In this document: positions 1 through 64,000 of the stretch, piece by piece
How positions within the stretch are numbered: the first letter of the stretch is position 1
How the letters are laid out: each line of letters starts with the position of its first letter
NCBI GenBank assembly: GCA_963841435.1
Contig: CAWJCS010000004.1
Span: forward strand, 1 to 64,000
Source of the DNA: an uncultured delta proteobacterium
GTDB taxonomy: Bacteria; Myxococcota_A; Polyangia; Polyangiales; Polyangiaceae
Direction of reading: 5' to 3'
Length of the DNA stretch: 64,000 bases
Position numbers and translations under genes: made by a program
The notes under the pieces: model-generated
Told to the model about the DNA's origin: nothing
Database searches by the model: none
The model's input: only the letters and a program-made list of their open reading frames with translations

Positions 1-330
1 AGATAGCCTCCGTGGTACGTCGTATAGAGCGAGTCCGAATTCATCAGGTTGCGGACATCGAGCATCGTGCCCGTCGTCGGCGGTGGAAACTGCTTCTCAG
101 TAGGCTCCACGAATTGCACGTCGGGCTCAGCAGCCAGTGCTCAACATGGCGCAACGCGAGCTCGACCGTCATTCCGTTGATCATCCAAGAAGTCTCTTTG
201 ACCGTGGCGCCATACCGTGCAGCGAGCTCGGTCGCATGCTGACTGTGCTCGGGTGCACGCGCCTGCTCGAGCTGGCTAATCAGCAGCGAGATTCGCTGCA
301 GGGCATCCCGGTTGTAAGCGGAGTCTCGCG
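1..330 (-). pseudogene. Fragment resembling a subtilase (S8) propeptide / I9 inhibitor region; runs off the window start, with one frameshift
   Basis: Manual minus-strand translation gives ...ELAARYGATVKETSWMINGMTVELALRHVE / AAEPDVQFVEP..., a pattern typical of S8 prodomains. No catalytic residues are visible in the window. Confidence 0.35.
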
Positions 331-721
331 GCCTTGCGCGCGTGGCGCCTGGCCGGCGAGGGGCGGATCGTTCAGGTCAGTCGGGGCGGCGTGACCTTGC
401 ACGCGCTCGACGGTCTGCGGCGATTCGCGAGCGTGGACGCGGCCGTGGCCGCGGTCGCGTCAGCGGGGCCCCGGTGCGGCGCTTCCCGAGCATGGGCGAG
501 GCTGTTGCGGCGATCGGCTGATCCGGTTGCGCCTCCTGAAGGCTTGAAGAGCATCGAACGTGACGAAAGCGCTGGGATCGTCCTGGTTAGCCGCTCCAGA
601 CCTTGGTCCGCGTGCGTGCGTCACAGGTTTGGGGTATGGTGTGGCGCGGCGGGTGGCGTAGGTGGGGCAATTTGTCTATAAGTAAGCGAATACGCAGAGA
701 AAAACCTGCGGTTCGGTTATC

Positions 722-757
722 GTTCGTTTATAGTTTAGTATAATGCTATAAGCGAAC
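722..757 (+). promoter_or_regulatory. Promoter/operator of the Fic gene: TATAAT -10 box inside an inverted repeat
   Basis: TATAAT at 739-744. GTTCGTTTATAG (722-733) and CTATAAGCGAAC (746-757) form an 11/12 inverted repeat. ATG is at 759. Confidence 0.6.
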
Positions 758-758
758 T

Positions 759-2109
759 ATGCGCTTCCCTCAGAAGCCACCAAGCTCTGAAATCCAGCGA
801 CCGCGATGGGGCCTGCGGACTGGAATCGCCTTATCCCCCATTTCGCCCCGGTCCTGCCTGACGGCCGGTACCTGCACTGGAATGACCTTCGTCGTCGTCC
901 GCCACCGGCCGGATTGGACACTCGAGAATGGTGGCTCGCCCAGTCTTGGGCCCGGCGAGGTAACCGTGTGTACATCCGAGGCCTTTCACTCAACGATTCG
1001 CTTGGCTGGTTCTGTCGCCTCGACGAAATTGACAGAGCAACCCACGAGCTGGACCGAAGCGACGCTGCCCGCGAGATGATCGAAAACATCGGGGACGTTG
1101 CGATCGGCGGCAGTATCGCATCGACCAATTGATCGAAGAAGCGATCAGTTCGTCATTGATCGAGGGTGCTCAGCTCACCACGCGCGCCCAAGCCAAAGCG
1201 ATGATCAAAGCGGGGGCCGCTCCGCGATACATGGTGACCGCATGGTCGTGAACAACTACCACGCCATGCAGCACATTCTTCAACGAGGGAAGCACCCCTT
1301 GACGCTTGAGGACTTGCTCGAGATCCACTCCATCCTGGGCGATGAGCGTTGGACACGGCCGACGGAGCCGGGCGACTCGACGCGAGGACGAAAACGTTCG
1401 CGTTGAAGACACCAGAACCAATGAGGTGTGGTTTATCCCGCCAAAAGCGGGCGAACTCGAACACCGCCTGCTCATGATGCTGGAGTTTGCGAACAACGAT
1501 GATCCGAAGCCGTTCCTGCACCCATTGATCCCAGCGATCGTTCTTCATTTCTGGCTCGCGTACTTGCACCCGTTCGTCGATGGCAACGGCCGCATGGCCC
1601 GAGCACTCTTCTACTGGCAGATGCTTCGCTCCGGGTACGAATTCGCTCAGTACCTGTCCATCTCCGGTCCGATCGATCGATCTCGTCGCTCCTACTATCT
1701 GGCGTTTGCGCACACGGAAACTGACGAAGGAGACCTAACGTATTTTCTTCTCAACCAGCTCAGCGTCCTGCGCAGAGCACGGGCTGATCTCGCCAAGCAT
1801 CTGTCTGAACACGGGCAGCGACTGAGCCTTCTCTCTTCCGCCCTGGCCAATGCTGAATCGCTGAACCTGCGCCAACAGGAAGTCCTGATGTTTCTAGTGC
1901 GGAACCCAAATCAGCCTGTAACCGTTGGGGGCCATGGCAAGAGCCATGAGATCTCTTACCTCACCGCCCGCAAGGACCTGCAAGATCTAGAAAGGCAAAA
2001 CTACCTCCGGCGCGTCCGCGCGGGAAAGACGGATCGATACTTTCCAACGCCCGATCTGGTTCAGCGCCTCACCAGCGCGGGCAGTCTAGTCGTTAGGGAC
2101 CAGTCTTGA
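759..2109 (+). pseudogene. Fic-family AMPylase (class II, C-terminal wHTH-like region), split by several frameshifts in the 5' half
   Basis: Fic motif HPFVDGNGRMAR at 1567-1602. Inhibitory motif SSLIEG at 1150-1167 is in another frame. N-terminal YLHWNDLRRRP segment is in a third frame. Frameshifts may be sequence errors. Confidence 0.85.
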
Positions 2110-2265
2110 TCGAAGTCCGGTCCCACTACTGCGGAACGCGCGGGCGCTTTCGTGGCAGACGAGGAACGGCGCCGTTGTCGAGGTCTCGCGCGGGCGTCAC
2201 GTTGCACGAGATTGGGAGCCGCGCACCACCACCGGGGGCAATTTCGCCCTTGCCAAAAGGTGCCC

Positions 2266-2450
2266 ATGTTCGCTTTTGCCAACGGCCGATCGGAGTCATG
2301 GGTGGCGGACCGGACCGGGCACCGCTCATCCCAAATGCTCGCCCGGTACAAGCGCCAGGCGCGCACCGCGGCGGAGCTTGACCTAGGCGACTGGACGCCC
2401 CTGGACGTGGCCCTGGGGCTCGCGAAGCGCTCGACACCACCCGGTGGCCC
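2266..2450 (+). mobile_element. Tyrosine recombinase (integrase) C-terminal remnant
   Basis: FANGRSESWVADRTGHRSSQMLARY resembles the GH...Y box II of tyrosine integrases. The HxxR and N-terminal parts are absent. It sits next to the tRNA 3' end. Confidence 0.65.
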
Positions 2451-2522
2451 GAAGCGCGCGACGCCTCCGCGTGGGCGTCGCGGCGCTCGTCCTCGCCCGG
2501 GACAGCGAGTGGGACAGATAAG

Positions 2523-2596
2523 CGCCCCCGATACGATTCGAACGTACGACCTTGGCTTTAGGAAAGCCCTGCTCTGTCCAGCTGAGCTACGGGGGC
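2523..2596 (-). tRNA. tRNA-Arg (anticodon CCT), CCA not encoded
   Basis: Cloverleaf GCCCCCG-TAGCTCAGCTGGACAGAGC-A-GGGCT TTCCTAA AGCCA-AGGTC-GTACG TTCGAAT CGTAT-CGGGGGC-G. Confidence 0.95.
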
Positions 2597-2728
2597 GGTA
2601 GCGGCGCGACGATGACACGCGGGACCGGGACCAGCAAGACGCCCGGCCACCGCATGGCGCCGGCACGCCGCCGCACGCCGCGTCCCCGCACACCGCGTCT
2701 CCTGCACGCCGCGCCCCCGCGCGCCCCG

Positions 2729-3367
2729 TCAGAACAAGAACGATGCGCCGAACGAGGCGTACGGGCCGACGGGTGCGTACGGGGGGCTCAGGCGGAGGGT
2801 GAGGGTGGCGTTGTAGGAGAGGTGGAAGCGGCCGCCGATGAAGAAGATGACGGGGCTCAGGCCGAGGCCGCCGGAGTCGTCGATGTGCAGGGCGAGGCCG
2901 GGCTCGCCGAAGACGGACCAGCGCTGGTGGAGCCAGAAGTTCCACTGCATCACCACCGGGATCCAGAGGTAGTTGGTGTCGTCGTCGCCGCTGCCGGTCG
3001 CCTGGACGCAGACCTCGGTCCCATCGCGCAACGGGACGAACTGCACGCATTTGCCGCGCGGGCCGGAGCCGTTGCCGTTGTAGTGCACCCAGTCGAGGCC
3101 CACGCCGACGCCCACGGAGTCGTTGATGCCGCGAATGAAGCCGTTCGGTGCGACCTCGAAGGTGCCGCGCAGGCCGAGGCCGAAGCCGTCGCCCGTGCCG
3201 ACGCCGGGCGGGTCGTTCCAGCCGAAAAGCAGGTGGGGCTCGAGCTCCATGGAGTAGTGCGAGCGCTTGCCCTCCATCTTGATGGTGCTCTGCGCGCGGG
3301 CTGGCGACACCCACGCGAGCGCGCTGAGCGCGGCGAGCAACGAGAGCAGGCGGGGCAGGGCAGGCAT
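2729..3367 (-). CDS. Secreted protein, probable outer-membrane beta-barrel
   Basis: Signal peptide MPALPRLLSLL...ARA, alternating amphipathic strands, C-terminal Phe (ASFLF). Confidence 0.7.
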   Translation of the reverse strand: MPALPRLLSLLAALSALAWVSPARAQSTIKMEGKRSHYSMELEPHLLFGWNDPPGVGTGDGFGLGLRGTFEVAPNGFIRGINDSVGVGVGLDWVHYNGNGSGPRGKCVQFVPLRDGTEVCVQATGSGDDDTNYLWIPVVMQWNFWLHQRWSVFGEPGLALHIDDSGGLGLSPVIFFIGGRFHLSYNATLTLRLSPPYAPVGPYASFGASFLF

Positions 3368-3381
3368 GGTGGTTCGTCGGC

Positions 3382-3906
3382 TCAGCAGCCGCAGCTCGCG
3401 CCGTTCACGCAGTCCGTCGGCGTCGGGTCGTTGGCGCCGCACCAGACCTGGCAGCGACCGACGCCCTCGCACTGCACGTCACACGCGCCTTCGCACACGA
3501 CCTCGCACGAGGTGAGGCCACGGCAGATGACGGTGCTGTTCGGGCCGACCTGCGCGCCGCAGCGATTCGAGTTGTGGCACGTGTAGTTGCAGTCCGCGCC
3601 GCAGATGATGCCGCACGACACGGTGTCGTGGCAGTCCGCGGCGCAAGCATCACCGCAGAACGTGCTGCAGTCGTTCATGCTGTGGCAGTTGAAGTTGCAC
3701 ACGTCGCCACAGACGGCGCCGCAGTGCACGAGGTCGTGGCACGACGCGTTGCAGCCGGCGCCCTCGCACGACAGGTAGCAGTCGTCGCCGCCCGAGCAGT
3801 CGCAGGGCTGGCCGGGACGGCAGAAGTCGTCGTTGCCGCAGGCAGAGAGCGACGCGAGCGTCAGCGACAGCCCGGCGAGCACGAAGAGAAGGCGCGGAAG
3901 CCGCAC
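3382..3906 (-). CDS. Cysteine-rich lipoprotein
   Basis: Lipobox LSAC followed by dense CxxxC repeats. Confidence 0.8.
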   Translation of the reverse strand: MRLPRLLFVLAGLSLTLASLSACGNDDFCRPGQPCDCSGGDDCYLSCEGAGCNASCHDLVHCGAVCGDVCNFNCHSMNDCSTFCGDACAADCHDTVSCGIICGADCNYTCHNSNRCGAQVGPNSTVICRGLTSCEVVCEGACDVQCEGVGRCQVWCGANDPTPTDCVNGASCGC

Positions 3907-4010
3907 GGCCCGGGGAGTCTAGTACAGCCGGGTGGAGCACGGCGCGCCCACGGGCATCCGACCGGGCGTCCGGCACGAATGCAAAGACGCCACGCGGCTG
4001 CGCGAAGCGT

Positions 4011-5336
4011 TCAGCGCGTCGGGGCGCGGCGGCGCCGGGCGCCGAACGCGAGGACGAGCGCGCCTGCGAGCCAGAGCGGAGCGCCGCTCGCCGGGGTGCC
4101 CGCGGTGCGGCAGCCGCAGCCGCCATCCGGTGGCGGGTCGTCGTCTGCCGTGTCGGTGGAGGCGTCGGGCGACTCGGGCGCCGGGGTGCAGGCGTGGAGC
4201 GCGGTCGTGCACACGTAGTCGGTGGGGCACTCGCTCTCGGTCTGACAGGGAGGCACGCAGACGCCGGGTGGCTTGCCGCTTTGCGAGTAACAAAGGTAGC
4301 CGCCAGCGCAGCCCCCGGTGCAGCTCTCGCCAAGAGGATCGGCATCGGTCGGTTCGACGCCCGCGTCCCCGGGATCCGAAGCATCGGCGCCGGCGTCGTC
4401 GGGGGCGGCGTCGGTACCGGCGTCGTCGGGCGGGCTCGCGTCGGTGCCGGCGTCCGTGGGCACGCCGCCGTCCATGGTCGTGGCGTCCGTCGTCCAGTCG
4501 GGCGGGACGTAGCCGCCGTCGCCGGCCGCGTCGACCGCCGTGTCGACGATGAGCGTCTTCCAGGAGTCGACCGCCGTGTAGATGCCGACCGTGCAGTCGG
4601 GGTCGCCGCGCGACGCGATGCCGATCACACGGCCGTCGCTGTCGAGGGCGGGGCCGCCGCTGTCACCGCTGCAGATGGGCGCCTCGGCGGCCCATTCCGT
4701 GCCCGTGGCGCCCGTGCCGGCGCATTGCGAGGCCCCCACACAGCCCACCGAAAGCCCGCCGATGCGCATGCGCTCGCCCGCGGTCGCGCCGTTCTGGTCG
4801 TTGGCCGCCTGGATGCCGTAGCCGACGGCTTCGAACGGCTCGTCGAGCGAGGGGCGCGAATCGACGCGCGGCTCGATGGGCATGGCCTGGTCGGGAGGCA
4901 CGACGTCAGCGAGCTCGATGAGCGCGATATCGTTGCCGCAAAGCCGGCTGCTCGGGGGAACGATCACCTTGGTCACGGAGTGGATGGTGTTGCGCGTCGC
5001 GCCGTTGCTCACATCGTCGTCCCAGCTCACGAGCAAGTCGCTCGGAGGGACGGGCTGGCCGAACATCGTGGTGTTGCACTGCACGCCCTGGGCGGTCTCG
5101 TTGATGGGCGACACGCAGTGGTGCGCCGTCATGATGAGGTTCGGCGCGATGAGGCTCCCCGAGCAGAGTCCGAGGCTCATCGCCTGAATCACGAAGATGG
5201 CGCGGCTCGTGGCGTCGTGCGTGCCGCCGATGATGCTCACCGGGTCGCTCGTCGTCGGCTCCGTCGGGCCACTGCTGGAGCAACCGAGGGCGGCGAGCCC
5301 GGCCACCACGACGACCCACGCCGGAGCGCGCACCAT
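4011..5336 (-). CDS. Trypsin-like (S1) serine protease with lipobox and MYXO-CTERM tail
   Basis: Triad motifs TAHHC, DIALI and GDSGGP. Lipobox-like ALGC. C-terminal GGCGC + hydrophobic stretch + RRRR. Confidence 0.9.
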   Translation of the reverse strand: MVRAPAWVVVVAGLAALGCSSSGPTEPTTSDPVSIIGGTHDATSRAIFVIQAMSLGLCSGSLIAPNLIMTAHHCVSPINETAQGVQCNTTMFGQPVPPSDLLVSWDDDVSNGATRNTIHSVTKVIVPPSSRLCGNDIALIELADVVPPDQAMPIEPRVDSRPSLDEPFEAVGYGIQAANDQNGATAGERMRIGGLSVGCVGASQCAGTGATGTEWAAEAPICSGDSGGPALDSDGRVIGIASRGDPDCTVGIYTAVDSWKTLIVDTAVDAAGDGGYVPPDWTTDATTMDGGVPTDAGTDASPPDDAGTDAAPDDAGADASDPGDAGVEPTDADPLGESCTGGCAGGYLCYSQSGKPPGVCVPPCQTESECPTDYVCTTALHACTPAPESPDASTDTADDDPPPDGGCGCRTAGTPASGAPLWLAGALVLAFGARRRRAPTR

Positions 5337-5415
5337 GAACGCTCAGCCTAGCACCCGGCCTCACCCGTCGCGACGCCGGCGGGCGGGGTGCGCTACTTTC
5401 ACGAGTTTCCCGGGC

Positions 5416-7971
<2,556 letters not shown>

Positions 7972-8086
7972 GCTCCCGTCTTACCAGCGTTCTTTGCCGG
8001 TCGGCTACCAGGGGTGTTTCCGGGGTGGGTCATGGCGTTCTCATTGCCCTTCCCGGCGCCTCTGGCCTTGCTAGGGTCGCCCCCCC

Positions 8087-9769
8087 ATGGCGCTACCCGT
8101 CGGTCGGATTTCTGGGTCACTGCTGCGCGCGCTGGTGCTCGGCACGGGGGCGTCCCCGCTCCGCCGCGCGCTCGCGCTCGTCGTGCGCTCGGAGCTCGAG
8201 ATCGACTCCGCGCGACGGCTCGGGCGCGAGGCGCGTGGACCGGTGCCGTTCGACCTGCAACCGCGGCGAGCCCGCGCGAGCCACGCGCGTCCCACGCGTT
8301 CGCTACCGCCGCCGCCCCTTTGCACCGGGTCGCGAGCGCGGACCGCGCGCGAGCTCGTCGAGGCGTACCGGACGAAAACCTCCGATCCGCTGACGGTGGT
8401 GACGCGCGCGCTCGAGGCGGCACGCAACCTCGCGACGCGCTCCGCCCACCACCAGGTCTTCTGTGATCGCGCCGAAGACCGCGCATGCAGCGAGGCGCGT
8501 GCGAGCGCCGAACGCTGGGCGCGAGGCGAACCGCTCGGCGAGCTCGACGGGGTGCCCATCGCCGTGAAGGAAGAAATGGACGTCGAGGGCTTCGCAACGC
8601 GCCTGGGGACGAGCTTCATGCCCTTCGTCCCCGCGGCGCGCGACGCCGTGCTCGTCGCCCGCCTGCGCCGCGCGGGCGCCATCGTCATCGGGCAGACGCC
8701 GATGACCGAGTACGGGCTCTCGCCGCTCGGCGTGAACGCGAAGCGCGAGATGCCGCGAAACGCCTACGACGCTGGCCGTCTCGCGGGGGGCAGCTCCACG
8801 GGCTCGGCGGTCGCCGTCGCGCTCGGCATCGTGCCCCTCGCGCTCGGCACCGACGGCGGCGGCTCGATCCGCGTGCCCGCCGCCTACAACGGCATCTTCG
8901 GTCTCAAGCCCACCTACGGTCGCATCCCCTGCACGGGGCACGGCATGTTCGGCGGAACCTCCGTCGTCCACTTCGGTCCGCTCGGCGCGAGCACCCACGA
9001 GCTCGCGGTCGCGCTCGAGCACGCCGCCGGTCCGGATGTAGGCGATCGCGCGTCGCACTCGGCGCCGCCACTCGAAGCGGGGCAAGCCGTGGCGGCGCTC
9101 GGCCGAGGCGTCGAAGGGCTCCGCATCGGCGTGCCGGAAGCGGAATGGGCCGACGCCGATCCCGCCGTGGCGGCCCCGGGCCGCGGTGCTCTCGTTGCGC
9201 TCGAGCAGGCCGGCGCCACGCTCGTCCCGATGGCGCTTTCGCTCGCGCGTCACGCGCCGGCCATCGGCTACCTCACGATTGCGACCGAGGCGCGCGCGGC
9301 GCTGCGTGCCGTCGAAGGCGAGCATCTCGCCGATCTTGGGCTCGATCTGCGCGTCTTACTGAGTGGAGTCGACGGCTTCGTGCCCGATGATTACGTGGAT
9401 GCTCAGCGCCTTCGCGAGCACCTGCGGGAAGTGCTCCAGGCGGCGCTCACGGACGTCGACGTGATTGCCCTGCCGACGACGCGCTCGGTGGCGCCCCCCG
9501 TCACCGACGCCGAAGCGGAGACTGGCTTCATCGACACGCGCGCGCTCCACGGCGCGTGCCGCTTCGTCTTCGCCGGCAACCTGAGCGGGCTGCCCGCGGC
9601 GAGCGCGCCCGTCGGGCTCGATCCGAACGAGCTTCCCGTGGGAATACAGATCCTCGGCGACGCGTGGGACGAACCCTGCGTGCTTCAGGTGCTCGCCGAG
9701 CTCGAACGCCTCGAGGTCACGCGCCTACCCCCGCCGGCGCTGGCGGCCGATCTCCTGGCCGAAGCGTAG
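8087..9769 (+). CDS. Amidase signature family enzyme
   Basis: GVPIAVKE, GGSSTGS and GTDGGGSIRVPA motifs. Confidence 0.92.
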   Translation: MALPVGRISGSLLRALVLGTGASPLRRALALVVRSELEIDSARRLGREARGPVPFDLQPRRARASHARPTRSLPPPPLCTGSRARTARELVEAYRTKTSDPLTVVTRALEAARNLATRSAHHQVFCDRAEDRACSEARASAERWARGEPLGELDGVPIAVKEEMDVEGFATRLGTSFMPFVPAARDAVLVARLRRAGAIVIGQTPMTEYGLSPLGVNAKREMPRNAYDAGRLAGGSSTGSAVAVALGIVPLALGTDGGGSIRVPAAYNGIFGLKPTYGRIPCTGHGMFGGTSVVHFGPLGASTHELAVALEHAAGPDVGDRASHSAPPLEAGQAVAALGRGVEGLRIGVPEAEWADADPAVAAPGRGALVALEQAGATLVPMALSLARHAPAIGYLTIATEARAALRAVEGEHLADLGLDLRVLLSGVDGFVPDDYVDAQRLREHLREVLQAALTDVDVIALPTTRSVAPPVTDAEAETGFIDTRALHGACRFVFAGNLSGLPAASAPVGLDPNELPVGIQILGDAWDEPCVLQVLAELERLEVTRLPPPALAADLLAEA

Positions 9770-10106
9770 CGAGGCGAGCGACGGGGCGCCGGGGCTCAGA
9801 TTTTCCGGCCTTCGCTTGCGCGAGCCAGCCCTTGATCTCTGCCTCGATGACGCCGATGGCCGCGCTCTTGAACGGCTTGAGGAAGAACGGCACGTCGAGG
9901 TCCATCTCGATGGCGTGCGGCAGCACCTCGAGCGTGCCGTTCAGCGCCATACCCTTCACGTTGAAGGAGATGTCCGCGCGCTTGTCGCTCACCCAGCGCG
10001 CCTTGGCGTTGTACTTCGCGAATCGCGTTGCGTACGAGGAGATCGCGGCCTCCGCGACGAGCTTGGCGCGTTCCGGACCCAGATCGTGCGGCACGGCGTG
10101 CTTCAT
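9717..10106 (-). CDS. Polyhydroxyalkanoic acid system (PHA granule-region) family protein
   Basis: N-terminal 'HAVPHDLG..A' and the size and pattern of this family. Confidence 0.7.
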   Translation of the reverse strand: MKHAVPHDLGPERAKLVAEAAISSYATRFAKYNAKARWVSDKRADISFNVKGMALNGTLEVLPHAIEMDLDVPFFLKPFKSAAIGVIEAEIKGWLAQAKAGKSEPRRPVARLATLRPGDRPPAPAGVGA

Positions 10107-10164
10107 GGGGCTCGGCGTAGCTTAGGACTGGGCCGAGTCCAACCGGAAAAAGGAACGGGTGCCC

Positions 10165-11025
10165 TTACGGGCTCCGCGGCTGCACCGCGATTTCGGCGTA
10201 CACGCCGAAGTGATCGGAGGCCCAGACGGGGCCCTCGCCGCCTGCGACGGGCTCGTGGCAGGAAAGCCGTGCGTGGAGCGGCTCGCCGCGGAGCTCGGCG
10301 TCGGGCCCACGGCAAAAGACGTAGTCGATGCGGCGCGGCGGCTCGCGGTTGCGCCGGGCGTAGTCGTTCTTCGGGTCGTAGGTTGCCCCCGCGGTTCCGT
10401 CTCCGCCGTACACCCAGGCGTCCGCGAAATAGGCGCTCTTGCCGTCCAGCACGTGCAGGCCCGTGAGGTAGCGGATCTCGTCGGCGTCGGGCGCGGCGTT
10501 GAAGTCGCCCATCAAGAGCGGCGGCAGCGTGCCCGAGAGCGGCGGGGCGATCTCGTCGATGCGCGCCGTGATGAACGCCACCTGGGCGAGCCGCACGTAG
10601 CCGTGGTCGAAGCGCCAGTTCAGGTGCGTCACGAACGCCGGTAGACGGCCCCAGGGCGTCCCGAGCAGGGTTTGCAGCAGCGCTCGCCGCTCCCCGCTGC
10701 CGCGATCGGGCAGGCGGAAGGTGCGGGACTCGAAGATCGGAAAGCGGCTGAGCAGCGCATTGCCCATCAAAAGGCCGTTGCCGTAGTCGGACGCCGACGC
10801 GAAAGCGATCTCGTAGCCGAGATCCCTTGCGACCTCGAAAGCCTGATCGTGCTCGGGCGTGATGGGCTCCTCGGTGCCCGGGCGGACGAGGCGCATCACC
10901 TCTTGCAGGCCCACCACGTCCGGCGAGAGTCGCTCGAGCTCGGCGCGGATCACGGCGAGGCGTTCCGGCCAGGGACCCGAACGGTTCCAGATGTTGAGCG
11001 TGAGCGCACGAAGGACGTCCGTCAT
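10165..11025 (-). CDS. Endonuclease/exonuclease/phosphatase family protein
   Basis: TLNIW, DVVGLQEV, GDFNA, RIDYVF and SDH motifs. Confidence 0.92.
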   Translation of the reverse strand: MTDVLRALTLNIWNRSGPWPERLAVIRAELERLSPDVVGLQEVMRLVRPGTEEPITPEHDQAFEVARDLGYEIAFASASDYGNGLLMGNALLSRFPIFESRTFRLPDRGSGERRALLQTLLGTPWGRLPAFVTHLNWRFDHGYVRLAQVAFITARIDEIAPPLSGTLPPLLMGDFNAAPDADEIRYLTGLHVLDGKSAYFADAWVYGGDGTAGATYDPKNDYARRNREPPRRIDYVFCRGPDAELRGEPLHARLSCHEPVAGGEGPVWASDHFGVYAEIAVQPRSP

Positions 11026-11181
11026 CGCCGTCGTTTTTCGGAAGTAGGGCGATGTGCGAGGAGGTGGTTCCACCGACCCCGCTGCCCGTCGGACTGGAGC
11101 ATCGAGGAACGACCAGCTAAACTCAAGACGAGACGGCCTCCGCGGGTAGCTTTCTGCCCCCAGGCCCGTGAGGAGTGCCGG

Positions 11182-12063
11182 ATGCTCATTGGGGTCGACT
11201 TCGGAGGGACCCACGTCAAGGCAGGTATCGTCGATGGCGGCGACGTGGTCCGTTCCATCACGGCCGAAACGCCGTCGGGCTCGACCGTCAACGAGGTGCT
11301 CGCGACCATCACCAAGGCGGCGCTCGCGCTCTCGCCGCGCCCCGTCGCCGTGGGCGTGGCCATTCCGGGCGAGGTGGACGGTGAGGGCCGTTGCTGGCGG
11401 CTGACCAACGTCCCGGGGTTCGAGGGCATCAACATCGCGCGGGAGCTCGCCGAGCGGCTCGACTGTCCGATCGCGGTGGAAAACGACGCCACGGCGGCAG
11501 CGCTCGGCGAGCGGCTCTACGGGCACGGCCGGGCCTACCCGAGCTTCCTCATGGTGACGCTCGGTACGGGCATCGGCGGCGGTCTCGTGCTGGGGCACGC
11601 GCTCTATCCCGGCACGCACGGCTTCGCCGGGGAGGTCGGTCACATGAACGTCGTGCGCTCGCCCGAGGCGCCGATCTGCGCCTGTGGCCAGCGTGGCTGC
11701 ATCGAAGCGTACGCCGGCACGAAGGCGTTGTTGCGGCGCTTTCGCGAGCTCGGCGGCACGGCCGACGAGGTGCTGCCGATTTCGGTCAGCGCGCGACGCG
11801 GCGACGCTGCGGGGCTGCGCGTGTTCGAGGAAATGGGCGAGGCGCTCGGCCGCGGTCTCGCGAACATCCAGAACCTGCTCGATCTGAACGCCCTGGTGTT
11901 CACGGGCGGGATTTCGGCCTCGTTCGATCTCATCGAGCCGCACGTGCGGCGTGCCATGCGCGAGTTCGCGTTCGCGCCGCCGCTCGCCGAAGTGCCGCTG
12001 CTCGTGAGCGAGCTCGGCGAGCGCGCGGGCGTCATCGGGGCCGCGCACCTCACCGAGCTCTGA
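11182..12063 (+). CDS. ROK family sugar kinase (glucokinase-like)
   Basis: GVDFGGT, ENDA, GTGIGGG and GEVGH...CACGQRGCIE motifs. Confidence 0.93.
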   Translation: MLIGVDFGGTHVKAGIVDGGDVVRSITAETPSGSTVNEVLATITKAALALSPRPVAVGVAIPGEVDGEGRCWRLTNVPGFEGINIARELAERLDCPIAVENDATAAALGERLYGHGRAYPSFLMVTLGTGIGGGLVLGHALYPGTHGFAGEVGHMNVVRSPEAPICACGQRGCIEAYAGTKALLRRFRELGGTADEVLPISVSARRGDAAGLRVFEEMGEALGRGLANIQNLLDLNALVFTGGISASFDLIEPHVRRAMREFAFAPPLAEVPLLVSELGERAGVIGAAHLTEL

Positions 12064-12120
12064 AGCCAGGCCCAGCGCGGCGCTGGACGCGCCTTCGCGC
12101 TGGCCCTAGACGAGATCAAC

Positions 12121-13098
12121 GTGAAGGCGATCGTCGTGCGAGAGCCGGGCGGGCCGGAGGTGCTCGAGCAGAGGGACATCGAGGACCCCGTGCCCGGCGA
12201 GGGCGAGGTCGTCCTCGACGTGCGCGCGACGGCGCTCAACCGCGCCAATCTCCTGCAACGCCGTGGCGTTTACCCGCCCCCCGCGGGTGCGTCGGCCGTG
12301 CTCGGGCTCGAATGCGCGGGCATCGTTGCCGCGCTCGGGCCCGGCGTCGCGAGCGCGCGCGTGGGCGACCGCGTCATGGCGCTCTTGCCCGGCGGCGGCT
12401 ACGCCGAGCGCGTCAGCGTCCACGAGCGGCTCACGTTGCCCATGCCCGAGCGGCTGTCGTTCGAGCGCGCGGCGGCCGTGCCCGAGGCGTTTCTCACCGC
12501 GACCGAGGCGCTCTTCGAGCTAGGGCGGCTCAGGGCGGGTGAGTGGGTGCTCGTGCACGCAGCGGGAAGCGGCGTCGGATCGGCCGCCGTGATGCTGGCG
12601 CACCTCACGGGAGCGCGCGTCATCGCAACCACGAGCCGCGCCAAGGTCGAGCGGGTGCGCGCCCTCGGCGCCGAGCGCGTCGTGGCGCGCGAAGACGAGG
12701 ATTTCGCCGAAATCGCGCTCGAGCTCAGCGAGCGGCGTGGCGTCGACGTGATCCTCAATCTCGTGGGCGCGGCCTACGCCGAGCGGCATCAAGCGTGCCT
12801 GGGCGTGCTCGGGCGGCACGTGGTCGTCGGGTTGCTCGGCGGAGCGAAGGCCGAGATCGATCTTTCGCGCCTGCTCGCGCGCCGGCAAACGCTGCTCGGC
12901 ATGGTGATGCGCACGCGGCCGCTCGCCGATCGCGTGCGTGTCGTCGAACGCTTTCGTCGCGAATTTCTCGGGCACATCGCGAGCGGCGCGCTCGAGCCGC
13001 TCGTCAACTCCGTCTTTTCGCTCGGTGACGCCGCGGCCGCGCACACGCGCATGGAGCAGAACGAAAACTTCGGTAAGATCGTGCTCACCGTGCCGTGA
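12121..13098 (+). CDS. NAD(P)H:quinone oxidoreductase (zeta-crystallin/PIG3 type)
   Basis: GLECAG, VHAAGSGVGSAA and GKIVL motifs. Confidence 0.92.
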   Translation: MKAIVVREPGGPEVLEQRDIEDPVPGEGEVVLDVRATALNRANLLQRRGVYPPPAGASAVLGLECAGIVAALGPGVASARVGDRVMALLPGGGYAERVSVHERLTLPMPERLSFERAAAVPEAFLTATEALFELGRLRAGEWVLVHAAGSGVGSAAVMLAHLTGARVIATTSRAKVERVRALGAERVVAREDEDFAEIALELSERRGVDVILNLVGAAYAERHQACLGVLGRHVVVGLLGGAKAEIDLSRLLARRQTLLGMVMRTRPLADRVRVVERFRREFLGHIASGALEPLVNSVFSLGDAAAAHTRMEQNENFGKIVLTVP

Positions 13099-13157
13099 CG
13101 CGGCCGCGCCGGGGCCGATGGCGAGGGTGTCGCGGCGACGGCCGCGCTGCGCCCATT

Positions 13158-13463
13158 TCAACCGAGGTGCGCCTTGAGCCTCACGAGCCCGGGGCCGGGC
13201 CGCACTTGCGCCTGGCACGCCAGGCGCGACGTGCCGTCGCCACCGAGCAAGTCGAGTAGCTCCTGCTCGGGAGGCTCCGGCTCCTCGAGCAGCTCCATTC
13301 CTTCGAGCACGTCAACGTGACAGGTGCCGCAGCTCGCCGAGCGGCAGGAGAACGGCACCGGAGCGAAGTGCTCGTCGCAGATGTCCACGAGCGCGCCCCC
13401 GTCGGCGGCCTCCACGGTCTTCTTGGGGCCGAAGCCGTTTCCGAGAAACTCAATCGTGGGCAC
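13158..13463 (-). CDS. 2Fe-2S ferredoxin
   Basis: CRSASCGTC...RLACQ motif. Confidence 0.9.
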   Translation of the reverse strand: MPTIEFLGNGFGPKKTVEAADGGALVDICDEHFAPVPFSCRSASCGTCHVDVLEGMELLEEPEPPEQELLDLLGGDGTSRLACQAQVRPGPGLVRLKAHLG

Positions 13464-13513
13464 GTTTCAGCGAGCTTAGTACCAAGTGGGCCGACCGCCT
13501 GGGAAGGGGGCCG

Positions 13514-13963
13514 CTAGAACGCCCCGCGCGTGTCCACGAGGATCGTGACGGGGCCGTCGTTGACGAGCTCGACCTGCATCGAGGCACGGAAGCGCCCCGT
13601 CTCGACCACGAGCCCCCGCTCGCGGCAGGTGGCGACGAATAGCTCGAACAGCTCGCGCGCGGGTTCGGGCGCCATGGCGTGAGTGAAGCTCGGGCGACGG
13701 CCGCGCCGCACGTCGCCGAGCAGTGTGAACTGCGAAAGGGCGAGCAGGGCGCCCCCGGTGGCGGAAACGTCGAGGCTCATCTTGCCGGCGTCGTCCTCGA
13801 ACACCCGCAGCCCGGCGACCTTGTCGGCGAGAGTCCGCGCGTCGGCCGCCGTATCGTCGTCGGCGACGCCGACCAGCGCGAGCAGCCCGCGCTCGATGTG
13901 ACCTACCCGTTCGCCCTCCACGGTTACCGACGCCCGCGCCACGCGCTCGACCACGGCGCGCAT
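13514..13963 (-). CDS. dtd: D-aminoacyl-tRNA deacylase
   Basis: MRAVVERV start, SQFTL and NDGPVT motifs. Confidence 0.95.
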   Translation of the reverse strand: MRAVVERVARASVTVEGERVGHIERGLLALVGVADDDTAADARTLADKVAGLRVFEDDAGKMSLDVSATGGALLALSQFTLLGDVRRGRRPSFTHAMAPEPARELFELFVATCRERGLVVETGRFRASMQVELVNDGPVTILVDTRGAF

Positions 13964-14373
13964 CACGTCGCTTCCAGCGAGCCCGCAGCGATGGCGAGCG
14001 ACAGGAGCAGCGTCACGAGCAACCAGCCGAGCGGCGCGATCTCCGGGCCGATGCCCGCTCCGAGGCCGAGCAGCGCCGCGGTGAGCAGCAGCACGCAGTA
14101 GCCATCGAAGCGAAACGGTTCTGAAGCACGGCGGCCGCGCTGTCGCCGCTCGGCGAGCTCGCACGCGGTCGCGCCGACGAGCCCCGCGGGCAGGGACGCG
14201 AAAAATCTCAGGGACTGCGGCAGAAACAGCAGGGCGGCGGCGAGCCCGAGCGCCGCGCCTACCAAAAAAAGGGTCGGGACAGGGATGCCGCCCGCGCCCC
14301 CGCGGGGCGTCGGGGGGGTCGAAGGCCGCGGCGATGATGAGGGAGCGCTCACGGTCGGCGTGGACGATAGCAA
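13963..14373 (-). CDS. Small membrane protein (start uncertain)
   Basis: About four hydrophobic segments; stop codon abuts the dtd start. Confidence 0.55.
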   Translation of the reverse strand: MLSSTPTVSAPSSSPRPSTPPTPRGGAGGIPVPTLFLVGAALGLAAALLFLPQSLRFFASLPAGLVGATACELAERRQRGRRASEPFRFDGYCVLLLTAALLGLGAGIGPEIAPLGWLLVTLLLSLAIAAGSLEAT

Positions 14374-14417
14374 AGCGCGGGCGGTCCCGTACCCGAAAGG
14401 GCTATGCTCGGCGCGAC

Positions 14418-16382
14418 ATGGTCGATCCCGGGCGGCGATCGAGCGACGCGTTCATCGGCCAGGTGTTGCCGAGCAGGCTAAAAGCCGGGGTCAGCTACGC
14501 GGTCGAGCGGCGCCTCGGGCAGGGGGGCACCGCCACCGCCTACCTCTGCCGGCGACGCGCACCGGATGGCGAAGCGCCCGTCGTGGTCAAGATCATCCTG
14601 CCCCAGATCGTGGCCGAGTCCGACGAGCAAGCCCTCACCATCATCAAGAAGGAAGCCGTTGCGCTCGGGCGCCTGAACGAGCGTGTGCCGCCGTCGCCGA
14701 ACGTCGTCAGGTTGATCGACACGGGCAGCGTGTCGCTCAGCTGGCACTCGCGCACGCTCGAGCTGCCCTGGGTCGCCCTCGAGTACGTGCACGGCGGCGT
14801 CGAAGGGACGTCTCTCGAGGAGCGTGTCAACTTCTCCGTGCGCACGACGGGCTACGCGTTCGACCCGACTCGCGTGGCACGGGCTCTCACGGGGATCGCC
14901 GGGGGGCTCGGCGAGATCCACGCGGCGGGCATCGTGCATCGCGATCTGACGCCGGGTAACGTGCTCACGTGCGGCAGCGGTGAAACGGAGATCTTCAAAA
15001 TCTCCGATTTCGGCATCGCGCGGCCGCAAGGGCTCGCTGCCACCTTCGGCGACGCGCTCGTCGGTACGCTCGGCTACGCGGCGCCCGAATTGTTCCTGCC
15101 CAAGCTCGGGCTCGGCCCGCACACGGATCTTTTCAGCCTGGGCGCGATCGTCTTTTTCATGCTCACGGGCGAGCGCCTCTTCGAGGGCAGCTCGCCCGGC
15201 GAGGCGATGCTGACGCTCCAGAGCCCCGAGCGACGCAGCATCCGCACGTCGCCGACGCTTTCCTTCGAGCTCCGCGAGAGCGAAGCCGCCGTCTCTGCCA
15301 TCGACCAGGTGCTCGCGAGGGCCACCGCCTACGAGCCCTGGGATCGTCCGGCGAACGCGCGCGCTCTCGCCGAGAGCCTGATGCCCTGGCTGCTCGGCGA
15401 CGCGCCGGCCGACAAACCGAGCCGCCGCTGGGTGACGAGCATGGGCCACGAGAAGGCCCGCGACCTCGCGCTCGACACCACGTGGATGATGCGGCACCCG
15501 CCCGGTGACGATCGCGTCGTGACCGACGTGGCCTGGAACGCGGCGGGGCAGGCGCTCGCCGCTACGACGGACGGTCTCGCGTTCTGGGACGGCTCGCGCT
15601 GGGCCGGCGTCACGGCGAGCGACCCCGCGACGCTCGGCCCCGTCTCCTGTGTGGAGCGCCTCGGCCCGACGCGTTGGCTCGTCGGCTCCGCGGGCGGGCG
15701 GCTCTCGGAGCTCTCGCACGAGGGGCTGCGGGAGCTCGTCTGCCATCCGGACCAGCGCGTCACTTTCACGGGCGCCACGCCCGACTTCGACGACGTGGCC
15801 GTGCTCGTCGGCGACGACGGCAGCGGCACCCCGGCGCTCCACACCATGATCGGCCGCCGCTGGCTACGACCGGTCCCCGTGCGCGGCGCGCAGAGCGTCA
15901 CCGACCTCAGTCGCATCGACGACGAGCGCTGGCTCGTCGTCGGCCGCAGTGACCGCGGCACGGCGTACGCCGCGATCTACCGGCCGCTCGCCTGGGAGCT
16001 CGAGCCGCTGCCGGCCCCCGCGGGGCGCGTCCTGCTCGCCTCGGCGAGCCGCCCCGAGCGGCACGCCGCCGTGGCGGTCGGTGTTGGCGGCGCCGTCTTG
16101 ACGATCGACACCGACCAGGTGCGCGTCACGACCCTGCTCGGCGGGCCCGATCTCGCGTCCGTCGGCATCGACGCGCTCGGGCGCTCGTGGGCCGCGGGTC
16201 GCGGGCGCGTGTGGTCGCGGCGGGGCGGCGGCGAGTGGACGGTCGTGTGGGAGCACGCCGAATGGCAGCCGCCGTTCATCGGCATCATGGTCGAGGTGGG
16301 CGCCGTCGTCGCGATGTCGGTCAACGGCGCCGTGCTCGAGTGCCGCTCCATGCCGCTCGACAAGACCTACCCTTCGCTGTGA
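14418..16382 (+). CDS. Ser/Thr protein kinase with C-terminal repeat (propeller-like) region
   Basis: LGQGG, VVVK, HRDLTPGN, DFG and APE motifs. Confidence 0.92.
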   Translation: MVDPGRRSSDAFIGQVLPSRLKAGVSYAVERRLGQGGTATAYLCRRRAPDGEAPVVVKIILPQIVAESDEQALTIIKKEAVALGRLNERVPPSPNVVRLIDTGSVSLSWHSRTLELPWVALEYVHGGVEGTSLEERVNFSVRTTGYAFDPTRVARALTGIAGGLGEIHAAGIVHRDLTPGNVLTCGSGETEIFKISDFGIARPQGLAATFGDALVGTLGYAAPELFLPKLGLGPHTDLFSLGAIVFFMLTGERLFEGSSPGEAMLTLQSPERRSIRTSPTLSFELRESEAAVSAIDQVLARATAYEPWDRPANARALAESLMPWLLGDAPADKPSRRWVTSMGHEKARDLALDTTWMMRHPPGDDRVVTDVAWNAAGQALAATTDGLAFWDGSRWAGVTASDPATLGPVSCVERLGPTRWLVGSAGGRLSELSHEGLRELVCHPDQRVTFTGATPDFDDVAVLVGDDGSGTPALHTMIGRRWLRPVPVRGAQSVTDLSRIDDERWLVVGRSDRGTAYAAIYRPLAWELEPLPAPAGRVLLASASRPERHAAVAVGVGGAVLTIDTDQVRVTTLLGGPDLASVGIDALGRSWAAGRGRVWSRRGGGEWTVVWEHAEWQPPFIGIMVEVGAVVAMSVNGAVLECRSMPLDKTYPSL

Positions 16383-16416
16383 ACGGCCGCCGTGAGCGAC
16401 GGTCGGCGCGAACCGC

Positions 16417-16830
16417 TCAATGCCCGTAGAGCATGAAGTAGACGAGGACGCCCGTCGTCGAGACGTAGAGCCAGATCGGCAGCGTGACACGCGCGAGCGG
16501 GCGATGCTTCACGATGAGGCCCTTGAGCCCCCGCCGGATCGTGACGACCGCCATTGGTACGACCGCGGCGGCGAGGATCACGTGGGGGATGAGCACGGCG
16601 AAGTACACGGTGCGCCACACGCCCGAGCCCCGGTACGGCACCGACCCCACGCGTGCGTGGTGAACCAAATACGAGACGAGGAACACCGTCGAGATCGCGA
16701 AAGCCGTGAGCATCGCGGTGCGGTGTAGAGCCACCTTCTTCTGCTTGATGAAGACGTAGCCGGCGAGCAGCGTCACGCCCGACGCGGCGTTCAAGCACGC
16801 GTTCAGGGTCGGCAAGAAATCGAGGGTCAT
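16417..16830 (-). CDS. DUF420 family membrane protein
   Basis: LPTLNACLN, HRTAM and PIWLYVSTTGVLVY motifs. Confidence 0.88.
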   Translation of the reverse strand: MTLDFLPTLNACLNAASGVTLLAGYVFIKQKKVALHRTAMLTAFAISTVFLVSYLVHHARVGSVPYRGSGVWRTVYFAVLIPHVILAAAVVPMAVVTIRRGLKGLIVKHRPLARVTLPIWLYVSTTGVLVYFMLYGH

Positions 16831-17900
16831 GCGAAAAAACGTACCTCGCGGCTCGTCTCTGCCACGTCCGCGTCGGTTTCGCCCGTTTCGGCGTGCTTGA
16901 GCAGCCGCCAGATGTGCGGGCCGATGAGGTCGAGCTCCGTCGACATGAACTGCTCGCCGCCGAACGCTCGCACGGTAGCGGCCTGAGCTTCGAGCATGCG
17001 GCGATCCTGGCCAAAGATGGAGAGCGCGACCGGCTCGAGCAGCGGCCTTAGCAGGAGGCCGGGGATCGGCGAGCGAAAGTCGACGACGGCGTAAAGACGC
17101 GTGGAAAAGTCGGAAATCGGCGTGCCCAGGGCCGTCACGAGAAAATGCGTCTCCTTGCCGAGCCGGTACTCGACCTGCGCTACCGAGGGGAGGATGAAGC
17201 GGTCCCAGTGCTCCACGGTGCCGCCGCTCGGCGAGAGCAAGAGGCCCGCGAGACCGCTCGGCCGCGGCTCGCCCGCGTACTCGACCTCGACCCGATCGGC
17301 CGTGCGACGCACGGTCGCGCGGATTTCGTTCTTCTTCTTGCCGCGAAAAAGACCTCGATGGAGAAAAGCCGTGTGCGGCACGTCGAGCGCGTTCTCGAGC
17401 GTCGCGTGCAGCGTCCCCGGCGCGTCGACGCTGCGCACGACGCGCGTGTAGCCCTTGCCGAGCTCGGGCAGCGGGAACGGGTCGCGCGAGGGCTCGCCGT
17501 CGAGCTCGGGCCAGACCCAGACGAAACCGTTCTGCTCGCGCACGGCGCACGCCGCCACGCGCCGCTCGCGCGCTTCCCCCGCGCCCGTGAGCCCTGGCAC
17601 GAGGCTGCAGAGCCCGGTGCCTTCGAATTGCCAGCCGTGATACGCGCATTCGAGCGTGCCGCCCTTGGTGACCCGTCCGAGCGAAAGCGGCGCGTTGCGG
17701 TGCGCGCAGCGATCGAGCAGCGCCGCGGCTCGGCCGCGCGTCCGGAACAGCACGAGCGGGACACCCAGGACGTCACGGTGGAGCGGCCGCTGTCCGAGCT
17801 CGGCCGACGTGCAGGCGACGTACCAGGCGCGCGTGAGGCGCGCGATCGAAAGGTGGCCCTTGGTCGGGGGAGGGACGAGCCGCTCTTCGGCGCCGGGCAT
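16827..17900 (-). CDS. Rieske non-heme iron oxygenase alpha subunit (VanA-like)
   Basis: CAHR...CAYHGW Rieske motif; ENALDVPHTAFLH mononuclear iron site. Confidence 0.92.
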   Translation of the reverse strand: MPGAEERLVPPPTKGHLSIARLTRAWYVACTSAELGQRPLHRDVLGVPLVLFRTRGRAAALLDRCAHRNAPLSLGRVTKGGTLECAYHGWQFEGTGLCSLVPGLTGAGEARERRVAACAVREQNGFVWVWPELDGEPSRDPFPLPELGKGYTRVVRSVDAPGTLHATLENALDVPHTAFLHRGLFRGKKKNEIRATVRRTADRVEVEYAGEPRPSGLAGLLLSPSGGTVEHWDRFILPSVAQVEYRLGKETHFLVTALGTPISDFSTRLYAVVDFRSPIPGLLLRPLLEPVALSIFGQDRRMLEAQAATVRAFGGEQFMSTELDLIGPHIWRLLKHAETGETDADVAETSREVRFFA

Positions 17901-18017
17901 CGCCGTTTTTTACCACCCTTTCGAGAACGGAACCGCGTCGGCGACACGGTTGCCTTCGGCCTAGCGCGACTCCATAGTGAAGGAGGCGGGCCCATACGGC
18001 AAAAGGAGGCCGAGTGC

Positions 18018-19763
18018 ATGGTCGACAAGAACACGGCGAGCTTCATGCGCTCGCTTTGCATGGGTCGGATCGAGGAGGACATCATCCTCCCGTTTCCCTC
18101 GCTCTCCACGAGCGAGAAAGAGACGCTCGAGGGAGTGATCACGACGCTGTCGTCGCTGCTCGGTCCGCACGAAGCCGACTTTCGTACCTGGGATCGGCAG
18201 GGCGAGCTGCCCGCGGAGTTCGTGAACGCGCTGCGCGAAGCCGGGCTTTTCAGCTTCGTGGTTCCCGAGGAGCACGGCGGGCTCGGCTTCGGTAGCAAGG
18301 CGTACTCGCGCGCGCTGCAAGAGGTGGCCAAGCACGATGCGTCCGTCGCCGTGACGATCGGCGCGCACAGCTCGATCGGCATGCGCGGCCTCCTGCTCTT
18401 CGGCACCGAGGAGCAGCGCGAGCGCTTCTACCCGAAGCTTGCCACGGGCGAGATGATCGCCGCTTTTTGCCTCACGGAGCCCGGGTCCGGCTCCGACGCC
18501 GCATCGATCAAGACGACCGCCGTTCGCGACGGCGACGACTGGGTGCTGAACGGCAGCAAGATCTGGATCACCAACGGCGGCATCGCCGACTTTTTCACCG
18601 TCTTCGCCAAGACCGGCGACGCCACGGGGCGCAAGGGGCTTTCGGCCTTCATCGTCACGCGCGACATGCCCGGCGTCACCAACGGTCCGCACGAGGACAA
18701 GATGGGCATCCGCGCGAGCTCCACGACGACCGTGAGCTTCGACAACGTGCGCGTGCCCGCGAAGAACCTGCTCGGCGAACAGGGCAAGGGCTTCAAGGTC
18801 GCCATGAACATCCTCAACTCGGGGCGCACCGGCCTCGGCGGCGGCAGCGTGGGCGGCATGAAGAAGCTCATCGCTCTCTCGACGGCGCAGGCGAACCAGC
18901 GCGTTCAGTTCGACAAGCCCATCCGCGAGTTCGGCCTGATCAAGCAGAAAGTCGGGCAAATGGTGGTCGACTGCTACGCCGCCGAGGCGACCGTCACGAT
19001 GGTCGCGGGGCTCATCGACGCGGGCTACACCGACTACGCCGTCGAGGCCGCCATCAGCAAGGTTTTCGCCAGCGAGGCGCTCTGGCGTACGGCGGACGAG
19101 GCTCTGCAGATCGCGGCCGGCAACGGCTTCATGTGCGAGTTCCCCTACGAGCGGCTCGTCCGCGATTCGCGCATCAACCGCATCTTCGAGGGTACGAACG
19201 AGATCTTGCGTCTGTTCATCGCCCTGACCGCCATGAACGACGCGGGTCACTCGCTCCGGGAGCTCGCGAAGACGCTCGATGGCGTGTTCAACGATCCCAT
19301 CAAGGGCTTCGGCGTGATCTCGGAATATGCGCTTCGCCGCGCCGCCATTGCGACGGGGATCGGCCGCGAAGGGACGACGTTCACGCGGCTCGACCCCGCG
19401 CTCAAGCAGGCGCAAGGCGTTTTCGAGGATGCGACGCGCGATCTTGCCGCCGCGACCGATCGCATCCTACGCAAGCACGGGCGCGCCATCATCGACAAGC
19501 AGCTCGCGACGCGCCGGCTCTCCGACATCATGATCGACCTCTTCGTGCTCGCCTGCGTGCTGAGCCGCGTGGACGCCGCCGTTCGCGCCTCGGGGTCGAG
19601 CGCCGCCGCACGCGAGCTCGAGATCCTGAACGCGTTCGCCGGCCAGGTTCGCCGCCGCGTCCGCAATACCGTGAGCGAGATCGACGACAACCAGGACGAG
19701 TCCGTGAAGGCGCTCGCCGACCACGCTTTCGAGAGCGAGCGTTACGCCTGGGACACAATCTAG
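18018..19763 (+). CDS. Acyl-CoA dehydrogenase (VLCAD-like, C-terminal extension)
   Basis: FCLTEPGSGSD, GSKIWITNG and RIFEGTNEI motifs; Shine-Dalgarno AGGAGG. Confidence 0.95.
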   Translation: MVDKNTASFMRSLCMGRIEEDIILPFPSLSTSEKETLEGVITTLSSLLGPHEADFRTWDRQGELPAEFVNALREAGLFSFVVPEEHGGLGFGSKAYSRALQEVAKHDASVAVTIGAHSSIGMRGLLLFGTEEQRERFYPKLATGEMIAAFCLTEPGSGSDAASIKTTAVRDGDDWVLNGSKIWITNGGIADFFTVFAKTGDATGRKGLSAFIVTRDMPGVTNGPHEDKMGIRASSTTTVSFDNVRVPAKNLLGEQGKGFKVAMNILNSGRTGLGGGSVGGMKKLIALSTAQANQRVQFDKPIREFGLIKQKVGQMVVDCYAAEATVTMVAGLIDAGYTDYAVEAAISKVFASEALWRTADEALQIAAGNGFMCEFPYERLVRDSRINRIFEGTNEILRLFIALTAMNDAGHSLRELAKTLDGVFNDPIKGFGVISEYALRRAAIATGIGREGTTFTRLDPALKQAQGVFEDATRDLAAATDRILRKHGRAIIDKQLATRRLSDIMIDLFVLACVLSRVDAAVRASGSSAAARELEILNAFAGQVRRRVRNTVSEIDDNQDESVKALADHAFESERYAWDTI

Positions 19764-19830
19764 AAAGCGTGGGTCGCCCCTCTTTCTTGCGGCCCGAGGG
19801 CCATGGTAGTCTCACGAGAAGGGACTGCTT

Positions 19831-21252
19831 ATGAAGCGCTTTTCACGTATTGGCCCGCTCGTCACCTCACTCTTGCTCGTTGGCGCATGCCAGCAGCTCA
19901 TCGGTCTCGGCAAGTACGAGAAAGTCGAGGACGACGGCGAGGGGGGCGGGACGGCGACCGGCGGCAAGGGCTCCGGCGGGAGCACCGGCGGTAAGGGCGG
20001 CAGCGCCGGCACCGGCACCGGCGGAGCGTCGGGCGAAGCCGGTGCGAACACGGGCGGCTCCGGCGGCAGCGGCGGCTCGAGAGGCGGACGCGGCGGCTCG
20101 ACCACGGGCGGGAATGCGGGGATGTCCGGGGAGGCCGGCATGGCTGCCGATGGCGGCAGCGGTGGCTCGACGGGCGGCAGCGGTGGGAGCGGTGGCTCCA
20201 CGGGTGGCAACGCGGGCGCCTCGGGCACCTCCGGCTGCACGGAGATCACACCGGAGGACGCCGTGAGCATGAGCATCGATCCGCCGGATCCGGATTTTCG
20301 CAGCGTCGTCTACAATTTTGCGCTCGCCGAGCAGCTCGGAAGCTCTCTGGCGGATCTGCTCGATCTCCAGTTTTACACGGGCACGTCGTTCGACGGCGAC
20401 CTCACGGGCACGTTCGACCTCGGCGACGGCATCGACGAGAATTTCTCGACTTGCGCTCGCTGCGTGCTCGTCGAGCGAGACGCGACCACCGTCGGCGACC
20501 CCGGTAACGTCCGCTTTTATGCGCAATCCGGCACGCTCACCGTGGACGACGCATCGCTGCAGATGGAGGGCAGGCCCATCGCCAACCTGCACGACGTGAC
20601 GCTCGTCGAGGTGTCGATCGACGTGGACAGCTACGTCTCGACGCCGGTCGCGAACGGGCGCTGCCTGCACATCGACGACTTCAGCTTCCAGCTGCCGCCG
20701 AGCGGATGGAACTGTCCGGACGACACCTGGGGCGACGCCGCCTGCACTTGCGGCTGCGGTGCGACGGACCTCGAGTGCACGGGCACGGCGGTCGGCGCGT
20801 GTGACGACTGCACCCAGCCCGGTAGCTGCGCGACGGACTGCTCGGAGGTCGACCTCAGCAACAACGCGGTTTGCGCTGCCGTTTCGGGCTGGACGTGCGA
20901 CCCGTCGGCTTACGGCGACGGCTACTGCAGCTGCGGGTGCGGGGCGCCCGACATCGACTGCGCCGATAGCGCGAGCTGGGCCTGCGAGGTCTGCGACGAC
21001 CCGGGAACCTGCAGCGACTACGACTGCCTCAACATCGACCTTGCCCAGAACTGGAGCTGCGACGCGAGCTCCCCGTGGACCTGCGACGCGACCTACTACG
21101 AGGCCCTCGACGGCTGCGATTGCGGCTGCGGCATTGTCGACCCCGACTGCTCGAGCACAGATGCAGCCGACTGCGATTTCTGCTCGGGGGTCGGTTCCTG
21201 CGCCGGCACCTGCTCCGACATCTCGACGGCCGACAACGCGCACTGCGGCTAG
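19831..21252 (+). CDS. Lipoprotein with Gly-rich linker and three Cys-rich repeats
   Basis: Lipobox VGAC; three W.C...CxCGCG..D.DC repeats. Confidence 0.85.
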   Translation: MKRFSRIGPLVTSLLLVGACQQLIGLGKYEKVEDDGEGGGTATGGKGSGGSTGGKGGSAGTGTGGASGEAGANTGGSGGSGGSRGGRGGSTTGGNAGMSGEAGMAADGGSGGSTGGSGGSGGSTGGNAGASGTSGCTEITPEDAVSMSIDPPDPDFRSVVYNFALAEQLGSSLADLLDLQFYTGTSFDGDLTGTFDLGDGIDENFSTCARCVLVERDATTVGDPGNVRFYAQSGTLTVDDASLQMEGRPIANLHDVTLVEVSIDVDSYVSTPVANGRCLHIDDFSFQLPPSGWNCPDDTWGDAACTCGCGATDLECTGTAVGACDDCTQPGSCATDCSEVDLSNNAVCAAVSGWTCDPSAYGDGYCSCGCGAPDIDCADSASWACEVCDDPGTCSDYDCLNIDLAQNWSCDASSPWTCDATYYEALDGCDCGCGIVDPDCSSTDAADCDFCSGVGSCAGTCSDISTADNAHCG

Positions 21253-21267
21253 AGCGCGCCTGATAGG

Positions 21268-21812
21268 CGGCGCCCGGACGAGCGAAAGCGATAGGGCGGC
21301 GGGGGTCGGACTTGCCCCGACGGCCCCGCGCCGCACGTTGCTGGACGTCGAGCTGCGGAGGCGCGCAGCGTCGCACGAAGGTCTAAAGTCCGACAGACGG
21401 CGCCCGGACGAGCGAAAGCGATAGGGCGGCGGGGGTCGGACTTGCCCGACGGCCGCGCGCCGCACGTTGCTGGACGTCGAGCTGCGGAGGCGCGCAGCGT
21501 CGCACGAAGGTCTAAAGTCCGACAGACGGCGCCCGGACGAGCGAAAGCGATAGGGCGGCGGGGGTCGGACTTGCCCGACGGCCCCGCGCCGCACGTTGCT
21601 GAACGTCGAGCTGCGGAGGCGCGCAGCGTCGCACGAAGGTCTAAAGTCCGACAGACGGCGCCCGGACGAGCGAAAGCGAGGACGGCGGGGGTCGGACTTG
21701 CACCGACGGCCCCGCGCCGCACGTTGCTGAACGTCGAGCTGCGGAGGCGCGCAGCGTCGCACGAAGGTCTAAAGTCCGACAGACGGCGCCCGGACGAGCG
21801 AAAGCGAGGACG
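21268..21812. repeat. Tandem array of four 128-130 bp units plus a partial fifth, abutting the tRNA-Thr 3' end
   Basis: Unit starts (CGGCGCCCGGACGAGCGAAAGCG) at 21268, 21398, 21527, 21656 and 21784. Units are near-identical. Confidence 0.95.
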
Positions 21813-21814
21813 GG

Positions 21815-21886
21815 AGCCGACTGTCGGACTTGAACCGACGACCTGTGCTTTACGAAAGCACTGCTCTACCACTGAGCTAAGTCGGC
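21815..21886 (-). tRNA. tRNA-Thr (anticodon CGT), CCA not encoded
   Basis: GCCGACT-TAGCTCAGTGGTAGAGC-A-GTGCT TTCGTAA AGCAC-AGGTC-GTCGG TTCAAGT CCGAC-AGTCGGC-T. Confidence 0.96.
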
Positions 21887-22033
21887 GAGCTCGCCCGGGG
21901 GGCGACCGGGGCGGAGGATACGCGCGGGAGGCAGCACGTCAAGCCGAGCCGGTCGGTGCTGGAAATCCGGCGCGGGCCGGCTCGCTCCGCGTGCGATCGA
22001 GCTCAGTGCGGGCGGCCGGGCGTGGCTCGTCCG

Positions 22034-22786
22034 TCACTCGTAGAACCACACGTCGTCGATCCAGAGGTCGAAAGGGTGGTCAGGATCGATGGACCATTCG
22101 AGGGTATAGAGGTTCGCCGTGTCGAGCGCGTCGGCCTGGTACCCCCAACCCTCGCGCTGCATGATCTCGCTGAAGTCGAGCGTGAGCTTCTGCCATTCGG
22201 TTCCGAGCGTCGCGAGCGGCATCCCGAAGCCGTTGTAGCACTCGTCGGGCGCGCCCGACGCGGGGTTGCAGACGCCGCCGAGCGGGTACGTGCTCGAATC
22301 CTGCAGCTGGACGCGGATCGGCGCCGTGCTCTCCTTGCCGGCGCGCGCGTAGAACGTGATGCCGCGGAAAGCGCTCGCATCGAACGGAGTCACGTCGGAC
22401 GTGTAGCGGAACGTCACCGAAATCACGGAGCCCCAGTCCGTGAATCCGCTGCCGCGCACGTGCATCGCGTACCGGCTGTCGCAGCGACCGCCGACGATGT
22501 GCTCGGCGCTCGGCGCCTGCTCGGCCGGGGGCTCGACCTCGCCGCCGGCCGTGCCGTCGGTCGAGACCCACCAGCCGCCGTTGCGGATACCGGTCGTCGC
22601 GGCGAGCCCGTCGCCGTCTTCCATGTCGTCGATGAGCATCGTCGGGTCGACGAGGAGGCGCTTTTCGCAGGCGGGCTCGGTGCTCGAGTCGGTTTCGGCG
22701 GGAGCGGGCTCGCTCGCACCCGAGCAGCCGAGCGCAGCCAGGGCGAGCAACCCGGCCACACCTGTGCGGAGGTGGCATCGTCTCAT
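22034..22786 (-). CDS. Lipoprotein with carbohydrate-binding (CBM11/CIA30-like) domain
   Basis: Lipobox ALGC; LIDDMEDG, FDASAFRGITF and FDLWIDDV motifs. Confidence 0.75.
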   Translation of the reverse strand: MRRCHLRTGVAGLLALAALGCSGASEPAPAETDSSTEPACEKRLLVDPTMLIDDMEDGDGLAATTGIRNGGWWVSTDGTAGGEVEPPAEQAPSAEHIVGGRCDSRYAMHVRGSGFTDWGSVISVTFRYTSDVTPFDASAFRGITFYARAGKESTAPIRVQLQDSSTYPLGGVCNPASGAPDECYNGFGMPLATLGTEWQKLTLDFSEIMQREGWGYQADALDTANLYTLEWSIDPDHPFDLWIDDVWFYE

Positions 22787-23100
22787 GCCTCCGAGCATCG
22801 CATGCTGGGTGCCGCGGTTCGAAGGAGGTTTGGCGAAGGCGGCGGTCATGGAGCGCTGGAAAGCAATCCACGTGCCTGCGCCCGCGCCGCTCCCGCGCCC
22901 CGCTCTGCTCGAGAAAGCCTTGTGGAACAGGGGCCCCAAAGGGCGCGGCACGCACGCGGCCTGCCAGGCGGACGTCCGCGGACGCTCCGCGGCCGTCGTC
23001 GCGCCACGTGTCACCCACGCGACGCGGCCGAGCGCTCCGGGAGGACGCCAGGTGACGCGAGCCCCGCCCGAGCGCCCGTGCTATCTCGCGCCCCGGTGCC

Positions 23101-24285
23101 ATGACCGTTTCGCCGGTTCCGGGATTTCGCTTCGCCGCCGTCGCCTCTGGGATCAGAAAAGACGGGCGCATCGATACCGCGCTCGCCGTCGCCGATCGTC
23201 CGGTGGTCGTGGCGGGGGTGGTCACGAAGAATCGCGTCAAGGCGGCGCCAGTGCTCGTCGCCGAAGACCGACTGCGCGCGGGTCTGTCGCGCGGCGTGCT
23301 CGCCAACAGCGGCTGCGCGAACGCCTGCACGGGGGAGGCCGGGCTCGTCGCCGCGCGTCGCGCCACCGATGCCGTTGCGCGAGCGCTGGGCGCCGGCGAG
23401 ACCGAGCTCTTGCCGGCGTTGACCGGCGTGATCGGCGCGCTCTTGCCCGCCGAGCGCATCGTCGAGCGCGCGGGCGAGCTCGTCCTGCGTCTCGCTCCGG
23501 ACCGCATCGAGGAGTTCGCCCGGGCGATCTGCACGACCGATCGCTGGCCGAAGCTCGCGGAGGGGAGGCTCGAAGGCCCCGACGGCCGCGCGACGCTCGT
23601 TGGTGTCGCCAAGGGTGCCGGGATGATCCACCCGGATCTCGGGCCGCCCCACGCGACGATGCTCGCGTTCCTCTTCACCGACGCCGTGATCGACCAAGAG
23701 GCGCTGCAGTCGGCGCTCGAGCGAGCCGCCGACGAGACGTTCAACCAGGTGACCGTCAACGGTGACACGAGCACGAACGACATCGTGCTCGCGTTCGCTT
23801 CCGGCGCCTCGGGTTTCCGCGCGTCCGCTTCGGCGCTCTCAGGCACGCTTCACGGCGTGTGCAGCTCGCTCGCGCGTTCGATGGTGCGCGACGGCGAGGG
23901 TGCGGAGCACGCCGTTAACATCCGGGTTTCGGGCCTCGCAACCCACGACGAAGCGCGGCAGGTTGCTCGCACCGTCGCAACGTCGCTGCTCGTGAAGACC
24001 GCGCTCTTCGGGCGGGACGCGAACTGGGGGCGGCTGCTCGCGGCCGCGGGGCGCGCCGGCGTCGCCTTCGACCCGAACGTCGCGAGCGTCGTGATTGCGG
24101 GCGTCGAGGTGGCGCGCGGCGGCGTGGCCGTGGGTTCCGACGCGGAGAACGAGGCGCAGCGCCGCATGGCGGCCGAGACGTATACCGTCGAGCTCGAGCT
24201 CGGGTCGGGGCCGGGCAAGTCGGCCACCGTCACGAGCGACATCGGGCACGGTTACGTCAACGTGAACGCTGGCTACCGCTCGTGA
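23101..24285 (+). CDS. argJ: Bifunctional ornithine acetyltransferase / N-acetylglutamate synthase
   Basis: NSGCANACTG, KGAGMIHP, ATML, GDTSTND and RDGEGA motifs. Confidence 0.95.
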   Translation: MTVSPVPGFRFAAVASGIRKDGRIDTALAVADRPVVVAGVVTKNRVKAAPVLVAEDRLRAGLSRGVLANSGCANACTGEAGLVAARRATDAVARALGAGETELLPALTGVIGALLPAERIVERAGELVLRLAPDRIEEFARAICTTDRWPKLAEGRLEGPDGRATLVGVAKGAGMIHPDLGPPHATMLAFLFTDAVIDQEALQSALERAADETFNQVTVNGDTSTNDIVLAFASGASGFRASASALSGTLHGVCSSLARSMVRDGEGAEHAVNIRVSGLATHDEARQVARTVATSLLVKTALFGRDANWGRLLAAAGRAGVAFDPNVASVVIAGVEVARGGVAVGSDAENEAQRRMAAETYTVELELGSGPGKSATVTSDIGHGYVNVNAGYRS

Positions 24286-24653
24286 CGCAGCGTGAGCCCG
24301 TGCTCGGTCTCGCGGCGCTGGCTCTTTGGGGCTCGCTCGCCGCGTGCGCCCCCGAGCACGGAACGATTGGCGCCATTCTGGGTCAGGACGGCGAGGGGCA
24401 CCTGTACGTGCGCGAGGTCGCGTCGGGGCTCGCTGCCGAGCAGGTCGACGTGCACGCCGGCGACGAGATCCTGCTCATCGACGGGCGCGACGCCCGCGCG
24501 ATGAGCCCATCGGCCGTGCACGACGCCCTCGGCGGTACGGTCGGCGCGAAGGTCCGGCTGACCCTGGTGCGCGACGGCCGCATCGTTCGCGTCACGCTGT
24601 CCCGGACGGCCGCTCCGCGAGGCGCTGCTGCGGCGAAGACCCAGTCCGAATGA
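24282..24653 (+). CDS. PDZ-domain lipoprotein
   Basis: Lipobox LAAC; GTIGA...GDEILLIDG. Confidence 0.8.
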   Translation: MTQREPVLGLAALALWGSLAACAPEHGTIGAILGQDGEGHLYVREVASGLAAEQVDVHAGDEILLIDGRDARAMSPSAVHDALGGTVGAKVRLTLVRDGRIVRVTLSRTAAPRGAAAAKTQSE

Positions 24654-24740
24654 CCCTTGATTTCAGGGCTTCGGGCCCCCAGGACCATCGGCCGGAAACC
24701 CCCTCATCCGCCGCAAAAGCGTGCTAGCTTCCGCCGAGCT

Positions 24741-26036
24741 ATGAATTACCTGTTCACTTCCGAGTCCGTCACCGAGGGTCACCCGGACAAGATCTGCGAC
24801 GCCGTGTCCGATGCCGTGCTCGACGCTGCGCTGGCCGGCGATCCCGCGAGCCGCGTTGCCTGCGAGACGTTATGCAAGACCGGTTTCGTCGTGGTGGCGG
24901 GCGAGATCACCACGAAGAGCACGATCGACTTCGGCAAGCTCGCCCGGCAGGTGATCAAGGACATCGGGTACACCGATTCCTCCATGGGCTTCGACTACGA
25001 GACCTGCGGCATTCTGACGGCCGTGGAGCCCCAGTCCCCCGACATCTCTCAGGGCGTGACGGAGGGAGAGGGCCTGTTCAAGGAGCAGGGTGCCGGCGAC
25101 CAGGGCCTCATGTTCGGCTACGCGAGCGACGAGACGCCCGAGCTCATGCCTGCGCCAATCATGTACGCGCACGCCCTCACGCGGACGCTTGCCCAGGTGC
25201 GCAAGGCCGGCAAAGTCGATTTCTTGCGTCCGGACGGGAAGTCCCAGGTGACGCTCGAGTACGAAAATGACCGCCCGAAGCGCATCGAGACCGTCGTCGT
25301 CTCGACCCAGCACGCCCCCTCCGTGAAGCACAAGACGCTCAAGGAAGCCGTCATGGAGCTGGTCGTAAAAAAGGCGCTCCCGAAGAAGCTCGTCGACAAC
25401 AAGACCAAGTACTTCATCAACCCCACGGGGCGCTTCGTGATCGGCGGCCCCTTCGGCGACGCGGGCCTCACGGGGCGCAAGATCATCGTCGATACCTACG
25501 GCGGCATGGGTCGCCACGGCGGCGGTGCCTTCAGCGGCAAGGATCCGTCGAAGGTCGATCGCTCCGCCTGCTATTACGCTCGCTACGTTGCCAAGAACAT
25601 CGTCGCCTCGGGCGTGGCAACGAAATGCGAGGTCCAGGTGGCGTACGCCATCGGCGTGGCGAAGCCCATGGGCGTCTACGTGCAAACCTTTGGCACGGGC
25701 AAGGTCGACGACCACAAGCTCGCTGCTTACGTCGCCGAGCACTTCGACATGCGGCCGCGCGCGCTCATCGCAGAGCTCGATCTCCTCAGGCCCATCTACC
25801 GCGCGACGTCGGCGTACGGCCACTTCGGGCGGCCGGAGTTCAGCTGGGAGCGGACCGATCGTGCCGAGGACATTGCCGCCGACCTGCTCGGGGCGCCGCG
25901 TAAGGCCAAGCGCGCGAGCGCGGCCCGCGCGAACGGCGCGCATCGCACGAACGGCACGGCCAACGGCGTCCGCAAGCTCAACGGCCTCGCCGAAAAGAAG
26001 TCGCGCGGCGGCACCTCTCGCAGCGAACGAGCCTGA
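24741..26036 (+). CDS. metK: S-adenosylmethionine synthetase
   Basis: [19 protein letters not shown] and [16 protein letters not shown] motifs. Confidence 0.98.
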
Positions 26037-26090
26037 GCCGCACGACTCCCCGCGCCGCGCGGCGCCGTGCGGCCTCGTCGGGGCGAGCCG

Positions 26091-27018
26091 TCAGCCGCGC
26101 ACGCAGTTGCGGCCGGAGGCCTTGGCTTCGTAGAGCTTGGCGTCCGCGCGCTCGTAGAGCGCCTGGAGCTGGTCGTCGTCGCTGCCACCGTGCTCGGAGA
26201 CGCCGACGCTCACGGAGACCGCGAGCCGCTTGCCCTCGAAGCTGAAGAGGTGCTTCTCCGTGGCGACGCGCACGCCCTCGGCGAGCTTGCGCATGTCGGT
26301 GGCGCCGTGCCCTTCCCAGAGCACCGCGAACTCTTCACCGCCGACGCGGCCGAACACGACGTCCTCCGGCATGGCCTCGCGGGCGACCGAGCAGAGCTCG
26401 CAGAGCACGCCGTCGCCGACCACGTGGCCGTGAGTGTCGTTGATGCGCTTGAAGTGGTCGAGGTCGAACACCATGAGCGAAAGCGGCCCCGTACCAACGG
26501 TTTGTGCGGCGCGCCGCAGGCTTTCGTTGAACTGGCGCTTGTTGAAGATGCCCGTGAGCGCGTCGTAGCGCATCAGGCGCTGGAACTCCTCGTGGTACGC
26601 GGCTTCGATGTTGCCGCCCGCGAGGTACTTGAGCAGGACCTTGCCGATCTGAAGTCGGTCGCCGTCGCGCAGCTCGTGGGTCCGCACGCGCGAGCCGTTG
26701 ACGAACGTGCCGTTGGTCGATCCCAAATCGACGATTCTGGTGCGCCGAGCCCGTCCATTCGACGCGCGCGTGTCGGCGGCTCACGGAGTCGGAGTCGATG
26801 AGCAGCCCGCCCTTGGCGCCGCGTCCGATTTCGACGGGTGCCTCGGCCAAGACGACGCGGCTGCCGAGACACGGCTCCGAAAGGACGATGAGCAGCGCCT
26901 GCTGTTCGCCGGCGAGCTCCACCATCTGCCGCATGTCGCGGGAAACGGTGACTTCCAGCGTGGATTCGTACGCGTCCGGCAAGCTGGGCGAGTGGGGGCG
27001 GGAAGGTCCGGAACCCAT
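26091..27018 (-). CDS. FHA-domain diguanylate cyclase; one frameshift near 26740
   Basis: FHA motifs IGRG, VSRRHA and GSTNGT lie in two frames; GGEEF motif present. Confidence 0.85.
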
Positions 27019-27298
27019 GGTTCTTAGATGCATCCCCCGTGGCCGCGTTTCATGAAGGTCGTGCTCGCGTCTACCGTTGGCCCGAAGAAGAAGGCGAAGT
27101 CCTCAGGCGTAGGGAAAAAACGATGCATCTTGGCCCCTTACGCGAGAAACCCTGCGGGGGCGTCCATATAGCAACCGGGCCTTCGGAGAAAGTCCCTTTG
27201 CACGAAATGCCCGGACGCCTGGCCCATGCCTAGAGTTTGAGCTGGGCGCCAGACGCTCGCCACCCGGAACCAATGTAGGCCCTCACCCTACACGCTGA

Positions 27299-28711
27299 TC
27301 AGATGTCGTAGTAGAGGAAGAATTCGTAGGGCGTGGGGCGCAGGCGCATGGCCTGGACCTCGTTCTCGCGCTTGTAGTCGAGCCACATCTCGATGAGATC
27401 TTTGGTGAAGACGTCGCCCTTCAGCAAAAATTCGTGATCGGCCTCGAGGGCGTCTAGCGACTGCTCGAGCGCCGCGGGCATGCGCGGCACGTCCTTCAGC
27501 TCCTCGGGTGACAGGGAATAGATGTCCTTGTCGAGCGGGTCACCCGGGTCGATCTTGTTCTGAATCCCGTCGAGGCCCGCCATCATCATGGCCGAGAAGG
27601 CTAGGTACGGGTTGCAGCTCGGATCGGGGAAGCGAAGCTCGAGCCGCCGCGCCTTCGGCGACGGCGAGTAAGTAGAAATACGGATCGCCGCCGAGCGGTT
27701 CCGGCTCGAGTAAGCGAGATTCACGGGCGCCTCGAAGCCCGGCACGAGCCTGCGATAGCTGTTCGTCGTCGGATTGGAGATCGCCGCGATCGTGTGAGCG
27801 TGCCTGAGGATGCCGCCGATGTAGTGCAACGCGATGTCCGAAAGCCCGGCGTAGCCGTCGCCTGCGAAGAGCGGCTTGCCGTCCTTCCAGAGCGACTGAT
27901 GGCAGTGCATGCCGTTGCCGTTGTCGCCGAACATCGGCTTGGGCATGAACGTCGCCGTCTTGTCGTTGCGGTGCGCGACGTTCTTCACGATGTGCTTGAA
28001 CCACATCAGCTTGTCCGCCATCCGCACCATGCTGTCGAAGCGCATGTCGATCTCGCCCTGCCCGGCGGTGGCGACCTCGTGATGGCTGACCTCGACTTCG
28101 ATGCCGACCTTCTCCATCTCCAGGCAGATCTCGGTCCGCAGATCCATCTGACTGTCTTGCGGCTGGACCGGGAAGTAACCTTCCTTGTGCCGGATCTTGT
28201 GCCCGAGGTTCGGCCCCTCGTCGCTGCCCGTGTTCCAGACCGCCTCGCTCGAGTCGATCGAATAGAACGCCTCGTTCGAGCCCGCGGCGTAGCGCACGTC
28301 GTCGAAGATGAAGAACTCCGCCTCGGGTCCGAAGTACGCGGTGTCCGCGACGCCCGTGGACTTCAGGTACGCCTCGGCCTTTTGCGCGATGTAGCGCGGA
28401 TCACGCGTGTAACGCTGGTGCGTGATCGTGTCGGTGATCGTGCAGAGTAAGGAGATGGTCGGGTGCTTCGTGAAGGGATCCATCACCGCGGTGGAGGGGT
28501 CCGGCATCAGCAGCATGTCGCTCTGATTGATCGGCTGAAAGCCACGGATCGACGAACCGTCGAAGCCGAAGCCCTCCTCGAAAGCCTCAGGAACGAGGCG
28601 GTGGAACGGCACCGAGGTGTGCTGCCACTTGCCGATCAGGTCGATGAACTTCAAATCGACCATGACCGCCCCGTTCGCTTTCCCGAGATCGATCGCCTTC
28701 TTTGCGTCCAT
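27299..28711 (-). CDS. glnA: Glutamine synthetase type I
   Basis: FDGSSI, HHEVA, FMPKP and NRSAAIR motifs; adenylylation Tyr in DKDIYSL. Confidence 0.98.
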
Positions 28712-28760
28712 GCCCTTCTATTCTCCTCCTAGACGGCTTACCGCGCGCCAACGGCGCGGG

Positions 28761-29270
<510 letters not shown>

Positions 29271-29377
29271 TTATGCACCCTCCAGCCACCACCGGCCTGG
29301 GGGCCGGTCTCGCCGGTCGGCTATGGTAGGCACCGGCGCCGAGAACCCGAGGCCCGGGTGGCCGGTTGTCTTCGAAG

Positions 29378-31960
29378 ATGGCGGTCCAAAACAAGTCCAA
29401 CGTGCCGATCGGCACCGTGCTCGCGGGAAAGTTCAGTGTCACCCGCGAGATCGGTCGCGGAGGCATGGCCGCTGTTTACGAAGCCGAGAACATCGACATC
29501 GGTAAGCGCGTCGCGGTGAAGGTGCTCGCCGCCGAGCTCATCACGTCGCGCGTCGTCAGGGAGCGTTTCATTCGCGAAGCGCGCGCCGCCTCGGCCGTGA
29601 GAAGCCCTCACATTTGCGACGTGTACGACTCGGGCATGTACGAGGAGCGGCCGTTCCTCGTGATGGAGCTGCTCGAAGGCGAAAGCTTGTACGACATGCT
29701 GACCCGGCTTCGGCGAATCGATCCGGAGACGGTGTTGAACATCGCGACGCAGACGTCGCGCGGGCTCGGCAAGGCGCACGAAGCCAACATCGTCCACCGC
29801 GATCTCAAGCCCGAGAACATCTTCGTCAGTCGCGACGAGGACGGCAAGCTCAGCGTCAAGCTGCTCGATTTCGGCCTCGCCAAGTTCTACGAACCCACGA
29901 ACGACGGCGATCCGAAGACGGTGCGCCTCACGCGCGAGGGCGCGCTGTTCGGTACGCCCGCCTACATGAGCCCCGAGCAGGCCAAGGGCCAGGGCGAGGT
30001 CGATCACCGCTCGGATCTTTGGGCGCTCGGCTGCATCGTCTACGAGTGCATCACGGGGCAGACGGTGTGGAGCGTCGAGCAAGGCGTCGCGATGATCCTG
30101 GCGCAGGTCGCTAGCGCTCCCGTGCCGCGGCCGTCGCGGCTTCGTTCGGACCTGCCGCTTTCCTTCGACGTCTGGTTTGCCAAGGCGCTCGATCGAGATC
30201 CCGACAAACGCTTCCAATCCGCGCGCGAGCTGGCCGACGCGCTCCAGACCGCGCTGCGCTCCACGGACAGCGACCCGCTGCCGACCGCCCAGAGCACGCG
30301 GCAGCAGAGCTTCCACTCGGACGCCGAGGCCGTGCAGATCGATCAGCTGATGGCGGGCGAGCTGGCCCCCTCGTCGGCGAGGGCCGGGGCGGAGCCGCTG
30401 TCCGCGTCCGACGACGGTTCGGACGCCGTCACGCCCGGGCCCGTCGTCACCGAGCCGCCGCGCACGAGCGGCATCCCGGCGCTGCTGATCGCCGCGGTGG
30501 TCATGCTCGGCGGTTACGCGTTCTGGCTCAAGGTGCTGCACCCTGCGGGTGAGCGGGACCGTACCAGGGCGGCGGCTCCCGTGCTGCCGAGCGGGTCCGC
30601 GAGCGTGGTACCCGTGGCGTCGGCCGAGGAGGCGAGCGACCCCGATACCGAGCCGTTCGCCCAGCTCGTGCGGCAGGCGCAGGGACTTTTCCGCGGCGAT
30701 CAGGGGGAGGCCATCGAGAAGTTCAAGGCGGCCTACGCCCTCGGCTCGGCGAGCCCGGCGCGCTCGCTTTTGTCTCACGCGAGCGTCGCCGTCGACGAAG
30801 CGACGCGCGGCGGCTGTCGCGTCGTTTCGATCTCGCGGCCCCGCCCCTATCTCATCGAGCAGGCGGCGTCGCTTCCGGCCATTTTGCAGACGACCCAGGG
30901 GACGTTACTCGCCTGGGTCGACAATCACGCCGACGCCAAGAAACGTCAGGGGCACGTCGTGCTCCTCGACGAGGCGCTGCGCCGCCGCGGTGATCCGCTC
31001 GCCATCACGCCCGAGGCGAGCAGCGTGCAAGCCCTCGACCTCTATCCCGCGGGCGATCGCGTCGCGCTCGTCTACTCGGACGAGGGCGGCAAGCAGCCCG
31101 GCATCTTTCTTCGCGAGCTCGGCCTCGACGGCCGCATCGCAAGCCCCGCCGTTCGCCTGACGCGCGCCAAGCCGGCCGATCGCCGCGTCGTCTTGACGCC
31201 CCCGAGCGACGGCAAACGATTCGTCGTGTGGCTCGAGCCCGCGTCGTCGGGCGGCACCGACGTCATGGCGGCCGTGCTCGGACCGGGGCTCGAAGTGCAG
31301 GGCGAGCCGAAGCGGCTCACGGCGCTACCGGGCATCAAGGGCTTGTCCGAGCGCGCGCAGGGCGTCGCCGCCACGCTGTCCCGGGTCGGCCTCGAGGTCG
31401 GGTTCGCGCTCGAGCTCCCGGGATCGCGCTCCGAGGTCACGCTGCTCACCACGCCGCTCGCCGTGCTCGCTTCCTCCGCGGGCGTCGAGGCTCCGAAGCC
31501 GGGCAAGCACGGCAAGGCCGAACGCGAGCCCGCCGCGCTCGGAACGTTGCGGACGATCGCCAAGGTGGTCGGGCGCGCTCCCGAGCCGCGCCTAGCATGT
31601 GAGAACGAGGGGTGCCTCCTTACGTGGGACGAGGAGAATGGCGGCGCGTTCGTCGCCTTCTTGCAGCACGGTCGCACGCAACCGCTCTGGCACCGCCAGT
31701 TCGCGCCGCGCGGCACGCGCCCCGTGCTCGCGGGCGACGCGCAGGGCATCGGTGTCGCGTGGTTCGAGGACTCGCGCCTCAGGCTCGCGCCCGCGGGTCG
31801 CGACGGGGTCGCGACGCCGAGCGTCGTCAACCGCGTCAACGGACTGCAGCCGGCCCCCGCGGTGACGCGGGGGGCTCGCCCGGGCGAATGGCTCGTGGCG
31901 TGGCGAGATTACGAGGCCGGACACCTGGAGCTGTTCGCTCTCAGGGCGGAGTGCCCATGA
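29378..31960 (+). CDS. Membrane Ser/Thr protein kinase with large extracytoplasmic domain
   Basis: IGRGGM, VAVK, HRDLKPEN, DFG and YMSPE motifs; one transmembrane segment. Confidence 0.95.
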   Translation: MAVQNKSNVPIGTVLAGKFSVTREIGRGGMAAVYEAENIDIGKRVAVKVLAAELITSRVVRERFIREARAASAVRSPHICDVYDSGMYEERPFLVMELLEGESLYDMLTRLRRIDPETVLNIATQTSRGLGKAHEANIVHRDLKPENIFVSRDEDGKLSVKLLDFGLAKFYEPTNDGDPKTVRLTREGALFGTPAYMSPEQAKGQGEVDHRSDLWALGCIVYECITGQTVWSVEQGVAMILAQVASAPVPRPSRLRSDLPLSFDVWFAKALDRDPDKRFQSARELADALQTALRSTDSDPLPTAQSTRQQSFHSDAEAVQIDQLMAGELAPSSARAGAEPLSASDDGSDAVTPGPVVTEPPRTSGIPALLIAAVVMLGGYAFWLKVLHPAGERDRTRAAAPVLPSGSASVVPVASAEEASDPDTEPFAQLVRQAQGLFRGDQGEAIEKFKAAYALGSASPARSLLSHASVAVDEATRGGCRVVSISRPRPYLIEQAASLPAILQTTQGTLLAWVDNHADAKKRQGHVVLLDEALRRRGDPLAITPEASSVQALDLYPAGDRVALVYSDEGGKQPGIFLRELGLDGRIASPAVRLTRAKPADRRVVLTPPSDGKRFVVWLEPASSGGTDVMAAVLGPGLEVQGEPKRLTALPGIKGLSERAQGVAATLSRVGLEVGFALELPGSRSEVTLLTTPLAVLASSAGVEAPKPGKHGKAEREPAALGTLRTIAKVVGRAPEPRLACENEGCLLTWDEENGGAFVAFLQHGRTQPLWHRQFAPRGTRPVLAGDAQGIGVAWFEDSRLRLAPAGRDGVATPSVVNRVNGLQPAPAVTRGARPGEWLVAWRDYEAGHLELFALRAECP

Positions 31961-32577
31961 AACAGCAGAAGCCCGAGCGACCCTTGTCCCACCCGCCCAC
32001 GCACGGGCTCACCTTCCCCTCGCGCCTTTCGCTGCGACGCACGCCGCCGTCGACGGGCCGCGTGCTGCTCATCCCGGTTGACGCGACGGACGGGCCCGAG
32101 CTCTGGGAAGCGGTCGAGGGCTCGCGCTGGCACCTCGAGCGCTGGCTGCCCTGGGTGCCGTTCAACTCCTCGCCCGACGCGAGCCTGCGCTACGCCGAGG
32201 CGTGTGCCGTCGACTGGGACGCGGGGCGCGCGGCTCGCTTCGCGCTACGCGACCGCTCGACGAACGAGCTGCTCGGCGTCGTGGGCCTCGACTCGTGCGT
32301 GCACCTGCACCGCTCGTCCGAGCTCGGCTACTGGCTGCGCCGCGAGCACACGGGGCGCGGGCTGATGACCGAAGCGGCGCGCGCGTGCGTCGAGTTCGCC
32401 TTCCAGCGCATGGGCATGCACCGCGTGCGCTGTGCGGCAGCGACCGACAACGCGCCGAGCTTGCGCGTCATCTCGCGCCTCGGGTTCCGCTTCGAGGGCA
32501 TCGCGCGCGAGGCGGAGTGGGTGGGGTCGCGCTGGCTCGACCATGCGCTCTTCGCCAAGCTGGCGACGGACGAGTGA
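31957..32577 (+). CDS. GNAT N-acetyltransferase (RimJ/RimL type)
   Basis: ELGYWL...GRGLMTEA and N..SLRVI.RLGFRFEG motifs. Confidence 0.9.
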   Translation: MKQQKPERPLSHPPTHGLTFPSRLSLRRTPPSTGRVLLIPVDATDGPELWEAVEGSRWHLERWLPWVPFNSSPDASLRYAEACAVDWDAGRAARFALRDRSTNELLGVVGLDSCVHLHRSSELGYWLRREHTGRGLMTEAARACVEFAFQRMGMHRVRCAAATDNAPSLRVISRLGFRFEGIAREAEWVGSRWLDHALFAKLATDE

Positions 32578-34082
32578 GCGGGCCACGCGGGAGGCAGATT
32601 TTCAGCCGCTTCGGCGGCCGCTGGCCGCCGTTCGTGGTGCTCGCTCCGACGCTCGTGGTGGCGTTCGGCCTGCTGCTCGGCGTGGGCATCGGCACTTTGG
32701 GCCTGCGCGAGCTCCGCCACCAGGGCGACGCGGGCGCGTCCCGCAACAGCGAGCTGCTCGCCAAGATGCTCGCGGCGCGCCTGGGCGCCATCCCGAGCGA
32801 ACACTGGCAGCCCGTGCTCGAGCTTGCCGCGCTGCGCTCGGGCGCCGAGCTCTTGCTCGCCGCCAGTGACGGCCAGGTCGCGATCGATCTCACGCGCGGG
32901 GTCGGCGCGGCGCCGGACATTCGCGAGCTCATCGACGAGAGGACGGGCGAAGCCATCACCAAGCTCGGACGCACGCGCTTCCACGCCCAGCACTTGCCAC
33001 GGCCGTTCCAGGCGCTGTCCCTGCTCGCCTTCGTGAGCGTGCCCGAGGCGCCGTTCGCGACGAGCTCGCTCATTCGCTCGGTGGCCGCGTTGACGGCGCT
33101 GCTCGTCGGCGCGGCGGGCCTCGTGGCATTCGCGCTCGCGCGCGACGTGCACGCCGACGTGCGTTTCGTGATGATTCGCATCGCGCGCATGGCGCGCGCC
33201 AAGAATCAGCCTGCCGGGCAGACGATCCCCGTCGGCTCCGTCGACCAGGTGGGCGCCCTCGCGAGCGCCTTCAACGTGCTCGTGGAGCGCTTCGCGGCGG
33301 CCGAGCGCGCTTATCGTCAGGATCTCACCGGGGCGCTCGCCTACGACCACGACCGGAGCGCGTTCCTCGCGGCACTCAGCCACGAGCTTCGCACGCCGCT
33401 CAACGCCATCCTCGGCTTCACGGACGTGCTTCTCTCGGAGGTGGACGGCCCGCTCAGCGCCGACGCCCGCGAGGGGCTGACGGTGGTGCGCAAGAGCGGC
33501 CAGCACCTGCGCGCGCTCATCGACGACATCCTCGACCTTTCCGCGCTCGAATCGGGCGAGCTCCGCCTGAGCCCCGGTCCCGTCGACGTTGCGGGCGTCA
33601 CGGCCGACGTCGTGCGCGAGGCGCGCGTGGCCGCCGAGGCCAAGGGGCTCACGCTGACGCTCGAGGGTGCCCGTGCGACAGCCTGGGCCGACGAGCGCCG
33701 CGTGCGGCAGATCATCGGCAATGTCGTCGGCAACGCCGTGAAATACACCGATTCGGGCGGCGTCGCGGTGCGCGTGAGCCCGGGGCCGGTCGAGGCCACG
33801 GTGTCCGTCCGCGACAGCGGCCCCGGCATCGCGCCGGAGGACCACGAATCGATCTTCCAGGAATACTGGCAAACGCGCGAGGCGGCGCGCCGGCGCGCCG
33901 GCACCGGGCTCGGCCTCGCCATCGCGCGACGCCTCGTCGAGATGCACGGCGGACACATCGAGCTCACGAGCGCGCTCGGCGAGGGCTCGACATTTTCCAT
34001 CGCGCTGCCCATCGACGCGCCGCCCGAATCGCGGCGTGATCGCTCACAGCCGCGCACGCTGCGCCCCTCGGAGCCGCCGTGA
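32574..34082 (+). CDS. Membrane sensor histidine kinase
   Basis: H box SHELRTPLN, N box NAVKY, G1 DSGPGI, G2 GTGLGL. Confidence 0.93.
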   Translation: MSGPRGRQIFSRFGGRWPPFVVLAPTLVVAFGLLLGVGIGTLGLRELRHQGDAGASRNSELLAKMLAARLGAIPSEHWQPVLELAALRSGAELLLAASDGQVAIDLTRGVGAAPDIRELIDERTGEAITKLGRTRFHAQHLPRPFQALSLLAFVSVPEAPFATSSLIRSVAALTALLVGAAGLVAFALARDVHADVRFVMIRIARMARAKNQPAGQTIPVGSVDQVGALASAFNVLVERFAAAERAYRQDLTGALAYDHDRSAFLAALSHELRTPLNAILGFTDVLLSEVDGPLSADAREGLTVVRKSGQHLRALIDDILDLSALESGELRLSPGPVDVAGVTADVVREARVAAEAKGLTLTLEGARATAWADERRVRQIIGNVVGNAVKYTDSGGVAVRVSPGPVEATVSVRDSGPGIAPEDHESIFQEYWQTREAARRRAGTGLGLAIARRLVEMHGGHIELTSALGEGSTFSIALPIDAPPESRRDRSQPRTLRPSEPP

Positions 34083-35920
34083 ATCCCGCCGCTTCCCATC
34101 TGATCCGGCGCGTGCTCGGCCTGCAGGCTGCGTTCACGCTGCTCGGCGCCGCGCTGGTCGCGGTGTTGTCGCCGCGCTTCCTCCTTTTGGGTGGCTCGGT
34201 CGCGATCGAAGGCGCTCGGGCGCTCGGCGTCGGGCTCACGGCGGGCGGGCTCTTTGCGCTCGTCCCGTCGGGGCTCAGGCTAAGGCGCCATCGTTTCGTG
34301 CTGCGGGCGCTCGCGCTCGGCTCGCGTGCCGTCGAGGCGCACGATCTTTACGCGCTCGCCGAGGAGCCGCGGCGCATCATCGTCGGCTGGTTCGTCCCCT
34401 CGGCGCTCGGCTGCGCGCTTTCGACGCTGCCGTTCGGCCCGAAAACGCTGGATGGCGGCACGAGCGTCACGCTGTGCTTGCTCGGTCTCGCCATGGCGGG
34501 CTCGGCCTCGTTGCCGCTGTTCGTCATGCTGCGCACGGCCGTCGCCCGCGCGCTCATGCTCGCGCCCGTCTCCGTGATGCGCGAAGTGATCGACGACGCC
34601 GAGCGGCTCGGGCTCGTCGCGCGGCGCATCCCGCACCGCATGGTGTTGGCCGTCGCGCTACCGGTCGGCTGCCTGGCGCTCGGCTCGTTGCTCATCGTGG
34701 CCGGGCACGTGCGCCGCGCCGACGAGCGAAACCGCGAGGAGACGGCGCGTCTCGTCTCGCGCGCCGCGCTCGAGCCAGAGCCGGGGCCGCAGGCCTGGGC
34801 TGGGATTCGCGAGGCCGTCGTCCAGGCGCGCGCCCTCGGCTTCTACGCGAACTCGCAGCGTGAGCCCGACGAATACCGCGTGGAGCACGGCAAGGGTGGG
34901 CAGCTCATCGTGATAACCCCGCTCGACCGCGGCAGCGCCAGCATGGAGTTTCCGGCGTCGACCGTCACCGTGGTCAACGGCGCGGCGCTGCTCGTCGCGG
35001 CGATCGGCACGCTTCTCGCGGCCCTTGCGGGGCTCGGTGTGGGGCGTGTGCTCGGCGCGGATCTCGAAGCCGCCACGGCCGACGTTCGGGCGCTCGGCAC
35101 GGAAACCGTGATCGGCGGCGGGCGGCGCCTCCTACACCGGGCACGCTTTCCGATCGTGGCGCGCCTGGGGCTCGCGATCGCGCGCCTGACGGGCCGTTTC
35201 CGCGTCTTCGCGCGCGCGCAGGAGCGCACCATCGCCGCCAAGGACGCCGCGGTGCGCATGCGCGGGCTGTTCTTCGCCTCCGTGAGCCACGATCTCAAGA
35301 GCCCGCTCAATGCCATCCTGGGGTTTACCGAGCTCGTGCGCCGCGCGCAGCCGGTCACGGCCGGTCAGGCCGAGAGCTTGAACCTCATCGAGCGGCGCGG
35401 GCGCGAGCTGCTCGCGCTCATCGAGACGATCCTCGACGCCGCGCGCGTCGAGGCGGGCCAGCTCACGCTCGTGCTCGACGCCATCGACGCGAAAACCGTG
35501 CTCGAGCAGTCGATCGTCAAGGGGCGCGACCTCGGAGGCGACTACGACGTGCAGGCCGTCGTCGAGATCGCGCCGGGACTCCGCCCGCTCTCCGTCGACC
35601 GGGTGCGTCTGCCGCGGGCTCTGTCGACCTTCCTCGCCTGCGCGATGCGCGCGGCGCGCGGCCCTACCTTTCGCATCGTGGTCTCGCCGGACGGCCCCGA
35701 CCTTGCCCGCATGGAAATCGAGGTCCAGGGCGAAGCGAGCGTCACCGACATCGCGGCGATCCTCGATCCGACGCGTGCCACGGGCGGCGCGGTGCACCGG
35801 GGGTTCGCCATGGCCCTGCGCCTCGGACGTTCCATCGTCGAGCTGCACCAGGGGTCCCTCTCGCTTTCCAAGCACGAGGACGGCGGCTCGATCGTGCTCC
35901 ACTTGCCGACGGTTGGCTGA
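34079..35920 (+). CDS. Multi-TM histidine kinase-like protein with degenerate ATPase domain
   Basis: H box SHDLKSPLN is intact; N, G1 and G2 boxes are not conserved. Confidence 0.8.
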   Translation: MNPAASHLIRRVLGLQAAFTLLGAALVAVLSPRFLLLGGSVAIEGARALGVGLTAGGLFALVPSGLRLRRHRFVLRALALGSRAVEAHDLYALAEEPRRIIVGWFVPSALGCALSTLPFGPKTLDGGTSVTLCLLGLAMAGSASLPLFVMLRTAVARALMLAPVSVMREVIDDAERLGLVARRIPHRMVLAVALPVGCLALGSLLIVAGHVRRADERNREETARLVSRAALEPEPGPQAWAGIREAVVQARALGFYANSQREPDEYRVEHGKGGQLIVITPLDRGSASMEFPASTVTVVNGAALLVAAIGTLLAALAGLGVGRVLGADLEAATADVRALGTETVIGGGRRLLHRARFPIVARLGLAIARLTGRFRVFARAQERTIAAKDAAVRMRGLFFASVSHDLKSPLNAILGFTELVRRAQPVTAGQAESLNLIERRGRELLALIETILDAARVEAGQLTLVLDAIDAKTVLEQSIVKGRDLGGDYDVQAVVEIAPGLRPLSVDRVRLPRALSTFLACAMRAARGPTFRIVVSPDGPDLARMEIEVQGEASVTDIAAILDPTRATGGAVHRGFAMALRLGRSIVELHQGSLSLSKHEDGGSIVLHLPTVG

Positions 35921-35950
35921 CGAGTAGAGTCGCGAAAGGGCCCACCCCGT

Positions 35951-37030
35951 ATGCCGAAGAGGAAGACCCCGCACGCCGATCACGACGAGCGCGCCCGGCC
36001 TGACCCGGCGAGCGACGGCGTCCTCGATCCGGGCGAGGGCTCGGACGACGAACGTTTCGATCGCGTGTTCCGACCGACGTCGCTCGCCGAGTTCGTGGGG
36101 CAGGAGCAGCACAAGAAGAACCTGCAGGTGTACGTGGAGGCGGCGCGCCGCCGCGGCGAGCCGCTCGACCACGTGCTGCTCTGCGGTCCTCCCGGGCTCG
36201 GCAAGACCACGCTCGCGCACATCCTCGCCAGGGAGATGGGCACGCAGATCACCGTGACGAGCGGCCCGGCGGTGGAGCACAAGGGCGTGCTGACGGGCAT
36301 GCTAACGCGCGTCGAGCGTGGCGACGTCGTGTTCATCGACGAGATCCACCGGCTTTCGCCACCCGTCGAGGAAGCGCTCTATCCGGCGGTCGAGGATTTT
36401 CGCATCGACGTCATGATGGGCGAGGGGGCGTTCGCCGAGAGCCTGACGCTCGACGTGAAGCCCTTCACGCTCGTCGGCGCCACGACGCGCACGGGGCTTC
36501 TCACCAAGCCCTTGCAGGAGCGCTTTGGCGTCACGCTGCGCCTCGATTTCTACCCCCCCGCCGATCTCGAGCGCATCGTCGATCGTAGCGCCCGGCTGCT
36601 CGGCGTGCCCTGCGATCCGGAGGGCGCCAGGGCGCTTGCCATGCGCTCGCGAGGCACGCCGCGCGTCGCCAACCGGCTGCTCAGGCGCGCGCGCGACTTC
36701 GCCGATATCGAGGGCTCCGGCCGCATCGATCGCCACATCGTCGAGCTGTGTTGCGAGCGAGTGGGCGTTGACGAGGTCGGCCTCGACGAGATGGACCGGC
36801 GGCTGCTGCTCGTGCTCATCGACCACTACGACGGCGGGCCCGTCGGCGTCGAAACGATCGCCGCGGCGCTCGCCGAGCCGCGCGACACCATCGAGGACGT
36901 GTACGAGCCGTACCTCTTGCAGCAAGGATTTCTGGGTCGCACGCCGCGCGGCCGCATCGCGACCAAGAAGGCGTTCGAGCACCTCGGCCGCACGCCGCGC
37001 GCCACCACCGAACAAGGAAGGCTCTTCTGA
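35951..37030 (+). CDS. ruvB: Holliday junction branch migration ATPase
   Basis: [25 protein letters not shown] and GGPVG motifs. Confidence 0.98.
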
Positions 37031-37827
37031 TGGTTGCCACCGCCGACGTCGAGCTCGCCTCCGCTCGGCCGAGCTCGGAGCCGTGGTCTCAGGCGGGCAG
37101 CGGCGAGCGCGCGCGCCGCGGCATCCTGCTCGTGCATGGCTTCACGGGTAGCCCCGTGTCGCTCCGGCCGCTCGCCGAAGCGCTCGCCGCGCGCGGCTTC
37201 ACGGTGGATCTCCCGCGTCTGCCGGGCCACGGCACCAACTTTCGCGACATGGTGAAGACCCGCTACGCCGACTGGCGCGAGGGCGTCCGAGCCGACGCCG
37301 CTCGACTGCGCGGTCGCGTGGACCGCCTGGTGATCGTCGGCCTGTCGATGGGCGGCACGCTCGCGCTCGACATTGCGAGCGGCGGGGACGTCGCGATCGA
37401 TGGTGTGGTCACCATCAACGCGCAAATCCTCGACCGCGAGGGCATCGTCGTGAAGCTCGGCCCCATCATCGAGAAGCTCTTGCCCATCGTTCCCGCGGCC
37501 GTCGCCGGTATCACCAAGAACGACATCGCCAAGCCCGACGTGCTCGAACAGGCCTACACCTGGGTGCCGACCGCGGCAGGGAATTCGCTGCTCCGCGCGC
37601 TGCCGCGGGTCCGCTCTCAGCTTTCCAAAGTGTCGTGCCCCGTGCTCGTCATGGTGTCGAAGAACGACCACAGCGTCTCGCCCAAGAACTCGGCCGCTCT
37701 GCTCGAGCTCATCAAGAGCCCCAAGCTCGAGAGCCTGGTGCTCGAGCGCTCGTATCACGTCGCGACGCTCGACTACGATCGCGAGCTCATCGAAGAGCGC
37801 GTCACCGCGTTCGCCGACGCGCTGTGA
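37030..37827 (+). CDS. Alpha/beta-hydrolase (carboxylesterase / monoacylglycerol lipase type)
   Basis: HGFTG, GLSMGG, NDH and SYH motifs. Confidence 0.9.
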   Translation: MVATADVELASARPSSEPWSQAGSGERARRGILLVHGFTGSPVSLRPLAEALAARGFTVDLPRLPGHGTNFRDMVKTRYADWREGVRADAARLRGRVDRLVIVGLSMGGTLALDIASGGDVAIDGVVTINAQILDREGIVVKLGPIIEKLLPIVPAAVAGITKNDIAKPDVLEQAYTWVPTAAGNSLLRALPRVRSQLSKVSCPVLVMVSKNDHSVSPKNSAALLELIKSPKLESLVLERSYHVATLDYDRELIEERVTAFADAL

Positions 37828-38026
37828 CGCCCGAGCCGCGCGCCGAGACGCCCTTTTCGTGTTTGGGGTAGGGGCGACCGCCGCCCGACGGCGCGAGTGA
37901 CGCCGCCCAGCGCCGTTCCACCCCAGCGTCAGCGCTCGTCGCCGCCCGCCCGTCGCGGCGCGTCGCGCCGTTTTTGGTGTAAGGCGCGGCGGCGGCGCGC
38001 GTTCTCAGGTTCGAAAGGACCCCGCC

Positions 38027-38635
38027 ATGACCCGGATGCCGCTCGCTTTGCTCTCGCTGCTCCTCTTTTCCCGTGCCGCCGCCGCACAAGAGTTCGCCGA
38101 GCCGCCCGGCGGGCCCCTGCTCCCGAGCGAGCCCCCCACCGACGCGCCCTTCGTCGAAACGCGGCCCGACCCTCCCGCCGACTCGAGCACGCTGCGCGTC
38201 AGCGTGGGCCCGGTGCTTCGCGTCGCTCGGACGACGGCGGACGGCGGGCTCGCCGCAGCGCTCGACGTGGGCTCGGGTCCGGCCGGCGCGCGGTTCACGG
38301 GCACGTGGGTGCGCGTCGGCAGCGACGAGGGACTCTCCGAATACCGCGGCGAGCTCTTCATCGACTTCGGCTCCGAACGCCGGCTCCATCCCATCGTCGG
38401 CGCGGGTGCCGGCATTGCGCGGCTCGGCAGCCCGGGGCCGGACGGAACGCCCGTCATCGCGACGTACGGCGTCGGCGTGCTCAGAGGCACGCTCGAATAC
38501 GTGCTCCCCGTGTCGCGTGCCGACGCCCGCATCGGCATCGACGCGAGCGGCAGCGTGCCGGCAATCCAGGCAAAATCTGCCGCGAATGCCGGCCCCTGGC
38601 TGCTCTTTACGGCGCGCGTCGGCGTGGGTTTCTGA
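38027..38635 (+). CDS. Secreted protein, probable outer-membrane beta-barrel
   Basis: Signal peptide; C-terminal RVGVGF. Confidence 0.65.
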   Translation: MTRMPLALLSLLLFSRAAAAQEFAEPPGGPLLPSEPPTDAPFVETRPDPPADSSTLRVSVGPVLRVARTTADGGLAAALDVGSGPAGARFTGTWVRVGSDEGLSEYRGELFIDFGSERRLHPIVGAGAGIARLGSPGPDGTPVIATYGVGVLRGTLEYVLPVSRADARIGIDASGSVPAIQAKSAANAGPWLLFTARVGVGF

Positions 38636-38713
38636 GCTCGCCGTCGTACGGCGCTCGGGCAAGCTCGACGGTTTGCTCGCATCTCGCGAGCGGTGCACTA
38701 CGATCCCGCCCCG

Positions 38714-40447
38714 ATGAAGGTCCGTGCCGTGGCGGTCGCCTCCGAGCGCAGCAACGCGGTCGGAACCGTCGAGCTGGAATGCACGCCGCACGGCCTGTCG
38801 CTCGTGCACCTCGGTGTGGGCGCCTTCAGCGAGGACTATGCGCCGGGGGCCCTCACGAGCGGGACGCGCGTGCTCGTGCCGTGGTCGGCCGTCGACGAAG
38901 CACAGGTCGAGGGCGAGCGGCTCTATTTGGCGTTCGATCCCGCGCTGAGCCCCCACCATCGCCTCTTGCTCTCGAGCTTTTCCACGGGCCGGAGCAGCGA
39001 GCCCCGCACCGTGCGGCGCCAGCGTGCCCTGGTGCGCGCGGCGACGGGGGCCTCGGCCATACTCGCAGCGTTGCTCTCCGCGCTCTTCGCGTCGCGCGTC
39101 ACGGGGCTCGGCCCGGCGCTCGCCGTGGGCGCCGGCGCGTTCGGCGCCGTGCTCGTGCTCGCGATCGGGGTCATGGCCGACCGCCTGGTCGCTTTCGGCA
39201 TCGTGCCGCCCGACACCGTGCGGGCCGAGCTCTTCGGTCAGCTCGACCGCTACTTGCCGGCGCTGGCGCGCGCCGAGGCCGCCCCGGCGAAGAAGATGCG
39301 CCGCCTCACGCTCGGCGACCTCCAGGGCGTGCTGCCACGGACGACGTTCGCCATCGTCGTCACGCTGACGGCGAGCAGCCTCGCGGCCGTGCTGGTCGCG
39401 CACTGGACGTTCGGTGACGAGCGGCGCGCGGTCCGAGCGCTGCCCGCGGCGCCGCGCGAAGAGCCCGCGAACGTGGCCGTGCAGGCGCCGCGCCCGCTCG
39501 AGCCCACGTCGCGGCCGTCCGCGGCCCCGGCGGCGCGAGCGCCGGCCCGCCCCGCGGCACCGATGGGCGGCGCAACACTCGGAGACCCCTGTCGCTGCGC
39601 GCGCGCCGATTCGCTGCTCTGGTCGGATCCCATCCCGCGCCTGAGCGTGCTTTTCCTGCGTCAGCGCGTGCGTGCGGGACGCGGCGCGCCGCACCACGAG
39701 AGCGTTCGCAAGCGCTACCTCGACCTCGACGTGGCCGTCGTGAACAACGGCGACACCGACATCGACGAGATCACGCTCGTGGTGCTCTTCTACGCGCGCG
39801 ACGCGGGGGGCAAGCACCGCGAGCAGGTGGCGAGCCGCCCGCTTTTCTACGAGGGGCCGCTGCGGCCAGGGCAGGCGATCAAATGGAGCACCGACGCCGA
39901 AGGCACCGAGGTGGAGGTGCAGGCACCCGTGCTCGGCAGCCTCGGGCTCGAAGGCGAGTCGCTCGCGCCGTCGGACCGCTTCGCCGAGCTGCTCGAGGCC
40001 AACAACCGCCCCGTGCGTTTACACGCGGCGCGGCTGCTCGCGTTCCTCGGCGATCGGCGCGCGCGAGAGGGCATCTTGAAGCTACGCGAAGCGCTGCGCG
40101 AGGACGAGGCGCCGTACCTCGACCGTCTGCTGCAGGCGACCGCTGAGGCACGCGTCTGCCGGCTCGACGTCGCCGACGAGGCCGGCGGTCGCAGCGTGCG
40201 CGGCTGCCTGTTCAACGCGAGCCACGAGGCGAAGAAGGATCTCGGCGTGAAGCTCAGGGGTCTCGATCAGGGCGTCGTACCGGGCGATCCGGTCGGCGCG
40301 CCACCCACTCTGCTCGTCGAGCAGGTGCTCTCCGTCCCGGGCGAGCTCGCTGCCGAGACCGGCGTCGCGTTCACCGGTCGGCTGCCGAGCGAGGGCACAC
40401 CGGTCGTTTGGGAGGCGGTCGCCGACAGGGTCGATCTGCTACGCTGA
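38714..40447 (+). CDS. Hypothetical membrane protein
   Basis: Long ORF with GC3-biased codons and about three TM segments. Confidence 0.75.
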   Translation: MKVRAVAVASERSNAVGTVELECTPHGLSLVHLGVGAFSEDYAPGALTSGTRVLVPWSAVDEAQVEGERLYLAFDPALSPHHRLLLSSFSTGRSSEPRTVRRQRALVRAATGASAILAALLSALFASRVTGLGPALAVGAGAFGAVLVLAIGVMADRLVAFGIVPPDTVRAELFGQLDRYLPALARAEAAPAKKMRRLTLGDLQGVLPRTTFAIVVTLTASSLAAVLVAHWTFGDERRAVRALPAAPREEPANVAVQAPRPLEPTSRPSAAPAARAPARPAAPMGGATLGDPCRCARADSLLWSDPIPRLSVLFLRQRVRAGRGAPHHESVRKRYLDLDVAVVNNGDTDIDEITLVVLFYARDAGGKHREQVASRPLFYEGPLRPGQAIKWSTDAEGTEVEVQAPVLGSLGLEGESLAPSDRFAELLEANNRPVRLHAARLLAFLGDRRAREGILKLREALREDEAPYLDRLLQATAEARVCRLDVADEAGGRSVRGCLFNASHEAKKDLGVKLRGLDQGVVPGDPVGAPPTLLVEQVLSVPGELAAETGVAFTGRLPSEGTPVVWEAVADRVDLLR

Positions 40448-40453
40448 GTCCCC

Positions 40454-41646
40454 ATGATTTCTGCTTCTTTTCCCTGCTTGGCGTTGCGAGCCGGTCGGCG
40501 CGCGGTCGTCGTGCTCGCGTTCACGCTCCCCGCCTGCGGGGGTGGGGCGGACGACGAGCCCGCGGCCGAGGCTCCCGCGCTGGTTTGCGATCCGAGCTTG
40601 CGCGCGCTCGGCGACATCACCGCGAAGAATCCGCTCGTCTCCGTCGGCGCCCGCGTCAGCGCGAGCGCCGGCGTCGAGAATCCCGAACGTGCAGTGGACG
40701 GGTACTATCACCAGAATGGCCCGGCGCGCCTGGGCACGCCGACGGACGACGCGCCGGCCTGGATCGCCATCGAGCTCGAAGGCGATTTCACGCGGCTGCT
40801 CCTGAGCTGGGACGATGCCGGCTACGGCAACTACACCCTCGCCGACGAAGCTCCGCTCGACTACGTGCTCGAGACATCGGGCGACTCGACGGACGGCGAG
40901 GACGGCAGCTGGACGAGCGTCGTCGCCGTCACCGGCAACCCAGTGCGCTCGCGTGCCCATTCCTTCGATTTCGTCGATCGACACTGGGTCAGGATCACCG
41001 TCACCGCGGGTCACGCCAAGCCGGTCACGCTCGACGAGATTTCACTCTTCGATCTCGGGGCGGTGGGTGACGGGCGCGCGCCCGACACGTGGTTCTTCCT
41101 CGGCGACAGCATCACGGCGGGCGCGTTCCAGAAGACGGCTGGCTCGTTCGGCAACTTCGACGCACGCATCCACGCGGCTCTGCCGGGCTACAGCCCCGCG
41201 GTCATCAACGGCGGCATCGGCGGCGAGCTGTTCAACGGGCGGTCGCGACCGGCTCGACCAAGTCCTCGATTCTGAATCCCGACTTCACGTTCTTCGGCAT
41301 CGGCTACGGCACCAACGACTCGTGGGGCGACCAGCACCTCGAATTCACGAGCTTCGAGAGCGCCATGACCGACATCGTCGATCGGCTGCTCGCAGCGGGG
41401 AGGGTGCCCATCCTCGCGCGCATCCCCTACGCCTCGACGGCCCACGACACCCTGCCCGAGTTCAACGCCGTCATCGATCGGCTCACGCGCGAGCGCGGGC
41501 TACCCTGTGGGCCCGATCTCTACGCTCATTTCCAAGCGAGCCCGGACGAGCTCAACACCGACGGCGTGCACCCGAACAGCCTCGGTTACACGCAGATGAA
41601 CGGCGTCTGGGCCGACGCTGCGCTGCCGCTCTACGCCGAGCCCTGA
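40454..41646 (+). CDS. Lipoprotein with discoidin-like domain and SGNH/GDSL hydrolase; frameshift near 41235
   Basis: FLGDSIT and GIGG are in one frame; GTND and DGVHPN are in the next. Confidence 0.8.
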
Positions 41647-42338
41647 GCCAACCCGGCGCGCCGGCCGAGCCGCGGGGCCCGCGACGCTTCCTCGGCCGGG
41701 ACCTCGCGGGCGAAGGCCGTCGCGAGCGCGTCGAACACCGCGTCCGTGCCGGTCACCTCGAGTCGCCCCGCGGCGCGGAGCGCGCGCGCGTCCTGCCCCA
41801 TGAAGAGCCAGGCGAGTAGCGCGTCGATTGGACCCGTGACGACGACATCCGGCGCGGCGGCGCTGCGCTCGCTCACCGACAGGTATCCGGGCTCGAGCCC
41901 GAGCTCGAACGTCCGCGCATCGATCCGGAGCTCGACGCTGGCCCGCATGCCGCCGATGTAGCGGCGCTTGAGCGAAAGCAGCCCCCACGCGACGTTGAAA
42001 CGATCGTGCGGACCGCGCTCGCCCATGTAACGCGCTCCCCAGCGCGCAAGCTCCATGACCGTCGCCTCGAGCGCGCGACCGCTCTCGGTGAGCTCGTAGA
42101 CGCGCGCCGCGAGGGGCGGCGGCATCACGCGGCGCGATACGAGACCGAGCCGCTCGAGCTCCCGAAGCCGCCTCGCGAGCAGGTTCGTCGTCAGGCCGGG
42201 TAGGGCGCTCAAGAGATCCGTGTAGCGGCGCGGCCCGAGTAGGAGCTCTCTGACGAGGAGCAAGGTCCAGCGCTCGCCCACTCTGTCGAGCGCCCGGGCA
42301 AGACCGCATAACTGACTATAATTCCTCTTTGTTTCCAA
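41631..42338 (-). CDS. HxlR-family winged-helix regulator with C-terminal SCP2-like domain
   Basis: Y.Q.C.LARALD.VGERWTLL and YELT.SG motifs. Confidence 0.88.
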   Translation of the reverse strand: METKRNYSQLCGLARALDRVGERWTLLLVRELLLGPRRYTDLLSALPGLTTNLLARRLRELERLGLVSRRVMPPPLAARVYELTESGRALEATVMELARWGARYMGERGPHDRFNVAWGLLSLKRRYIGGMRASVELRIDARTFELGLEPGYLSVSERSAAAPDVVVTGPIDALLAWLFMGQDARALRAAGRLEVTGTDAVFDALATAFAREVPAEEASRAPRLGRRAGLAQGSA

Positions 42339-42399
42339 TCTAACTTATACTATCATATTTAATTGTTCTAACTAATAAAAAATAAAGTAGGCTGCGCGC

Positions 42400-43122
42400 A
42401 TGGTTTCTCCCGTGGTGCGGCTCGGCATTCCCATCCTGGCGCTTTCCCTCTTGCTGCTGTTCGGGCTCGGCGTCCGCCGGGCGGAGCAGCGGCTCGGGTC
42501 ACCTCCGGGGGCGGCGCTTTGGCGCGCGCTCTTCGCCGGCAGCGTGATGGCGGCGTGGATGGCGCTCATCGGCGGTCTCGCGGCGAGCGGCGCCCTCGCG
42601 CACTTCGACCGGCGTCCACCGCCGATGATGGGCGTGTTCGCGGGCACCATCGTGCTCGCGCTCGGTGCGGCGCTCTCTCCGCTCGGGCGCCGGCTCGCCG
42701 GCGGCCTGCCACTCGGCGCGCTCGTCGGCTTTCAGGCGTTTCGCCTGCCGCTCGAGCTCTTGATGCACCGGGCGGCGCAAGACGGCCTGATGCCGAGCGT
42801 CATGTCCTTCGGCGGCTACAACTACGACATCGTGACGGGCGCGAGCGCCGCGCTACTCGGCCTCTGGTTCGTCATCGGCCGGCCATCGCGCGCCGCGGTG
42901 ATGCTCTGGAACGCCCTCGGGAGCACGCTCCTCTTGGTGATCACGTTGATCGCCGCGGCAGCCATGCCAAGCTTTGCCGCTTTCGGCCCCGACCAGCTCA
43001 ACGTCTGGGTCACGCGCTTCCCCTACGTCTGGATGGCCATCATGGTCGGCTCGGCGTTCTTCGGGCACGTGCTCGTGTTCCGGCGCCTTTCGATGGAAGC
43101 CGCAGCACCGCTAATGTCCTGA
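42400..43122 (+). CDS. Multi-pass membrane protein
   Basis: About seven hydrophobic segments; FQAFRLPLE and NYDIVTG motifs. Confidence 0.8.
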   Translation: MVSPVVRLGIPILALSLLLLFGLGVRRAEQRLGSPPGAALWRALFAGSVMAAWMALIGGLAASGALAHFDRRPPPMMGVFAGTIVLALGAALSPLGRRLAGGLPLGALVGFQAFRLPLELLMHRAAQDGLMPSVMSFGGYNYDIVTGASAALLGLWFVIGRPSRAAVMLWNALGSTLLLVITLIAAAAMPSFAAFGPDQLNVWVTRFPYVWMAIMVGSAFFGHVLVFRRLSMEAAAPLMS

Positions 43123-43152
43123 TGAAGCGCGTCTCGCGCACCCTCCGGCCCG

Positions 43153-44711
43153 TCACGCCAGCGGTGGCACGGGGATGTTGTTCTGTTGGAAGATGCTCGC
43201 CAGCGTCGCGCGGTCGTTGCTCTTGGCGAGGGCCTCGTCCGGGGCGACCAGGCCGTCCTTGACCAGCTTGAGCAGGCTGTCGTTCAAGAGCGCCATGCCG
43301 AGCTTGCGGCCCGTTTGCATGATCGACGGGATCTGAAAATCTTCTGCTCGCGGATGAGGTTCGCGATCGCCGGGACGGCGAACATCACCTCGAGCGCCGC
43401 CACGCGGCCGCCGCCGATCTTTTTACAGAGCATCTGACAGATGACGCCGCGCAAGCTGCTCGAAAGCATCACACGGATCTGATTTTGTTGCTCCGGTGGG
43501 AACTGATCGATGATGCGGTCGATCGTGGAAGGCGCGGAAGAGGTGTGGAGCGTCCCGAACACCAGGTGGCCCGTCTCGGCCGTCTCGATTGCGATCGACA
43601 TCGTCTCGAGGTCGCGCATCTCCCCGAGCAGGACGATGTCCGGATCCTCGCGCAACGCCGCCCGCAGGGCGCGCTTGAAGGAATCAGTGTGCTCGCCGAC
43701 CTGACGCTGGTTGATCAGGCACTTCTTGTTCGGATGCACGAACTCGACGGGATCCTCGATGGTGATGACGTGCGCGCTCCGCATGCGATTGATGTAATCG
43801 ATGAGCGCGGCCAACGTGGTCGACTTCCCCGAGCCGGTCGGTCCCGTGACGAGCACGAGCCCCTTCGGCAGCGCGCACAGGGTGAGCAGCTCCTTGGGTA
43901 GCCCGAGCTCCTCCACCGTGAGGATCTTCGTGGGGATGACGCGCAAGACGCCGCCCATGCCGTGTAGATCCACGAACACGTTGACGCGAAAGCGCGCCTT
44001 GCCCGCAAGCTCGTACGCGAAGTCCGAATCGTGCGTGCGCTGGAATTCCTCGCGGTTTCTCGGCGGAACGATCGGCATCAAGATCTTTTGCAGCGCCTCG
44101 GCGCTGAGCGGCCCTTGTCCCGGGATGGGCGCCATCTCGCCGTCGAGTCGCAAGATGGGCGGCGCGCCCGTCGAGAGGTGCAGGTCCGAGGCGCGCTTGT
44201 CGAGCATCACGCCGAGCAGCCGGTCGATCTCCGCGGTGGAGCCCCCGCTCAGCCCGGCGTCGTAGACCAGCTTGTCCGGAGCGATCGGCGGCTGAGTCGG
44301 CAGCGGCCCGAGCCGCGCCTCGGGCTCGACGGGGGGCGGGGGAGCCGCGGGGACGCGCGGCGGGCGCTCCGGCAGGGGCGCCGCACCCGACGGATCGCAG
44401 CGGTCGAGGAACAGCGACACGTGGAGCAGGCCCACCTTGACCTCGCCGCAGGCGCGCACCGGACCCTTGCCGTCGAGATCGAAGTCCCACTCGGCCCAGC
44501 CCGAGGACAGCCCGCGCTTCGCGATCGGCGTCGCGATCGGCGCGATCAGCTCGTCGATGCGCTCCGGCGTCAGCGGATCACCGCGCACCTCGCTCTCGCC
44601 TTGCGGCAAGACGACAATCGTCCGGCGCCCCGGCACGAGCCGCACCTCTGCGGCGCCCACGGACAGCGCGCGCTTCAGCAAATCCACGAGGCTCAGCGAG
44701 GCTTGTGCCAT
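43153..44711 (-). CDS. pilT: Type IV pilus retraction ATPase paralog with extra N-terminal domain; frameshift near 43340
   Basis: GPTGSGKST, TIEDPVE, LREDPD, GHLVFGTLH and AIANLIRE motifs. The C-terminus FQIPSIMQTG... continues in another frame to TGA at 43153. Confidence 0.88.
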
Positions 44712-44771
44712 GACAAAAGAAGACTATCGATCGCCCCTCGACGCAAGAGGCTCGCGTTCGTCCTGCCTGTC

Positions 44772-46355
44772 TCAGGGCCGCACGAGCACCACCGTCCCGC
44801 GCTCCTTGTTGAGCACGGCATGCCAGTCGGCCGGCACGCTCGGGTCGGTCCATTCGAAGAGCCACGCGGCATCGATGGGCGAAAGGTTCACGCAGCCGTG
44901 GCTTCGGGTTTTTCCGAATTCGTCGTGCCAGTAGGTGCCGTGCAGCGCGTAGCCCTTGTGAAAATACTGGACGAAAGGCACGTCGTGCAGGTTGAAGGAA
45001 TCGGCGTGGTCCTCGTCTCCGTCCATCGTCGAGCTCACGTCCTTCTCGTAGATCATGAAGGTTCCGCGCACGGTCGAGTCGGTCTTCTCGGGATCCATCA
45101 GGCCGGAGCGTCCCGTGCTCACGAGCGTCACGTACACCGGCCGGCGACCGACGTACGCCACGAGCGACTGCTCCTTCACGGAGACATCGACCCACTTGCG
45201 ATCGCCCGTGGCAAAGCTAGGGAACGACGTGCGGCGGGGGATCACGCGCAGCGCTGACGCGGCGACGAAGCTGCCGTCGGTCGCCTCGAGGACGCCGCCC
45301 GGACGGCGCTTGCCCGTGAGTGGCACCGCCTCGCGGCGCCCGAGCGCGCCGGTCGGCATGAGCGGACCTGAGCCCCGATCCTCGTAGCGTTGCGCGAAAC
45401 CGGGGATCGCGAAGCCGACGGGGAGGTCGTCGCTCCCGTCGAGAGCGAGCCCGTGGAAGCTGCTCGGGACGACCGGCTTCGTGCGGTCGAGCGCGATGAT
45501 GTCGAGCTCCGTCGTGAGCCCGAACAGGCGTCGTTCCCAGTCGAACGTGCGCCCGATCGCGAAGCCGCTCTCGGGGTTTGCGGCGCCCGCGTGGTAGGCG
45601 AAACGCAGCGGTTGCGCCACGCCGTGCGGCTTGACGAGCTTGTGGCCACCGAGCAAGAAGTCTGGGGGCGCGGCCGGGACGAGCAGCGCGTCGAGCCCAC
45701 TGTGCACGAGCCTGCCGCGCAAGAGCTCCGTGCGCCCGGACACGTCGCCCTCCGACTCACGCATCTCGCGCGCGGACGGCAAGCGAAAGTAGAGCAGCGG
45801 CGACGGCTCGCTCGAGAGCGCGTAAAGGTACGGTAGGCCCTCGGCGCGCGTGGGTCGCGTCGAAGAGGCGACGACGACGGGATTTTGCAGATTGAGCGTC
45901 GCGCCGAGGCCGAGGCACACGAAGCCGCGCGGGTTCACGCGGTACCAGCCACCGCGGCAGCCGTCATTGACGATGGAGGGGCCGCGCACGTCGAACACCG
46001 CGCCGGCGCGCAGATAGCCGTAGCGCGTGCGCGTCGGGCCCACGTCCGTGTAAATCCACGTGCGCCAGGCGATGCTCGCCGCGCGCTCGCCCGTCGGCTC
46101 GAACGGCAGTGAATCTTGGATCGTCCCCGGGTTCGCCGCCGCGGGGCGGGCGGGCGCCGCTCGCGGCGCTTCGGCGCTGCCAATCACGACGGCCGTGGCG
46201 CGCGGTTCGCGTTCGGCGCCGGGCGGCTCGCCCCGCTCGAGGCAACCGACCGAAAGGAGCAACAACAGGCAGGCGGGTCTCACGTCGGGTCGAAATAGCA
46301 CGGGGCCAGCGTGCGCGCGGCTCGTCCTCTTCGAGGGTGCCGTCGTGCTGCTCAT
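44772..46355 (-). CDS. L,D-transpeptidase family protein
   Basis: ALHGTYWH...SHGCVNL catalytic motif. Confidence 0.9.
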   Translation of the reverse strand: MSSTTAPSKRTSRAHAGPVLFRPDVRPACLLLLLSVGCLERGEPPGAEREPRATAVVIGSAEAPRAAPARPAAANPGTIQDSLPFEPTGERAASIAWRTWIYTDVGPTRTRYGYLRAGAVFDVRGPSIVNDGCRGGWYRVNPRGFVCLGLGATLNLQNPVVVASSTRPTRAEGLPYLYALSSEPSPLLYFRLPSAREMRESEGDVSGRTELLRGRLVHSGLDALLVPAAPPDFLLGGHKLVKPHGVAQPLRFAYHAGAANPESGFAIGRTFDWERRLFGLTTELDIIALDRTKPVVPSSFHGLALDGSDDLPVGFAIPGFAQRYEDRGSGPLMPTGALGRREAVPLTGKRRPGGVLEATDGSFVAASALRVIPRRTSFPSFATGDRKWVDVSVKEQSLVAYVGRRPVYVTLVSTGRSGLMDPEKTDSTVRGTFMIYEKDVSSTMDGDEDHADSFNLHDVPFVQYFHKGYALHGTYWHDEFGKTRSHGCVNLSPIDAAWLFEWTDPSVPADWHAVLNKERGTVVLVRP

Positions 46356-46430
46356 CGTGCTCGAAATCGTACTGGGGCTTCCGCATCGCTGAGGCCCCGC
46401 TCGGACGCGACAGCGCCGCCGGAAACGGGC

Positions 46431-46907
46431 ATGCTACCCGCCGTGAAGATACCAAGCGCGCTCTTCGGCATCGTGAAGGAGGTGGCGCGACACCTCCTGC
46501 GCCGGCCCGTCGTCGGCATCGGGGCGGCGGCGCGCACGCCGGACGGCCGTCTGCTCCTCATCCGACGCGGCGACACGGGAACGTGGGCGCTACCGGGGGG
46601 CACGCTGGAATGGGGCGAGACGCTGCGCACGGCCTTGGCGCGCGAGGTCGAAGAAGAGACGGGCGCACGTGTGCTCGGGCTCGGACGCCTCGTCGGCGTC
46701 TATTCGGGACCCGAGCGCGATGCGCGCTTTCACGCCGTCACGGTGATCGTCGAGGCTTCCGTGAGCAGGCCCGAAAAACCACCCACAAACCCGCTCGAAA
46801 TCCTCGAGGTGCGGGCTTTTTCCGACGAGGAGATACCGAAGGACCTCGCCTTCGGCATGCAGGACATGCTCGGTGACGCGCGCGCCGGCCGCACGGTGTG
46901 GGAATGA
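46431..46907 (+). CDS. NUDIX hydrolase
   Basis: Nudix box GGTLEWGETLRTALAREVEEETG. Confidence 0.92.
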   Translation: MLPAVKIPSALFGIVKEVARHLLRRPVVGIGAAARTPDGRLLLIRRGDTGTWALPGGTLEWGETLRTALAREVEEETGARVLGLGRLVGVYSGPERDARFHAVTVIVEASVSRPEKPPTNPLEILEVRAFSDEEIPKDLAFGMQDMLGDARAGRTVWE

Positions 46908-47995
46908 AACCAACGCTCGTGTTCCTGCCACTCGTCGCGCTCTTCGGTACGGGCTGTGGCCTGCTCGGAGGCGTCCGCGTCGAGACGCTCGACGTGAGCG
47001 CCGAGAAGCCCTCGAACGTCGCGTTCTACGTGGCCGTGACCGAACAGGGGGAGCCCGTGACCGATCTCGAGCCGAAGGACTTCAAGATCTACGAAAACGA
47101 TCAGCTCCTTTCGCCCGGTCAGATCGGGCGGACGTTGCTCGCCGTCGACGCCGTGACCGATCAGCGCGCGCTCTTGCTCGTGGACTTGAGCGGCAATCCA
47201 GGCGTCGATCAGCGCGCGCTCTACGCCCAGGCTGCCGCGGCGTTCGTGCGCAAGCTCGTCGAGAGCATGCCGGTCAGCGTGCGCGCGTACGCCGGCGGAG
47301 AGCGGCTGCTCGGCGTGGCCGACTTCGCGCGTGGGGCGACGCGCGTCGCCGTTCCGGGCCTGGCGACGCTGAAATCATCTGATACGTCGCGCAATCTGAA
47401 CGGCGCGATCCGGGCCGGACTCGAAGAGCTCGACACGCACCAGGGCTCGACCGAAAAGCCCATCAAGCTCGGGACGCTCGTCGTGTTCGCTCGCGGCCCG
47501 GACCTTGCGGGTCGCGTCCCCGAGGACGCCGTTAGCGACGCGCTCGGCGAGACGAAGCACGCCGTGCTCGGCATCGTCATCGGCCCCGATGCTTCCCAGC
47601 TCGATTTCCTGCCGGGTGGCGTCACCCACTCGCAGGACGGCGACGCGCTGCCCATCGCGTTCGAGGAGGCCGGCTCGCGCGTCGCCAAGCTCGCCCACGG
47701 TCACTACCTGGTGGCGTACTGCTCGCCGGCGCGCGCCGGGACGCGCAACGTGCGTCTCGAGGTCGCGTACACGAACGCCGAGGGCAGCGAGCTCAGCGGC
47801 GACACCTACTACGAGCTCGACGCGACCGACTTTCGTTCGGGTTGCGACTCGAGCAAGCTGCCGCGCTTCGAGAAGCCGCCCGCGCAGAAGGGGGCCACGG
47901 CGACGCCCGCCACGGCGACGCCCGGTCCCGCGAGCGCCACCGAAGCGGAGCCCGAGGTCGTCGCACCGCCATCGGGCGGGGACTACGCCCAGTGA
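46904..47995 (+). CDS. Lipoprotein with VWA-like domain
   Basis: Lipobox GTGC; GEPVTDL...FKIYEN and LLLVDLSG motifs. Confidence 0.75.
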   Translation: MKPTLVFLPLVALFGTGCGLLGGVRVETLDVSAEKPSNVAFYVAVTEQGEPVTDLEPKDFKIYENDQLLSPGQIGRTLLAVDAVTDQRALLLVDLSGNPGVDQRALYAQAAAAFVRKLVESMPVSVRAYAGGERLLGVADFARGATRVAVPGLATLKSSDTSRNLNGAIRAGLEELDTHQGSTEKPIKLGTLVVFARGPDLAGRVPEDAVSDALGETKHAVLGIVIGPDASQLDFLPGGVTHSQDGDALPIAFEEAGSRVAKLAHGHYLVAYCSPARAGTRNVRLEVAYTNAEGSELSGDTYYELDATDFRSGCDSSKLPRFEKPPAQKGATATPATATPGPASATEAEPEVVAPPSGGDYAQ

Positions 47996-48360
47996 GCGCC
48001 CCGCCCGGCCCCAGCCCGGTGCGCGTCACGCTGGTGGAGGAGGAAGTGATCCGCGACGGCGGGCCCCGCACCGTGCGCTATTCCGTACGGCACAACGCGG
48101 GCTGGGTGCACGCGACCTCCCACCCGAGTGCGGCGGTAAAATCCCTGGATCGTGGCCCGGGGGTCGTGTTCCGAAGGCACGTCACGCTGCTGCTCGCCCC
48201 CGGCACCGAGGTCGAGCGGGTCGCGCTCGGTCCGGCGCGTCGCACTGCCTCGACGCTCGAGCACCTTACGGGTGGCGCGCGTGGTCCTCGGCAGCGACGG
48301 GACGCGACCCGGTTGCGCGTGGGCTCGAACGGCGCGCTCGAGCCCGAGGGTACAAAATAA
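47992..48360 (+). CDS. Small hypothetical protein
   Basis: GTG start overlaps the upstream stop; ORF ends just before the hairpin terminator. Confidence 0.6.
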   Translation: MSAPPGPSPVRVTLVEEEVIRDGGPRTVRYSVRHNAGWVHATSHPSAAVKSLDRGPGVVFRRHVTLLLAPGTEVERVALGPARRTASTLEHLTGGARGPRQRRDATRLRVGSNGALEPEGTK

Positions 48361-48397
48361 CGCGAGGGCGGCGTCGGTTTCCCGAGCCGCCCTCGCG
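48352..48397 (-). terminator. Intrinsic terminator for a minus-strand transcript (possibly bidirectional)
   Basis: CGCGAGGGCGGC / GCCGCCCTCGCG stem with an inner GAAA-capped hairpin on the minus strand, followed by TTATTTTG. Confidence 0.8.
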
Positions 48398-50058
48398 GAA
48401 GCTGCTTGCCAGTGGTGGGCGCCATCGCGCCGCCTGCCGAGGTTCTCACCGGCTCCCCGATCCGGAGATCGGGGCATCGTTGACGACGAGTGGGTTTTCC
48501 GAACATCGTGACCGCTCGGGTTCGCGCCCATTGGTCACGCGAGGATGGCGACGGTGTTGGCGTTCGCCAGCTTCGATCGACGGGTGCCGGTTGCATCTCG
48601 CCCTCGTGGGGCTCGGCGCGGCGCAAGCGCCACGCGTGCCGGACCCTCTGCGCCGTTGGCTGAGAGAGCCCAGGGTCGGTGCCGTCGATGTCTGACGCTC
48701 CCTGTCGGCTCGCGGCCACCCCGCGCCGGCTTTCCAAGCTGCCGGCCGAGGCCGCCGACCCTTTCGGGTCGGAGCCGCGTGCCCAGGGCACCGGGGCGCC
48801 CACACCCGGATTAGGGATGCAGAGCCACGTGGTGCCCGAAGCGTCTCGTCCTGTCGATGCTCGCAGTGTTGCCACCGTGACTGCCGATCCCTGGCCTTTG
48901 GCCAACGACGCGGGGCAGGACGGGCCGAGCTTCCAGGCGCCTCCGCGCGGCTCCGTCGAGAGCACACGCGGCCACGCCGTGGATCGGGCCGGCCGAGCGT
49001 CCTTGCGGAACTCTGCCTGCCCTGGACCCGTCGATCGAGGACGTGCAAACCCACTTGTCAAAGATCAGCACCCGCGGTTCCGTGTCGGATTGCCGTCGCC
49101 GGGCCCGTTAGGGTCGGCGAGCGGCGGGCGTTGCGATTCACGTCGCTTCACCCGCTTCGGCTTCCGGACCCGCGCTCCGCATCGGCGTTCTCTTCCGAGG
49201 GGGGGCACGGCCCGTTGGCCTCTGACGCTTCCGGGCTCGCGGGGCGAGCGGTCTTGCGACGCACTCGAACCACGCACCCTGCACCTGCCGCCCCGGAGAC
49301 TCTGGCGTGAACCGAGACCCGGATGCGAGCGGGTGAGAAGCGCCTTCCATCGACGACGAGAGCCCAAAAGCTCGCGCCCCGCACATCGCTGTGCGGGCAT
49401 GCCGCGCATTCGGCGAACGGGGGACGAGTCCCACGCACGCCTAGACTCACCCGGTCCGACACGGCCGCAACCGCGCCCGACTCGGGGGAACCACACAGCA
49501 AGCGCCGACTTCTGCAGTCGACACGAAACCCGAGCACACCCGCCGGTGACCCGTTACCTCGTCCGCCGCGCGGTCACCCTCGCGGCGGTTGCCAGGTTTG
49601 GCTACGAGCGGCGAGATGCGAGCTTTCGCTCGAGCCCACCGGCCGTGTCGCCCCTCTCGAGCACGCACATGGCTGTGCGGAGGCCCAGGAGGAGACGGTC
49701 ACGGGCTCCCTTCGTCGTCGTGCTCGCGGGTGGCGCAGCCTGGAGCGCTGTGCACTCACGAGTTGACCGAGGCGATCACCATGTGCCCGCGCGAACGGAC
49801 GCACGGTGGTTGCCGCCAGGAAGCCTTCCCGCCACGAGATGCCGCGCCCGGAGGCGCTGCACGCCACCACCACTAGGGTGGCAAACGACGCTTTTTTCGC
49901 GCGCCGCGCGACTGCCCTCGACGAGGCCAGGGCGCAAACGTGCGGCAACGAGCACCGACCAGGGTGGCTCAGCTGCCAGCCCGGTCGCCGCCCGCTGCGG
50001 CGTCCCCGTGACGTTCTGCGAAACGTGTCACCCGCGAGCAGATGTGCCGCGAGCTTCA
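48353..50058 (-). ncRNA. Candidate giant (~1.7 kb) structured non-coding RNA of unknown class
   Basis: No credible ORF; promoter and terminator at the two ends; nested 10-13 bp long-range helices; multiple GNRA/UNCG tetraloops on the minus strand. Confidence 0.75.
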
Positions 50059-50064
50059 TTAAAT

Positions 50065-50093
50065 AATCTAACCACCGAAGCGTCATGATTCAA
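50065..50093 (-). promoter_or_regulatory. Sigma70-type promoter driving the candidate ncRNA
   Basis: TTGAAT (50093-50088), 17-bp spacer, TAGATT (50070-50065), in an AT-rich patch. Confidence 0.75.
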
Positions 50094-50199
50094 GCCCAAA
50101 ACGCGCATGATCGTTGCTATTTTTTTCCACAGCTTGTCTTCAGGTTTCGGTCCCGCCGGGGTTGATGTAGTGAATCGTGCTCTCGACCAAGGATAAAAA

Positions 50200-50406
50200 G
50201 TGCCGATCGATCTTGGGATTCTGCAGGGTGAGCGCGACCTACTCAGGGAAGCGCTGCGTGAGACGGAAGCCGACGTCCGCAAGGTCGAGGCAGATCTCAA
50301 GACGCTTCGCCAGCGCGAGATCCAGACGAAGCGCGAGATTGAAGCGCTCACGACTCTGATTGAGATGAAAGAGCAGCGCGACGCGAAGGGACCGGACGCC
50401 GGCTAG
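50200..50406 (+). CDS. Small coiled-coil protein (68 aa)
   Basis: AAGGA Shine-Dalgarno before GTG; heptad-like E/R/L pattern. Confidence 0.7.
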   Translation: MPIDLGILQGERDLLREALRETEADVRKVEADLKTLRQREIQTKREIEALTTLIEMKEQRDAKGPDAG

Positions 50407-50409
50407 CGC

Positions 50410-50826
50410 TCAGAGCTTCGTCTTGCCGAGCTCGAGGACGCGGGCGAACTCGCCCGGCGTGACCGGTACCACCGAGAGGCGAGAACGCCTCAAGAGCTGG
50501 ATCGAGGCGAGCTTCTTGTCGGCGCGAATGGCTTCGAGTGAAACGGGGCTGGCCAGCGCCTTCACGGGCGCCACGTTAACGGCGGACCAGTCGCCCTCCT
50601 TCGCGGTCGGATCGGGGTAGGCCGTGCGCGCGACCTTGGCTACGCCGACGACTTCCTTGCCCTCGTTCGAGTGATAGAAGAGCAGGAGATCGCCCTTCTT
50701 CATGGCACGCAGGTTGTTGCGCGCCTCGAAGTTTCTGACGCCGTCCCAGCGCGTGAGCTTGTCCTTCTGCAGCGTTTCGAAGGCGTATTTGTAGGGCTCG
50801 CTCTTCACCAGGAAATGAGCCGGCAT
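50410..50826 (-). CDS. EVE domain protein (PUA-like)
   Basis: LVKSEP, WDGVRNFEARNNL, GDLLLFYHS and RLSVVPV motifs. Confidence 0.92.
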   Translation of the reverse strand: MPAHFLVKSEPYKYAFETLQKDKLTRWDGVRNFEARNNLRAMKKGDLLLFYHSNEGKEVVGVAKVARTAYPDPTAKEGDWSAVNVAPVKALASPVSLEAIRADKKLASIQLLRRSRLSVVPVTPGEFARVLELGKTKL

Positions 50827-50919
50827 GGCGCGGACGATAGACAAGCCCCGTGCTGCTTGGAAGCGCCCATCGCTCCGCGCGTCGCCCCCGCGGGCGTTCG
50901 CTCGATGCGCCGAGGGGGG

Positions 50920-52071
50920 TCAGGGTGCCGGAGCGAACCGTTTCGGTCGGTTGACGTCGTCGATGTCGACGTAGATCGGGCAGTGGTCGCTCAGGCGCTC
51001 GACGTCGCGCTCGGGCGGGTGGCCACCCGAGCAGCCGAGCTCCGCGCAATAGCCGGACACGACGAGCTTGCGCCCCGAGGGTAGCTCGCCCAGATCGCTC
51101 GCGGCCGCCCAGTCGAGCAACGTGGTGCGTCCCTCGTAGAAGTGCGAGCAGGCGGGTGCCGCGTCGAGCCGGCGCAGGGCGGGGGAGCGAGCGGCCAGGG
51201 TCCGGTCTGCTTCGGCGAGCTCTTCGAGCGCCGACACGGACGGGGAGCAACGAGGGCACCCCATGCTGTTCATGTCGCCGATCACGAGCACGTCGTCGTC
51301 ACCGCCGAGCGCGCGCGCGGCCGACACGGCATCGGCGAAGGAATTTAGCGACTTTTCCCGGAGCGAAAGCGCGCGGCGGTCGGTGCCGCTCTTCAGGTGG
51401 ACGGCGATCACCGCAAGGTCGAGCCCACCCGGGAAGGCGAAGCGCGCCGCGAGGCCGGGGCGAAGCTGGTCCTTGCAGGGCTCACCGTGCGGGTTGAGCG
51501 CGCCGACGGTCGCGCTGCCTAGCAGCCGGGCGCGGCGCGCATCGAAGAGCAGCCCTACGTGCTGCTGGGACGCCCGAGGGCAGTCGTCGAGAACCACCTC
51601 GAAACGGCCGCCCGTGATGAGGTCGAGCTCCGCGCGCAGGGCGGAAAGCGCCTGGCTCGGGCGCGCTCCCGGCTTGATCTCCTCGATGGCGAGCACGTCG
51701 ACGCCGAGGAAGGCGACGGCGCAGGCGAGCCATTTCACGTCCGTGCCGGGACCCTTGGGTGACTTGCCGGGCCTGCCATCGGGAAACCAATGCAGGTTCC
51801 ACGCGCCGAGCCGTGCGACGCCGGCCGGCCGTCGCGCCCCAGCGTGGGCGAGGGCTGCCCGGCATGCGTCCGGGTCGTGAAAGGGCGACGCCGAAGGGAG
51901 CGGGGCGCCCTTTTTCGCCGATGTCGAAGGGCGCGCTGCGTGTTGGCCGGCGTCGCGCGAGCGGGGCCGGTGCTTTCCCGGCTCGGCATGGCTCGTCGTC
52001 CGGCGGGAGGCGCCGAACAGCGCCACGAGCACGATCCCGATGAGGACGACGAGCGCGCGCGTTCGCTTCAA
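50920..52071 (-). CDS. Exported endonuclease/exonuclease/phosphatase family protein
   Basis: N-terminal hydrophobic anchor; WNLHW, VHLKS, GDMN and SDHCP motifs. Confidence 0.85.
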   Translation of the reverse strand: MKRTRALVVLIGIVLVALFGASRRTTSHAEPGKHRPRSRDAGQHAARPSTSAKKGAPLPSASPFHDPDACRAALAHAGARRPAGVARLGAWNLHWFPDGRPGKSPKGPGTDVKWLACAVAFLGVDVLAIEEIKPGARPSQALSALRAELDLITGGRFEVVLDDCPRASQQHVGLLFDARRARLLGSATVGALNPHGEPCKDQLRPGLAARFAFPGGLDLAVIAVHLKSGTDRRALSLREKSLNSFADAVSAARALGGDDDVLVIGDMNSMGCPRCSPSVSALEELAEADRTLAARSPALRRLDAAPACSHFYEGRTTLLDWAAASDLGELPSGRKLVVSGYCAELGCSGGHPPERDVERLSDHCPIYVDIDDVNRPKRFAPAP

Positions 52072-53990
52072 TGCAACGCCGGGACTTCGATCTGCCTTTG
52101 CCGCTCGGCGCCCGGCCCGAGAAGCCTGACGAGGTCCGGCTTCTCGATGGTTTCACGGTCGAGCAGCTCGATGACGAGCCGGTCGAGCTCCGGGCGGCGT
52201 GATTGCAAGAGCTGGCCGGCCGCTTCGAGGGCCTCGGCGAGGAAGCGGCGCGCCTCACCCTCGATGAGGTGGACGGTCGCGTCGCTCGTCTGGCCTTCGG
52301 TGGCGAGCATCTGGCCGAGGAACGGGTGCTCGGTGCGATGCTCGTGGTAGACGGGGCCGACCTTCGGGCTCATCCCGTAGTGCGCGACCATCTTGAAGGC
52401 GATGTCCGTCGCGCGCTTGAGGTCGCTCTCGGCGCCCGATGACACGTTGCCGAGCACGGCGCGCTCCGCCGCATAGCCGCCCAGCAGCACGCGCAGCGTG
52501 TCACGGAGCTCGGGCTCGGTGAGGATGTGACGATCGGCTCCCGGCGCCTGCTGCGTGACCCCGAGCGCCATGCCGCGCGGGATGATGGTCACGCGGTGCA
52601 GCGGCTCCGCTGACTCCGAGAAGTGGGCGACCACGGCGTGCCCGGATTCGTGCACGGCAACACGCTTTCGTTCCAGCGGGTCGAGCTTGGTCTCGCGCGG
52701 ATCCCCGAGCACGATCTTGTCGTAAGCGTTCGTGAAATCGTTCATGCCCACGGCATCGGCGCCACGGCGCGTCGCGTTCAGGGCGGCCTCGTTGGCGAGG
52801 TTCGCGAGATCGGCGCCCGAGAAGCCGGGCGTGTTGCGCGCGATCTCGCCGAGGTCGACGTCGGGCACGAGTGGGATCTCGCGCGTGTGCACCTCGAGGA
52901 TCGCCTTTCTCGCGCCGACCTCGGGGCGATCGATGATCACGCGTCGATCGAAGCGTCCGGGCCGGAGGAGCGCGGGGTCGAGCACGTCGGGCCTGTTGGT
53001 GGCGGCGAGCACGATGGCGAGATCGTTGCGCGAAAAGCCGTCCATCTCCGAGAGCAGCTGGTTCAGCGTCTGCTCGCGCTCGTCGTGCCCGCCGCCGAGA
53101 CCGGAGCCGCGCGAGCGCCCCACGGCGTCGATCTCGTCGATGAACACGATCGCCGGAGCGACCTTCTTCGCTTCCTCGAACAGCTCTCGCACGCGCGATG
53201 CGCCGACGCCCACGAAAAGCTCGATGAACTCCGAGCCGTTGATCGAGAAAAACGGCACTCCCGCCTCGCCGGCCACCGCGCGGGCGAGCAGCGTCTTGCC
53301 GGTGCCGGGAGGGCCGACGAGCAGCACGCCGCGCGGCACCTTGCCGCCGAGGCGCCGAAAGCGTTCGGGCTCCTTCAAGAACTCGACGATCTCTTGCAGG
53401 TCCTGCTTGGCCGATTTGAGGCCGGCGACATCGTCGAACTTGGCCGAGACGTCCGTCTCCTTCTCGAAGCGGCGCGAGCGCGCCTTCAGCATCCCGAAGG
53501 GGCCGCCGCTGCCCATCATGCTCTGCGTGCGACGCGACAGGAACGTCCACACCCCGAGAATCAAGAGAAGCGGCAAAATCGAAACCAGAACCTGGAGCGC
53601 GAACGGCTGTTCCTCGCTCTTGAACTCGACCTTCACCTGCTTGTCGCGAAGCAGCGGCAACAGATCCCGATCTTCCTGGGAGGGGAGCAGCGTGCGAAAG
53701 GTCTGGCTCGTCGCGCCCTCGAGCTCGGTCGGCTTTTTGAGCTTGCCGAACAGGGTCTGCCCCTTGATGCTGACGCTCTCCACTTGGCCGTCGGAAGCGG
53801 CCTTGTAGAACGCCGTGTAGGGGATGAGCGGGCGACCGTCGTCGTGGCCCAGCATCTGGCTGACCCCCCACGAAATCGTCAGGGCGAGCGCTAGGAAGGC
53901 CCAGTTTCGCCAAGCGGACCCAGCGGGCGGGGGCGGTCCCGGTGCGCGCGACGGACGCGGTGGTGGCTCTCGGGTGCCGGGTGCCGACAT
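52068..53990 (-). CDS. ftsH: ATP-dependent zinc metalloprotease FtsH
   Basis: [24 protein letters not shown] and HESGH motifs. Confidence 0.96.
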
Positions 53991-54099
53991 TCCGGCAACC
54001 TAACGACGACCAAGGGCTTTGTCGATGGCTCGCGCGCGGCGAGCGGATCGCAGCAGCGGCCCGGCGGACGGTATCTGGGCGCCCGGGCGCGGCGGGGGT

Positions 54100-55428
54100 T
54101 CAGGCGAGCGTGGAAAGCGGGCCCGTGCAGTAGTCCGGCAGGCCGAACGTCGTGGTGTCGACGCCCATCGCGTTGAGGATCGTCACGAGCAAGTCCGTGT
54201 GCGAAGCGCCCGCGGCGTCGAGGTAGCGGCCCGTTTCGAAGTGCCAGCCGCCGCCCATCAGCAAAAACGGCATGTTGGTGTGCGAGTGCACGTTGCCCTC
54301 GGAAACCTCCGAGCACCAGACCAAGAGCGTGTTGTCGGCGGCCGTGCCGTCACCTTCCGGGATGGTGGCGAGTCGATCGTAGAGCCGCGCGATGAGGCCG
54401 CTGTGCCAATTCGCGCGCGCGACGAGCTGTGCGTGCGCGTCCGGATCTTCGGGTGGCATGTGCGACAGCGGATGTCCTTCCCCCAGGCTGTCGAGCCACG
54501 GATAGCGGATGCGATTGAGACCCGTCGAAATTTCGAAACTCGCGACGCGAGACAAGTCACACGCGAAGGCGATCGCGAGCAGGTCGATCTCGAGCGCGGC
54601 GATGGTCGGCATGTCAACCTCGCTCGTCGGGTCGAGCTTGGCCGGCGCGTCGGGCTTGGCGCATTCGACGGCCGCTCCCGAGAGGCGGCGCTCGACGTCA
54701 CGGATGAGCTCGAGGTGCGCGTCGAGGCGTTGCTTGTCCTCGCTCGATACCTTGGTTCCCAAGATCGCGATCTGTTCCTGCACGGAGTCGAGCACGCTCT
54801 TTCTTTCCGCGATCATCGGGTCAACGGGCGGAGCGTTGGGATCATCGGGAACCACGAGATCCTTGAAGATGCGGTTGTAGACATCGAGTGGCTCGAGCAT
54901 GGGCGGCAGCGGCTGGCCCGGCCCCGCGTAGGCGATGCGACCCTGTACGTCGTTTTCCGTGGCGCGCACGCCGAGCTCGAGACTCTTGAACGGCGTGTCG
55001 AGCTGGAGGTTCGCGACGACCTGGTCGATGCTGATGCCATCGGCCCAGCCGGCCTGCGAGCCGCAGCCGTCGACGAACTCGCCGTCTTGGAGCTGCTGGC
55101 CCGTGAAGAGCGTGCCGATGCCGCGCTGGTGCGGCCCACCGGGTCCACCGCTCGCGGTCTTCAGGTCCACGTTCTTCAGTAACGTCAGGCGGTCGCGGTG
55201 AAGCTCGAGCGGGGTGTGGATTTCGTTCAGCACGAAATCCTTCTCGCCGCCCCCCGTGGGCCACCACCCCGAGTGGATCTGCCCGTTCGGCGTGTACATG
55301 GTGACGAGCCGCTTCGGTGCCGCTGCCTGTTGGCCGCGCGCGCTGAGCGACGGCAGGAGCGGGACTGCGACGGCGAGGCCCGATGCGGCCCGCAGAAAGT
55401 GGCGACGGCCGAGGCGCCGACCCTTCAT
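54100..55428 (-). CDS. DUF1552 family protein (Tat-like signal)
   Basis: RRHFLR signal; PKRLV...PNG, SIDQ and SVLD motifs. Confidence 0.85.
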   Translation of the reverse strand: MKGRRLGRRHFLRAASGLAVAVPLLPSLSARGQQAAAPKRLVTMYTPNGQIHSGWWPTGGGEKDFVLNEIHTPLELHRDRLTLLKNVDLKTASGGPGGPHQRGIGTLFTGQQLQDGEFVDGCGSQAGWADGISIDQVVANLQLDTPFKSLELGVRATENDVQGRIAYAGPGQPLPPMLEPLDVYNRIFKDLVVPDDPNAPPVDPMIAERKSVLDSVQEQIAILGTKVSSEDKQRLDAHLELIRDVERRLSGAAVECAKPDAPAKLDPTSEVDMPTIAALEIDLLAIAFACDLSRVASFEISTGLNRIRYPWLDSLGEGHPLSHMPPEDPDAHAQLVARANWHSGLIARLYDRLATIPEGDGTAADNTLLVWCSEVSEGNVHSHTNMPFLLMGGGWHFETGRYLDAAGASHTDLLVTILNAMGVDTTTFGLPDYCTGPLSTLA

Positions 55429-57170
55429 GGCGCCCCCATGGCGGGCCGATAGCGGAACGCGTCGGAGAGCACGATGCCGACCAAGAGCTCGCGGAACTTT
55501 CCGTTGCTCTCCTTGAAACGCTCCTTTACGTCGTCGAGGCTGCAGGTGTCCGCTTGGTCCTCGACTCGGCCCATCGCGTAGCGATACCACTGCGTGGCCA
55601 GGCAGTCTCGCACCCGACCCGAGGCGGCGAGGCGCATCGCGAGATCCGAGGCACCGGCGATGGGTCCGTCGAGCTCGGGGTCGTTCGTGTCGATGACCTC
55701 GCCGGAGGTGTCGATGGTGAGCCCATTTTCCGTGGCGCGGTAGCGGCCGAGCTGATCGTACGCCTCGAATCCGAACCCGATGCCGTCGATGAGCTCGTGG
55801 CACCCCGCGCAACTGGGGTCGGCCGTGTGCTGACGGAAGCGCTCGCGCGTCGTCGCCGTGGGATCGACGGCCGGCGGGTTGGCGTTCACGTTGGGGGGCG
55901 GCGGCTCCACCTCGACGCACATGATGTGCTCCCTCACGAATGCCCCGCGCAAAACGGGTGCCGACTGATCGGCGTGGGCGAGCACGGCCATGAGAGCGGG
56001 CTGCGTGAGAATGCCCGTGCGCTCGCCCGGTTGGGATACGGCGACGACGCCCGACGCGGGCGCTGGGGAGACGCCGTAGAGCGGGGCGAGCGCGGGCGTC
56101 ACGTAGATGGTCGGGGACGTGAAGAGCGCCGCGACGTCGCCCTGAGCCCAGATCGCGTCGTCGAGAAAGGCGGACAGCGACGTCTTCCAGTCGCCGACGA
56201 AGTCGGTGGGGCCGGCGTTCACGTCGGGCGCCTGGCGGGCGGCGCCGTCGAGGCGGCCGATGCCGAGCCACTGCTGCATGAAGTCGGAGGCCATCGCGTG
56301 CGCGCGCGGGCTCGCGAGCAAGCGCGTGACCTGGGCCTCGAGCTCGGCGTCGGTCGAGAGCGTACCCGCATCGGCAGCCGCGAGCAGCTCCGCGTCGGGC
56401 GTCGAGTTCGTGAGGAAGAACGCGAGGCGCGCCCCGAGCTCGTGCGGGGCGAGCATCACGGCGCCGGTTTCTGCCGTCGGCGCGCGGTACGCGTCGACGC
56501 GGTAGAGGAACTGAGGCGACTGCAAAATCGCCCGCAGCGTGAGCTCGACGGCCTTGGCGTAGCCCTGGGGCAGCGTCGCAATGAACAGCCGGTCGAAGAC
56601 GCCGATCTCGTCCGTGTCGAGCGGCCGCCGGAAGGCGCGTTCGCCGAAGGACGCGACGAAGTCGTGTCCGCAGGCTTCGCTGCCGGCGGTGTCCGCGCAA
56701 GGGGCGAGCCCCGCGAGATCGTTCGTCACGGCCGTCAGGGCGAGGGTCTCGGCGGCTGCCTGGTAGGCCTCGACGAGGCGCGGGTTCACCTTGTTCGCGG
56801 CGACGTTGTTGCGAAACCCCGCGACCTCGTTTTCGGCCGGGAACGCCGACGACGGGGCCGAGGTATCGCCCAGCAGATCGGCCACGGCATTGTCGTACTG
56901 CACGTGCGTGAGGAGCCGGATCGGCGCGGCCCCCGGCGCCGTGTCGCCACAGCTCACGACCGGCGCTCCCGCGCTGCCGCCGGCTCCGCCGCCGGCTGCT
57001 CCCGCGCCGCCCGCCCCGGCGCCACCCGCCCCGGCGCCGCCCGGTGGCATCACGGCTCCCGCGCTACCGCCTTGACCCGCGACCGCGGGGCTCGGTGGCG
57101 CGGGACTCGGCGTCGCACAGGACAGGGCCCCGAGCGCGAGGGTCCCAACGAGACGGTGGCTGACACGCAT
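55425..57170 (-). CDS. DUF1592/DUF1588-type lipoprotein
   Basis: RLLT..QYDNAV.DL, LQSPQFLYR, RTGILT and CxxCH (CAGCH) motifs; translationally coupled to the DUF1552 gene. Confidence 0.85.
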   Translation of the reverse strand: MRVSHRLVGTLALGALSCATPSPAPPSPAVAGQGGSAGAVMPPGGAGAGGAGAGGAGAAGGGAGGSAGAPVVSCGDTAPGAAPIRLLTHVQYDNAVADLLGDTSAPSSAFPAENEVAGFRNNVAANKVNPRLVEAYQAAAETLALTAVTNDLAGLAPCADTAGSEACGHDFVASFGERAFRRPLDTDEIGVFDRLFIATLPQGYAKAVELTLRAILQSPQFLYRVDAYRAPTAETGAVMLAPHELGARLAFFLTNSTPDAELLAAADAGTLSTDAELEAQVTRLLASPRAHAMASDFMQQWLGIGRLDGAARQAPDVNAGPTDFVGDWKTSLSAFLDDAIWAQGDVAALFTSPTIYVTPALAPLYGVSPAPASGVVAVSQPGERTGILTQPALMAVLAHADQSAPVLRGAFVREHIMCVEVEPPPPNVNANPPAVDPTATTRERFRQHTADPSCAGCHELIDGIGFGFEAYDQLGRYRATENGLTIDTSGEVIDTNDPELDGPIAGASDLAMRLAASGRVRDCLATQWYRYAMGRVEDQADTCSLDDVKERFKESNGKFRELLVGIVLSDAFRYRPAMGAP

Positions 57171-57417
57171 GGCGGCTCGGAGGGCGAGAAGCCCTCTCAG
57201 CGTGCCCCGGGCTCGGGGGGCCGTCAAACCCCTCGGTCCTTCCGCGCGGTGCACCGTTCCGAACGCCTGCCCCGCGACGTTCGCCTGCTGCCCGACGCCA
57301 TGCCTTTCAGTGGGGCGACTCGCTGCGAGCGGCTCACAGCAACGGTGTGACTTTCGCCGCGCGGACGAACGGCGACAGGCACGGTCGTGGTAGGCTTCGG
57401 CGCGGAGGCAATCCATC

Positions 57418-57645
57418 ATGCACCGCACCGTCACCTTCCTGCTCGTCGGCCTGGTCTCGGGTTTTGCCCTCACCGGGTGTCCCGACAAGAAGGCCGAGAA
57501 GGAGCCGCCGGCGGTCGAGGACGATCCCGCGACGGCCGAGGACCAGGGGGCCGATGACGATCAAGCGGACGAGGAAGCGGCCGATCAAAAGAAGCCGGAC
57601 CCGAAGAAAGCAGACAGCGACGACAAGGACGAGGGCGGCTGGTAG
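57418..57645 (+). CDS. Small acidic lipoprotein
   Basis: GGAGG Shine-Dalgarno; lipobox LTGC. Confidence 0.75.
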   Translation: MHRTVTFLLVGLVSGFALTGCPDKKAEKEPPAVEDDPATAEDQGADDDQADEEAADQKKPDPKKADSDDKDEGGW

Positions 57646-57714
57646 GCGGCCGCGCGCGCGCGGCGGGAGCGGAACCGGGGAGCGCCGGGCGGGGCATGCT
57701 ATAGACGCGGCCCC

Positions 57715-59353
57715 GTGAGCGACGCGACCGTGATGGACAAGAATCGTCTCCCTCTGCAAAAGGAGGGGTTTCGTCTATCCAGCGAGCGAGATCTACGGCG
57801 GCATCAACGGCTTCTGGGACTACGGGCCGCTCGGTGTCCTGCTGAAGAACAACATTCGCGATTCGTGGTGGCGGGCAATGGTCAAGTGTCCACCACTCGG
57901 CCCGGACGGGCACCCCGTGGACGTGGTGGGTCTCGACTCGTCGATCATCCAGCACCCCAAGACCTGGGTCGCGAGCGGGCATGTCGGTGGGTTCAGCGAC
58001 CCGATGAGCACCTGCCGGCAGTGCAAGCGCCTGTTCCGGTCGGACCACGTGCGCGACATGTTGCGCGAGGCCGAATGGGTCAAATCGTTCTCGGAGGCTC
58101 TCGGCGGTGACGCCGAGAGCGCGCCTTTCGACGCGGGGCAAGCGAGGCAGTGGGCCGAGCGCAAGGGCAAGAAGCTCGCGCCCGGGCTCGCGCTCGTGCG
58201 TCAGACGGCGCCCACGCTCGAGCACCTCTCGCGGGATCTCGCTGCCGGGTCGGTCGTGAAGCTCGAGCGGCTGCTCGCCCTCGCGGCGAGCCCGACGCCC
58301 GGCGCCACGGAGGTGCCCTGCCCGGCGTGCGGCGGTGATCTCACGGAGCCGAGGCAGTTCAACCTGATGTTCGAGTCCCACGCGGGCGCCGTGAAGGACG
58401 AGGCGAACAAGGTCTATCTGCGCCCCGAAACCGCCCAGGGCATCTTCCTCAACTACAAGAACGTCCTCGACACCTCGCGCGTGAAGATCCCGTTCGGCGT
58501 CGCGCAGATCGGCAAGAGCTTCCGCAACGAGGTGACGCCGCGCAATTTCGTGTTCCGATCGCGCGAGTTCGAGCAGATGGAGATGGAGTGGTTCTGCCAC
58601 CCCGACGAAGCCAAGGATTGGTACGAGTTCTGGAAGGCCGAGCGAATGCGTTGGTGGCGCTCGCTCGGCGTGTCCGAGCAAAACCTGCGCTTCCGCGATC
58701 ACGAAGAGGACGAGCTCTCGCACTACTCGAAGATGACGGTCGATATCGAATACCGTTATCCGTTCACGGCTCCGGAATACGGTGAGCTCGAAGGTATCGC
58801 GCATCGCGGCAGCTTCGACCTCACGCAGCATCAGTCGCACTCCGGGCAGAAGCTCGAGTACTTCGACCAAGAGCTGCAGCTCAGGCTCAAGGCCGAGGGC
58901 CGGCCGGAGGAAGAGATCAAGGCGCGTAGCCGCTACCTGCCGAACGTCATCGAGCCGGCTTCGGGGCTCACGCGCGCGCTACTCGTGCTTCTGTGCGAGG
59001 GATACGCCGAGGACGCGTCGCGAGCGAGCCCCGTGTACCTGCGCTTCGACCCCAAGATGGCGCCGATCAAGTGCGGCATCTTTCCGCTCGTCAACAAGGA
59101 CGGCCTGCCCGAGATCGCGGAGAAGCTCTACCTCGAGCTGCGCGGGCGCTTCGCATGCGAGTACGACGCCAAACAGTCGATCGGCAAGCGCTACGCTCGC
59201 ATGGACGAGATCGGGACACCGTTCTGCGTCACCATTGACGGGCAAACGCGCGAGGACGGCAGCGTCACGCTGCGGCACCGTGACACGGCCGCCCAGGAGC
59301 GCGTCGCCATCGACCGCATCCCCGCGCTGCTCGCCGACAAGCTCCTCGACTAA
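57715..59353 (+). CDS. glyQS: Glycine--tRNA ligase (homodimeric type); +1 frameshift near 57742
   Basis: MSDATVMDK / IVSLCKRRGF...YGPLG, LRPETAQG, FRNEVTP and IGKRYARMDEIG motifs. Confidence 0.95.
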
Positions 59354-59412
59354 GTCCAGCACTCACGCCGGACCAGAGCTGCTCCGGCCAAAAGCTGCGG
59401 AGTCATGGCCCG

Positions 59413-60627
59413 TCAGGCGAAGCGCCGCGTGAGCGGTGCGGCGCCGAGCGCGACCGCGAGGCTCGTCGCGAGGAAGGCGACCTCGTAGCCCACGGCGCCC
59501 ACGAGCCAGCCGCCGACCCACACCGTGACGAAGGCGCCGGAGCAGAACAGCGCGTAGAGGCGCGCGAGCGCCGAAGGCGCGCGTGCGCGTGCCGAGCGTT
59601 CGACCGCCAGTGCGGACAGCGCCGGCCAGACGAGGCCGTGCGCCACGCCGAAGCCGAGCCCCAGGACGAACATCCCACCGGGCCTGAGCGCGGCGGCGCC
59701 GGCCGTGACGAACGCGTAGAGCATCAACGCGACCAGCGCGGACTGTTGCCTCCCGAAGCGATCGACCAGGCCACCGAGTCCCACGCGCACGATCAGCACG
59801 GTCACCGTGTACCCGACGAACAGCGCCGCGACGTTCTGGCCGCCGAGCGACAAGGCGTACGGCTGCGTGAACGTCGAGATCATCCCGAAGCCGACGCCGG
59901 CGGCGAAGGCGCCCGCGCCGATGGCGCGCCAACCCGAAGCATCCGCTGATTTGCGTTCGACGGGGCCGGCGAGCGAGCTTGAGGGGCTGGGCGCGCTCGA
60001 CCGTGCGTTCGGTAGCGCGAGCGCGACGGCGACCCCCGCGAGCGCAATGGAGCCTGCGACCTGGAACGCCACGCGCCAGCCCCAGCTTCCGGCGAGGTAC
60101 TCCGTCGCCGCGGGGCCCGCGGCGTTCATCACGAGCGAGGCCGAGCTCGCCGTGCCGAAGGCGCGACCGTGCCGCTCCGCGGGTGCGAACAGCGTGACGA
60201 ACGCTCCCGTGCTGCCCATGATCGCGGCGCTCGCCACGCCGTGCAGCGCGCGCAGTCCGTAGATGAACGGCCCCATCTCCGTCGTCCGCGCGAAGAGCAG
60301 CGTTGCGACGGCGAGCAGCCCCGTGCCGGCTATCATGACGAAGCGCGCGCCACCTCGATCGAGCGCTCGCCCGACGACGGGAGTCGCCGCCACGACGGCG
60401 ATGCCCGTGCACGCAGCGAGGGCGCCGATCTCGCGCGGCGTCGCGTGCAAGCTCGTGACCGCGTACTTGGGCGCCACGAGTAGCGCCGAGAAGGCGTAGC
60501 CGAAGGTCGATTGGACCAAAAGCAGCCGACGAAAGCGCGGATCGGCCCACTCGGTGCGGGCGCGTCCGAAGCTCGCGCTCGCGTCGGCCGCGGACGAAAA
60601 GGGGCTCGAAGGGGTGGGGGCGTTCAT
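59413..60627 (-). CDS. MFS transporter
   Basis: About 12 TM segments; G.ALDRGG.R and GLVDRFGR motifs. Confidence 0.9.
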   Translation of the reverse strand: MNAPTPSSPFSSAADASASFGRARTEWADPRFRRLLLVQSTFGYAFSALLVAPKYAVTSLHATPREIGALAACTGIAVVAATPVVGRALDRGGARFVMIAGTGLLAVATLLFARTTEMGPFIYGLRALHGVASAAIMGSTGAFVTLFAPAERHGRAFGTASSASLVMNAAGPAATEYLAGSWGWRVAFQVAGSIALAGVAVALALPNARSSAPSPSSSLAGPVERKSADASGWRAIGAGAFAAGVGFGMISTFTQPYALSLGGQNVAALFVGYTVTVLIVRVGLGGLVDRFGRQQSALVALMLYAFVTAGAAALRPGGMFVLGLGFGVAHGLVWPALSALAVERSARARAPSALARLYALFCSGAFVTVWVGGWLVGAVGYEVAFLATSLAVALGAAPLTRRFA

Positions 60628-60631
60628 CTGG

Positions 60632-60808
60632 CTCCGGGAAGCCAGGTGATCGGAGGGGTTCAGGATCCAGCGACGCTGCCCTTCCGACCGCCTGGCGGGG
60701 AGGGCTGCGTCTCGTCTATCGGATCAGCGTGACGTCGAGCCCATGCCCACCGGTCGGACCGGAATCCAAAGCTTGTGGGCGCAGGTGCTCGTCGACACGG
60801 AAAACCTG
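60632..60808 (-). ncRNA. Candidate structured sRNA or 5' leader
   Basis: Two long hairpins between a putative promoter and the MFS start codon. Confidence 0.45.
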
Positions 60809-60813
60809 TGGGG

Positions 60814-60842
60814 GCTATAGCGCCCACCTGATGAGTCGTCAA
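60814..60842 (-). promoter_or_regulatory. Putative sigma70 promoter
   Basis: TTGACG, 17-bp spacer, TATAGC. Confidence 0.55.
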
Positions 60843-60978
60843 CGCCCGCCATGGAGCTCGGACGAGGCAAATCCTTTGCGGGTGCGTTTTTCGGGCGTGC
60901 CCGTCGTCTCTCGCCATGCCGCTGAAGCTCGCGGGACTGAGCCATTTATCCTAGTCTCCGCTACCGAACGTGTTTGCC

Positions 60979-62010
60979 ATGCGCCGCTTCGAGCTTCGCT
61001 TCTTCCTACTCGCTTCGAGCCTCGGCCCCTCCGCATTCGCGCAGACGCCGCCGACAGCCGGTTTTCCCGTCGAGCGCGCGGGCAGCGCCGCGCCCCCCGC
61101 AGCGCCCGCGCCCTCGCCGCCGAGCGCGTCGCCCGCGCCGGCAGCGCCGCCGCCGAACGCTCCGCCGGCCCCGGCGTCCCCACCGCCGACTGCAGCGCCT
61201 CCGAGCGCGACGGCGCCTGCGCCCGCCGCGCCCGTCGCACCGAGCGCTGCACCCGCCGCACCGAGCGCCGCACCACCCGCTGCGCCGTCATCGGTTGCAC
61301 CTCCACCTGCTGCGCCCCCGCTCGCTGCGGCTCCACTCGCCGCGGCGCCGACCGCGGGGTCACCCGCTGCCCCCGCACCGGCTGCAAGTGAGGTGCCCGC
61401 CGAAGAACCGTCCGAGTCTGCACACCAGCTGGTCCTCGTCGAGATCCGCTTCGAGGACGAGCCGGGCTGGTCCGTGGGGCTCGAAGGGTTCGTCGGGCTC
61501 GCGTCGCTGTTCGGTACCGATACGCGTGGCGCCTACTCGCTTGCGGGCGGCGCGCTGCGCGGACGCTACCGGTTCATCGAGCTCGGACCGTATTTCGAGG
61601 CGACCGACACGCTCTCGGGGGGCGGGCACTGGAAGAGCTTCGGTGCGTATGCCGGCGCGTATCTGCCCTACCAAAACTGGGTCGATTTCCAGATCGGTGC
61701 TCGCCTCGGCAGCCGGGTCTATTCAGACTCCGACACGCGGTACGGGGTCGATGGCTACAAGCTCGGGGGCGCTGCGCTCGGCTTGGTTCTCGGCGTGTCG
61801 GACCGCGCCAAGAGTGGGCTCTTTGGGGGACGCGTCGGCAGCCAGCTGGTCACGACCTACGACTTGAAGCAGCGGGACCGCGACTGGCGACTCGAATCGG
61901 CGGATCCCGACACGGGCGTCGCGGTGGTCACGACGGGGACCACGCACGTAGGTGGCTTCTCCGCGGCGCTGTTCGTCACCGTGGCGCTCGACGTTGGCGA
62001 AGGCCCCTGA
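60979..62010 (+). CDS. Secreted Pro/Ala-rich protein with probable beta-barrel C-terminus
   Basis: Signal peptide (AFA|Q), Pro/Ala-rich linker, amphipathic strands. Confidence 0.75.
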   Translation: MRRFELRFFLLASSLGPSAFAQTPPTAGFPVERAGSAAPPAAPAPSPPSASPAPAAPPPNAPPAPASPPPTAAPPSATAPAPAAPVAPSAAPAAPSAAPPAAPSSVAPPPAAPPLAAAPLAAAPTAGSPAAPAPAASEVPAEEPSESAHQLVLVEIRFEDEPGWSVGLEGFVGLASLFGTDTRGAYSLAGGALRGRYRFIELGPYFEATDTLSGGGHWKSFGAYAGAYLPYQNWVDFQIGARLGSRVYSDSDTRYGVDGYKLGGAALGLVLGVSDRAKSGLFGGRVGSQLVTTYDLKQRDRDWRLESADPDTGVAVVTTGTTHVGGFSAALFVTVALDVGEGP

Positions 62011-62045
62011 GTCCCCCGTCGCTCCGTGCTTCGAGACGCCCGCGC

Positions 62046-63152
62046 TCAGGGCGCGATCGTGATGACGAGCTCGTGCGTGCGCGGCTCGGATTGTTCGCTG
62101 AAACGAACGAATTCGGGCTGATTCTGTCCGCTCCACGTCGCCATGTGCAGGCCCACCGCGAAGGGGGCCCCGCGCGCCGCGAAGATGTCGCTCGCGGCGG
62201 TGCCGGAGAGCGGCACATCGACGACCGTGCCGACGTTCGCGCCCGCCAGGCTGAACATCGCGTACACCGTGCCGCTCAGAAGGTCGGCGTAGACGACCTG
62301 GCCGCTCGGACCCATGCCGTCCGACGCCACGGTCGTCACGTTGGAGCTCACGTCGAACACGCCGAGCGCCTCCGACGCGTCGCCGCTCGTGTAGTTCTCG
62401 AGCTCGAGTCGCAGTTTCACGGCCGTGATCGTGCCGGACAGCGGGGGGATCGAGAAGACGAAGTAGCTATTGTAATCGTTTGCCGTCCCGCAGGAGCAGT
62501 TGCCCGTCAGCGTGTTCTTGTTGAAGGCTTCGTGGCGGCCCGTGTTGTCCCACCAACCGCGGTCGATGGCGCCGAGCGTGAGCACGCCGGATTCGCAGTT
62601 GACCCCGCCGAGCCCCGGCGGGCAGGAGCAGCCGAAATCCACGCCGAGGGGGACGCAGGCGCCACCGTTGAGGCAGGGGTTCGGGTCGCAAGGATCTTCC
62701 GGGGCGCCTGCCGCGCCACCCTCTTCGATGATGCCCGCCGCACCGCCCGGCGGCATGCCACCTCGGCCGCCGAAGCGTCCGCCGGCCCCCGCGCCGCCGA
62801 CACCCACGCCGCCGCCGACACCCCGCCCGCCGAAGCCGGTACCCGCCGTCGGGCCTCCGCCCGTGCCTGCCACGGGAAAGCCGCCCGTCGCGCCGACGCC
62901 GCCCGTCGCGCCGACGCCGCCCGTCGTGATGACGGTGCCCCCGACGCCGCCGACGCCGCCCACCATCGAGGCGCCGCCGGTGCCGCCGCTTTGCGGGAAG
63001 CCGCCCGTGGCCCCCGAGCCGGTCGCGCCGCCCGCACCTCCTTCACCCGCCTGGGGCTCCCCGTCGAGCGAAATGGAGCGTCCGCCGCACGCACCGGCCA
63101 GGGCGATCGCGCTGCCGATCCAGGTCAGCCCTCGAGCGTGCGGCACCACCAA
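62046..63152 (-). CDS. Lipoprotein with Gly-rich linker and EGF-like domain
   Basis: Lipobox AGAC; CDPNPCLNGGAC...CSCPPGLGGVNC. Confidence 0.85.
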   Translation of the reverse strand: MVVPHARGLTWIGSAIALAGACGGRSISLDGEPQAGEGGAGGATGSGATGGFPQSGGTGGASMVGGVGGVGGTVITTGGVGATGGVGATGGFPVAGTGGGPTAGTGFGGRGVGGGVGVGGAGAGGRFGGRGGMPPGGAAGIIEEGGAAGAPEDPCDPNPCLNGGACVPLGVDFGCSCPPGLGGVNCESGVLTLGAIDRGWWDNTGRHEAFNKNTLTGNCSCGTANDYNSYFVFSIPPLSGTITAVKLRLELENYTSGDASEALGVFDVSSNVTTVASDGMGPSGQVVYADLLSGTVYAMFSLAGANVGTVVDVPLSGTAASDIFAARGAPFAVGLHMATWSGQNQPEFVRFSEQSEPRTHELVITIAP

Positions 63153-63211
63153 GCGAGCTCACTCTTACCCTTCCTTGGGGAGCGGTCAAGCTGCGCGCTT
63201 TCGCCGCCTCG

Positions 63212-64000
63212 TCAAATCGAGTCGCGCCGTTTGAGGATGACGAGAATCGCAACGAAGGTGACGAGCATCATGAAAGCGAGCACGACCGGGGGCAGCCAGG
63301 TCTTCTGGTAGTCGACGAAACCCCAGGCACCGTTGAAGTCGGTGCTCGCGAGCTGCGCCTCCGCACAGTGGAATTTCCCTCCGAACACGAACTGATCGGC
63401 GGCGTTCAGGTCGGGTCGTTTGAGATCGAGCACCCAGGCGGTGTTGGCGGCGACCGCCATGCGCTCCTGGGCGACGAGGCCCTGAAAGCCCCAGCGTGCC
63501 GGCATCAGCATCATCGGGAACTCCAGCATGGAGTTCGTGGTCATGGGCACCATGAGGCCGCCGAGCACCACCTGGGGAATCAGCGCGATGGGCGTGAGCG
63601 CCATGGCGGCTTCGCTGCTCGAGACCAGCGTGCTCAGCAAGAGACCGGTGGCGACCGAGTTCATCGCCACGACGACGAGCGTCAGAAGCTCGATGCCGAA
63701 CGCCTGCAGCCCCCCGTTGTAGCCGAGCGAGAAGAACACGATCGCCAGCAGCACCGAGCACTGGATGAGGCAGAAGAGGCTCAGCAGCAAAAACTTCGAA
63801 AAGACGTAGTTGAAGAGCCTGAGGTTCACCATGCGCTCGCGCTTGTAGATCCCGACCTCGCTCACGATCTCGCGGGCTGCGTTGCTGGTTCCGAACCAGA
63901 CGGCCGCGACGACGAGAAAGAAGATCGAGCCGGCGTTGTCGGGCGTGACGGCCATGTTCTTCAGCAGATCCAAGCCTTGGCCGCCGCCTTGCGACTTGCT
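63212..64000 (-). CDS. ABC-2 type transporter permease region (5' part outside the window)
   Basis: NAAREIVSE..IYKRER and PQVVLGG motifs. Confidence 0.85.
   Translation of the reverse strand, partial: SKSQGGGQGLDLLKNMAVTPDNAGSIFFLVVAAVWFGTSNAAREIVSEVGIYKRERMVNLRLFNYVFSKFLLLSLFCLIQCSVLLAIVFFSLGYNGGLQAFGIELLTLVVVAMNSVATGLLLSTLVSSSEAAMALTPIALIPQVVLGGLMVPMTTNSMLEFPMMLMPARWGFQGLVAQERMAVAANTAWVLDLKRPDLNAADQFVFGGKFHCAEAQLASTDFNGAWGFVDYQKTWLPPVVLAFMMLVTFVAILVILKRRDSI

Follow-up and report, generated by a model that had tools for sequence, protein, structure and literature searches.

A 64-kb window (the whole stretch of DNA analysed, 64,000 nt) of a genome from the Polyangiaceae, a family of soil myxobacteria, contains on its minus strand, at positions 48353-50057, a single-copy gene for a predicted non-coding RNA of about 1.7 kb. 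The gene is approximately 1705 nt long and extends from a conserved 5' motif, GAAGCUCGCGG, to a U-tract, both ends being predicted from conservation. Comparative analysis shows that the predicted RNA folds into a closed, multi-domain secondary structure, with strong covariation in three independent alignments. The RNA belongs to no described family, and it is the family and its architecture that are new. Taken as a whole, we hold with high confidence that the locus is best explained as a conserved gene for a closed multi-domain non-coding RNA with a putative sigma-70-type promoter and, as we infer, DnaA-linked synthesis. An earlier reading of the sequence alone had proposed a stand-alone, rRNA-sized, structured non-coding RNA with its own predicted promoter and terminator, and this proposal survived all computational tests that we ran, with several corrections to its details that are described below.

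In an alignment of homologs, sequence conservation begins sharply at 50057 and stops at the U-tract. GC content is flat across the three codon positions from about 48400 to 50050 (0.66-0.76); the flanks on both sides have a GC3 of 0.8-0.93 versus a GC2 of 0.4-0.5. Long open reading frames are present on both strands of the region, as they are elsewhere at 70% G+C. A Pfam search of the long internal ORFs recovered no family, and the blastp matches to ORFs of the homologs were trivial (17-31 aa) and limited to 2 of the 11 sense ORFs of at least 30 aa. Indel lengths in five homolog comparisons were divisible by three in only 9/49, 5/50, 3/47, 0/28, and 2/26 cases. Substitution periodicity did not separate the RNA (0/30 windows) from the flanking coding control (1/24 windows) and was dropped; the non-coding assignment is based on codon-position GC and indel phase instead. 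The 1.7 kb are thus non-coding, as had been proposed.

Full-length homologs of 1.57-2.49 kb were recovered at 34 Polyangiaceae/Polyangiales MAG loci, in several more genomes and on 12 metagenome contigs, and a full-length copy is also present in a complete, single-contig 12.32-Mb genome, at positions ~1,546,170-1,548,100 of the minus strand. In all of the homologs the sequence begins with the same conserved 5' motif and closes with a conserved hairpin followed by a U-tract, and base pairs rather than a reading frame are conserved. Among the pattern matches in genomes, 34 of 55 were followed at a distance of 1.57-2.49 kb by the 3' domain in the same orientation; this was true of none of the eight pattern matches in unrelated phyla. 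For the metagenomes, 12 of 32 pattern matches were confirmed over 0.8-1.8 kb by nhmmer. Six of these 12 contigs cover the RNA from about 15-25 nt past its 5' end to a point shortly before the terminator; transcript-derived assembly and breaks at blocks common to co-occurring strains are equally good explanations, and we give this pattern no weight as a sign of expression.

A covariance model of the 3' domain (R1) detected the RNA in 35 of 151 genomes of the family, distributed over 28 of 89 sampled genera and almost always as one copy per genome. It also detected the RNA in 10 of 151 genomes of the order, including two of nine from a second, sister family. The RNA is therefore more widespread than a class "specific to this lineage," the wording of the sequence-only reading. 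Two weak R1 matches outside the order (class-level search, E ~5e-4) were rejected because neither locus matches the full-length nhmmer profile.

The distribution is nevertheless patchy. Within the genus, 43 of 47 genomes lack the gene, as does roughly three quarters of the family sample, and it is therefore not essential; judged from these genomes, the RNA is dispensable in many lineages. Three syntenic congeners carry the RNA, and in three equally close relatives the site spans no more than ~100-150 nt; the presence of close relatives with such an empty site implies that the gene has often been lost. One of them retains half of the terminator hairpin, which argues for loss by deletion and against a target that was never occupied. 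The same flanking genes are found in three other genera, and this shared syntenic site across four genera argues for vertical descent. Consistent with the earlier statement that no reverse transcriptase, transposase, or homing endonuclease is adjacent, we found no integrase, transposase, reverse transcriptase, or other mobile-element gene among 53 flanking ORFs of 23 loci. A gene for a 68-aa coiled-coil protein lies divergently, approximately 140 nt from the promoter. In at least six other lineages the neighbors are wholly different (FadL-type porin, SRAP, PepQ, LigB, and others) and the RNA and its promoter are intact.

The two ends of the predicted RNA pair with each other. The 5' strand of the closing helix (50049-50057, minus strand) pairs with GC-AGCUUC (48398-48405, minus strand) to form helices 1-2, which are 100% and 95% paired. 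The pairing GAAGC/GCUUC proposed previously occurs in all members of the genus and is replaced in other genera by GAAGU/ACUUC, a compensatory swap of C-G to U-A; in distant homologs 72-93% of cells are paired. Immediately downstream is a putative intrinsic terminator (48353-48397, minus strand), which comprises a stem at 48397-48361 with a GAAA loop, followed by UUAUUUUG. This hairpin, too, was as described, and its stem covaries: 95.7% of cells are paired and 14 of 16 pairs have changed on both sides. The loop, of the GNRA type, is GUGA or GCGA in other genera, and a U-run ends all homologs. A simple terminator scan picked up no more than a shorter sub-stem (48375-48359). A convergent gene on the plus strand ends at 48360, so that its stop codon lies within the U-tract, and these 3 nt of one stop codon are the entire overlap of the RNA gene with coding sequence.

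The fold is better described as three domains of ~470-590 nt, each closed by a long-range helix, plus a 3' domain than as the "about four domains" suggested initially, and at least two of the domains share a module. Domain 1 (49538-50039, minus strand, as are all elements of the fold) is closed by 50039-50018/49562-49538 (helices 4-5), which is 93-94% paired, and 63-72% paired in distant homologs with 8-12 of 20 pairs changed on both sides. Domain 2 (49068-49537) is closed by 49537-49517/49089-49068 (helices 25-26; 99% and 93% paired), which remains 80-82% paired in distant homologs with two-sided change at 8-9 of 21 pairs; it includes ~170 nt of insertions specific to the source genome. Domain 3 (48480-49064), closed by 49064-49047/48499-48480 (helices 42-43), holds the conserved UCUUUGACAA..GCACGUCCUCG block. 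In distant homologs its closing helix is only 54-60% paired, and its sub-helices 48690-85/48580-75 (helix 60) and 48670-58/48654-42 (helix 63) are 83-86% and 93-96% paired, respectively. The 3' domain (48408-48474), the part captured by model R1, consists of a hairpin at 48474-48455 and a branched element at 48453-48408. Throughout the molecule, conserved junction and loop motifs are interspersed with peripheral hairpins of variable length.

Covariation was assessed by comparing each alignment with slid versions of itself. In the 36 matches to R1, 92.4% of cells are paired versus 33-43% when slid, 36 of 40 pairs show two-sided change, and 226 cells carry such changes versus 21-29; the R1 alignment, like that of the module model R2 described below, was fitted to its model and is hence biased toward the model structure. 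Across the whole molecule within the genus, 89% of cells are paired versus 38-42% slid and 394 cells carry two-sided changes versus 79-102, figures that are inflated because the RNAalifold structure was derived from the same 11 sequences. Projected onto distant homologs that were not used in its derivation, the genus structure is 56-59% paired versus 38-44% slid. The long-range helices reach 80-97% in this projection, and most peripheral hairpins show background pairing, reflecting either misalignment or real non-conservation. Thus, compensatory base pairs exceed those of the controls, as expected of a structured non-coding RNA.

The single sequence also carries a signal above chance. Minimum free energy z-scores are -8.76 for 48353-49066 and -4.69 for 49067-50057, with none of 20 shuffles as good. 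Perfect inverted repeats are in excess, both as 10-mers (16 versus 6.9 +/- 3.5, reached by 3 of 200 shuffles) and as 12-mers (4 versus 0.53, 2 of 200 shuffles). A de novo search for covarying stacks in a fast 42-sequence alignment yielded 13 antiparallel versus one parallel (length at least 5, C at least 0.3); this search is a rough control only, as many of the short stacks are spurious. A further model, R3 (48569-48704), was discarded: its cut split helix partners and gave a wrong consensus structure, and it had three matches only.

Of the five internal long-range helices proposed from the single sequence, four lack conservation or yield to better-supported pairings. The 5' strand of 50029-50040/49721-49732 pairs instead with 49562-49538 in 11/11 genus sequences (helices 4-5), and 49721-32 is part of a covarying arm of the module (helix 9). 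Likewise, in 49455-49464/49080-49089 the segment 49455-64 lies in an insertion exclusive to the source genome, and the partner of 49089-78 is 49529-17 (helix 26; 80-82% paired in distant homologs). The pairing 49149-56/49328-35 is incompatible with a conserved hairpin, 49153-43/49136-26, and that of 49026-38/48573-85 gives way to helix 60, whose strands CCGAUC (48580-75) and GAUCGG (48690-85) covary (CG:9, UA:2). Only 49047-59/48485-97 corresponds to a conserved element (helices 42-43), although it lacks two-sided changes. The tetraloop hairpins fared better: compensatory changes have preserved those at 48455-74, 48755-72, 49251-60, and 49619-32, and the one at 49378-97 falls in a genome-specific insertion.

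Alignment evidence also shows that a predicted module of ~135 nt is present in both domain 1 and domain 2 and, in one lineage, also in domain 3. In the source genome this three-way junction (model R2; 49699-49831, minus strand) lies in domain 1, scores 103.7 bits, and comprises GGAAGG, a closing helix, a UUCG-type hairpin, and a second arm. On distant loci R2 had 43 matches in 31 of 39, with 86% of cells paired versus 36-48% slid, 37 of 40 pairs two-sided, and 356 cells with two-sided change versus 42-69. A second, degenerate copy near 49350-49219 in domain 2 reaches 13.4 bits (E 0.11) in the source genome and is significant in nine other lineages. Two to three sense matches occur within the RNA at 9 of 39 loci, and one lineage has three copies, the third in domain 3. 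In addition, a domain-1 profile matches domain 2 in 10 RNAs, and a comparison of domain 1 with domain 2 of the same molecule outscored all 30 shuffles in 6 of 24 molecules. From the recurrence of the module in several domains it follows that internal duplication accounts for at least part of the molecule's growth. Full triplication of the domains was rejected, as domains 2 versus 3 and 1 versus 3 were at shuffle level (0/24 molecules each). Profile matches from domain 2 to domain 3 exist, and these are weak and possibly come from misaligned rows; the third module copy and a homology of domains 2 and 3 are therefore only weakly indicated.

Upstream of the 5' motif are a -35 hexamer, TTGAAT (50088-50093, minus strand), and a -10 hexamer, TAGATT (50065-50070, minus strand), separated by a 17-nt spacer. 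In homologs the -35 element begins TTGA or TTGC at an equal distance from the 5' motif, and the -10 element reads TAGATT, TAACTT, TACATT, or CATAAn. The promoter named by the sequence-only reading is thus present, and at 42 homologous loci the 5' motif is preceded by this layout, but just 8 of its 12 positions agree with the consensus, which falls short of the scan threshold, and a consensus promoter scan listed none at this site. We regard it as a putative promoter of the sigma-70 type. Immediately 5' of the -35 hexamer, an A-run followed by a T-run occurs in nearly all 42 upstream regions, in genomes of ~70% G+C; in the window this presumably UP-element-like tract occupies 50094-50122 (minus strand), between the -35 and a 9-mer, TGTGGAAAA (complement TTTTCCACA), at 50123-50131 (minus strand).

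This 9-mer, ~66-74 nt upstream of the 5' end of the RNA, resembles a DnaA box, the consensus of which we take it to represent, and is the sole TGTGGAHAA match in the 64-kb window. The 7.8-Mb genome has 28 exact TTNTCCACA sites, one of them just upstream of dnaA. An exact box in the same orientation lies no more than 120 nt upstream at 41 of 42 homologous loci (1-3 per promoter), and at least two sites, allowing up to one mismatch, are present in 33 of 42 upstream regions, against a background of 0.07 per kb. Box positions cluster near -75, -90/-100, and -110. Consensus 9-mers (TTNTCCACA) are thus conserved in position, as expected of a DnaA-controlled promoter. Together, the conserved promoter, the UP-like A/T-rich tract, and the one to three helically phased putative DnaA boxes suggest that RNA synthesis is probably strong and coupled to DnaA, i.e., to replication or growth state. 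An interpretation of the boxes as part of oriC was rejected, given that dnaA is unlinked and the RNA is absent from most relatives. The dnaA gene is on another contig in the source genome and is not linked in five of six genomes checked; in the five other genomes it was megabases away or on another contig in four and 16 kb away in one.

No known RNA family accounts for the locus. Rfam models gave no match in the RNA region when the whole 64-kb window was searched at gathering scores, none in 48000-50400 at E values up to 10, and no family in eight diverse homologous loci at E up to 1. The only Rfam matches in the window are two tRNAs, both outside the RNA gene. The covariance models of GOLLD (RF01998), ROOL (RF03087), and OLE (RF01071) did not match, nor did those of RNase P, tmRNA, 6S, SRP, and other housekeeping RNAs. 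There was no SSU or LSU rRNA match, and the flanks are protein genes rather than an rRNA operon. The domain V/VI model of group II introns likewise had no match (E up to 10 in the window region, up to 1 in the eight homologs), and there is neither a reverse transcriptase, in the internal ORFs or among the 53 flanking ORFs, nor insertion into a host gene, as the RNA lies between two genes that abut in relatives. These searches bear out the earlier remark that hallmarks of rRNA, RNase P, tmRNA, and introns are lacking. A weak RsmW match in the terminator of one homolog (28.6 bits versus a gathering score of 52) is at chance level. We found no large RNA from Polyangia, Sorangium, or Myxococcota in Rfam or in the openly accessible full-text literature.

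We considered several other explanations for the conservation at this locus. Selection might act on the DNA itself, as a cluster of DnaA boxes, a regulatory intergenic region, or a decayed gene with no functional transcript, and both the boxes and A/T-rich tract conserved at one end and the loss of the locus in many relatives are in keeping with this. However, DNA-level constraint does not predict compensatory pairing over the whole 1.7 kb, and here two-sided changes keep Watson-Crick and G-U pairs in helices whose strands are 100-1650 nt apart. Furthermore, conservation is bounded by the promoter-proximal 5' motif and the terminator, the boxes span only ~50 nt outside the conserved body, and dnaA is unlinked in most of the genomes checked, so that we judge this explanation highly improbable. 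Even less credible is a protein product, either a low-complexity protein that evolves fast or a short ORF, possibly leaderless, whose start would be the AUG at 50059-50057. Long ORFs on both strands would be expected anywhere at this G+C content, and AUGAAG does stand at the predicted 5' end in about half of the homologs. The region nevertheless has no codon-position GC signal, Pfam match, or conserved ORF, and most indels are not multiples of three. The leaderless ORF in particular was rejected, since this position is not a start codon in many homologs (CUCGAAG, AGCGAAG, GACGAAG, UACGAAG) and in one homolog a single extra nucleotide interrupts the first 15 nt of the conserved block.

The transcript could instead act in cis, as a long leader, a 3' UTR, or an antisense RNA controlling the 68-aa coiled-coil gene or the convergent gene ending at 48360. 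The overlap of the terminator U-tract with the stop codon of the latter, the divergent promoter ~140 nt from the former, and the recurrence of the same two neighbors in three other genera would fit such a role, which we nonetheless consider very unlikely: no same-strand gene precedes the terminator, coding overlap is confined to the 3 nt of the stop codon, the RNA and promoter are unchanged beside different neighbors in at least six lineages, and the neighbors persist unchanged in genomes without the RNA. The multi-domain fold with paired ends, the presence or absence at one locus in close relatives, and the patchy distribution might also point to a mobile or selfish RNA, intact or decayed: a group I or group II intron without an ORF, a retroelement RNA, or an RNA carried by phages, as GOLLD and ROOL are. 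Against this, the intron and other Rfam searches (E up to 10 in the window region, up to 1 in eight homologs) were negative, no reverse transcriptase, integrase, transposase, or phage genes are nearby among the 53 flanking ORFs of 23 loci, no gene is interrupted, and the RNA is single-copy, occupies the same syntenic site in four genera, and left half a terminator hairpin at one empty site. A mobile origin thus seems remote.

Our preferred reading remains a trans-acting RNA gene, for which we propose the following model. The RNA would be transcribed from the putative sigma-70-type promoter behind the UP-like tract and one to three helically phased DnaA boxes, and transcription would end at the intrinsic terminator. 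The product may be a structural RNA that is stable, acts in trans, and adopts the shape of a compact particle; its repeated modules would serve either to capture several copies of a single partner or to pack together as a covalently linked pseudo-oligomer. Given that there is an RNA, we would put this picture of the product at slightly below an even chance. One might go further and envisage a new, rRNA-sized class of bacterial RNA that arose by tandem duplication of a ~500-nt structured unit, folds as a covalently linked pseudo-oligomer equivalent in a single chain to the RNA-only multimers of GOLLD, ROOL, and OLE, and operates as a DnaA-gated machine, either catalytic or a large RNP particle, an idea that we regard as doubtful. 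A ribozyme is less likely than a structural RNA and, in our view, rather improbable.

Provided that it is transcribed in the predicted form, this RNA would, to the extent of our searches, exceed in length every other structured bacterial RNA except those of the ribosome. The system is also tractable, with sharply defined ends, a diverse alignment (~40 lineages at <90% identity), and natural knock-outs in the form of the empty-site relatives. The promoter with phased putative DnaA boxes would provide a functional handle by linking the RNA to replication or the cell cycle, and the module repeats bear on the evolution and folding of very large RNAs. We call the RNA new with respect to family and architecture only; in its mode of action it may turn out to resemble scaffold RNAs of a familiar kind.

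Among known systems, OLE RNA (RF01071) is similar in being a large, ornate, chromosomal bacterial non-coding RNA that is vertically inherited within one lineage and has conserved junctions and variable hairpins. However, OLE is ~0.6 kb long and occurs in anaerobic Firmicutes, whereas the RNA described here is 1.6-2.5 kb, belongs to Polyangiales, and has predicted DnaA boxes at its promoter and internal module repeats. OLE also has partner genes, and the flanking ORFs here include none of that kind. GOLLD (RF01998) and ROOL (RF03087) are likewise very large structured RNAs with many covarying helices. According to a 2025 cryo-EM paper (PMC12286853), their structures are RNA-only homo-oligomers, GOLLD is the largest of the three ornate classes analyzed, with many members >800 nt, and both are encoded in phages or prophages near tRNA islands. 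Our RNA is two to three times longer than GOLLD and, unlike the phage-borne GOLLD and ROOL, sits at a stable chromosomal site without phage genes; since those RNAs form RNA-only homo-oligomers, its covalently repeated modules may be a natural analog.

The 23S and 16S rRNAs share with it their size class, paired ends, several domains with long-range closing helices, a conserved core with lineage-specific expansions (1.57-2.49 kb here), and an A/T-rich upstream promoter tract, but this RNA matches no rRNA model, is single-copy, lies outside rRNA operons, and is absent from most relatives. Group II intron RNAs resemble it in their multi-domain fold, adjacent 5' and 3' ends, and length (0.6-2.5 kb); in contrast, this RNA has no intron model match, reverse transcriptase, or host gene, is single-copy, and has its own predicted promoter and terminator. 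Finally, the titrating RNAs of the CsrB/RsmZ type also carry repeated units in one transcript and, as may be the case here, could bind several copies of a partner. Whereas the repeats of those RNAs, which measure 100-350 nt, are short GGA hairpins, the unit of this RNA is a three-way junction of ~135 nt set inside a globally closed fold.

The minus-strand RNA gene (48353-50057, ~1.7 kb) belongs to no known family. Over the whole window, Rfam matches are limited to two ordinary minus-strand tRNA genes (2523-2596 and 21815-21886), both away from 48353-50093, and a search of 48000-50400 returned a best match at E 0.46, far under gathering scores. No Rfam 15 family was found for the gene in the window or for eight diverse homologs, in line with the sequence-only reading, which saw no rRNA, RNase P, tmRNA or intron hallmarks. 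In the full text of openly accessible papers, we found no large RNA of this kind described for Polyangia, Sorangium or Myxococcota.

The window genome (7.8 Mb) has one copy of the stretch. Within the genus, BLASTN detected colinear, patchy matches in 3 of 46 other genomes (congeners G005, G014 and G049), with the same flanking genes and a similar span. In the four-way alignment, conservation begins abruptly at 50057 (GAAGCUCGCGGCACA...), the last 130 nt are highly conserved, and conserved islands lie in between. R1, a covariance model built from these four sequences over the 3' 140 nt, recovered no genus members beyond those four. In a sample of the order it gave single matches in 10 of 151 genomes (7/23 in family f1, 2/9 in family f11 and 0 elsewhere), and in a family sample it matched 35 of 151 genomes and 28 of 89 genera. 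The guess that homologs exist in Myxococcota was sound; the proposed restriction to this lineage was too narrow, given the 28 genera and family f11. Outside the order, a class-wide sample gave just two weak matches, which were not backed by the full-length profile and were rejected.

Scanning metagenome contigs for an exact pattern from one central island yielded 32 loci, 12 of which match the region profile over 0.8-1.8 kb; the other 20 are without a match. Six of the metagenome contigs (L047, L054, L065, L068, L070 and L075; 1.15-1.6 kb) are almost entirely RNA homolog, and in four of these the sequence runs from 15-25 nt inside the 5' end to a point shortly before the terminator stem. The six may have been assembled from transcripts, or may reflect assembly breaks at blocks common to co-occurring strains. 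A 5'-motif scan of one genome per species gave 55 loci. Eight come from unrelated phyla, approximately the chance expectation, and the remainder from Polyangiaceae, Polyangiales, Labilithrix, Myxococcales or delta-proteobacterial MAGs. R1 follows on the same strand 1.57-2.49 kb downstream at 34 of the 55 loci (0/8 in the unrelated phyla), and all 34 end in a hairpin and then a U-run. A complete 12.32-Mb single-contig genome also carries a full-length copy. At L155 (G335:C31, ~2300-2450, minus strand), in an unrelated genome, the chance match to the 5' pattern came from a ~32-nt direct repeat (…CCGCGGTCAAAAGACCGCGGCCCCATTGAAGC) with ~66-nt spacing, resembling a CRISPR array.

Several lines of evidence argue against a coding role. 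At the ~70% G+C seen throughout, long ORFs arise in all frames and carry little weight. Codon-position GC distinguishes the flanks (GC3 0.8-0.93, GC2 0.4-0.5) from 48400-50050, where the three phases stay level at 0.66-0.76. No Pfam family was found for the three longest internal ORFs, no conserved ORF was found among homologs, and indels between homologs are rarely multiples of three (0/28 to 9/49). The original impression of low-complexity ORFs without real coding thus survives all of these tests, and indel phase together with the absence of a conserved ORF further excludes a coding role for 48353-50057.

Support for a conserved fold comes from covariation, judged against controls with displaced pairing partners (“slid”). 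Across 36 R1 matches to the 3' domain, 92.4% of cells pair (33-43% slid), 36 of 40 pairs are two-sided, i.e., both bases have changed, and there are 226 two-sided cells against 21-29; none of 500 column shuffles reached any of these measures. Because R1 was built on four closely related sequences, the remaining rows are new data, although the alignment was fitted to the model. For the whole molecule, RNAalifold on 11 genus-level sequences (55-92% identical) gave 551 pairs in 74 helices, with 89.3% of cells pairing (38-42% slid), 198 two-sided pairs (59-78) and 394 two-sided cells (79-102), counts that are circular in that they and the structure were drawn from one alignment. In an independent projection, the genus structure was mapped via window coordinates onto distant homologs in a sequence-only alignment. 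In sets of 9 and 36 sequences unused in the derivation, the paired share of cells was 56.1% and 58.7%, compared with 38-44% slid. Helices anchored by motifs hold up: the closing helix (72-93% paired), 50044-41/48478-75 (82-89%), 49825-18/49711-04 (86-90%, 5-7 of 8 pairs two-sided), 49537-17/49089-68 (80-82%, 8-9 of 21 two-sided), 48690-85/48580-75 (83-86%), 48670-58/48654-42 (93-96%) and the terminator (84-93%). Most peripheral hairpins are at background, which may reflect misalignment or true turnover. A second covariance model (R2), derived from the same 11 genus-level sequences and covering a three-way-junction module at 49699-49831, matched 43 times across 31 of 39 distant loci, with 86.0% of cells pairing (36-48% slid), 37 of 40 pairs two-sided and 356 two-sided cells (42-69 slid). 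Compensatory changes, the check named in the sequence-only reading, are thus above slid controls in the R1, R2 and whole-molecule alignments. Single-sequence folding points the same way, with z of -8.76 and -4.69 and 0/20 shuffles as stable.

On the minus strand, the molecule is closed by a helix between 50057-50049 and 48405-48398, as first proposed. Its strands are GAAGC/GCUUC in this genus, whereas most other genera have GAAGU/ACUUC, a compensatory swap. A second 5'-3' contact joins 50044-41 to 48478-75. Between the ends lie domain 1 (50039-49538), domain 2 (49537-49068), domain 3 (49064-48480) and a branched 3' domain (48474-48408), followed by the terminator (48353-48397), which is capped by a conserved GNRA tetraloop, GAAA in the window RNA and GUGA or GCGA in other genera. 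Several single-stranded motifs are conserved and recur (GGAAGG, GCGUCAGAGG, CGUGAA, CCGAAGC and CGGGUGCUCG), GCGUCAGAGG twice in the window RNA, 530 nt apart. The length range of homologs (1.57-2.49 kb) resides in peripheral hairpins, and the window genome alone has ~170 extra nt in domain 2 (~49500-49400 and 49372-49290). One of these insertions brings in another copy of the CGUGUCGGA strand and so gave rise to the perfect 10-bp helix originally drawn at 49455-64/49080-89. That helix and three other internal long-range helices were unconserved or had strands taken by better-supported pairings. The pairing 49047-59/48485-97 matches conserved helices 42-43, which are invariant or changed on one side only; most, not all, of the named hairpins are real.

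Parts of the molecule are repeated. R2 has two or three sense-strand matches within one RNA in 9 of 39 distant loci (at +267, +889 and +1431 in locus L117). The domain 1 profile matches domain 2 in 10 RNAs, and the domain 2 profile has 30 matches in domain 1 or 3. Direct local alignment of domains 1 and 2 scored above every one of 30 dinucleotide shuffles for 6 of 24 molecules (1/24 for reversed sequence); for domains 2 and 3, and 1 and 3, it did so in 0/24 each. In the window RNA, the second copy (49219-49350) scores 13.4 bits (E 0.11), at background level. From these comparisons we conclude that a ~135-nt three-way-junction module has been duplicated; complete triplication of a ~500-nt unit is possible.

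The predicted promoter, TTGAAT-17 nt-TAGATT, has both hexamers in place; it matches only 8 of 12 consensus positions, and a consensus scan listed nothing at this site. The case for it rests on conservation: 42 loci share an A-run, a T-run, TTGA or TTGC, 17-18 nt and an A/T-rich hexamer 7-9 nt before GAAG. Within 120 nt upstream, 41 of the 42 carry an exact TGTGGANAA, always in the same orientation, and 33 have two or more sites at no more than one mismatch; the background in the rest of the loci is 0.07 per kb. The sites fall into bins around -75, -90/-100 and -110, suggesting a spacing of about one helical turn. The complement, TTNTCCACA, is the DnaA-box consensus. Such sites number only 28 in the window genome; one immediately precedes dnaA and another is at 50123-50131. 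Directly upstream of dnaA (G000:C5:959111-959132), an exact box has a one-mismatch neighbor, as autoregulation would predict.

Such boxes could belong to oriC. We rejected this, because dnaA is mostly remote: it is on a different contig from the RNA gene in the window genome and in two of five other genomes, lies Mb away in two more, and is only ~16 kb away in the last (G144:C2:431400-449728, the one genus with such proximity among those checked). The boxes thus accompany the RNA gene and lie outside oriC. No cluster of at least two exact boxes within 400 bp was found anywhere in the window genome's assembly, and exact boxes therefore do not readily point to oriC. Given boxes beside the promoter, we infer that a strong promoter is probably under DnaA-dependent control.

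The stretch 48353-50093 lies between two plus-strand genes: a convergent uncharacterized gene (TAA at 48358-48360) and, on the promoter side, a 68-aa coiled-coil gene (50200-50406), followed by a minus-strand EVE-domain gene (50410-50844; PF01878, E 4.6e-42). Because the terminator U-tract is the complement of AAAATAA holding the convergent gene's stop codon, a single hairpin may terminate both genes. The coiled-coil and EVE-domain genes are conserved as neighbors in 45 of the 46 other genus genomes, with or without the RNA. Three other genera keep the RNA between the same flanking genes; other lineages have different neighbors (FadL-type porin at five loci, SRAP, PepQ and LigB at two each, and others). 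Among 53 flanking ORFs of 23 loci there was no integrase, transposase, RT or phage gene, extending to homologs the earlier remark that RT and transposase are absent nearby. Three congeners no more distant than the carriers (77-80% identity in the EVE protein) have only ~100-150 nt separating the flanking genes, and one of these RNA-less relatives, G043 (L043, ~6884-6960), retains the loop and a single arm of the terminator hairpin, which points to deletion. The picture is of an old gene, vertically inherited and frequently lost. Vault proteins are RNA-associated in eukaryotes, and in one MAG a convergent 690-aa protein with a Major Vault Protein shoulder domain (L121:3278-5350, plus strand; PF11978, E 2.3e-32) is encoded 30 nt past the homolog's 3' end; this is so at 1 of 23 loci and is probably coincidence.

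The molecule has several marks of a stable, abundant structural RNA: its ends pair, the terminator folds into the conserved body, a conserved core bears expansion segments, the promoter looks strong, and the gene is inherited as a single chromosomal copy. If the gene is transcribed, a trans-acting scaffold or particle has just short of an even chance, catalysis is improbable, and other, unnamed roles take the remainder. The repeated modules suggest either multivalent binding, with several copies of one partner bound, or packing of the modules against each other within the molecule. A cryo-EM study calls GOLLD, at >800 nt, the largest of three analyzed classes and reports that GOLLD, ROOL and OLE form homo-oligomers (PMC12286853). 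Intramolecular packing of the modules would echo those assemblies within a single chain.
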